DNA of 11,531 nucleotides, taken from the IMG/VR virus record IMGVR_UViG_3300008216_001605, positions 1 through 11,531 of that record; one strand, given 5' to 3'. The notes under the pieces were generated by a model. The model did not search any database and had not been told where the DNA came from. It worked only from the letters and a program-made list of their open reading frames with translations. Of this stretch, positions 1-11,531 are shown piece after piece. The position numbers were made by a program, and so were the translations under genes. How positions within the stretch are numbered: position 1 is the first letter of the stretch; each line of letters opens with the position of its first letter.

Positions 1-30
1 ATGTTTAGATGAGACGTAATTATATATAAA

Positions 31-56
31 CTACGGAAAACGTACCATTTTTGTAG
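31..56 (+). terminator. Possible hairpin/terminator of the upstream gene
   Basis: ctacggaaa (31-39) pairs with tttttgtag (48-56), including two G-U pairs; no clear U-tail. Confidence 0.25.
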
Positions 57-60
57 AAAA

Positions 61-74
61 TATAGTATAATAAA
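61..74 (+). promoter_or_regulatory. -10 element (TATAAT) upstream of the head operon, without a canonical -35 (possible late promoter)
   Basis: TATAAT at 66-71 in tatagTATAATaaa; no TTGACA-like hexamer 16-18 nt upstream. Confidence 0.45.
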
Positions 75-75
75 T

Positions 76-170
76 CGTGTAACTATATTATAGTTATGCG
101 GGTTTAGAAGGTCGGAAGTGGCTTAGACCAACCTTCTTAGGATATCATATATTATATATACTAGGAGGGT
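76..170 (+). promoter_or_regulatory. Structured 5' leader and RBS of the scaffold gene
   Basis: Inverted repeat cgtgtaactata-t-tatagttatgcg (76-100); stem agaaggt (106-112)/accttct (131-137); SD AGGAGG at 163-168 before ATG 174. Confidence 0.5.
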
Positions 171-173
171 ATT

Positions 174-1010
174 ATGGCAGACGATGTTCTAAATCGGATA
201 GAGAAACACATGGAGGGTAATACGTTGGCCCTTTCTGCTGTTGCGGAAGTCTTGCAGAAGATGGATGACCGTTTTATTCGTGATGAAGATGCGGTTCTTG
301 CAAAACAAGAGCAGGAACAGGCGTTAGATGAACGGACTACAATGGTTAAAGCCATTGCTTCGGAAGTCTATGGCATGATTAAAGCTGACAATGGTATGGA
401 CGTAGATGGCACGAAGGTACGGTCTGGAACTAGGATGAAGGGTAGGGGTGAAGATTCTGAATCTCCAGTAAATCCTACTACTAAAATTTCAGATCAGCAA
501 GCCACCATTCAAGCTGCAGAAGATGAAGAAGAGAATGGAAAAAAGAAATTTAATTTTGACAAGAAGCAGGATGATGAAGAAGAGGAAGAAGTAGAAAAGG
601 AAGGAAATGGCGCAAAGGAGTATCCTGAGGAAGAAGAAGAAGCAAAGAAAGGAATGTATAAGGGCGAGGATGAAGATAAGGAAGAAGATGATAAAGAGAT
701 AGAAGAGATGGCTAAAGAGCTTGATGCTTTGAAAAAGCAGATAGCTAATACTGAGGCTAATATGCAAAAGGCGGTGCAAGCAGAGTCGGAGCAACGGCTT
801 CGGAAGATGGGATTTAGAGAGGAATTGGGTCTTCAAGCTCCCCAACAGATTAACCCCCTGGGAATTGATGGAACTACGCCACTTATAAAAGCACAGGAAT
901 CTGTGGATACAGTTGATCAGTTAGCTGGTATGTCTTATAAGGAACTGCGTAACCTTCAGGCTCAGATTGAAATGGGGAATACTGATGGGGTACCACGGGA
1001 ATTACTATAA
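174..1010 (+). CDS. Capsid scaffolding protein (putative)
   Basis: 278 aa with a strong SD, an E/D/K-rich low-complexity centre and helical/coiled-coil ends; lies directly upstream of the major capsid gene, the usual scaffold position. Confidence 0.75.
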   Translation: MADDVLNRIEKHMEGNTLALSAVAEVLQKMDDRFIRDEDAVLAKQEQEQALDERTTMVKAIASEVYGMIKADNGMDVDGTKVRSGTRMKGRGEDSESPVNPTTKISDQQATIQAAEDEEENGKKKFNFDKKQDDEEEEEVEKEGNGAKEYPEEEEEAKKGMYKGEDEDKEEDDKEIEEMAKELDALKKQIANTEANMQKAVQAESEQRLRKMGFREELGLQAPQQINPLGIDGTTPLIKAQESVDTVDQLAGMSYKELRNLQAQIEMGNTDGVPRELL

Positions 1011-1034
1011 AATTTAAATTAAAGGAGTCACACT

Positions 1035-2375
1035 ATGGCTAATCCTAGTTTATCAGAATACCTAGCACAGTCACAGCGGGGCTTGTATCAGTCGGTATTC
1101 GGCCCTGAATACCTAATGAAACAGTCCTATTTCACTGTTGATACTGCTACTGGTATCTTCAACACAACTTATGGACGCAAGGTGTGGCAAGCTTTGAACA
1201 ATCAGACTCGTTTCTTCAACGCTGTCCCAAGGGTAGTTTGGGGTAATACGGCTGGTTGGCGTGTCAGAACTGACCGTGGCTCAAGTAGGTCACGACCAGT
1301 AACTGAGACGGGGAGTCTCCCCACTGTCGATGTCTCCAATATTGCTACAGTATCGAGCTTGCCTCGTATTGTTTCCACGACCTTCGGTGCTTCTGTGAAG
1401 TCCGTCTTCACCGCACAGTTGGAAGGTGGTATCGGAGATGTTCTGGCGATGGAGAATGAGAATTCTCAGCTTGACCATATCAAGGAAATCAATGAAGAAT
1501 TGTTGGCTGGTGGGGCATTTATTGTATCTGCTGGTTCAACGACCTCCTTCACAGTACCCGCTGCTGTGGCCCATCACTTTAAGGTTGGTGATGCGGTAGC
1601 TATGAATGATGCTACCAGCGGTTTTGACAGGACTAGTGGTTCTGTAGTTTCTGCGGTTAACACTTCTACTGGGGTAGTGACCGTAGCTACTGGCACAGCT
1701 TTCGCAGATGGTGACCTAGCCTATTCTCACAGTAGGGCTGGTTTCACTTCCCTTGATGACATTGTAGCCGAAGATGGCATGGTTATCGGGGGTGTGACGA
1801 ATGGTGCCGAAGTTAGGGCTTATGACCTAACTTACAGTGACCGTGTTGCTGGTTCGTGGAATGCTGCTGCCAGCGTTCAGTTAAATAGTGGGACTGGACG
1901 AGCTTTATCCCTCACTCACCTGGATACTGCTATCCAGAAGATTCGTGAGAATGGTGGGGAGCCAAAGCTCATCCTTTTGGGCCATGACCAATACTTTAAC
2001 CTTGAACGTTTGTTAAACTCTAACCAACGTTATATGGGTCAGGAAGAGTACCAAGTTGGTGTGGGTTCAGAACGAACCTTCCCAGGTACCCGAACTGGTT
2101 TGGTTTTGGCTACCTATCAGGGCATTCCCATCCTACCAGATGCGGATGTGCCTAAGTCCGTGGCATCTAATGATGCAGTTTTGGGTTCCAACATCTATGT
2201 GTTGGATACTGATTACCTAGAAATTGCAGTTGCTCAACCTACGCAGTATGTTGAGAACCGTGACTACTTTGCTGCTAATGCGTTGGTAGTGAGGGGATTG
2301 CTCTACACAATGGGCGAAATGCGGTGCAAGAATCTCTGGGTACAGGCTAAGATTGGGGATTTGAACGCTTCCTAA
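1035..2375 (+). CDS. Major capsid protein (HK97 fold) with a beta-rich insertion domain
   Basis: 446 aa with SD AAGGAG. HK97-like succession of segments: VWQALNNQTRFFNAVPR, E-loop-like VTETGSLPTVD, spine helix DHIKEINEELL, A-domain LDTAIQKIRENGGEPKLILL and YQGIPILPD...IYVLDTDYL. Followed by a strong terminator. Confidence 0.85.
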   Translation: MANPSLSEYLAQSQRGLYQSVFGPEYLMKQSYFTVDTATGIFNTTYGRKVWQALNNQTRFFNAVPRVVWGNTAGWRVRTDRGSSRSRPVTETGSLPTVDVSNIATVSSLPRIVSTTFGASVKSVFTAQLEGGIGDVLAMENENSQLDHIKEINEELLAGGAFIVSAGSTTSFTVPAAVAHHFKVGDAVAMNDATSGFDRTSGSVVSAVNTSTGVVTVATGTAFADGDLAYSHSRAGFTSLDDIVAEDGMVIGGVTNGAEVRAYDLTYSDRVAGSWNAAASVQLNSGTGRALSLTHLDTAIQKIRENGGEPKLILLGHDQYFNLERLLNSNQRYMGQEEYQVGVGSERTFPGTRTGLVLATYQGIPILPDADVPKSVASNDAVLGSNIYVLDTDYLEIAVAQPTQYVENRDYFAANALVVRGLLYTMGEMRCKNLWVQAKIGDLNAS

Positions 2376-2383
2376 TTTTTCCT

Positions 2384-2418
2384 GGGGGGGTGGGCATAAC
2401 CCCACCCCCCTTCTTTAT
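2384..2418 (+). terminator. Rho-independent terminator after the major capsid gene
   Basis: 10-bp stem ggggggtggg (2385-2394)/cccacccccc (2401-2410), loop cataac, followed by ttcttta. Confidence 0.85.
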
Positions 2419-2429
2419 ATGGAGGAAAG

Positions 2430-2603
2430 ATGAGAATAAATCGTCCTAAACATCCTACTTTAATCCGTTATGATGATAACGGAAACCCTATAGATTATTA
2501 TAGGAAATCTCCTCTTCCTAAGTTTGGAACTAATAACCCTATTCAAGTATTGAGGAAAATGCAACATGACTCAAATGAGAAATCGGATAAATCCTCTGGA
2601 TAA
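2430..2603 (+). CDS. Small basic, Pro-rich hypothetical protein (57 aa; not in the ORF track)
   Basis: GGAGG at 2421-2425, then ATG 2430: MRINRPKHPTLIRYDDNGNPIDYYRKSPLPKFGTNNPIQVLRKMQHDSNEKSDKSSG*. Overlaps the next ORF start. Confidence 0.55.
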   Translation: MRINRPKHPTLIRYDDNGNPIDYYRKSPLPKFGTNNPIQVLRKMQHDSNEKSDKSSG

Positions 2604-2862
2604 TGATGGGTTAGAAGTCAAAGTTGCGGTGTATATGGAACGTCTAGATACTTATATAGAGACTTCCACCGAATTAAATAGAACTTTAGTTTCCGGTTTA
2701 GAAAGAGTTAATGATGAATTAGATGAATTAAAACAATGGCGCACTAAATTTTATGGTGCCAAAACCCTCTTTATGTTTCTCTTTGCAATGTTTGCCCATG
2801 CAGGGGTGGTCTTAGCTGCAATAGTTGGCATTTTAAATTGGTACGCAAAATCCCCAAATTAA
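2566..2862 (+). CDS. Coiled-coil plus C-terminal TM protein (XhlA/holin-like architecture)
   Basis: Heptad region LEVKVAVYMERLD...LDELKQWR followed by the hydrophobic segment LFMFLFAMFAHAGVVLAAIVGIL. Confidence 0.6.
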   Translation: MTQMRNRINPLDNDGLEVKVAVYMERLDTYIETSTELNRTLVSGLERVNDELDELKQWRTKFYGAKTLFMFLFAMFAHAGVVLAAIVGILNWYAKSPN

Positions 2863-2877
2863 TGATAGGAGTCTTGC

Positions 2878-3801
2878 ATGGCTAATGAACGACATAATGA
2901 TGCACGAGAATGGGAGATAGATTCATCTACCCGACAATCTGTTCATCCTTATACAAAATATTCTCCCTTCAGAACTGCAACTTCTACTACAGCCGCTAAT
3001 TTATTAGCTATTGATAGGGGGGAGATTGCAGTAAACTGGGTCACTAACCCTAGAATAGAGGCTACAGATGTTAGTATGTTTACAGCTACGGGAGCTACTG
3101 TTGCTAGAGATACGGGCCAAGCAGCTGTAGGGTCAGCTTCTCTCCTCACTAATCCAGGCAATGCTGGAGCAGGTGAGGGTTTTTATTGGGTTTCTCCTAG
3201 TGTCCCTTTTAGTGTAACTCCTCAACATCTCACGGCTCAATGTGAGGTTAGGGGAGCTTCTGCATCAGGAAGTGTTAAGATACAGATTACTGATGCCTCT
3301 GGTGTGGAACTTGCAACTTCTGCTGATACTAATTTAACCACCAGTTTTGCACAAATTACTGCTTCTTATTCCATAGCAGGCAGTACTGCCGCAGCAACGT
3401 ATAGAGTTTATGTTGTTAGTGCTGCAAACCATAATATTAACTGGTATACTGATAAGATAATGTTTGAAGTACGGGAAGATACTAATGCTGTATCGACTTA
3501 TGTAGATGGAGCTTCTGGTTTGAATTATGAATGGTCGGGAACAGCTAATGCATCTACTTCTAGGAAGCGTCCTGCCATGTCTGTCATACGTGGGATACAG
3601 ATTAAAAATGAATCTGGGACTAGTGCTGAAATTGTGTATGTATCTTTTGATTCAACCGCTTCTACTACTACGGGAATCTCAGTATTAGCGGGGGCAACGT
3701 ATGAATCTAATTTTCCTATAGACTTTAGAGAGAATGTCTCCATAATATCTGCTTCTGGAACTCCTACTGTTAGTGGAGTAGTGTGGGGAGTCAATGGTTA
3801 A
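2878..3801 (+). CDS. Virion structural/decoration protein with a carbohydrate-binding-like beta-sandwich insert
   Basis: 307 aa, rich in Ala/Ser/Thr/Gly, SD AGGAG. NWVTNPRIE...YVDG resembles phage CBM-like jelly-roll domains; C-terminal beta-strand domain IQIKNESG...IVYVSFD...GISVLAG. Confidence 0.55.
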   Translation: MANERHNDAREWEIDSSTRQSVHPYTKYSPFRTATSTTAANLLAIDRGEIAVNWVTNPRIEATDVSMFTATGATVARDTGQAAVGSASLLTNPGNAGAGEGFYWVSPSVPFSVTPQHLTAQCEVRGASASGSVKIQITDASGVELATSADTNLTTSFAQITASYSIAGSTAAATYRVYVVSAANHNINWYTDKIMFEVREDTNAVSTYVDGASGLNYEWSGTANASTSRKRPAMSVIRGIQIKNESGTSAEIVYVSFDSTASTTTGISVLAGATYESNFPIDFRENVSIISASGTPTVSGVVWGVNG

Positions 3802-5300
3802 TGGGTACCTCTACGATTCAAACTGCAGTAGGTAAAATACCTAGTCCGTCTAATTGGGCATTCAATACTGAGATGTATCAGACTGTTGGTATTGATGCTA
3901 CCATACTTCCTATTGAAAAACAAGACAGTGGTAAGGTCACATTAGAAGATATTTCTAGTGCCCTTGATGAATATAAACGTTTATTTAAAGCGGGAATAGC
4001 ATCTAAAGCCGAACTTATAACTTTGTCTAGAGCTTATCCCGATGATTCTACTTATTCTAAAGCTGTCTCTAAATTAAGTGAAGGCGATGCGATGGTCTTA
4101 GGTGGCCCCGCATCGGTGGAATTAATTGATAGAGAAGGCCATTTAATTACTACACAAGCTTTAGAAAAAGCTTTTCATAAATATATGGATAACTTCCGTA
4201 CTAGGAATACAATGGTACTCCACAGTGACGTTCAGGTAGGGTGGGCCTTGCCTGCTTATATTTCTAAAGGTGGTCAGATATTTAAAGCTGGGGTGGGAGA
4301 AAACGGTTTATTCTTCATTACGGAATTGAGGGACGATACCAAAATAGCCCAACGGGTTATGGATCAAGTTAATGAGGGAAAGCTAAAGAGTTATTCTATT
4401 GCAGGGAGTGCCACCAAAGTACAGAATATGCAGAAAGGTTTACAACCCTATATGCAAGTAGACGAAATGGAACTGGCCGAAGTTACGGTATGTGAGAAGG
4501 GTGTAAATCAAAGTGCTGGATTTGATATATTAAAGGCTAAAGGAGCCGTTACTACTTGTATTGATGGTAGTTGTCTCATACAAAAACAGGAATGTGATGG
4601 TAGTTGCGTTATTCAGAAAGAAGAAGGTAAAATTACCCAGATAGATTCAGGCTATAGAAATGCTACTGATGTAGAAATGAAAAATGGTATTATGTGCGGT
4701 ACCTGTAAATTTTTTAATAAACAAGAAGGGACATGTGATATAGTCGAAGGAATGATTGAAGATCACATGTACTGTAAAGTGTTTGCACCATTAGATGAAT
4801 CGCCAACTATTGATGAAGGAAGGGAGTTAATTATGTTAATGGAAAAATCAGACGGGTCAATTGATTTTGTGGGGTCATTCTTGAAATGGATAGAGAAACA
4901 AGGCACATCTTCATCGCCAAAAGAAATGGCTGCGACCTTTGCCACTCTATTGAATACTGCGGGAAGGCAAGCAGAACACCACCAATTACTACGGGAGTAT
5001 GGATTTCCTTCTGAGCAACCCCCCGAAGCTATGAGATATACCCCAGTCATTGAAACAGAAACAGATGACTTTGGAATTCCTGTACACATGAAACCCCCTT
5101 GGACTGTAAATGAAGCTGGGTCGCATCTAGGAAAGAAATTAGATGCTGATGCCCCTACTTATGATACTTCTATAGCTGCTAAAGCACATAAAGATTTGCA
5201 AACTAATATGCATCCTTGGTATTCTACAGAAATCTCAGTGTCTTTTCCAATACGGAAAGCTTTTTCCAAATGGTTTTCTGATAATGAATTCTATTTATAA
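3801..5300 (+). CDS. HK97-family prohead (capsid maturation) protease with long N- and C-terminal extensions, including a HiPIP-like domain
   Basis: ATG 3801 overlaps the upstream stop (TAATG), SD GGGGAG. Core at ~4092-4540: GPASVELIDREGHLI, catalytic His in VLHSD, Ser in LKSYSIAG, and LAEVTVCEKGVN. CxxC-x9-C-x12-C at 4695-4775. Confidence 0.85.
   Translation: MGTSTIQTAVGKIPSPSNWAFNTEMYQTVGIDATILPIEKQDSGKVTLEDISSALDEYKRLFKAGIASKAELITLSRAYPDDSTYSKAVSKLSEGDAMVLGGPASVELIDREGHLITTQALEKAFHKYMDNFRTRNTMVLHSDVQVGWALPAYISKGGQIFKAGVGENGLFFITELRDDTKIAQRVMDQVNEGKLKSYSIAGSATKVQNMQKGLQPYMQVDEMELAEVTVCEKGVNQSAGFDILKAKGAVTTCIDGSCLIQKQECDGSCVIQKEEGKITQIDSGYRNATDVEMKNGIMCGTCKFFNKQEGTCDIVEGMIEDHMYCKVFAPLDESPTIDEGRELIMLMEKSDGSIDFVGSFLKWIEKQGTSSSPKEMAATFATLLNTAGRQAEHHQLLREYGFPSEQPPEAMRYTPVIETETDDFGIPVHMKPPWTVNEAGSHLGKKLDADAPTYDTSIAAKAHKDLQTNMHPWYSTEISVSFPIRKAFSKWFSDNEFYL
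4562..4626 (+). repeat. 33-nt (11-aa) tandem duplication inside the protease gene
   Basis: tgatggtagttg at 4562-4573 and 4595-4606; encodes DGSCLIQKQEC / DGSCVIQKEEG. Confidence 0.8.
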
Positions 5301-5332
5301 TCATAATATATAATATTCTTTGCCCATTGAAC

Positions 5333-5360
5333 TTGACTTTCTTCTCAATTAGTGTATAAT
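5333..5360 (+). promoter_or_regulatory. Sigma70/SigA-type promoter
   Basis: TTGACT (5333-5338), 16-nt spacer, TATAAT (5355-5360), in an intergenic AT-rich gap. Confidence 0.75.
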
Positions 5361-5400
5361 ACAATAAAGGCACCACTTGGAAGAAGGTACTGGGACAAGA

Positions 5401-5589
5401 ATGATAAGTATAAGTATTGGTATTGTCATAGTGGTTGGGATAATCGGATGGATAGTTAAGATTACTTCAACGAAAGGACACTCCCTAGAATATTATAAAT
5501 ATATGGAAAATAACAAACGTCCACCCCCATCTTATTTCGATCATTATGTCATGGAAGAATTGATACATCCTTATCGTTTAAAAAACTAG
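5401..5589 (+). CDS. Small single-pass membrane protein
   Basis: Likely ATG 5401 (the track uses TTG 5377); N-terminal TM ISISIGIVIVVGIIGWIV. Confidence 0.6.
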   Translation: MISISIGIVIVVGIIGWIVKITSTKGHSLEYYKYMENNKRPPPSYFDHYVMEELIHPYRLKN

Positions 5590-5597
5590 GCTAATTA

Positions 5598-5750
5598 ATG
5601 AAATACTTACGCCCCCAAATTTTACTTAGTATCCTAATATTAGGAGCTATAGCAATATTGTCCCTAGAGTTAGGACATATTGAAATTACTACGGGGTGTA
5701 TTACTTTATTGGGGGCATTGGGAATGAAAATTTTAGAGTCAGACAAGTGA
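5598..5750 (+). CDS. 50-aa two-TM membrane protein (holin-like; not in the ORF track)
   Basis: MKYLRPQILLSILILGAIAILSLELGHIEITTGCITLLGALGMKILESDK*: two hydrophobic helices and a charged C-terminus; fills the gap between + strand genes. Confidence 0.7.
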   Translation: MKYLRPQILLSILILGAIAILSLELGHIEITTGCITLLGALGMKILESDK

Positions 5751-5875
5751 AAAAGAGTTGGGTACGCTGTCCAGGGTGTAGTCGAAAGCAACATGCTAAA
5801 ACTACTAAGTTTGGAACTATGTGTACGCCTTGCGCTAAACAAGGCAAACAGGTTAAGACAGGCCGATTTAGATAA
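5747..5875 (+). CDS. 42-aa basic zinc-finger protein (not in the ORF track)
   Basis: GTG start overlapping the upstream stop (GTGA): MKKSWVRCPGCSRKQHAKTTKFGTMCTPCAKQGKQVKTGRFR*, with CxxC-x14-CxxC. Confidence 0.65.
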   Translation: MKKSWVRCPGCSRKQHAKTTKFGTMCTPCAKQGKQVKTGRFR

Positions 5876-5890
5876 TTAAGGAGTGATAAG

Positions 5891-6100
5891 ATGGTAGAGT
5901 GTTTTTGTGATATGAATGCATACGTTTTAACAGGTCTTTGTGAATGTGAAGAAGATTGTGTTTGTGAATGTGAGGTATGTGGGTGTAACCCACACGGTTT
6001 AAATCCAGAAATTGGTTTATGGTATGCAGATCCAGTAGAATCCCCTGTTTGTGCTTGTGGTGGAAACTGTAGTTGTGAGCGAACTTATGATGACAATTAA
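5891..6100 (+). CDS. Metallothionein-like Cys-rich protein
   Basis: 13 Cys in 69 aa, all in CxC motifs; strong SD TAAGGAG. Confidence 0.7.
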   Translation: MVECFCDMNAYVLTGLCECEEDCVCECEVCGCNPHGLNPEIGLWYADPVESPVCACGGNCSCERTYDDN

Positions 6101-6440
6101 TAGAAAGGTATTGATTAAAGGATTATTCCTAGGAATTACTTTAGGTACTTTTATATGTAAATCTTTCTATGGTACTAGCAGTCGTACTTTACAAGATTTG
6201 GACAGGTATAAAACCACCCTGACCGCTATCTTAGATGCAGGAAAAACTTCGGGAATAACTATAATAAATGTTATTAATTTGCTTAAAGATAATGATGTAA
6301 GTCCTGAAGAAATGTTAGTATTAGCAGAAACTATAACAGCTAATAAGAAAACTTTAGATAAAACTCTTACTCTTCTTATTAAAGATTTGAAAGACCATGC
6401 CATTGAAAAAACAAAGGAGAAGGGGACACATGACCAATAG
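6087..6440 (+). CDS. Hypothetical protein with an N-terminal signal/TM anchor
   Basis: Likely start ATG 6087/6090; basic residues, then VLIKGLFLGITLGTFIC, then a helical body. Confidence 0.65.
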   Translation: MMTINRKVLIKGLFLGITLGTFICKSFYGTSSRTLQDLDRYKTTLTAILDAGKTSGITIINVINLLKDNDVSPEEMLVLAETITANKKTLDKTLTLLIKDLKDHAIEKTKEKGTHDQ

Positions 6441-6627
6441 ATTACTTCATTTAATTAATAGACTAAGAGGAATTTTTCTTTCTATGGAAGAAAGAGAAAA
6501 AGAAGTACGTGGGAATGAAACAAAAATATTAGCTTTAAATCTAGAAATAAAAAATCTAAAGGAAGATCAAGATGATGCTATGAAAGCTTTAGATGATTTA
6601 GAAACAGTTATTAAAAAATGGGAATAA
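6430..6627 (+). CDS. Coiled-coil hypothetical protein
   Basis: ATG 6430 after GGAGAAGGGG; heptad pattern ILALNLEIKNLKEDQDDAMKALDDLE. Confidence 0.65.
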   Translation: MTNRLLHLINRLRGIFLSMEEREKEVRGNETKILALNLEIKNLKEDQDDAMKALDDLETVIKKWE

Positions 6628-7085
6628 TAACGACTAGAATTTTAGATCTCACTAGGGCAGTGACCCCACCTACTTTAACAGAACCTTTAGATGAACATGA
6701 TACTGTGTGGATAGCACAAAGATTATTGGATGCCAATCTGATAGGCGGTGCAATGCAACGCAAAACCCTAGACAGTAAGTATTGGACTTGCACCCGTTTG
6801 GATTTCGATGCTATAATCAAGTGGGATTGGACGGACAATAAAAAATATGTAGCAGAAAAATATGATTGCGATAACTTTGCCTTTAGCTTTAAAGCCAGGA
6901 TGGATAGAAAATTTCATTTAAACAATGTGGGATTGGTGGTTGACTATTCGGGTGGACACGCTTATAATTGTGTCGTCTTTTCGGATGGCACGGCCGAACT
7001 CTTTGAGCCACAGAGCGATTTATTCACGACCTCCCAATTAGGGACTGGATACTATAAATGTGAATCGGGATTTATATTAATATAA
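6618..7085 (+). CDS. Papain-like/transglutaminase-like cysteine protease (MOA lectin C-terminal, Agglutinin_C-like domain)
   Basis: Motifs YDCDNFA (Cys), GHAYN (His) and FEPQ (Glu) in the family order, preceded by D-x-x-Y. Confidence 0.75.
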   Translation: MGIITTRILDLTRAVTPPTLTEPLDEHDTVWIAQRLLDANLIGGAMQRKTLDSKYWTCTRLDFDAIIKWDWTDNKKYVAEKYDCDNFAFSFKARMDRKFHLNNVGLVVDYSGGHAYNCVVFSDGTAELFEPQSDLFTTSQLGTGYYKCESGFILI

Positions 7086-7312
7086 TGATTAATGATAATG
7101 AAGAAAAATATAGGGAATTATTAGAGGCCGTTAGACCCCATTTTCCAAATGACCTAGCACAAGCATATGCTATAGTAACTGCTACCATTGGCCCTATCTT
7201 TAATACCGTTTTATTACAATTAGTGTGGAGACAATTAGAATTAGAATATATTCCTGATTGGACGAAGGCTCTACCATATGAAGTCTTTATCCAACGATTT
7301 AGTCTGAATTAG
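7085..7312 (+). CDS. Hypothetical protein
   Basis: 75-aa ORF coupled to the upstream gene by a TAATG overlap. Confidence 0.65.
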   Translation: MINDNEEKYRELLEAVRPHFPNDLAQAYAIVTATIGPIFNTVLLQLVWRQLELEYIPDWTKALPYEVFIQRFSLN

Positions 7313-7450
7313 TATCTTCCCAGTTAAATCGGGGGAGTAAGGAGGTGATCCATTCTCACCTATGGGGGCGTCTGAAAATGATGCCCCCAACCACTTGACT
7401 CATTTGGCTAAATGTGCGAAGATGGTGAAAATAAATTTTGAGAGGTGAGC
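7313..7450 (+). ncRNA. Structured RNA element with an extended 16S-complementary sequence (putative sRNA or translational leader)
   Basis: Stem 7316-7321/7332-7337; TAAGGAGGTGATCCA at 7338-7352; stem AGGTGA (7343-7348)/TCACCT (7356-7361); 10-bp GC-rich stem 7363-7372/7380-7389. Confidence 0.55.
7362..7448 (+). CDS. Possible 28-aa leader ORF
   Basis: MGASENDAPNHLTHLAKCAKMVKINFER*. Its TGA lies inside the SD of the next ORF, but the start is at the base of a hairpin and the SD spacing is long. Confidence 0.25.
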   Translation: MGASENDAPNHLTHLAKCAKMVKINFER

Positions 7451-7525
7451 ATGGAAATTAATGACCCAGTTAAAGCTTTTTGGATATTTATTATCGTTGG
7501 CATATTAGCATCTATGATATTATGA
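7451..7525 (+). CDS. 24-aa hydrophobic single-TM peptide (not in the ORF track)
   Basis: SD GAGGTGA (7442-7448) close to ATG 7451; MEINDPVKAFWIFIIVGILASMIL*; stop overlaps the next ATG (ATGA). Confidence 0.55.
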   Translation: MEINDPVKAFWIFIIVGILASMIL

Positions 7526-7821
7526 ATACAGAGAATAATGAATCCCCCATGCCCGAATGGGCCAGATTAGGAACTGAATTAATAGAAGGGTCAATGGAGA
7601 CACCTTTTTATGAGGAAGCAGTTCGTTTATTAAAGACCCCTGGAGTAGACCCAGCTTTATATATGTTTTTCTGCTCTTTACCACAAGGATACATATATAT
7701 AACTAATAAGTATCCGGTAGGTACGTGGTCAGTTGAAGAAGTAAGAAGATTAATGCAATGTGCTTTTATGTTAGGAACATATGTAAGGAAATCAGTTGAG
7801 GAAGTAGAAAAATTATGGTAA
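7522..7821 (+). CDS. Hypothetical protein
   Basis: Start revised to ATG 7522 (ATGA coupling) rather than TTG 7480. Confidence 0.65.
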   Translation: MNTENNESPMPEWARLGTELIEGSMETPFYEEAVRLLKTPGVDPALYMFFCSLPQGYIYITNKYPVGTWSVEEVRRLMQCAFMLGTYVRKSVEEVEKLW

Positions 7822-8018
7822 TGTCCTATTTAATTACGTCTAATGCAGAATATAATACTAGAATTAATGAGATTGAAGACAAGATTGATAGAATGTTAGA
7901 TAAATTACAGACTTTAGAGTATAATATTAATATAATATCTACTGCTTTAAATAAGGAGTTAGATAATATATCGGATATAATTAGAACATTAGAGGGTAAT
8001 CGCCATAAAGTAGGTTAG
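7815..8018 (+). CDS. Coiled-coil hypothetical protein
   Basis: Heptads INEIEDKIDRMLDKLQTLEYNI; start 7815 or 7821. Confidence 0.65.
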   Translation: MVMSYLITSNAEYNTRINEIEDKIDRMLDKLQTLEYNINIISTALNKELDNISDIIRTLEGNRHKVG

Positions 8019-8029
8019 GAGGGACTAGT

Positions 8030-8854
8030 ATGAGTTTATCTAAAATTGAAATTCATGAGAAGGTTTTATACCCAGTCACAAAAGTTTTAGCTGGGCAAGC
8101 AGGCGGAAGTGGAGTATTGGTTTATAGTGAAGAAGACCCCGATAAACCTAATAACTACATAAATATAGCTTTGACATGTCAACACGTTATTGATGGGGCC
8201 ATTAAAGTATCTGAACAATGGGATAACGTTCTTAAAAAGGACGTAAAGACTGACGTACTAGAAGAAGTTCGTATTGAAGTCTTTGACTATGACAAGAGTA
8301 AAGTAGTGTCTGCTAATTCTACGACAGCCCAAATCATTGCGTATGATAAACACCATGATTTAGCTGCTGTTAAATTAAATAATACTAGACCTATGGCTCA
8401 TGTAGCTAGTATTATTCCCAAAGAAGAAATAAAAGACTTACAAGTTGCTGATCCTATATGGGTTAGCGGTTGTTCGCTCCTTCATGACCCCTTTCCCAGT
8501 CCAGGAAATCTAACGTACCTTAGAGAAATCATTGACCAGAAATCATATGTAATGCAGAATGCTCCTAGCATCTTTGGAAATTCTGGTGGTGGTTTGTTCC
8601 ATGGAGATACTGGACATTTATTGGGGCTAACGTCTAGAATTACTTCTACTCAATTAGGATTCGGTATAGATATTATGACATGGATGGGATTTAGCACCCA
8701 CCCAGAGAGATTATACGAGTTCTTTGAACACCAAGAACTTCAGTTTTTGTTTGACTCTACGGATAATTATCATGATGCATTACATCGTAGAGACAGTCGT
8801 AGGCACGAAGCTTTACGAAATCTCTTGTTTGAATCTAAGGGAGAAAGTCCATAA
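8030..8854 (+). CDS. Trypsin-like (S1/HtrA-like) serine protease, stand-alone
   Basis: GSGV, ALTCQHV (His), HDLAAVKL (Asp), IFGNSGGGLF (Ser); SD AGGAGG. Confidence 0.9.
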   Translation: MSLSKIEIHEKVLYPVTKVLAGQAGGSGVLVYSEEDPDKPNNYINIALTCQHVIDGAIKVSEQWDNVLKKDVKTDVLEEVRIEVFDYDKSKVVSANSTTAQIIAYDKHHDLAAVKLNNTRPMAHVASIIPKEEIKDLQVADPIWVSGCSLLHDPFPSPGNLTYLREIIDQKSYVMQNAPSIFGNSGGGLFHGDTGHLLGLTSRITSTQLGFGIDIMTWMGFSTHPERLYEFFEHQELQFLFDSTDNYHDALHRRDSRRHEALRNLLFESKGESP

Positions 8855-9162
8855 TGTTAGATGAACGAAGATGGATAGCTCAGAACTGGAAGATTCCCGA
8901 TACAGTACATTGGCATCCTTGTTGTCAGGAACACCCAGACGTTTCAATCCAACAATCTTTAGTAGGAAAGACATCTTCTGATGATTCAGAGAAAACCTCA
9001 GTAACTTTTAGATGTCCTAGAGGTCATGAGTATGAAGCTCCTGAACCCTTTATTCTTACTACACCTGATGCAGAATGTAATTCTGGCCCGTTATGTATTT
9101 ACTGTTATGTTACATGGTTACATATTAATATTGGCACAGAAGAATTTATTGTCAAAGATTGA
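8854..9162 (+). CDS. Cys/His-rich putative metal-binding protein
   Basis: HWHPCCQEH, CPRGH and C-x5-CIYC; TAATG coupling. Confidence 0.65.
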   Translation: MLDERRWIAQNWKIPDTVHWHPCCQEHPDVSIQQSLVGKTSSDDSEKTSVTFRCPRGHEYEAPEPFILTTPDAECNSGPLCIYCYVTWLHINIGTEEFIVKD

Positions 9163-9163
9163 T

Positions 9164-9367
9164 ATGTTGGTCAAATTTGGATATTGTAGGATATGTGATA
9201 ATGGGCCAGACAAACAAAATAGGCATTGGGTACAAGATTTAGTACAAGGGCAAATCATCGCTACCTCAATATTACGAGAATGTACTAGTTGTGGGACAAC
9301 ACCCCCCAATAAAAATTTACTATATATAGAAGTTAAAGTGGCTCAATTAGGCAAGGAATATGAATAA
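9164..9367 (+). CDS. Zinc-ribbon protein
   Basis: Start revised to ATG 9164, just after the upstream stop; CRIC...CTSCG. Confidence 0.65.
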   Translation: MLVKFGYCRICDNGPDKQNRHWVQDLVQGQIIATSILRECTSCGTTPPNKNLLYIEVKVAQLGKEYE

Positions 9368-9530
9368 ATGGGAACATAGGGATAATAAATTAGAGAAAAA
9401 AAGAAGGATACCTTTTCCTATCTTTAAAGAAATAGTTCCTAAAGATAAATCTAAACAAAAGGAGATTAAACAAGCTAGACGGGATAAGGAAGCTTTTTGG
9501 GATAACCTGGATTCAGAGGGTGATGAATGA
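9360..9530 (+). CDS. 56-aa charged hypothetical protein (not in the ORF track)
   Basis: MNKWEHRDNKLEKKRRIPFPIFKEIVPKDKSKQKEIKQARRDKEAFWDNLDSEGDE*; overlaps both neighbours, with ATGA coupling to 9527. Confidence 0.6.
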   Translation: MNKWEHRDNKLEKKRRIPFPIFKEIVPKDKSKQKEIKQARRDKEAFWDNLDSEGDE

Positions 9531-10027
9531 ATATAAACAGTGATTCTTTTGATTGTGGACATGAAGAAGGTGGAGATGAAGAACCCAAGGTAATTCATCT
9601 TACTAGGGACGAAGTGTTGTATATAGATGATAGATTGACTATGATGATTGAAAAGGATGTACGGGCAGAAGGTTTTACCACTGTAGTTCCTATTGTAGCT
9701 AATGCGGGTTTACCGGCACCAGTAGATTTATTAGATAAAATAGGTATGGCGGTCTTAGAAGTTACTGATGAAGACTATGCAGAGGAATTAGTATCTGTTT
9801 CAGTAACAAGTACAGATTTATATATGTTACGAGAAATTGCAAAAAGTTCTCTTAAGTTAAATGGCAAGTTTGTAGGGCTAGCTTTAAAGAAAAAGATATA
9901 TAAGATTCTCTTTGAAGAAGAATACAAGGCAGATCGTACATTTAAAAGATTGCTTTCAGACATTCATTTAGACGATAGTTTAGAGAGTGAATCATCTAAG
10001 CTCGATTGGAGTGGAGAGTCGGGGTAA
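9527..10027 (+). CDS. Acidic hypothetical protein
   Basis: 166-aa ORF with SD-like GAGGGTGA upstream. Confidence 0.75.
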   Translation: MNINSDSFDCGHEEGGDEEPKVIHLTRDEVLYIDDRLTMMIEKDVRAEGFTTVVPIVANAGLPAPVDLLDKIGMAVLEVTDEDYAEELVSVSVTSTDLYMLREIAKSSLKLNGKFVGLALKKKIYKILFEEEYKADRTFKRLLSDIHLDDSLESESSKLDWSGESG

Positions 10028-10032
10028 TCTAG

Positions 10033-10063
10033 CTTAACATTAATACCACCTCTTAATGTTAAG
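10033..10063. repeat. Perfect 11-bp inverted repeat
   Basis: cttaacattaa / taccacctc / ttaatgttaag. Confidence 0.8.
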
Positions 10064-10091
10064 GGCGGCACTAGGTTACTCTGGTTCTTCC

Positions 10092-10124
10092 AAATGGGTT
10101 CTCTCTTAGAGAACCCATTTCTTA
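10092..10124 (+). terminator. Perfect 13-bp hairpin, terminator-like
   Basis: aaatgggttctct / ctt / agagaacccattt, followed by ctta. Confidence 0.6.
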
Positions 10125-10135
10125 TAGGAGTACTT

Positions 10136-10375
10136 ATGATAGAAATTATGGCGGGTAGTACCCTACTAGGTATATCTTTATTTTTAGCCATTATTAATTG
10201 GAAAATTTATAAAGTAACTGTAGAAATGTTAAAAGTTACTGTAGATATACATTATAGAACTTTAGATTTATTAAAGTGTACTCAGAAAACTTATCAAATA
10301 TTGGGGGGCGAAGATGGGTTGACAATTGCTGACGCAAGTGCTAAAGTAATTCAGACAAAAAATTCAAACCATTAA
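10136..10375 (+). CDS. Membrane-anchored hypothetical protein
   Basis: Start revised to ATG 10136 after AGGAG; TM segment LLGISLFLAIINW. Confidence 0.6.
   Translation: MIEIMAGSTLLGISLFLAIINWKIYKVTVEMLKVTVDIHYRTLDLLKCTQKTYQILGGEDGLTIADASAKVIQTKNSNH
10319..10347 (+). promoter_or_regulatory. Sigma70-type promoter with extended -10, inside the 3' end of the preceding ORF
   Basis: TTGACA (10319-10324), 17-nt spacer ending in TGc, TAAAGT (10342-10347). Confidence 0.55.
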
Positions 10376-10385
10376 GGAAAAGTTT

Positions 10386-10613
10386 ATGTATTATTCCGTG
10401 AAGTCAGACTTTATATGTATGGGGGAACCTTATAATGTACAAGCTATAGTAAAGGCTTATAATTATGCTAGTGCCCAAGTTGCACTAAATTGGCTGACCA
10501 AAGCTAAGACTTGTATGTGTAAGGAATGTTTAGAAAGTTATAAGAAAGATCATTTAGTTTATATAGAACTACCTGAACATATGCCAGTTTATAATATGTG
10601 TGTAAAACCTTAA
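10386..10613 (+). CDS. Cys-containing hypothetical protein
   Basis: 75 aa; TAAGGA upstream; CMCKEC motif. Confidence 0.6.
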   Translation: MYYSVKSDFICMGEPYNVQAIVKAYNYASAQVALNWLTKAKTCMCKECLESYKKDHLVYIELPEHMPVYNMCVKP

Positions 10614-10650
10614 GGCTGGCAAAGATTTTTGGAAAGACGTATCAGTATGG

Positions 10651-10689
10651 AGCTATAGCAAGAATCATTAAGAATGATTCTTGGTAGTT
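10651..10689. repeat. Long intergenic inverted repeat/hairpin
   Basis: caagaatcatt / aag / aatgattcttg (10659-10683), extended by agctat/gtagtt with G-U pairs. Confidence 0.75.
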
Positions 10690-10725
10690 ACTTCGCAAAA
10701 TTAACCCAAATTTAGGAGGTCTTAA

Positions 10726-11001
10726 ATGGTAGCTAGGAGAACCCAGAGCAAAAGCTCTGATAAGAATCAGGTATATCTTGCAAAAGCACGACAAGCAGCG
10801 TACAAATTGGCACAACAGAAAGGGTTTATTACTTCGGATGATGTTGTTAACGTGGTTGGGATGCCCAGTTCCCCTTCGGTAGTTGGCTCTATCTTCAAGG
10901 GTAATGGATTCACTAGGGTTGGTTACACGTCTTCTACTCGTAACTCTGCTCATGGCAGGGAAATAGGGGTGTGGCGTTTAAAGTCTAAGCTTCTAAGTTA
11001 G
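10726..11001 (+). CDS. Basic putative DNA-binding (winged-helix-like) phage protein
   Basis: SD AGGAGG; ITSDDV...VVGSIF...STRNSAHGREIGVW pattern resembles small phage wHTH-like proteins. Confidence 0.6.
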   Translation: MVARRTQSKSSDKNQVYLAKARQAAYKLAQQKGFITSDDVVNVVGMPSSPSVVGSIFKGNGFTRVGYTSSTRNSAHGREIGVWRLKSKLLS

Positions 11002-11017
11002 GCTTAGACTATTTCAA

Positions 11018-11062
11018 ACCATTCCCCAGTTTTGCGGAGGCTGGGGAATGGTCTTCAGTTAT
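11018..11062 (+). terminator. Terminator-like hairpin
   Basis: accattccccag (11018-11029)/ctggggaatggt (11041-11052), then cttcagttat; preceded by a second stem agtctaagc/gcttagact (10982-11010). Confidence 0.65.
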
Positions 11063-11079
11063 TTAAAGAGGAGTAAAGA

Positions 11080-11169
11080 ATGTTTAACCCATTTATGATG
11101 ATAACTAATTTAGGAATTCTAACAGGTGTTTGGATAACGTTAATTTGTTTACTATTAAATGTTATTTAA
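11080..11169 (+). CDS. 29-aa hydrophobic peptide (not in the ORF track)
   Basis: SD GAGGAG; MFNPFMMITNLGILTGVWITLICLLLNVI*. Confidence 0.5.
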   Translation: MFNPFMMITNLGILTGVWITLICLLLNVI

Positions 11170-11343
11170 ATGGCTCCAAAACAAGTAACATATCCAGACG
11201 CATTAGAAATATTAAGGGGGGCATATGAGCGAGAGAAAATACAACTTACTGCCCATATATCTACCTTGGAAGTCTCAATATCTCAACTTAAAGTTAAGAT
11301 TAAGAAGCTTGAAGAACAAGCTGCGAGAAGGGGACTCAAATGA
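11170..11343 (+). CDS. 57-aa coiled-coil protein (not in the ORF track)
   Basis: MAPKQVTYPDALEILRGAYEREKIQLTAHISTLEVSISQLKVKIKKLEEQAARRGLK*; leucine-zipper-like heptads. Confidence 0.6.
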   Translation: MAPKQVTYPDALEILRGAYEREKIQLTAHISTLEVSISQLKVKIKKLEEQAARRGLK

Positions 11344-11368
11344 GTTTACCACTGGAGGAAACTAAGTA

Positions 11369-11531
11369 ATGGATTGTTTCATTTGTAGGAGCAGTGAATC
11401 GAAGGGGGGCCAAGATGCCAACAGGTAAAGACCAAGTGGAATACAATCGGGGATTAACGAGGCTGGCAGAGTCTGCTAGGTTGACCGATGCAGAAATCTT
11501 AGCCATGTTTGAATCAATCTTCGGCCCGAAT
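11369..11531 (+). CDS. Hypothetical protein, truncated by the window end
   Basis: GGAGG upstream; MDCFICRSSESKGAKMPTGKDQVEYNRGL... open to the window end; start uncertain. Confidence 0.5.

What the first reader, a model, noticed from the sequence alone, without database searches (positions are those of the whole stretch)
4650..4790. HiPIP-like [4Fe-4S] domain fused within a prohead protease
Seen: GYRNAT...CGTCKFF-NKQEGT-CDIVEGMIEDHMYCKVF, i.e. CxxC-x9-C-x12-C with an upstream Tyr, downstream of the protease core. Known: high-potential iron-sulfur proteins have Y...CxxCxx(F/Y)...CxxxxG.I...G(W/Y)Cxx(F/W) and are normally periplasmic electron carriers. Here there is no signal peptide and the Gly before the aromatic-Cys pair is replaced. 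Inference: a metal-cluster module in a capsid maturation enzyme could make head maturation iron- or redox-dependent, or place an Fe-S or Zn module in the virion.
Basis: partly seen in the sequence, partly recalled or inferred. Interest (0 to 1): 0.68.

Follow-up and report, generated by a model that had tools for sequence, protein, structure and literature searches.

The report
HiPIP iron-sulfur module in capsid protease
A marine virus's capsid-maturation protease carries a conserved 57-residue domain of the HiPIP iron-sulfur family, otherwise known as free bacterial electron carriers, which suggests that an iron-sulfur cluster enters the viral head during assembly.

Summary
The window's ORF (3783-5300; the true start is probably ATG 3801) encodes an S78 (HK97-type) prohead protease. 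It has Cys305-x2-Cys308-x9-Cys318-x12-Cys331 downstream of the protease core.

The Cys motif lies in a discrete 57-residue module (residues 282-338, nt 4626-4796) flanked by disordered linkers. The evidence that it is a HiPIP domain:
- A profile of 28 diverse orthologous modules hits only HiPIPs in the PDB. The best hit is the 54-residue PioC, E 5.5e-7, with all four cluster ligands aligned.
- Five orthologous modules pass Pfam's HIPIP threshold. The window's own module is sub-threshold (14.6 vs 22 bits).

The module is well conserved:
- It is present in 95 of 121 homologues and in 75 of 80 IMG/VR relatives.
- The four Cys are invariant.
- dN/dS is 0.07, as low as in the protease core.
- It was lost in one clade.

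The same mini-HiPIP fold recurs in other phage proteins, including other prohead proteases. Metal binding and function are untested. I favour a [4Fe-4S]-stabilised passenger domain carried into the procapsid, not an electron shuttle. No literature describing this was found.

The parts
3801..5300 (+). Prohead (capsid maturation) protease gene with passenger domains. The ORF is open from GTG 3783, but the probable start is ATG 3801 (Met7), giving 499 aa.
   Evidence: ORF list and translation. Pfam S78 and PHROG head maturation protease. Upstream stop codons in 10 of 15 relatives and 499-aa homologues.
3942..4070 (+). Conserved N-terminal helical region (residues 54-96) that precedes the protease core.
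   Evidence: AF2 full-length model, helices 54-96, pLDDT 77-90. Many invariant columns.
4071..4550 (+). S78 (HK97-type) serine protease core, residues about 97-256. His147 and Ser205 are invariant and lie in the two S78 motifs.
   Evidence: Pfam PF04586 and PF14550. phrog_23555. Invariant columns. 31% identity to the prohead proteases of haloarchaeal tailed viruses.
4551..4625 (+). Predicted disordered Cys-containing linker (residues 257-281). It holds the conserved CxDGSC motif (C259, C264; nt 4557-4574) and a lineage-specific tandem second copy (C271, C275; nt 4593-4607).
   Evidence: Alignments. pLDDT about 30. dN/dS 0.10. Function unknown.
4626..4796 (+). Mini-HiPIP module (residues 282-338). 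It behaves as a discrete unit that is either present or absent among homologues.
   Evidence: Indel boundaries. Alignment A1. PDB profile hits are HiPIPs only. Pfam HIPIP. AF2 pLDDT 86.7. Foldseek and VIA hits are HiPIPs only. dN/dS 0.068.
4695..4775 (+). The four putative [4Fe-4S] ligand codons: Cys305 (4695-4697), Cys308 (4704-4706), Cys318 (4734-4736) and Cys331 (4773-4775). Cage-like residues are Phe310/Phe311, Val321, Ile325, Tyr330 and Phe334.
   Evidence: Positions. Invariance. The residues align with the four Cys of PioC and two other solved HiPIPs.
4797..4862 (+). Second flexible linker (residues 339-360).
   Evidence: pLDDT below 50 for residues 336-349. dN/dS 0.22.
4863..5162 (+). 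Conserved C-terminal region of unknown fold (residues 361-460). Arg395, His399, Gly407, Pro409, Arg418, Pro421, Val422 and Glu424 are invariant. It is presumed (inference) to be the capsid-interior docking part.
   Evidence: Invariant columns. Helices 362-405. No Pfam or Atlas hit.
1035..2375 (+). Major capsid protein, the substrate and context of the protease.
   Evidence: Pfam SU10_MCP 42.2 bits. PHROG major head protein. The nearest isolates are archaeal tailed viruses.
174..1010 (+). Acidic, Glu/Lys-rich 278-aa protein directly upstream of the MCP. It is scaffold-like by position and composition (inference).
   Evidence: Translation. No family hit. Conserved gene order in L002-L004.

Best explanation
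Residues 282-338 form a genuine HiPIP-family domain of the minimal, PioC-like type. The domain is inserted as an independently folding passenger between the S78 prohead-protease core and a conserved C-terminal region. The host is a marine tailed virus whose head genes resemble those of archaeal viruses.

Shown here: homology and fold, invariance of the four ligand Cys, strong purifying selection, and flanking disordered linkers.

Inferred:
(i) In the host cytoplasm the four Cys ligate a [4Fe-4S] cubane buried by Phe310/311, Val321, Ile325, Tyr330 and Phe334. Classical HiPIPs also acquire their cluster in the cytoplasm before Tat export.
(ii) Prohead proteases are co-assembled inside procapsids, so the cluster-bearing domain is carried into the capsid interior in many copies.
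(iii) There it acts as a compact, air-stable, cluster-stabilised structural or interaction module, for example a spacer or docking element. It would tie correct folding of the protease's passenger part to Fe-S supply. It does not act as a diffusible periplasmic electron carrier.

The module helps but is not essential for capsid maturation, because one clade of the family and one further lineage have lost it.
For: - Identity. The profile of 28 orthologous modules finds only HiPIPs among 177,635 PDB sequences. The best is PioC 6xyv at E 5.5e-7, and all four Cys and the flanking aromatics align.
- Pfam HIPIP matches 22 of 28 modules. P0052, P0054, P0072, P0058 and P0046 score 32.4-24.1 bits against a cut-off of 22.
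- Constraint. C24, C27, C37, V40, G42 and C50 of the module alignment are invariant. dN/dS is 0.068, against 0.051 for the protease core and 0.12-0.20 for the C-terminal parts.
- Independent domain. Linkers 240-281 and 336-349 have pLDDT below 50, while 283-335 folds. The module is a clean presence/absence unit.
- Dispensability. The tree places the module on both sides of the midpoint root. It was lost in one 25-member clade (SH-aLRT 96) and in P0117.
- Recurrence with head proteases. The Pontimonas phage phiPsal1 prohead protease has the module N-terminal to its S78 domain (hhalign probability 95.6%, E 1.3e-8). BFVD fold hits include proteins named prohead protease, XkdF and SppA/ClpP-class protease.
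- Precedent for a non-carrier HiPIP fold. The benzylsuccinate synthase beta and gamma subunits are HiPIP-like [4Fe-4S] accessory subunits with structural or regulatory roles (PMC12590467).
Against: - No metal analysis exists.
- The window's own module is below Pfam's HIPIP threshold (14.6 bits; E 0.54 in the longer fragment).
- Packaging into the procapsid, the fate of the module after maturation and any structural role are inferred from general knowledge of HK97-type proteases, not shown here.
- The module is also fused to HNH, RNase H-like, GNAT, helicase and ParB proteins. Its role may therefore be generic, such as redox or nucleic-acid-related, rather than capsid-specific.
- Its loss in one clade shows it is not required for protease function.
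Confidence: 0.55

Rival explanations
1. The module is a redox-state sensor or switch for capsid-internal proteins. A HiPIP cluster is stable in air in both the 2+ and 3+ states. It would therefore be oxidised in virions in oxic seawater and reduced in the cytoplasm. That change could gate protease activity or the release and behaviour of packaged proteins.
For: The same module is fused to protein types often packaged in phage heads: prohead proteases of several classes, and ParB-, zeta-toxin- and helicase-containing large proteins. Packaged polyvalent proteins are described in PMC5512222. Surface residues of the module are also under strong purifying selection.
Against: Prohead proteases act inside the cell before lysis, so no redox transition precedes their function. 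There is no evidence that the module stays in the mature capsid. The other fusion partners (HNH, RNase H-like, GNAT) are not known to be virion proteins. The idea is entirely inferential.
Confidence: 0.12
2. The module is an auxiliary electron carrier. After autoproteolysis at the flanking linkers it would be released as a free ~6 kDa HiPIP that feeds the host's electron transport during infection, like cyanophage ferredoxin or plastocyanin.
For: Free-standing HiPIP-like proteins exist in phages, for example the 67-aa protein of Synechococcus phage S-SRM01 and 49-230-aa proteins of uncultured phages. Short standalone homologues also exist (P0155 of 62 aa, P0161 of 57 aa). Flexible linkers flank the module.
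Against: There is no signal peptide and the module is internal, so it cannot reach the periplasmic side where HiPIPs work. It is encoded in a late structural gene that is co-assembled into capsids. The candidate hosts are archaeal, judging by the virus's head genes, and are not known HiPIP users. No partner oxidoreductase is present in the window.
Confidence: 0.07
3. The module keeps the HiPIP fold but no longer binds an Fe-S cluster. It would be held together by Zn or by disulfides and serve only as a small rigid spacer.
For: The window's sublineage deviates from the canonical G-W-C (it has H-M-Y-C) and scores below the Pfam threshold. Many viral Cys4 sites were first assigned as Zn sites (PMC13251827, abstract; abstract of the HBx preprint PMC12871745). 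Extra Cys motifs next to the module suggest a generally Cys-rich linker.
Against: All four ligand Cys and the hydrophobic cage positions are kept across very divergent relatives, including ones that pass Pfam's HIPIP threshold. The HiPIP fold places its four Cys around a cubane-sized cavity. I know of no natural Zn-HiPIP (own knowledge).
Confidence: 0.2

Closest known systems
PioC of Rhodopseudomonas palustris TIE-1 (PDB 6XYV, 7A4L, 7A58), a 54-residue HiPIP
   Same: It is the best PDB match of the module profile (E 5.5e-7, 49 aligned positions). Shared features are the CGTC motif, one aromatic after CxxCxx, C-x-x-V, I-x4-W-C and an aromatic three residues after the last Cys. The size is similar (54 vs 57 residues).
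   Different: PioC is a free, exported periplasmic electron carrier in photoferrotrophy (PMC7462912, PMC10304953; listed). The viral module is an internal domain of a 499-aa cytoplasmic or capsid protein without a signal peptide. It also has a viral-type Y-R-x-A-T motif and a short helix before the first Cys.
Classical HiPIPs (Pfam PF01355), e.g. Rhodocyclus tenuis 1ISU and Rhodothermus marinus 3H31
   Different: Sequence identity is only 14-24%. The window's module is below the Pfam cut-off. It is not a stand-alone carrier, and its redox potential is unknown.
Benzylsuccinate synthase beta and gamma subunits (Pfam PF18524 HPIP_like)
   Same: They are HiPIP-like [4Fe-4S] modules used as structural or regulatory accessories of an enzyme, not as electron shuttles (PMC12590467). 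This is the functional analogy I favour.
   Different: There are only weak, sub-threshold Pfam matches to three modules (best 16.4 bits against 28.1). Those are separate subunits of an anaerobic glycyl radical enzyme, not a fusion to a protease.
HK97-type (S78) prohead proteases, nearest isolates haloarchaeal siphoviruses HVTV-1, HCTV-1 and HCTV-5
   Same: The protease core is 31-32% identical over residues 95-258. The MCP is also closest to these viruses.
   Different: The haloviral matches stop at residue 258, so there is no match to the HiPIP module or to the C-terminal region.
Pontimonas phage phiPsal1 prohead protease (AUV61415.1)
   Same: It is an S78 protease (144.8 bits) fused to the same viral-type mini-HiPIP module with the YRPAT...CGNC...C...YC pattern. 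hhalign gives probability 95.6%, E 1.3e-8.
   Different: The module is N-terminal (residues about 60-113), before the protease domain (256-409), so this is an independent fusion. The host is a bacterium (an actinobacterium). The phage was lost and was not studied further (PMC6106888).
Magroviruses (viruses of Marine Group II archaea)
   Same: They are marine, 50-90 kb, with MCP and protease similar only to haloarchaeal siphoviruses (PMC5434244).
   Different: Five long relatives, one of them complete with terminal repeats, have no MCM or family-B DNA polymerase, which all magroviruses encode. One relative is binned with a Ca. Nitrosopelagicus MAG. The host remains unknown.

Membership tests
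HiPIP domain family (Pfam PF01355) | Four Cys ligands in the order CxxC ... C ... C that align with the cluster ligands of solved HiPIPs | tested here: met
   The spacing is C305-x2-C308-x9-C318-x12-C331. All four align with the Cys of PioC, the R. marinus HiPIP and the R. tenuis HiPIP in the profile alignments. They are invariant in 28 diverse modules.
HiPIP domain family (Pfam PF01355) | Significant profile similarity to the family | tested here: met
   The orthologue profile A1 hits only HiPIPs in the PDB, best E 5.5e-7. 22 of 28 modules match PF01355, and five pass the 22-bit gathering cut-off with 24.1-32.4 bits. Caveat: the window's own module alone scores 14.6 bits, E 0.042, below the cut-off.
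HiPIP domain family (Pfam PF01355) | HiPIP three-dimensional fold | tested here: met
HiPIP domain family (Pfam PF01355) | Hydrophobic and aromatic cage around the cluster | tested here: inconclusive
   Phe310/311, Val321, Ile325, Tyr330 (Trp in most relatives) and Phe334 occupy the conserved positions of the profile alignment with PioC. Tyr291 is Tyr or Leu among relatives.
HiPIP domain family (Pfam PF01355) | Binds a [4Fe-4S] cluster cycling 3+/2+ at positive potential | not testable with these tools
   This needs expression, UV-vis, EPR, metal analysis and voltammetry.
Classical HiPIP electron carriers (functional class) | Small free protein exported by a Tat signal peptide to the periplasm | tested here: not met
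   The module is internal (residues 282-338 of 505) between a protease core and a C-terminal region, and no signal peptide precedes it. It is therefore a member of the domain family but not of the carrier class.
S78 (HK97-type) prohead protease | Profile match above the curated threshold, with conserved His and Ser motifs | tested here: met
   PF04586 scores 24.8-26.3 bits against 21. phrog_23555 head maturation protease scores E 4.6e-16. His147 and Ser205 are invariant in 73 sequences. Assigning them as catalytic residues is inference from the family.
S78 (HK97-type) prohead protease | Encoded in the head morphogenesis module next to the major capsid protein | tested here: met
   The MCP is at 1035-2375, with a scaffold-like ORF at 174-1010. 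The order is conserved in L002-L004.
Magrovirus | Near-complete archaeal replisome (family-B DNA polymerase, MCM) in the genome | tested here: not met
   PF00136 and PF00493 have no match in five related records of 51-85 kb, one complete with direct terminal repeats. The window's own record is only about 15% complete.

The most novel reading that the evidence does not exclude
Tailed viruses of aquatic microbes possess a mobile, viral-type mini-HiPIP [4Fe-4S] module. They attach it to proteins that travel inside the capsid: prohead proteases of several classes and large packaged enzymes. Virions or procapsids would then carry hundreds of iron atoms as air-stable clusters. The clusters could serve as a redox 'inside versus outside the cell' sensor or as an iron cargo. 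This would give marine virus particles a previously unrecognised Fe-S content.
Probability: 0.12. Interest if true: 0.85.

Novelty: new variant of a known kind. Interest (0 to 1): 0.62.

Why it matters
HiPIPs are textbook free periplasmic electron carriers of bacteria. Here the fold is a fused, strongly conserved domain of a capsid-maturation protease, found in hundreds of marine viral contigs. It recurs independently in other phage head proteases.

If it binds a [4Fe-4S] cluster, several things follow:
- It would be the first Fe-S cluster I am aware of in a tailed-virus head-assembly protein.
- Capsid assembly would be linked to the host's Fe-S supply in iron-poor oceans.
- Viral particles might transiently or permanently contain iron-sulfur clusters.
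- It would add a prokaryotic-virus case to the recent discoveries of cryptic Fe-S clusters in viral proteins.
- It would provide a very small (about 55-residue), probably air-stable Fe-S domain for protein engineering.

The claim is directly testable by expressing a 57-residue peptide.

Tried and rejected
- Pfam on the whole protein and on fragment 260-360 gave only a weak HIPIP hit (E 0.54). The assignment needed orthologues.
- PHROGs gave nothing for the module.
- The Atlas search of the C-terminal region 345-505 gave only a 0.75-score viral hypothetical cluster, so that region stays unassigned.
- The magrovirus assignment was considered because MCP and protease match only haloarchaeal viruses. 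I rejected it as unproven, since five long relatives lack MCM and PolB.
- The host hint from GTDB is weak: one 87-kb contig in a Ca. Nitrosopelagicus MAG, two short contigs in a Dehalococcoidia MAG and one short contig in an unclassified bacterial MAG.
- I tested whether viruses carry a second, free HiPIP. Each of five long relatives has exactly one match, the protease gene.
- I tested whether the module is restricted to capsid proteins. It is not: HNH, RNase H-like, GNAT and DUF5824 fusions also exist.
- phiPsal1 was considered as a culturable test system and rejected, because the paper says the phage was lost.
- Literature searches for HiPIP or 4Fe-4S together with prohead protease, capsid, magrovirus or polyvalent proteins found no description.
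- Cys S-S geometry in the model could not be measured, because the model coordinates are not exposed.
- Reads tools were not used.

Full report
**What is in the sequence**

The window is an 11.5-kb fragment of an IMG/VR viral record, about 15% complete. The + strand ORF 3783-5300 translates to 505 residues.

The gene probably starts at ATG 3801 (Met7). Ten of 15 close relatives have a stop codon two or three codons before that Met. Database homologues are 499 aa long, and the ESM Atlas holds the protein from residue 7.

**The host protein**

Pfam finds Peptidase_S78 (Caudovirus prohead serine protease) above its cut-off, at 24.8-26.3 bits against 21. It also finds the related XkdF model, which the 1-260 fragment passes at 24.4 bits against its cut-off of 24. 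PHROGs gives head maturation protease at E 4.6e-16.

The gene lies in a head module. An acidic scaffold-like ORF is at 174-1010 and a major capsid protein at 1035-2375 (Pfam SU10_MCP). The same gene order is found in related contigs.

The only isolates with similar protease and MCP are haloarchaeal siphoviruses (HVTV-1, HCTV-1, HCTV-5; 27-32% identity) and a Methanofastidiosa virus. That is the pattern first described for magroviruses (PMC5434244). However, five long relatives of 51-85 kb, one complete with terminal repeats, lack MCM and family-B polymerase. One relative is binned with a Ca. Nitrosopelagicus MAG. I therefore call it a marine tailed virus with an archaeal-virus-like head module and an unknown host.

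**Anatomy of the protein**

This comes from a 73-sequence alignment and the AF2 full-length model:
- Residues 54-96 form a conserved helical region.
- Residues about 97-256 form the protease core, with invariant His147 and Ser205.
- Residues 257-281 form a disordered linker (pLDDT about 30). It contains a CxDGSC motif conserved in almost the whole family, and in this sublineage a tandem second copy.
- Residues 282-338 form the four-Cys module.
- Residues 339-360 form a second disordered linker.
- Residues 361-460 form a strongly conserved region of unknown fold, followed by a variable tail. In relatives this tail grows to give proteins of up to about 1,300 aa.

**Is the module a HiPIP?**

The window's own module is only a weak Pfam HIPIP hit (E 0.54 in a 101-residue fragment; 14.6 bits and E 0.042 alone). 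Its orthologues settle the question:
- Among 121 family members, 95 carry the module and 26 lack it as a clean indel.
- In 28 diverse modules the four Cys, a Val and a Gly are invariant.
- A profile of these 28 sequences, searched against all PDB sequences, returns seven hits, all HiPIPs. The best is the 54-residue PioC (E 5.5e-7). All four ligand Cys and the neighbouring aromatic and aliphatic positions align.
- Pfam HIPIP matches 22 of the 28 modules. Five orthologues exceed the gathering cut-off, at 32.4 to 24.1 bits against 22.
- AlphaFold2 on the module alignment gives pLDDT 86.7.
- All 17 Foldseek matches in the PDB are HiPIPs, with R. tenuis 1ISU at TMq 0.70 and rmsd 2.2 A.

**Conservation and history**

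Among 16 close relatives, dN/dS of the module is 0.068. That compares with 0.051 for the protease core, 0.12 for the conserved C-terminal region and 0.20 for the tail.

A strict signature of the module is present in 75 of the 80 best IMG/VR relatives, out of 355 found.

On a tree built from the core and C-terminal columns, the module lies on both sides of the midpoint root. It is missing from one 25-member clade (SH-aLRT 96). Fifteen of those members keep a short CxCxC stretch in its place and ten have nothing. It is also missing from one isolated sequence. The simplest reading is an ancestral module that was lost at least twice, so it is useful but not indispensable for maturation. The root is only a midpoint root, so the direction of change is an inference.

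**Beyond this family**

An exhaustive single-sequence HMMER search found the module in three settings:
- in other S78 proteases of 400-1,300 aa, always about 240-300 residues from the N-terminus;
- in short free proteins of 57-99 aa;
- in roughly 175-aa proteins with two tandem modules.

It also occurs fused to HNH, RNase H-like, GNAT and DUF5824 domains.

The model's fold matches predicted structures of many uncultured Caudovirales proteins better than it matches cellular HiPIPs (TMq 0.77-0.82, rmsd 1.6-2.0 A). These include proteins named prohead protease, XkdF, SppA/ClpP-class protease, zeta-toxin-domain protein, ParB/sulfiredoxin, HAD-like protein and DNA helicase. They also include a 67-aa protein of Synechococcus phage S-SRM01 that UniProt labels with the HiPIP profile.

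In the phage collection, the module's only sequence match lies in the prohead protease of Pontimonas phage phiPsal1. There the module sits at the N-terminus (about residues 60-113), before a strong S78 domain at 256-409 (144.8 bits). hhalign to the module profile gives probability 95.6%, E 1.3e-8. That is an independent fusion of the same viral-type module (it shares the Y-R-x-A-T motif) to a head protease, in a phage of a bacterium. A 156-aa protein with the module also lies directly after a portal gene in an unrelated phage contig.

**How it most likely works**

Shown: this is a HiPIP-family domain with intact ligand set, under strong constraint, flanked by flexible linkers, inside a prohead protease.

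Inferred from established knowledge:
- HiPIPs obtain their [4Fe-4S] cluster in the cytoplasm before Tat export, so a cytoplasmic fusion can be loaded.
- HK97-type proteases are co-assembled inside procapsids, so the module would be carried into the capsid interior in many copies.
- HiPIP clusters are unusually air-stable because they are buried by hydrophobic residues. The equivalents here are Phe310/311, Val321, Ile325, Tyr330 and Phe334.

I therefore favour a cluster-stabilised structural or interaction domain that rides with the protease. The analogy is with the HiPIP-like accessory subunits of benzylsuccinate synthase, which act structurally or regulatorily rather than as carriers (PMC12590467).

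My estimates are about 0.9 for membership of the HiPIP domain family, about 0.7 for Fe-S binding and about 0.35 for the specific structural role.

The rivals are:
- a Zn- or disulfide-stabilised relic (0.2);
- a redox sensor for capsid-internal proteins (0.12);
- a released auxiliary electron carrier (0.07).

The last is disfavoured by the absence of an export signal and by the late, structural context of the gene.

**What is known**

Full-text searches combining HiPIP or 4Fe-4S with prohead protease, capsid, magrovirus or polyvalent proteins found no description of this architecture. The magrovirus paper states that no auxiliary metabolic genes were seen.

Database pipelines have already flagged PF01355 beside PF04586 on two metagenomic relatives, and UniProt labels a few phage proteins with the HiPIP profile. 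The domain call is therefore latent in databases but, as far as I could find, undiscussed.

Recent work on cryptic Fe-S clusters in viral proteins concerns eukaryotic viruses.

**Verdict**

Metal content and function remain to be measured. This is a new variant (a new architecture and context) of a known domain family. The interest is moderate to high, because the claim is cheap to test and would place an Fe-S cluster in a viral head-assembly protein.

Noticed in passing
window 3783-3803: The ORF is open from GTG 3783, but 10 of 15 close relatives have a stop codon 2-3 codons before Met7, and homologues are 499 aa. The real start is probably ATG 3801, which overlaps the stop codon of the upstream ORF (2878-3801) by one base.
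   Followed up: yes
window 4557-4607: A CxDGSC motif (C259, C264) is conserved in nearly the whole protease family, including members without the HiPIP module. Here it is tandemly duplicated (C271, C275). It lies in a predicted disordered linker. In the HiPIP-less clade a CxCxC stretch follows it. This may be a second metal or disulfide site. Unexplained.
   Followed up: partly
window 5891-6100 (+): A 69-aa ORF with 13 Cys, arranged mostly as CxC pairs (metallothionein-like). A 70-aa, 14-Cys counterpart sits at the same position in a related contig (L002:11965-12177). It has no Pfam hit.
   Followed up: partly
window 8030-8854 (+) and 6618-7085 (+): A second protease gene of the trypsin-like type (Pfam Trypsin_2, 42.5 bits) and a 155-aa protein with a ricin-type lectin C-terminal domain (35.9 bits). 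Both are conserved in the related contigs L002-L004.
   Followed up: no
window 8854-9162 (+): A 102-aa ORF with several Cys/His pairs (a CC..H stretch, later C...GH, and C..C near the C-terminus). It may be a small zinc-binding protein. It has no family hit.
   Followed up: no
window 4863-5162 (residues 361-460 of the protease): The C-terminal region is strongly conserved, with invariant Arg395, His399, Gly407, Pro409, Arg418, Pro421, Val422 and Glu424. It has no Pfam, PHROG or Atlas relative. In relatives the variable tail after it expands to give proteins of up to about 1,300 aa.
   Followed up: partly
proteins P0132, P0133, P0145, P0148, P0152, P0164 (loci L089, L090): A family of roughly 175-aa proteins with two tandem mini-HiPIP-like modules and a conserved C-terminal IPDIEDL-like motif. 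In metagenomic contigs they sit next to ankyrin-repeat and VWA/VIT genes. Their origin is unknown.
   Followed up: partly
L091:5001-5471 (P0160): A 156-aa protein with a mini-HiPIP-like module lies directly after a portal gene in an unrelated phage contig. That contig also carries a ribonucleotide reductase and an exonuclease.
   Followed up: partly
L093:3809-5263 (Pontimonas phage phiPsal1): The annotated prohead protease has the same viral-type mini-HiPIP module at its N-terminus instead of after the protease core. The source paper says the phage was lost.
   Followed up: yes
records behind L020, L040, L078, L061, L023; L085: Long relatives of this virus (51-85 kb, one with direct terminal repeats) lack MCM and family-B DNA polymerase. 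One 87-kb relative is binned in a Ca. Nitrosopelagicus MAG. The clade may be an undescribed group of marine archaeal viruses.
   Followed up: partly

What the first reader, a model, noticed from the sequence alone, without database searches (positions are those of the whole stretch)
5891..6100. Phage-encoded metallothionein-like protein with a two-domain CxC architecture
Seen: 13 Cys in 69 aa arranged as CFC, CEC, CVCEC, CGC, then a 21-aa Cys-free spacer, then CACGGNCSC; acidic; strong SD. Known: CxC clusters split by a Cys-free spacer resemble plant and other eukaryotic metallothioneins more than cyanobacterial SmtA. Inference: an auxiliary gene that buffers or scavenges Zn/Cu/Cd during infection, perhaps supplying the neighbouring zinc fingers.
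Basis: partly seen in the sequence, partly recalled or inferred. Interest (0 to 1): 0.62.

Follow-up and report, generated by a model that had tools for sequence, protein, structure and literature searches.

The report
Virus-only metallothionein-like cysteine-cluster protein
A small, very acidic protein with 13 strictly conserved cysteines belongs to a previously unnamed family found only in one group of uncultured marine tailed viruses; it looks built to hold several metal ions, as a metallothionein does, but it matches no known metallothionein family and its role is untested.

Summary
Window 5891-6100 (+) encodes a 69-aa protein with 13 Cys, 14 Asp/Glu against 1 Lys/Arg, and AAGGAG 7 nt before the ATG. 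This is far beyond chance: the most Cys in any ORF of 300 random windows was 8.

It is a real gene family.
- 29 distinct homologues lie at the same slot in related marine virus contigs, after the prohead protease and a conserved 50-aa membrane hairpin protein.
- All 13 Cys are invariant in the near subfamily (dN/dS 0.2-0.4), while linkers vary in length and sequence.
- Cys modules occur alone, shuffled or repeated, giving 8 to 19 Cys.
- The family appears only in metagenomes and viromes. No source names it, and it was absent from 185,579 species genomes at the sensitivity of a pattern scan.

No member reaches any Pfam metallothionein cut-off (best 19.7 bits against 23). PHROGs (window protein only) and NCBIfam gave nothing. 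AlphaFold2 confidence is low (pLDDT 43).

Best reading: a cytoplasmic, modular metal-thiolate protein that works like a metallothionein without being a member of a known family. Whether it buffers or donates metal is inferred, not shown.

In passing: the neighbouring prohead protease ORF carries a conserved HiPIP-like four-Cys (Fe-S type) domain. The host is unresolved.

The parts
5878..5883 (+). Shine-Dalgarno-like AAGGAG, 7 nt before the start codon
   Evidence: An AGGAG-like motif lies upstream of most of the 29 homologues.
5891..6100 (+). Cys-rich ORF: 69 aa, 13 Cys, net charge about -13, no signal peptide or hydrophobic segment
   Evidence: Identical protein on 4 other metagenome contigs. 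Homologues. dN/dS 0.2-0.4.
5900..5986 (+). Module A: residues 4-32, nine Cys (CxC, x10, CxC, x3, CxCxCxxCxC)
   Evidence: Alignments A2 and A3 show all nine Cys invariant in the near subfamily. The module occurs alone in L013, L015 and P0014.
5987..6049 (+). Cys-free spacer: residues 33-53, with a semi-conserved (I/V)-D-L-W-x-x-D motif in near relatives
   Evidence: Its length varies across the family. A natural in-frame 3-nt deletion at 5991 is seen in run X2.
6050..6076 (+). Module B: residues 54-62, four Cys, C-x-C-G-G-N-C-x-C
   Evidence: Conserved even in distant subfamilies. Present with a much reduced N-terminal part in L033 and as the only Cys block in L075.
5598..5750 (+). Conserved 50-aa ORF with two hydrophobic segments (membrane hairpin, 'TM2') that precedes the Cys-rich gene in nearly all subfamilies
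   Evidence: By a strict motif it co-occurs with the Cys-rich gene in 27 loci and is also present in L021, L029 and L099.
5749..5875 (+). 42-aa basic Zn-ribbon-like ORF (CPGC, x17, CTPC) in a variable slot between TM2 and the Cys-rich gene. Its GTG start overlaps the TGA stop of TM2.
   Evidence: (weak zinc-ribbon hits). Present in the window, L008-L012, L014, L016 and L019; absent in L005, L006, L013, L015 and L021.
6087..6440 (+). Downstream 117-aa ORF with an N-terminal hydrophobic segment. It overlaps the end of the Cys-rich ORF by 14 nt, which suggests translational coupling.
   Evidence: gene calls on L003 and L004. Conserved in L005.

Best explanation
The ORF encodes a cytoplasmic, virus-specific, modular metal-thiolate protein. 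It works like a metallothionein but belongs to no described metallothionein family.

Inferred mechanism:
- The nine-Cys module A folds around a small cluster of soft metal ions, by analogy a three-metal, nine-Cys cluster like the beta domain of vertebrate metallothionein.
- The four-Cys module B (CxCGGNCxC) holds one more ion or completes the cluster. That would give about four Zn/Cd-type ions, or more Cu(I), per chain.
- During infection the protein would act as a high-capacity metal store or buffer, and possibly as a donor to the virus's own metal-dependent proteins.

Shown: the gene is real and under purifying selection; the Cys are invariant while linkers drift; the modules are shuffled, lost and repeated; the family is seen only in viral and metagenomic sequence.

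Inferred: metal binding itself (my estimate about 0.7), the stoichiometry, which metal, and the physiological role as buffer or donor (about 0.35).
For: - The composition and motifs are far beyond chance.
- 29 distinct homologues sit at one syntenic slot, with SD-like motifs upstream.
- All 13 Cys are invariant in 13 near relatives, with synonymous TGT/TGC changes at Cys codons.
- dN/dS is 0.2-0.4 overall and 0.26-0.55 at non-Cys codons, against 0.10 for the protease and 0.04 for the trypsin-like gene. Constraint therefore falls mainly on the Cys.
- Linker lengths and sequences vary widely.
- Modules occur alone (L013, L015, P0014, L075, L099), reduced (L033), doubled (L042, L079) or tripled (P0015, 18 Cys).
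- Odd and variable Cys counts (9, 11, 13, 19) and the lack of a signal peptide argue against a fixed disulfide fold.
- The only database echoes are metallothioneins: PF00131, PF02068, PF12749 and PF02067 below cut-off, and the rabbit MT-2a beta domain in PDB at E 3.2.
- The apo models are disordered (AF2 pLDDT 43, Atlas pLDDT 0.32), as expected for a fold that depends on metal.
- A natural variant in another sample changes three residues and deletes one spacer codon without touching a Cys.
Against: - No metal binding was measured, and there is no evidence of expression: no RNA run holds the locus.
- No significant similarity to any metallothionein family was found. The weak hits are compositional.
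- The protein has five aromatic residues and an extreme acidic charge, unlike classical Lys-rich, aromatic-free metallothioneins.
- Several non-Cys residues (N9, A10, L13, G15, W44, D47) are invariant in the near subfamily. This would also fit a specific binding surface.
- The gene is tightly linked to a small membrane protein and sits at the edge of the head module. That placement is not obvious for a free metal buffer.
- About a quarter of related loci with enough flanking sequence lack it.
Confidence: 0.45

Rival explanations
1. A metal-stabilised mini-domain whose job is to bind a specific host target, for example as an acidic DNA mimic or an inhibitor used in host takeover or anti-defence. 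The Cys-metal clusters would only provide the scaffold.
For: - Net charge is about -13 in 69 aa.
- Non-Cys residues and a D-L-W-x-x-D spacer motif are invariant in the near subfamily.
- Non-Cys positions evolve faster than in the structural genes, as in arms-race proteins.
- In some lineages the gene sits among small accessory genes (ThyX, an OB-fold ORF) rather than structural genes.
Against: Across subfamilies only the Cys and the acidity persist, and module number changes freely. A defined interface would hardly survive that. No similarity to any known DNA mimic or anti-defence protein was found: no PHROGs hit for the window protein, no Pfam or NCBIfam hit across the family.
Confidence: 0.2
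2. A membrane-associated unit formed with the conserved 50-aa hairpin protein (and perhaps the downstream 117-aa anchored protein). It might be a metal- or redox-sensing regulator of a membrane event such as lysis timing or ion passage.
For: The 50-aa hairpin ORF comes immediately before the Cys-rich ORF in nearly all subfamilies, including very divergent ones. The next ORF overlaps by 14 nt and has an N-terminal hydrophobic segment. Other small Cys- or His-bearing proteins occupy the same slot in L076 and L075.
Against: Gene adjacency alone is weak evidence. One subfamily (L048, L062, L070, L072, L081) has the Cys-rich gene without a recognisable hairpin ORF in the 260 nt upstream. No holin or spanin family was matched. 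A lipoprotein or o-spanin reading fails because the N-terminus is acidic, with no signal peptide or lipobox.
Confidence: 0.1
3. A head-assembly helper: a metal or sulfur carrier that loads the HiPIP-like four-Cys domain of the prohead protease, or a small internal or accessory capsid protein.
For: The gene follows the scaffold, capsid and protease block. The protease ORF holds a conserved HiPIP-like domain.
Against: Loci that keep the HiPIP-like motif can lack the Cys-rich gene, for example L034-L041 and L047-L056. CxC-rich proteins are not known Fe-S carriers. In other lineages the gene is flanked by ThyX and an OB-fold gene.
Confidence: 0.1
4. A thiol-rich redox buffer or a disulfide-bonded peptide, with no metal involved.
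For: It has a high thiol content. Surface-ocean hosts face oxidative stress (general knowledge).
Against: There is no signal peptide. Cys counts are odd and variable. CxC spacing is poor for internal disulfides but typical of metal-thiolate clusters (established metallothionein chemistry).
Confidence: 0.07
5. A precursor peptide for a modified natural product, or a non-functional ORF.
For: It is a short Cys-rich peptide, and no function is shown.
Against: No modifying enzymes are nearby. Conservation, SD motifs and purifying selection show that it is a functional coding gene.
Confidence: 0.03

Closest known systems
Vertebrate metallothionein beta domain (Pfam PF00131; PDB 2mrb, Cd7 metallothionein-2a)
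   Same: About nine Cys in roughly 30 residues, rich in CxC motifs. It is the only PDB sequence echoed by the family profile, and it aligns to module A. One relative (L026) scores 19.7 bits on PF00131.
   Different: The scores are not significant (E 3.2; 19.7 bits against a 23-bit cut-off) and are driven by composition. The viral protein is strongly acidic rather than Lys-rich and has aromatic residues. There is no evidence of common descent.
Plant metallothioneins: two-domain types 1-3, and the Ec/PEC type (PF02068)
   Same: Two Cys-rich blocks are split by a Cys-free spacer that contains aromatic residues. From memory, the CxCGGNCxC and CxCGD(E/G)HCxC motifs resemble Cys-Gly-rich plant motifs. 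Three relatives touch PF02068 at E>=0.043.
   Different: There is no significant match. Spacer length is not conserved (about 6-8 to 24 residues against about 30-45 in plants). Family members have one to three modules. The family is viral and prokaryote-associated.
Bacterial metallothioneins (SmtA/BmtA type)
   Same: Small prokaryote-world proteins that bind several Zn ions through Cys.
   Different: No Pfam, NCBIfam or PDB match appeared in the searches. The Cys/His pattern and zinc-finger-like core that, from memory, define SmtA are not seen. No cellular homologue of the viral family was found.
Metallothionein genes reported as auxiliary genes of soil and fumarole viruses (PMC12917443, citing Huang et al. 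2021; PMC13317609)
   Same: Virus-carried genes proposed to bind metals.
   Different: Those are annotation-based calls of known cellular families in metal-rich habitats. This family is unannotated, matches no known family and comes from marine water-column samples.

Membership tests
Metallothionein (operational definition) | Low molecular mass (below about 10 kDa) | tested here: met
   69 aa. Family members are 36-96 aa.
Metallothionein (operational definition) | High Cys content (about 15-30%) arranged in CxC, CxxC or CC motifs | tested here: met
   13 of 69 residues (18.8%) with six CxC pairs. The family range is 17-24%.
Metallothionein (operational definition) | Few or no aromatic residues and His (classical criterion) | tested here: not met
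   5 aromatic residues and 1 His in the window protein; most relatives have 1-6 aromatic residues (one, L026, has none). From memory, plant and bacterial metallothioneins also break this rule, so it is a weak criterion.
Metallothionein (operational definition) | Cys positions conserved among homologues while the other residues drift | tested here: met
   All 13 Cys are invariant in 13 near relatives. Seven Cys columns are invariant or at least 90% conserved across 28 divergent members. dN/dS at non-Cys codons is 0.26-0.55.
Metallothionein (operational definition) | Binds several metal ions in thiolate clusters, with high metal content and charge-transfer spectra | not testable with these tools
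   Needs purified protein and ESI-MS, ICP-MS, UV/CD or 113Cd NMR.
Pfam metallothionein families (PF00131, PF02068, PF12749, PF02067 and others) | Score at or above the curated gathering cut-off | tested here: not met
   The window protein has no family at E<=1. Of 28 members, the best is L026 on PF00131 at 19.7 bits against a 23-bit cut-off. The others have E>=0.043.
Plant-type two-domain metallothionein | Two Cys-rich domains separated by a long, conserved-length Cys-free spacer, with sequence similarity to plant families | tested here: not met
   A two-block layout is present in the window protein. Across the family, however, the spacer ranges from about 6-8 to 24 residues, and one- and three-module members exist. 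There is no significant Pfam match.
Host-derived auxiliary metabolic gene | Clear cellular homologues from which the viral copy derives | tested here: not met
   None was found among 1.84 billion representatives other than short metagenomic proteins of the same family. None was found in 185,579 species genomes by pattern scan. Cluster members come only from metagenome sources and carry no functional name. Members of the two 50%-identity clusters checked most closely (P0009, P0015/P0029) lie in the same viral context; contigs for P0007 and P0018 are too short to tell.
Secreted disulfide-rich peptide, or lipoprotein (o-spanin-like) | N-terminal signal peptide or lipobox, and an even, fixed number of Cys | tested here: not met
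   By inspection of the sequence, the N-terminus is acidic with no hydrophobic stretch. Cys counts of 9, 11, 13 and 19 occur.

The most novel reading that the evidence does not exclude
This is the first metallothionein-type family that exists only in viruses. It would form part of a virus-encoded metal-handling set tied to capsid assembly: a shuffled-module thiolate protein, a conserved membrane hairpin partner, a come-and-go Zn-ribbon protein, and a prohead protease that carries a HiPIP-like iron-sulfur domain. In that reading the virus manages scarce ocean trace metals for building its own particles.
Probability: 0.12. Interest if true: 0.8.

Novelty: new variant of a known kind. Interest (0 to 1): 0.55.

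Why it matters
If it binds metal, this would be a metallothionein-type protein family that arose within viruses and is kept at one genomic slot across a widespread lineage of marine viruses. One member was listed in 120 blocks of the metagenome collection. Trace metals limit life in the ocean, so a viral protein that captures several metal ions per chain would add a new way for viruses to redirect host resources. It would also provide a compact, naturally modular set of metal-binding peptides for metalloprotein chemistry. Together with the HiPIP-like domain in the prohead protease, it suggests that metal cofactors matter for assembling these particles, which has not been described for tailed viruses in the literature searched here.

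Tried and rejected
- **Family scans.** Pfam (window protein and 28 members), PHROGs (window protein) and NCBIfam (28 members) gave nothing at or above any cut-off.
- **Word-index protein search.** It found only the query itself.
- **tblastn against 50,697 phage records.** One chance hit at E 10.
- **Megablast of the whole window against phage records.** No match.
- **PDB profile search.** One non-significant metallothionein hit.
- **AlphaFold2.** The 28-sequence alignment gave pLDDT 43. The HiPIP-like segment gave pLDDT 51. Both are too poor for fold searches.
- **ESM Atlas.** No usable lead by features or by structure.
- **Magrovirus hypothesis** (virus of Marine Group II archaea). It was raised by capsid similarity to haloarchaeal viruses. 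I rejected it because relatives have no family B polymerase and no chaperonin but do have family A polymerase, a DnaB-like helicase and ribonucleotide reductase.
- **amoC search.** Empty, but the control did not ring either, so it is uninformative.
- **Host assignment.** Related capsid genes sit in genome bins labelled Nitrosopelagicus and Dehalococcoidia from one co-assembly. Binning of viral contigs is unreliable, so the host is left open.
- **Profile A2 against those two bins.** It found nothing, yet reading the 87-kb contig showed a 49-aa module-C-only variant at the expected slot. The profile therefore misses some variants.
- **Lipoprotein or o-spanin idea.** Rejected by inspection: no signal peptide or lipobox.
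- **Expression.** No RNA run holds the locus.
- **Literature.** No paper in the held library describes this family or a HiPIP domain in a phage protease.

Full report
**1. The observation**

Window 5891-6100 (+) is an open frame of 69 codons ending in TAA. It has 13 Cys at residues 4, 6, 17, 19, 23, 25, 27, 30, 32, 54, 56, 60 and 62. They form a nine-Cys block, then a 21-residue Cys-free spacer, then the four-Cys motif C-x-C-G-G-N-C-x-C. The protein has 14 Asp/Glu, 1 Lys/Arg, 1 His and 5 aromatic residues. AAGGAG lies 7 nt before the ATG.

This is not chance. The next most Cys-rich ORF in the window is 7.8% Cys, against 18.8% here. In 300 random windows of the same first-order composition, no ORF of 50 aa or more had more than 8 Cys.

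**2. The setting**

The window is a fragment of an IMG/VR virus record, estimated 15% complete. It is a head-morphogenesis block of a tailed virus, in this order:
- an acidic scaffold-like ORF (174-1010);
- an SU10-type major capsid protein (1035-2375);
- a 307-aa ORF;
- an S78 prohead protease ORF with a long C-terminal extension (3783-5300);
- two small hydrophobic ORFs (5377-5589 and 5598-5750);
- a 42-aa Zn-ribbon-like ORF (5749-5875);
- the Cys-rich ORF;
- a run of small ORFs, a 155-aa ORF matching PF18022 and a trypsin-like protease.

A related contig of 64.7 kb has family A DNA polymerase, a DnaB-like helicase, ribonucleotide reductase, a portal and a tail tube protein, with nearly all genes on one strand. 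The capsid protein's nearest isolates are haloarchaeal tailed viruses at 25-30% identity. That raised the idea of a magrovirus. However, relatives have no family B polymerase and no chaperonin, both of which that group is described as carrying (PMC5434244).

Related capsid genes sit in genome bins labelled Nitrosopelagicus and Dehalococcoidia from one co-assembly. This is weak evidence, so the host is unresolved. The bacterial-type replication genes and strong SD motifs favour a bacteriophage.

**3. It is a conserved gene family**

The identical protein is on four other metagenome contigs. One IMG/VR relative encodes a 62-aa homologue with all 13 Cys and a shorter spacer. I used the neighbouring protease to fetch 77 related loci, then scanned them.

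The scan found 29 distinct Cys-rich small ORFs, 42-84 aa with 9-19 Cys. In most loci they lie about 190-850 nt past the protease (up to about 2.2 kb in two loci) and have an AGGAG-like motif upstream. Of 57 loci with at least 900 nt of downstream sequence, 42 were flagged as carrying the gene. One of those, L049, looks like a wrong-frame artefact.

In the 13 closest sequences all 13 Cys are invariant, with synonymous TGT/TGC changes at Cys codons. Pairwise dN/dS is 0.2-0.4; dS is near saturation, so these values are rough. With Cys codons removed it is 0.26-0.55, compared with 0.10 for the protease and 0.04 for the trypsin-like gene. Constraint therefore falls on the Cys, and the rest is loosely held.

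A variant contig in another sample carries E20D, V24I, G31E, one synonymous change and an in-frame loss of one spacer codon. No Cys is affected.

**4. Modular build**

Across subfamilies the linkers change in length and sequence, while the Cys pattern and the acidity persist. Three modules can be told apart:
- **Module A:** CxC, gap, CxC, gap, CxCxCxxCxC.
- **Module B:** CxCGGNCxC or CxCxxCxC.
- **Module C:** CxCxxCxC plus CxCxxCxCxxC.

They combine in many ways:

| Combination | Where seen |
|---|---|
| A alone | L013, L015, P0014 |
| A + B | the window and most relatives |
| A + B + a five-Cys block (18 Cys) | P0015; the near-identical P0029 was listed in 120 blocks of the collection |
| C + A (19 Cys) | L042, L079 |
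| C alone | the 87-kb contig; 55% identical to the L042 N-terminus |
| Three-Cys remnant + B | L033 |
| B alone | L075 |

Such gain, loss and repetition of Cys modules, together with odd Cys numbers, is how metal-thiolate proteins evolve. Disulfide-knotted folds and fixed binding surfaces do not evolve this way.

**5. Relation to known families**

The window protein has no Pfam or PHROGs hit at E<=1 and E<=0.1 respectively. Scanning 28 members one by one gave only sub-threshold metallothionein echoes. These were PF02068 in three members (best E 0.043), PF00131 in one (L026, 19.7 bits against a cut-off of 23), and PF12749 and PF02067 in one each. NCBIfam gave nothing relevant. The family profile against all PDB sequences returned only the beta domain of rabbit metallothionein-2a, at a non-significant E of 3.2.

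An exhaustive profile search of 1.84 billion representatives found 17 proteins at E<=0.001. Fifteen are short Cys-rich proteins of the same kind. Two are long proteins with multiple matched stretches that I did not examine; I presume those hits are compositional. For the two 50%-identity clusters checked most closely (P0009 and P0015/P0029) the context is the same viral block; the contigs for P0007 and P0018 are too short to show it.

Cluster members come only from JGI/IMG, ENA, Logan and MetaClust. None bears a functional name (only 'hypothetical protein'). A pattern scan of 185,579 species genomes found no relative. Papers in the held library mention metallothionein genes in soil and fumarole viruses only as annotation calls. 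None describes this family.

Structure prediction gave pLDDT 43 with the family alignment, and the Atlas model has pLDDT 0.32. A metal-dependent fold would behave this way, but low confidence proves nothing.

**6. How it most likely works**

The protein has no signal peptide or hydrophobic segment, so it should stay in the reducing cytoplasm. There, dense CxC motifs are expected to ligate soft metals rather than form disulfides.

By analogy with the nine-Cys, three-metal beta domain of vertebrate metallothionein, I infer that module A wraps a small multi-metal cluster and that module B adds one site or completes the cluster. The likely outcome is a high-capacity store or buffer for Zn, Cu or Cd-type ions during infection, possibly serving the virus's own metal-dependent proteins.

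I put metal binding at about 0.7 and the buffer or donor role at about 0.35. The combined statement gets 0.45.

These points cut against a plain metal sponge:
- the extreme acidity;
- several invariant non-Cys residues, and a D-L-W-x-x-D spacer motif, in the near subfamily;
- tight linkage to a conserved 50-aa membrane hairpin ORF that directly precedes the gene even in very divergent lineages.

The rivals are therefore:
- a metal-stabilised binder of a host target (0.2);
- a membrane-associated unit with the hairpin protein (0.1);
- a head-assembly or cofactor-loading helper (0.1);
- a redox or disulfide role (0.07);
- a precursor peptide or non-functional ORF (0.03).

**7.

The description and the 'metallothionein-like' label are fair as a statement of what it works like. 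Membership in a known metallothionein family was tested and not met. The plant-like two-domain resemblance does not hold across the family. The gene is not a recognisable host-derived auxiliary gene. The idea of supplying neighbouring zinc fingers is untested.

**8. Seen on the way**

The C-terminal extension of the prohead protease ORF (window 4605-4814) matches high-potential iron-sulfur proteins. The single sequence hits PioC (PDB 6xyv) at E 0.011. A 29-sequence profile hits PioC at E 6e-6 and a second HiPIP (3h31) at E 0.005, with all four Cys ligand positions aligned and invariant. The motif is present in 55 of 77 related protease ORFs. Pfam did not report it and the AlphaFold2 model was poor. 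I found no paper describing such a domain in a phage protease.

**9. Novelty and score**

This is a new, virus-restricted sequence family of a known functional kind, so I rate it a new variant of a known kind. Interest is 0.55. The gene is conserved, unannotated, widespread in marine viromes and easy to test, but the function is still inferred.

Noticed in passing
window 4605-4814 (+), inside the prohead protease ORF 3783-5300: This is a HiPIP-like four-Cys domain (C-x2-C, x9, C, x12, C, then an aromatic residue). The single sequence hits PioC (PDB 6xyv) at E 0.011. A 29-sequence profile hits PioC at E 6e-6 and HiPIP 3h31 at E 0.005. The four Cys are invariant, and the motif is present in 55 of 77 related protease ORFs. 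An iron-sulfur type domain in a phage head protease was not found in the literature searched. The AF2 model is poor (pLDDT 51).
   Followed up: partly
window about 4560-4625 (+): Just upstream of the HiPIP-like segment, the protease ORF has two tandem short repeats, each with a C-x3-C pair (C-[ID]-G-S-C-[LV]-I-Q-K). This gives four more Cys of unknown role.
   Followed up: no
window 5749-5875 (+): A basic 42-aa Zn-ribbon-like ORF (CPGC, x17, CTPC) whose GTG start overlaps the stop of the preceding ORF. It is present in the window and in L008-L012, L014, L016 and L019, and absent in L005, L006, L013, L015 and L021. In other lineages the slot holds a 44-aa ORF (L092) or a 168-aa OB-fold ORF (L087, L093).
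   Followed up: partly
window 5598-5750 (+): A 50-aa ORF with two hydrophobic segments (R-P-Q-I ... G-M-K-I-L-E) is conserved across very divergent relatives and always sits just before the Cys-rich gene. The 70-aa hydrophobic ORF before it (5377-5589) evolves fast (26% identity, dN/dS 0.72 against L005).
   Followed up: partly
window 6618-7085 (+): A 155-aa ORF matches PF18022 (C-terminal domain of fungal ricin-type lectins) at E 1.1e-8. It has C-D-N-F-A and G-H-A-Y-N motifs that, from memory, suggest a papain-like Cys-His fold. It is conserved in all longer relatives.
   Followed up: no
window 8030-8854 (+): A trypsin-like serine protease (PF13365, E 1.4e-10) is the most strongly conserved gene of the block (88% identity, dN/dS 0.04 against L005). 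It is a second protease besides the prohead protease.
   Followed up: no
window 1035-2375 (+); L095-L099: The capsid protein's nearest isolates are haloarchaeal tailed viruses and a Methanofastidiosa virus (25-30% identity). Relatives at 72-76% identity lie on contigs binned with a Nitrosopelagicus and a Dehalococcoidia genome. Yet related contigs carry family A polymerase, a DnaB-like helicase, RNR and ThyX. The host domain is unresolved.
   Followed up: partly
L087, L093 and L094 (relatives): In one abundant lineage the protease is part of a 1166-aa fusion ORF followed by an 809-aa ORF. There the Cys-rich protein has 18 Cys in three modules and lies between an OB-fold ORF and ThyX.
   Followed up: partly
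window 8854-9162 and 9026-9367 (+): Two overlapping ORFs carry CxxC-type Cys pairs and are possible further small zinc-binding proteins. Only one of the two overlapping frames can be the real gene over the shared stretch.
   Followed up: no
window 5848-6298, run X2: One contig in an aquatic viral metagenome joins 5848 to 6298 with 395 other letters in between. A co-occurring relative therefore has a replaced, divergent version of the Cys-rich region.
   Followed up: no

What the first reader, a model, noticed from the sequence alone, without database searches (positions are those of the whole stretch)
7313..7392. Intergenic RNA carrying a 15-nt perfect complement of the 16S rRNA 3' end ('super Shine-Dalgarno'), a possible ribosome decoy or sensor
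Seen: TAAGGAGGTGATCCA (7338-7352) lies between hairpins (7316-7337 and the 10-bp GC-rich stem 7363-7389) in the only sizeable gap of this gene run. Known: this is the exact reverse complement of the conserved bacterial 16S 3' terminus UGGAUCACCUCCUUA. Normal SDs pair 4-9 nt, and over-long SD duplexes hinder initiation and escape. A specific 15-mer is expected about 2e-5 times in this window under a uniform model (23,062 positions / 4^15), although the first 9-10 nt could be an ordinary SD. The nearest ATG (7362) is 16 nt from GGAGG and sits at the base of the GC hairpin, so productive initiation looks poor. Inference: a phage RNA that binds or sequesters 30S subunits, protects the transcript from 5' decay (STAB-SD-like), or senses free ribosomes.
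Basis: partly seen in the sequence, partly recalled or inferred. Interest (0 to 1): 0.8.

Follow-up and report, generated by a model that had tools for sequence, protein, structure and literature searches.

The report
Start-codon-less ribosome docking RNA in phage
Between two gene blocks of an uncultured deep-sea phage sits a conserved three-hairpin RNA whose invariant 14 bases can pair with the whole free 3' tail of 16S rRNA yet start no gene, so it most likely parks a ribosomal small subunit on the RNA, and look-alike modules occur in many unrelated phages.

Summary

It is not an rRNA or primer chimera, not in Rfam, and not an ordinary ribosome binding site.
- All 12 protein-anchored homologous loci keep the element, although the downstream protein is only 61-78% identical.
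- The first 14 bases are invariant apart from two transitions that would still wobble-pair with 16S. Base 15 varies.
- ATG 7362 is missing in six homologues.
- Hairpins 1 and 3 covary, and every non-Watson-Crick pair is G.U on the + strand.
- Predicted pairing with the 16S tail is -26.7 kcal/mol, against -1.2 to -13.5 for 23 real gene starts.

The element begins 3 nt after a stop codon and ends 6 nt before a conserved sigma-70 promoter.

Best reading: a start-codon-less 30S docking site that parks a ribosome at a transcription-unit boundary, protecting or insulating RNA much as STAB-SD does. A trans-acting decoy or sensor is not excluded.

Unexpectedly, the same 13-mer followed by ATCTC and a hairpin occurs in at least 73 sequence families of viral contigs. 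One is the cultured Pseudomonas phage LUZ100.

The parts
7085..7312 (+). Upstream 75-aa ORF. Its stop codon TAG (7310-7312) lies 3 nt before hairpin 1.
   Evidence: In homologues the upstream gene differs (the 75-aa gene, the 155-aa lectin-like gene, or others), but the element always starts 0-6 nt after that gene's stop codon.
7316..7337 (+). Hairpin 1: CUUCCC paired with GGGGAG, with a 10-nt loop.
   Evidence: Folding gives -7.9 kcal/mol. Four of its 7 pairs show compensatory double changes across 16 distinct sequences, and 97% of cells are paired.
7338..7351 (+). Orphan 'super Shine-Dalgarno' tract, complementary to 16S positions 1529-1542 (E. coli numbering, from memory).
   Evidence: 12 of 14 columns are invariant in the protein-anchored set, and the only changes are A>G and C>U. 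Duplex energy with the 16S tail is -26.7 kcal/mol, against -13.5 at best for real gene starts. UAAGG is 73-93% unpaired in the ensemble.
7343..7361 (+). Hairpin 2: AGGUGA (the 3' half of the SD tract) pairs with UCACCU, a short mimic of the anti-SD. The loop is 7 nt.
   Evidence: Folding gives -6.3 kcal/mol. UCACC is invariant in all 18 aligned sequences while the loop varies. Because there is no variation there is no covariation, so the pairing is inferred.
7362..7448 (+). It is not a gene.
   Evidence: The ATG is absent in L004, L005, L006, L007, L008 and L012, and indels shift the frame.
7363..7389 (+). Hairpin 3: a 10-bp GC-rich stem, terminator-like but without a U tract in the window.
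   Evidence: Folding gives -20.3 kcal/mol. The pairs are kept through U-A, U.G and C-G variants and through stem extensions in L063 and L073. The terminator scan does not call it in the window but does call it in homologue L005, where the tail is AAUUAUUUGA.
7395..7423 (+). Conserved sigma-70-type promoter: -35 TTGACT, 17-nt spacer, TG, -10 GAAGAT.
   Evidence: Homologues keep TTGAC, 17-18 nt and TAnnnT while the spacer varies. L058 has a 12/12 consensus match and L005 has 10/12 with TG. In L029 the promoter lies about 40 nt further from hairpin 3, so the two features are separable.
7451..7525 (+). Conserved 24-aa hydrophobic ORF with its own SD (GAGAGGUGA). Its stop overlaps the start of the 99-aa gene (7522-7821).

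Best explanation
The element is a structured non-coding RNA segment that forms the tail of the upstream transcription unit.

Proposed mechanism:
1. The exposed UAAGG acts as a toehold for the 3' tail of 16S rRNA.
2. Pairing then spreads through the weak hairpin 2 to give a 13-14-bp duplex.
3. There is no start codon, and a very stable hairpin begins 11 nt downstream. The 30S subunit (or a ribosome that has just terminated 3 nt upstream of the element) therefore cannot go on to initiate and stays parked.
4. The parked ribosome, together with hairpins 1 and 3, makes this RNA end a roadblock to ribonucleases and insulates the two units from each other. This is what STAB-SD elements do at 5' ends.

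Shown: the structure, the strand, the selective constraint on the 16S-complementary tract, the absence of a gene, and the position. Inferred: 30S binding and everything downstream of it.
For: - The motif and the three hairpins are present, and the fold is better than all 200 shuffles on the + strand only.
- All 12 protein-anchored homologues keep the element, although the 99-aa neighbour is 61-78% identical. The 14-mer is the most conserved stretch: 12/14 columns are invariant and the mean majority fraction is 0.99, against 0.58-0.80 in the flanks.
- The predicted single-stranded UAAGG is invariant, which points to an external partner. The two substitutions (A>G in L007, C>U in L009) keep wobble pairing with 16S. 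Conservation ends at base 14, where the free 16S tail ends.
- Helices 1 and 3 covary (5 pairs with double changes, 97.5% of cells paired against 44-54% for slid controls, 0 of 500 shuffles reach the score), so the invariance of the tract is not general lack of divergence.
- Pairing energy is -26.7 kcal/mol, against -1.2 to -13.5 for 23 gene starts and -17 for the next-best site in the window.
- ATG 7362 is not conserved.
- The element starts 0-6 nt after the stop codon of whatever gene lies upstream. Hairpin 3 is called terminator-like in L005.
- A second, unrelated family (L305-L312, L076) also shows an invariant 13-mer next to covarying hairpins and a canonical terminator.
- In phage LUZ100 a stable RNA 3' end was mapped about 110 nt after the same motif, with no predicted terminator (PMC10204088).
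- Ribosome-bound SD-like stabilisers without a start codon are established: PMC4113751, PMC3997798, PMC5737220.
Against: - There is no transcript, binding or half-life data for this phage.
- The host, and therefore its 16S tail, is unknown.
- Only two substitutions bear on wobble compatibility. By chance both would be compatible about 22% of the time (my estimate from base composition).
- Known STAB-SD elements protect RNA downstream of themselves from 5'-to-3' decay. Here the downstream genes have their own promoter placed after the element, and protection of a 3' end by a parked ribosome has no precedent that I found.
- Hairpin 3 is much more conserved in sequence than a mere structural block needs to be, which this model does not explain.
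- Hairpin 2 has no covariation.
Confidence: 0.45

Rival explanations
1. Trans-acting decoy or sensor. The about 75-nt segment (hairpin 1, tract, hairpin 2, hairpin 3) is released from the 3' end of the late transcript as a stable small RNA. It ties up the anti-SD of free 30S subunits, either re-balancing translation late in infection or reporting ribosome availability.
For: The architecture resembles 3'-UTR-derived small RNAs: a 5' hairpin, an exposed seed and a strong 3' hairpin. In LUZ100 the same motif follows a tRNA rather than an ORF and precedes a mapped 3' end with 74% apparent termination but no predicted terminator, which fits a discrete stable non-coding RNA. The module occurs in many unrelated phages, which suits a universal target.
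Against: The phage's own genes use ordinary SDs, so a sponge would also hurt the phage. No promoter or processing site defines a 5' end. There is one copy per genome fragment examined. No abundance data exist.
Confidence: 0.22
2. Ribosome-dependent attenuator. 30S binding to the nascent tract prevents or alters folding of the downstream hairpin and so sets how much transcription reads from the upstream unit into the next one.
For: Hairpin 3 begins 11 nt after the tract, which from general knowledge of 30S footprints would be covered by a bound subunit. Hairpin 3 is terminator-like in some homologues. 27 of 73 families of the wider class have a canonical terminator within 135 nt.
Against: Hairpin 3 has no U tract in the window. 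In the wider class the terminator usually starts about 35 nt beyond the tract, with another hairpin in between, so it would be outside a 30S footprint. No alternative (antiterminator) pairing is supported by covariation: the arms of hairpin 1 vary while those of hairpin 3 do not.
Confidence: 0.13
3. 5' stabiliser of the downstream genes in read-through transcripts (classical STAB-SD). Long late transcripts are cut upstream, and the ribosome bound at the tract stops 5'-to-3' or 5'-end-dependent decay from reaching the next cistrons.
For: The element travels with the downstream module, not with the upstream gene. The tract lies 113 nt before the next start codon; I recall a broadly similar distance for cry3A STAB-SD (PMC4113751), but I did not check it in the paper. 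In other families the module lies 56-330 nt upstream of scaffold, protease, tail or capsid genes. In LUZ100 it sits 13 nt after a tRNA whose processing would create a new 5' end.
Against: A conserved strong promoter lies between the element and the genes, so their main transcript lacks it. A terminator or terminator-like hairpin usually intervenes. The host ribonuclease set is unknown.
Confidence: 0.12
4. A DNA-level site: an operator or activator site for the adjacent promoter, a recombination core shared with the host 16S gene, or a packaging signal.
For: The element abuts the -35 box in most members. It contains three inverted repeats.
Against: All non-Watson-Crick pairs are G.U on the + strand and would be A-C mismatches on the other strand, and only the + strand folds better than shuffles. 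The stems change length (L063, L073) and the promoter can lie about 40 nt away (L029). Identity with 16S stops after 14-15 bases, and no genome among 185,579 species carries the element.
Confidence: 0.04
5. An ordinary but very strong ribosome binding site for a short or non-AUG ORF.
For: Exact copies of the 14-mer do serve real genes elsewhere (43 of 112 hits).
Against: No AUG, GUG or UUG is conserved at 3-13 nt. The loop after the tract varies in sequence and length, and the frames are not conserved.
Confidence: 0.03

Closest known systems
STAB-SD of Bacillus thuringiensis cry3A and related ribosome-dependent 5' stabilisers (B. subtilis aprE and hbs leaders; the polypurine stabiliser of phage SP82, which I cite from memory)
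   Same: An SD-like tract with extended complementarity to the 16S 3' end and no start codon. In those cases its function is to hold a ribosome that blocks ribonucleases. One precedent is from a phage. Sources: PMC4113751, PMC3997798, PMC5737220.
   Different: Those elements sit close to the 5' end of the RNA they protect, in hosts with RNase J, and pair about 9 nt. This one pairs 13-14 nt and is half-masked by its own anti-SD mimic. It follows a stop codon, precedes a terminator-like hairpin and lies upstream of the next promoter. The wider class includes a Pseudomonas phage; from memory, Pseudomonas lacks RNase J.
Entrapment of 30S on structured mRNAs (the rpsO/S15 operator type), from memory
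   Same: An SD duplex forms, but an adjacent stable structure keeps the mRNA out of the decoding channel, which gives a stalled complex.
   Different: In those cases a repressor protein and a real start codon are involved, and the purpose is to regulate that gene.
Ribosome-binding 3' elements of plant RNA viruses (3' cap-independent translation enhancers with complementarity to 18S rRNA), from memory
   Same: A viral untranslated element near a 3' end that is thought to recruit the small subunit, partly through complementarity to rRNA.
   Different: Eukaryotic, and acts through long-range contact with the 5' end. No such contact is seen here.
SD-sequestering hairpins used for translational coupling
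   Same: A hairpin masking an SD lies directly after a stop codon, so a terminating ribosome would open it.
   Different: In those cases a start codon follows. Here none is conserved.

Membership tests
Ordinary ribosome binding site | A start codon 4-12 nt downstream that opens a conserved ORF | tested here: not met
   ATG 7362 is 16 nt away and is absent in six homologues. No other conserved start exists, and the frames are broken by indels.
STAB-SD / ribosome-dependent 5' stabiliser | An SD-like tract with extended complementarity to the 16S 3' end | tested here: met
   14 nt, -26.7 kcal/mol. This assumes that the unknown host has the common 16S tail.
STAB-SD / ribosome-dependent 5' stabiliser | Not used for initiation (no associated start codon) | tested here: met
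STAB-SD / ribosome-dependent 5' stabiliser | Lies near the 5' end (primary or processed) of the stabilised transcript, upstream of the protected cistron | tested here: inconclusive
   No transcript ends are known. The promoter of the downstream genes lies after the element, so membership would need read-through transcripts.
STAB-SD / ribosome-dependent 5' stabiliser | Stabilisation depends on 30S binding and on pairing with 16S | not testable with these tools
   Needs toeprinting, half-life assays and compensatory 16S mutations.
Intrinsic terminator (hairpin 3) | A GC-rich stem-loop | tested here: met
   10 bp, -20.3 kcal/mol.
Intrinsic terminator (hairpin 3) | A U tract directly after the stem | tested here: not met
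   The tail is AACCACUUGAC in the window and is not called. It is met only in some homologues, such as L005.
Any described RNA family (Rfam 15) | A covariance-model match | tested here: not met
   No match at E <= 1 over the element in the window. No match at gathering score in 14 loci of the wider class, and none at E <= 10 over the LUZ100 copy.
16S rRNA fragment or primer chimera | Identity continuing into helix 45 or the primer sequence | tested here: not met
   The sequence diverges after base 15, and the same element with varied flanks is found in independent assemblies.
3'-UTR-derived small RNA | A discrete processed RNA ending at the operon's terminator, with a conserved single-stranded seed | tested here: inconclusive
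   The seed and the 3' hairpin are present. The existence of a discrete RNA is untested. LUZ100 has a mapped 3' end after its copy.

The most novel reading that the evidence does not exclude
The window holds one member of a widespread, undescribed class of phage non-coding RNA modules. Each has a perfect complement of the 16S tail, a short anti-SD mimic and a strong hairpin, and sits at a module boundary. They would capture host 30S subunits in a dead-end complex and so act as a ribosome trap or ribosome-availability sensor governing late gene expression.
Probability: 0.25. Interest if true: 0.9.

Novelty: new variant of a known kind. Interest (0 to 1): 0.7.

Why it matters
If the tract really holds a 30S subunit, this would be a phage RNA selected to pair with the entire free tail of 16S rRNA without making protein. 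That extends the STAB-SD idea from a few Gram-positive leaders to the ends of phage transcription units, or it adds an RNA-based way for phages to manipulate ribosomes. The same core appears in at least 73 sequence families, including a cultured Pseudomonas phage that already has long-read transcriptome data. The question is therefore directly testable with laboratory strains and E. coli 30S subunits. The module could also be a portable part for stabilising or insulating synthetic operons.

Tried and rejected
- **Known RNA families:** Rfam gave nothing for the window at E <= 1, for 14 related or look-alike loci, or for LUZ100.
- **Cultured relatives:** BLAST of the window and of the element against GenBank phages gave no match.
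- **tRNA/tmRNA:** none found.
- **The 28-codon ORF and other mini-ORFs (from GUG 7345 or AUU 7352):** not conserved.
- **Minus-strand RNA mimicking the 16S tail:** the fold is no better than shuffles, and the wobble pairs become mismatches.
- **attP or 16S integration core:** identity is too short, and there was no hit in 185,579 genomes. The three hits were unrelated coding sequence.
- **Dedicated promoter just upstream of hairpin 1:** the similarity there is explained by the coding ends of the upstream genes.
- **UCACC pairing with the SD of the next gene:** that SD varies while UCACC does not.
- **Hairpin 1 and hairpin 3 swapping partners as an antiterminator:** the arms of hairpin 1 vary without matching change in hairpin 3.
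- **General self-sequestration in the wider class:** the orphan SDs are not more self-complementary to their next 23 nt than shuffles (-6.49 against -6.28 kcal/mol). The ATCT enrichment is real, but its structural reading is unproven.
- **'Start-stop' reading of ATC followed by a stop codon:** 6 of 26, no more than expected.
- **More distant members:** an alignment-based search for the 99-aa neighbour returned the same 12 loci.
- **Host identification:** the nearest capsid relatives are haloarchaeal viruses at about 27% identity, but the promoter is clearly bacterial.
- **Literature:** no paper describing the element was found.

Full report
**What is there**

The window is a whole 11,531-nt IMG/VR contig from a deep-ocean metagenome. 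It is a tailed-phage fragment, and all its genes are on the + strand. They include an SU10-type major capsid protein (1035-2375), a protein with a prohead-protease domain (3783-5300), a lectin-like 155-aa protein (6618-7085) and a trypsin-like protein (8030-8854).

The 15-mer is at 7338-7352 and is unique in the window. It lies in the gap between the stop codon of a 75-aa ORF (TAG 7310-7312) and the next conserved start (ATG 7451) of a 24-aa hydrophobic ORF, which overlaps a 99-aa gene.

The + strand RNA folds into three hairpins:
- Hairpin 1, 7316-7337.
- Hairpin 2, 7343-7361. AGGUGA of the tract pairs with UCACCU.
- Hairpin 3, 7363-7389, at -20.3 kcal/mol.

The fold is better than all 200 shuffles (z = -3.09). 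The minus strand is unremarkable (z = -0.78). In the ensemble UAAGG is 73-93% unpaired and the UCC in the loop of hairpin 2 is unpaired, so part of the tract is exposed.

**Artefact or chance?**

Neither. Loci were fetched through the neighbouring 99-aa and 155-aa proteins, that is, without reference to the motif. They gave 12 distinct homologous loci, and every one carries the element. A DNA pattern scan added seven more distinct copies from other JGI, TARA and GenBank metagenome assemblies; a protein lookup found the L029 version again in two ENA assemblies. These seven are biased for the motif, and I use them only for the hairpins. After base 15 the sequence has nothing in common with the 16S gene or the 1525R/1541R primer.

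**What is conserved**

In the unbiased set the 99-aa protein is only 61-78% identical, and the promoter spacer and coding flanks have majority fractions of 0.58-0.80. The 14-mer scores 0.99, with 12 of 14 columns invariant.
- The only changes are A>G (L007) and C>U (L009). Both would still pair with 16S as wobbles. With two events this is only suggestive.
- Base 15 varies (A, U, G).
- By E. coli numbering, recalled from memory, bases 1-14 face 16S 1542-1529, which is the 13-nt free tail plus one base. Conservation therefore stops where the accessible partner stops.
- The stretch predicted to be single-stranded is invariant, which an internal structure cannot explain.
- The helices on either side evolve freely by compensation. 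On an 18-sequence alignment (16 distinct), 97.5% of cells pair, against 44-54% when partners are slid. Five pairs have changes on both sides, four of them in hairpin 1. None of 500 shuffles reaches the covariation score.
- Every non-Watson-Crick pair is G.U on the + strand, so the functional molecule is + strand RNA.
- UCACC is invariant. The simplest reason is that its partner inside the tract cannot change.

**Not a gene start**

ATG 7362 is missing in six homologues, and one-base indels shift the frame. No AUG, GUG, UUG or near-cognate codon is conserved in the start window, and the loop there varies in length and sequence.

Length alone does not make it a non-RBS. Of 112 exact copies of the 14-mer in viral contigs, 43 sit in front of real ORFs.

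Within this phage it is an outlier. Predicted pairing is -26.7 kcal/mol, against -1.2 to -13.5 for 23 gene starts and about -17 for the next-best site on either strand. Each related locus examined has one such site at the element, with a few weaker coding-region sites elsewhere.

**Setting**

The element starts 0-6 nt after the stop codon of whatever gene precedes it: the 75-aa gene, the 155-aa gene or another.

Six nucleotides after hairpin 3 comes a promoter kept as TTGAC, 17-18 nt, TAnnnT, often with an extended TG. It matches the consensus 12/12 in L058. In L029 the promoter is about 40 nt further away, so element and promoter are separable.

Hairpin 3 lacks a U tract in the window. In several homologues the tail is U-richer and merges into the -35 box, and the scan then calls it a terminator. 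By contrast the capsid gene has a canonical terminator at 2384-2411.

More distant relatives that keep the 155-aa gene but carry a different downstream module lack the element. I read this as a compact junction: end of one transcription unit, element, start of the next.

**A wider class (unexpected)**

Among non-redundant exact copies of the 14-mer that lack a start codon, 26 of 60 carry ATCT within the next 12 nt. The figures are 3 of 60 in a control region and 2 of 30 for true RBS copies.
These fall into 73 sequence families.
- In 31 families the stop codon of an upstream ORF abuts the motif.
- 27 families have a canonical terminator within 135 nt.
- The next gene starts a median 119 nt away.
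- (U)AUCUC(C) is an imperfect complement of the SD core, and (A)UCUCACC of its 3' half. Three members of the window's clade read AUCUCACC, so the window's hairpin 2 belongs to this theme.
- A crude energy test did not show general excess self-pairing.
- Where annotated, the downstream genes are scaffolding protein (three), prohead protease and tail tubular protein (two). The upstream genes are varied: holin, helicase, HNH, nucleotide metabolism.
- A second family retrieved in part through its upstream protein repeats the pattern. The 13-mer is invariant even where a 5-nt insertion moves the stop codon, and the neighbouring hairpins and terminator covary.

One copy is in the cultured Pseudomonas phage LUZ100. 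It lies 13 nt after tRNA-Asn and upstream of gp40 and the capsid gene. The published long-read transcriptome places an RNA 3' end (T15, position 21029, 74%) about 110 nt after the motif, and ARNold predicts no terminator there (PMC10204088). None of these loci matches an Rfam family over the motif, and I found no paper describing it.

**Mechanism**

Shown: a + strand RNA structure, an invariant tract whose only evident partner is the 16S tail, no ORF, and a position between a stop codon and a strong hairpin.

Inferred: 30S docks by toehold and strand displacement. The gain is about 20 kcal/mol over hairpin 2. It cannot accommodate the RNA for initiation, so it stays parked.

The consequence I think most likely is protection and insulation of the RNA end, on the model of STAB-SD (PMC4113751, PMC3997798, PMC5737220). 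The LUZ100 3' end without a terminator fits a protected fragment.

The rivals are:
- A ribosome-dependent attenuator.
- A classical 5' stabiliser acting on read-through transcripts.
- A DNA site. The strand-specific wobble pairs argue against this one.
- A cryptic RBS. The lack of any conserved start argues against this one.

I cannot separate the first three without transcript and binding data.

**Verdict**

I file it as a new variant of the orphan-SD or ribosome-docking kind, not as a member of STAB-SD, because the position criterion is not met for the main downstream transcript.

Noticed in passing
Loci L076-L290 (viral contigs); for example L201 (about 780-850, minus strand), L228, L103:5600-5690 (-): The 13-mer AAGGAGGTGATCC followed after 1-6 nt by ATCTC and a hairpin occurs in at least 73 sequence families of unrelated viral contigs (gut, soil, marine). 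It often abuts a stop codon and precedes a terminator, typically about 60-330 nt upstream of head or tail genes. It is not in Rfam.
   Followed up: partly
L292:601-632 (Pseudomonas phage LUZ100, OP329100.1 20917-20948): A cultured T7-like phage carries the same module 13 nt after tRNA-Asn and before the capsid operon. The published transcriptome maps a 3' end (T15) about 110 nt downstream with no predicted terminator. This makes it a ready experimental system.
   Followed up: partly
Wider class, the 5 nt after the 13-mer: UAUCU (17 of 26 orphans have TATC, 26 of 60 have ATCT) is complementary to AGAUA of the 16S 790 loop (sequence recalled from the 785F primer site). A second contact with the 30S platform is conceivable, but I did not test it.
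   Followed up: no
window 7395-7423 and 7451-7525: A conserved sigma-70 promoter is followed by a conserved 24-aa hydrophobic ORF, whose stop overlaps the start of the 99-aa gene (ATGA). The function of the micro-protein is unknown.
   Followed up: partly
window 2384-2411: A canonical intrinsic terminator (11-bp G/C stem plus U tail) lies right after the major capsid gene. It shows that the host uses standard terminators.
   Followed up: no
window 5333-5360: A second near-consensus promoter (TTGACT, 16 nt, TATAAT) lies in the 76-nt gap after the 505-aa gene. No SD-type element precedes it.
   Followed up: partly
window 1035-2375: The nearest capsid relatives among GenBank viruses are haloarchaeal tailed viruses and a Methanofastidiosa virus at about 26-30% identity, although the promoters here are bacterial. 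The host is unknown.
   Followed up: no
L188 (64.7-kb contig) compared with the window: Gene order differs. In L188 the trypsin-like block lies upstream of the capsid gene, and the element is followed by many small genes (Mom-like, DUF932). In the window the trypsin-like block follows the element. The element therefore marks a recombination or module boundary.
   Followed up: partly
L151, L181, L195: In one family of the wider class a true CCUCCU anti-SD sequence lies about 35 nt downstream, and the predicted fold pairs it with the orphan SD.
   Followed up: no
L139:2886-2994 (-): A DUF3800-I RNA (Rfam RF02969, 91 bits) lies about 1 kb from one of the look-alike modules. It is probably unrelated.
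   Followed up: no

What the first reader, a model, noticed from the sequence alone, without database searches (positions are those of the whole stretch)
7338..7525. Mutually exclusive anti-SD switch controlling a 24-aa hydrophobic peptide (type I toxin-like/attenuator architecture)
Seen: CTCACCT (7355-7361) can pair locally with AGGTGA of the super-SD (7343-7348, 6 bp, 7-nt loop) or with AGGTGAG (7443-7449, 7 bp). The latter is the SD of the unannotated peptide MEINDPVKAFWIFIIVGILASMIL (7451-7525). A 28-codon ORF (7362-7448) ends with its TGA inside that SD, and the peptide's stop overlaps the next start (ATGA), which begins a closely spaced gene run leading to the serine protease. Known: type I toxin mRNAs (hok/mok, tisB) encode short TM peptides controlled by SD-sequestering leaders, leader-ORF coupling or standby sites. 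Inference: ribosome occupancy of the super-SD frees the anti-SD and changes expression of the peptide and downstream genes, making a ribosome-availability switch.
Basis: partly seen in the sequence, partly recalled or inferred. Interest (0 to 1): 0.7.

Follow-up and report, generated by a model that had tools for sequence, protein, structure and literature searches.

The report
Start-less super-SD at phage operon junction
The region is a junction between two phage operons: a conserved, folded RNA carries a ribosome-binding sequence with no gene behind it, and it is followed by a promoter and a real 24-residue membrane-peptide gene. It is not a dedicated switch for that peptide, but similar start-less elements recur in many unrelated phages and are unexplained.

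Summary
In this window, the thermodynamic fold of a read-through RNA does use CUCACCU:AGGUGAG, extended to 12 bp.

Comparison with 15 relatives changes the picture.
- **Conserved parts:** hairpin P1 (covarying), a start-less 14-nt perfect complement of the 16S rRNA 3' tail (7338-7351), the local hairpin P2, a GC hairpin P3, a sigma-70 promoter with extended -10 (7395-7423, TSS about 7430), and the 24-aa membrane-peptide gene (pN below pS).
- **Not conserved:** the 28-codon ORF, whose start is lost in about half the relatives, and the long-range pairing beyond the trivial CACC:GGUG core.

In a sister clade, the orphan SD, a terminator and a promoter sit one gene and about 540 nt away from the peptide. 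The promoter gives the peptide a short, unstructured leader that lacks the "anti-SD".

Best reading: an operon-boundary RNA module whose orphan SD docks 30S subunits. This is STAB-SD-like, or it may gate the adjacent hairpin.

Start-less copies of the same 15-mer, followed by ATCT and a hairpin 9-14 nt later, recur in many unrelated phage families, often after holin genes. No Rfam family matches. The function is unproven.

The parts
7085..7312 (+). Last ORF (75 aa) of the upstream unit, with stop TAG at 7310-7312. It is absent in L009-L011, where a lectin-like gene precedes the element.
7316..7337 (+). Hairpin P1 (6-7 bp). Its 3' arm abuts the orphan SD.
   Evidence: four pairs show compensatory CG-to-UA changes in 14 sequences, and G.U pairs fit only the + strand RNA. 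Energy is -7.9 kcal/mol, z = -2.1.
7338..7351 (+). Start-less 'super-SD' TAAGGAGGTGATCC, a 14-nt perfect complement of the 16S rRNA 3' tail.
   Evidence: It is unique in the window and invariant in 14 relatives. The only two substitutions (A to G, C to U) keep pairing to 16S as G.U. No conserved start codon lies at working distance.
7343..7361 (+). Hairpin P2. AGGUGA (7343-7348) pairs with UCACCU (7356-7361), with a 7-nt loop. It sequesters the 3' half of the SD.
   Evidence: the five core pairs are kept in 14 of 14 sequences, and loop length and sequence vary. Energy is -7.0 kcal/mol.
7363..7389 (+). Hairpin P3 (9-10 bp, GC-rich, loop UGAAAAU). It resembles a terminator stem but has no U-run in this clade.
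   Evidence: Energy is -20.3 kcal/mol, z = -5.8. It is 100% paired in relatives, with UA/UG/CG variation. The homologous position in clade B and in L196 holds a canonical hairpin plus T-run.
7362..7448 (+). The 28-codon ORF. It is not a gene; it spans P3 and the promoter.
   Evidence: The ATG is replaced by TAG, GAG, TAA, TAC and others in L004, L005, L006, L007, L008, L012, L158 and L185. Where an ATG exists, ORF lengths run from 5 to 28 codons.
7395..7423 (+). Sigma-70-type promoter: -35 TTGACT (7395-7400), 17-nt spacer, TGTG (7413-7416), -10 GAAGAT (7418-7423). The predicted TSS is about 7430.
   Evidence: TTG.C of the -35, both Gs of the TGTG, and the -11 A and -7 T of the -10 are invariant in 11 sequences; the A of TTGAC and both Ts of TGTG are nearly invariant (at least 90%), while the rest of the spacer varies. 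Clade B and L196 have TG-extended TATAAT-like boxes at the same place.
7430..7450 (+). Short A/U-rich leader (AAATTTT motif) with the ordinary SD GAGGTGA (7442-7448) of the peptide gene.
   Evidence: Conserved in the alignment. The stretch 7428-7470 folds at only -2 kcal/mol, z = +0.7.
7451..7525 (+). Gene for a 24-aa peptide with an acidic N-terminus and a single hydrophobic span. Its stop overlaps the next start (ATGA).
   Evidence: The ORF is conserved at 23-25 aa in 11 relatives, with pN below pS in 21 of 21 pairs. A similar 25-aa peptide lies next to the protease in clade B. No Pfam or PHROG family matches.
7522..8854 (+). Downstream cistrons of the same operon: a 99-aa protein, a 67-aa coiled-coil protein and a trypsin-like peptidase.

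Best explanation
The region is an operon junction.

**Shown by sequence and comparison**
1. The upstream (structural-gene) unit ends in a non-coding, three-hairpin RNA on the + strand: P1, P2 and P3.
2. This RNA displays a start-less 14-nt complement of the 16S rRNA 3' tail, half of it folded into P2.
3. Six nucleotides after P3, a conserved sigma-70 promoter with an extended -10 starts a new transcript near 7430.
4. That transcript's short, open leader carries the ordinary SD of a conserved 24-aa membrane-peptide gene. The peptide gene is the first, ATGA-coupled cistron of a module that ends with a trypsin-like protease.

**Inferred**
- The orphan SD is a docking site for the 30S subunit through anti-SD pairing, like a STAB-SD.
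- A parked ribosome together with the flanking hairpins makes a barrier to RNA decay or processing. This barrier separates the fates of the upstream and downstream parts of read-through transcripts.
- In this window and three close relatives, opening P2 also lets UCACCU mask the peptide's RBS, but only on read-through RNA and not on the promoter-derived mRNA.

**Rough odds**

| Claim | Probability |
|---|---|
| Architecture as described | about 0.8 |
| The orphan SD docks ribosomes | about 0.55 |
| The result is a stabiliser or barrier | about 0.3 |
For: - **Conservation in 14 relatives whose neighbouring proteins are only 61-78% identical.** P1 has four compensatory pairs. P2 and P3 are 98-100% paired. 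G.U pairs fit only the + strand. The + strand fold has z = -3.2 and the - strand fold z = -1.1.
- **The 14-mer.** It is invariant except for two wobble-compatible transitions. It is far longer than any working SD in the window.
- **No conserved start.** Indels are not in threes.
- **Promoter footprint**.
- **Open leader** on the promoter-derived transcript.
- **Peptide gene under purifying selection**.
- **Clade B and L196** have the order stop codon, orphan SD, canonical terminator, extended -10 promoter.
- **Precedent.** STAB-SD is an SD-like sequence that does not start translation, pairs with 16S rRNA and lets a 30S block RNase J1 (PMC4113751).
- **Recurrence.** Of 57 sequence families carrying the 15-mer, 31 are start-less. 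Of those, 14 have ATCT within about 10 nt (fewer than 1 expected), and 18 have a perfect hairpin of at least 6 bp, mostly 9-14 nt after GATCC. In the families with a start, 7 of 26 have such a hairpin.
Against: - There are no transcript ends, ribosome-binding data or half-lives, and the host is unknown.
- A STAB-SD sits near the 5' end of a stable RNA. Here the SD lies 92 nt upstream of the predicted TSS. In clade B and L196 a canonical terminator stands between it and the downstream genes, so a 5' stabiliser would protect little there.
- The stabiliser idea does not explain the constant 16-18 nt between GGAGG and the hairpin.
- It does not explain the ATCT motif either.
- Self-sequestration of start-less SDs is only modestly above random (mean -6.3 against -5.3 kcal/mol).
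- P3 lacks a U-run in this clade, so whether it terminates at all is open.
Confidence: 0.4

Rival explanations
1. **Ribosome-gated hairpin (attenuator whose ligand is the ribosome).** With P2 closed, P3 forms and upstream transcripts stop or are processed at about 7389. A 30S subunit, either free or just released from the upstream stop codon, pairs with the 14-mer and opens P2. Its footprint then covers the 5' arm of P3, so RNA polymerase reads on into the peptide-protease operon.
For: - The orphan SD is specifically associated with a downstream hairpin at a narrow distance: 16-18 nt from GGAGG in clades A, B and C, L196 and L142, and 9-14 nt after GATCC in 13 of 18 families.
- From textbook toeprint geometry, a bound 30S reaches about 21-25 nt beyond GGAGG.
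- In several families the hairpin has a T-run and the next gene has no room for its own promoter (L142, L130, L117). That is the layout of an attenuator.
- In many families the upstream stop codon (TAA) lies inside the SD.
- Ribosomes close to a terminator repress it (PMC4824070).
Against: - No alternative antiterminator fold exists. P3 persists in all ten relatives when the SD is blocked, so the model rests on steric occlusion alone.
- A 30S without a start codon and tRNA may not thread the downstream RNA.
- P3 has no U-run in this clade.
- Downstream genes here have their own promoter.
- I know of no precedent, and none was found in five literature searches that ran.
Confidence: 0.2
2. **The reader's model as a lineage-specific add-on.** On read-through RNA the anti-SD 7349-7361 masks the peptide's SD and AUG. 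Ribosome occupancy of the super-SD shifts the balance and tunes expression of the peptide and the coupled downstream genes.
For: The MFE of 7313-7470 uses the 12-bp long-range helix. It is 8.2 kcal/mol better than the local state, with pair probability about 1. The same fold is predicted in L002, L003 and L007.
Against: - It is not conserved. Six of ten relatives fold locally. Flanking pairs break in 3-6 of 11 sequences, and there is no covariation above shuffles.
- A conserved promoter between the two partners gives a leader-free mRNA.
- In clade B the element is not next to the peptide.
- The local P2 forms about 90 nt of transcription earlier than the long-range partner appears.
Confidence: 0.1
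3. **DNA-level operator.** The inverted repeats GGTGA-N7-TCACC and GGGGGC..GCCCCC, at about -86 to -42 from the TSS, are binding sites for a phage or host regulator of the downstream promoter.
For: Both are palindromes just upstream of a conserved promoter. The P2 arms are invariant.
Against: - G.U pairs in P1 and P3 would be A.C mismatches as DNA palindromes or on the other strand.
- P2 spacing varies between 6 and 7 nt.
- The invariant block is the whole 14-nt 16S complement, not just the half-sites, and its two substitutions are wobble-compatible.
- The same SD-plus-hairpin layout recurs with unrelated hairpin sequences.
Confidence: 0.08
4. **Stable 3'-end fragment acting in trans.** The SD-P2-P3 piece accumulates as a small RNA. 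It either titrates 30S anti-SD tails or, through UCACCU, pairs with the SDs of target mRNAs.
For: The element has a compact, conserved fold ending in a stable hairpin. 3'-UTR-derived sRNAs and 3'-UTR anti-SD motifs are known, as in icaR (PMC3868564, listed).
Against: The phage's own genes depend on SDs, so a 30S sponge would hurt the phage. No target with extended complementarity is conserved. There is no evidence of a discrete RNA.
Confidence: 0.07
5. **Leader mini-ORF attenuation.** The super-SD drives translation from a weak non-AUG codon (AUU at 7352) or from ATG 7362 into P3, and that translation melts the hairpin.
For: - AUU or AUC lies 0-1 nt after GATCC in 9 of 16 relatives.
- ATCT is strongly enriched after start-less super-SDs.
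- A real gene in L068 and L103 appears to start at AUA behind the same SD.
Against: - AUH is replaced by AGU, UGU, ACU or GUC in 7 of 16 relatives.
- Frames shift because of 1-nt indels.
- ATG 7362 is lost in half of the relatives.
- No peptide is conserved.
Confidence: 0.05

Closest known systems
STAB-SD of Bacillus thuringiensis cry3A, and the polypurine 5' stabiliser of phage SP82 (Hue et al. 1995, cited in PMC3997798)
   Same: Both are SD-like sequences that do not start translation and are complementary to the 16S rRNA 3' end. They are proposed, and for cry3A shown, to hold a 30S subunit that blocks 5'-to-3' decay (PMC4113751).
   Different: - The sequence here is 11-14 nt long rather than about 9.
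- It is half-sequestered in a hairpin.
- It sits just after a stop codon and 16-18 nt before a terminator-like hairpin, upstream of a promoter. It is not near the 5' end of a mapped transcript.
- The host and its RNases are unknown, and no stability data exist.
Leader-peptide transcription attenuators (trp, pyrBI) and the repression of terminators by nearby ribosomes
   Same: A ribosome positioned just upstream of a terminator hairpin decides whether the hairpin forms (PMC4824070).
   Different: There is no conserved leader ORF and no alternative antiterminator helix. The ribosome would act by SD docking alone.
Type I toxin-antitoxin loci with standby or sequestered RBS (tisB/istR-1, hok/sok)
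   Same: There is a small hydrophobic ORF, and an upstream sequence can mask its RBS in one RNA isoform.
   Different: - The peptide is the first cistron of a conserved operon and is ATGA-coupled to the next gene.
- Its own promoter gives a 20-nt open leader.
- No antisense or trans RNA partner was found.
- The masking helix is not conserved.
icaR-type 3'-UTR anti-SD motifs (Staphylococcus aureus)
   Same: A pyrimidine-rich anti-SD-like motif in a 3' UTR is able to pair with an SD (PMC3868564).
   Different: Here the motif is pre-paired with a decoy SD 7 nt upstream. The distal target is on the next transcription unit and is not conserved.

Membership tests
Type I toxin-antitoxin (hok/sok, tisB/istR-1 type) | Small hydrophobic toxin ORF | tested here: met
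   The ORF encodes 24 aa with one hydrophobic span and is conserved. Toxicity was not tested.
Type I toxin-antitoxin (hok/sok, tisB/istR-1 type) | Antisense or trans-encoded antitoxin RNA | tested here: inconclusive
   No promoter-like site lies on the - strand near 7400-7600, and no Rfam match was found. Absence cannot be proven in silico.
Type I toxin-antitoxin (hok/sok, tisB/istR-1 type) | The toxin's own mRNA has a long structured leader that hides the RBS | tested here: not met
   The conserved promoter predicts a leader of about 20 nt, and 7428-7470 folds at only -2 kcal/mol.
Type I toxin-antitoxin (hok/sok, tisB/istR-1 type) | Self-contained locus, not a cistron of a larger operon | tested here: not met
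   The ATGA overlap with the next gene is kept in 9 of 11 relatives, and the peptide is syntenic with the protease module.
Leader-peptide attenuator | Conserved leader ORF with start codon | tested here: not met
   ATG 7362 is lost in half of the relatives, and lengths run from 5 to 28 codons.
Leader-peptide attenuator | Mutually exclusive antiterminator and terminator helices | tested here: not met
   P3 persists in all folds, with or without the SD blocked.
Intrinsic (Rho-independent) terminator | Stable GC-rich hairpin | tested here: met
   P3 is -20.3 kcal/mol, z = -5.8.
Intrinsic (Rho-independent) terminator | U-run directly after the stem | tested here: not met
   In the window the stem is followed by AACCACTTGAC. 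The feature is met in clade B and L196 and for the terminator after the capsid gene at 2384-2411.
STAB-SD / 5' stabiliser | SD-like sequence complementary to the 16S 3' end that does not start translation | tested here: met
   The sequence is a 14-nt perfect complement with no conserved start.
STAB-SD / 5' stabiliser | Lies near the 5' end of the stabilised transcript | tested here: inconclusive
   It lies 92 nt upstream of the predicted TSS. It could be 5'-proximal only on processed read-through RNA, and no RNA ends are available.
STAB-SD / 5' stabiliser | 30S binding blocks 5'-to-3' decay and lengthens half-life | not testable with these tools
   This needs toeprinting and half-life measurements.
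Sigma-70 promoter with extended -10 | -35 TTGACA-like box, 17-nt spacer, TGn, and a -10 with A at -11 and T at -7 | tested here: met
   Most of these key positions are invariant and the rest nearly invariant (at least 90%) in 11 sequences, while the rest of the spacer varies.
Sigma-70 promoter with extended -10 | Mapped transcription start | not testable with these tools
   The TSS near 7430 is a prediction.
Lambda-type nut site (boxA/boxB) | boxA, plus a boxB hairpin with a conserved GNRA-like pentaloop, downstream of a promoter | tested here: not met
   The loop is GAAAA in the window but UAUCAA, UUAU or GACAAA in relatives. There is no boxA, and the element lies upstream of the promoter.
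Any Rfam 15 family | Covariance-model match | tested here: not met
   Nothing in 7300-7530 reached E of 1 or better. Nothing matched at the elements of 15 other loci.

The most novel reading that the evidence does not exclude
The start-less, self-folded super-SD followed 16-18 nt later by a hairpin is a widespread phage RNA device whose ligand is the ribosome itself. By pairing with the 16S tail, it lets a free 30S subunit, or one just released at the upstream stop codon, decide whether the adjacent terminator forms. Transcription of the next module, often lysis-related genes after a holin, would then be coupled to ribosome availability or to translation of the upstream gene.
Probability: 0.2. 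Interest if true: 0.85.

Novelty: new variant of a known kind. Interest (0 to 1): 0.55.

Why it matters
If the orphan SD really docks ribosomes, phages would have a compact cis-element of about 75 nt that uses the ribosome as a structural or regulatory ligand at operon boundaries. That would extend the STAB-SD idea from a few Gram-positive genes to many uncultured phages. It might also reveal a ribosome-gated terminator.

Practically, the analysis shows three things:
- the 24-aa ORF is a real, unannotated membrane-peptide gene that travels with a trypsin-like protease module;
- the 28-codon ORF should not be annotated;
- an SD-like 14-mer is not by itself evidence of a gene start.

Tried and rejected
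**Searches that gave nothing useful**
- Near-identity and protein searches against cultured phages found no relatives. There was no match for the region or the protease, and only 27% capsid matches to haloarchaeal viruses. The same was true for two elements of the wider class.
- Host identification through genome contigs gave only unclassified MAG fragments.
- Rfam gave nothing.
- Pfam and PHROGs gave nothing for the peptide or its small neighbours.

**Ideas rejected**
- The 28-codon ORF as a leader peptide: not conserved.
- A non-AUG mini-ORF: the frame and the codon are not conserved.
- A minus-strand anti-SD mimic RNA: the A-to-G change would break pairing, and the - strand fold has z = -1.1.
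- A nut-like boxB: the loop is not conserved and there is no boxA.
- An independent sRNA promoter upstream of P1: -10-like hexamers there would start inside P1.
- An archaeal TATA reading of AAATTTT: a TSS would then fall inside the peptide ORF.

**Literature.** None found a description of start-less SDs placed before terminators.
Full report
**What the window is.** The window is IMG/VR contig UViG_3300008216_001605, which is also metagenome scaffold Ga0114898_1001911. It is a tailed-phage fragment, with all genes of interest on the + strand:
- an SU10-type capsid gene (1035-2375);
- a prohead-protease-domain protein (3783-5300);
- a lectin-like protein (6618-7085);
- after the region in question, a trypsin-like peptidase (8030-8854).

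No cultured phage is close, and the host could not be identified.

**Observation.**
- AGGTGA (7343-7348) is part of TAAGGAGGTGATCC (7338-7351), a perfect 14-nt complement of the 3' tail of 16S rRNA.
- This 14-mer is unique in the window. Working SDs of the window's genes match only 6-8 nt.
- The 7-mer complement CTCACCT/AGGTGAG is not remarkable by itself: 4 copies against 1.44 expected, and 9 of 200 shuffles do as well. It is simply the SD/anti-SD motif.
- The local hairpin alone is no better than shuffles: -7.0 kcal/mol, z = -1.3.
- The whole stretch 7313-7470 folds unusually well: -55 kcal/mol, z = -4.1.
- The long-range state is 8.2 kcal/mol better than the local state, with pair probability about 1. 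It takes over once the transcript reaches 7450.

**Relatives.**
- The 99-aa neighbour and the protease retrieved 11 and 44 related viral loci. A metagenome pattern scan added five more members of the element family.
- The neighbouring proteins are only 61-78% identical, yet the intergenic region is more conserved than the genes.
- A 14-sequence alignment gives a three-hairpin consensus.
  - P1 (7316-7337) has four pairs with compensatory CG-to-UA changes.
  - P2 (7343-7361) has invariant arms and a variable loop.
  - P3 (7363-7389) is always paired, with UA/UG/CG variation.
- G.U pairs occur in P1 and P3, and the + strand folds better than the - strand (z = -3.2 against -1.1). The structure is therefore RNA on the + strand.
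- The 14-mer is invariant except for one A-to-G and one C-to-U change. Both keep pairing to 16S rRNA as G.U. That pattern is expected if the RNA pairs with the anti-SD tail. It is not expected for a DNA site or for a minus-strand RNA.

**What is not conserved.**
- The ATG at 7362 is replaced in L004, L005, L006, L007, L008, L012, L158 and L185. Where an ATG exists, the ORF runs from 5 to 28 codons.
- Spacer and loop lengths differ by single nucleotides, so nothing between 7352 and 7448 behaves as coding.
- On an 11-sequence alignment only the CACC:GGUG core of the long-range helix is kept, and any SD would satisfy that. The other pairs break in 3-6 sequences. Covariation is no better than shuffled or slid controls.
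- Individual folds use the long-range helix only in the window, L002, L003 and L007. The other six relatives fold locally.

**A promoter lies between the two partners.**
- In the alignment the -35 positions of TTGAC are invariant except for a nearly invariant A (7395-7399).
- Both Gs of the TGTG motif (7413-7416) are invariant and both Ts nearly invariant (at least 90%). The -11 A (7419) and the -7 T (7423) are invariant.
- These lie 17 nt apart, while the rest of the spacer varies. This is the footprint of a sigma-70 promoter with an extended -10, and it predicts a start near 7430.
- The simple scan missed it because GAAGAT has only 3 of 6 consensus matches. Relatives carry TAAGAT, TAAAGT or TATGCT.
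- The resulting mRNA has a leader of about 20 nt that is A/U-rich and unstructured (-2 kcal/mol), with an ordinary SD (7442-7448).

**The peptide is a real gene.**
- The ORF is kept at 23-25 codons in all 11 relatives, with an acidic N-terminus and one hydrophobic span.
- pN is below pS in all 21 comparable pairs. The ATGA overlap with the next gene is kept in 9 of 11.
- It has no Pfam or PHROG family.
- In a sister clade (clade B: L023-L029) a similar 25-aa peptide lies about 100 nt upstream of the protease. The orphan SD, terminator and promoter lie 540 nt further up, with a 146-aa gene in between.
- The peptide therefore belongs to the protease module, not to the RNA element.
- The tested features of type I toxin loci are mostly not met (see the membership table).

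**Clade B and L196 clarify the element.**
- In clade B a small two-span membrane protein ends at TAA. It is followed at once by (TAA)GGGGGTGATCC, then ATCT, then a covarying hairpin with a T-run, and then a TG-extended TATAAT-like box.
- An unrelated metagenome contig, L196, shows the cleanest case: stop codon, AAGGGGGTGAT, a 6-bp fold-back, an 8-bp GC hairpin with TTTTT, then TTGACA-17-TGGTATAAT.
- The conserved unit is therefore: stop codon, orphan SD (partly folded back), hairpin 16-18 nt after GGAGG, promoter.

**A wider class.**
- After grouping the hits into 57 sequence families, 26 have ATG, GTG or TTG within 0-6 nt and look like ordinary strong RBSs. The other 31 have none.
- Among the start-less families:
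  - 14 carry ATCT within about 10 nt, where fewer than one is expected;
  - 18 have a perfect hairpin of at least 6 bp, mostly 9-14 nt after GATCC, against 7 of 26 in the with-start group;
  - their SDs are more self-paired than those with starts (median -6.1 against -3.8 kcal/mol, p = 3e-4), though only slightly more than random.
- The TAA inside the SD is often the stop codon of the upstream gene. Four of the ten upstream genes tested match PHROG holin families, one matches a 'hemolysin' family, and other upstream genes are small membrane proteins.
- In some families the hairpin has a T-run and the next gene has no room for a promoter.
- No Rfam family covers any of these. The five literature searches that ran found no description.

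**Mechanism.**
- Shown: the architecture, the conservation, the RNA strand, the promoter footprint and the peptide gene.
- Inferred: the orphan SD binds the 30S subunit.
- The nearest precedent is STAB-SD. It is an SD-like sequence that does not start translation, pairs with 16S rRNA and lets a 30S block RNase J1 (PMC4113751).
- I therefore rank first a ribosome dock that, with P1 and P3, forms a barrier separating the decay of the two halves of read-through RNA. This fits clade A, where P3 has no U-run and read-through is likely.
- The main rival is a ribosome-gated hairpin. It explains the tight SD-to-hairpin distance, the stop codon inside the SD and the attenuator-like layouts better. It has no precedent and no alternative helix, because P3 persists when the SD is blocked.

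**Verdict.**
- The proposed peptide switch and the type I toxin analogy are largely not supported.
- What is really there is a conserved orphan-SD RNA module at an operon junction, plus an unannotated membrane-peptide gene.
- The module appears to be a new variant of the STAB-SD idea with a wider, unexplained distribution. Its function needs experiments.

Noticed in passing
window 2384-2411: An 11-bp G/C hairpin with a T-rich tail lies 9 nt after the capsid gene stop. It is probably a terminator that raises capsid mRNA over downstream genes. No super-SD precedes it.
   Followed up: partly
window 5333-5360 and 10319-10347: Near-consensus sigma-70 promoter matches lie in other intergenic gaps: TTGACT-16-TATAAT, and TTGACA-17-TAAAGT with TG. 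This is consistent with host-RNAP promoters being used throughout.
   Followed up: no
window 6618-7085: A 155-aa protein carries a ricin-type lectin C-terminal domain (PF18022, 1e-8) and may be a carbohydrate-binding receptor or adhesion protein. An 11-of-12 promoter match and a weak terminator-like site lie inside it at 6940-6974.
   Followed up: no
window 1035-2375: The best matches of the capsid protein among cultured viruses are haloarchaeal tailed viruses and a Methanofastidiosa virus, at about 27% identity. Promoter and SD features nevertheless point to a bacterial host.
   Followed up: partly
L068:486-935:-, L097:2105-2539:+, L103:2383-2829:-: A conserved ORF of about 145 aa after a neck/tail-completion gene opens at the super-SD with no ATG, GTG or TTG at working distance. 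Conservation begins at an ATA 2 nt after GATCC, which suggests an AUA start driven by the 14-nt SD.
   Followed up: partly
L142, L130, L117, L084, L112, L059, L138 (positions): In unrelated, probably Firmicutes, phages the start-less super-SD with ATCTCC and a hairpin directly follows a gene matching a PHROG holin or 'hemolysin' family, or a small membrane-protein gene. L142 and L130 have different holin families but the same element and the same downstream gene.
   Followed up: partly
L025 3123-3272 and 3838-3915: In clade B a 49-aa protein with two hydrophobic spans (holin-like) ends at the TAA that abuts the orphan SD. A 25-aa peptide resembling the window's lies just upstream of the protease.
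   Followed up: partly
L090 (two sites): Two copies of the 15-mer are followed by AACCG in a 92-kb 'viral' contig. They look like 3' ends of 16S rRNA genes read on the opposite strand, so the contig probably contains host rRNA operons.
   Followed up: no
window 7430-7439 and relatives: An AAATTTT(T) motif just upstream of the first SD after the promoter is conserved in both clades A and B, whatever gene follows. It may be an A/U-rich translation enhancer or an initial-transcribed-region signal.
   Followed up: no
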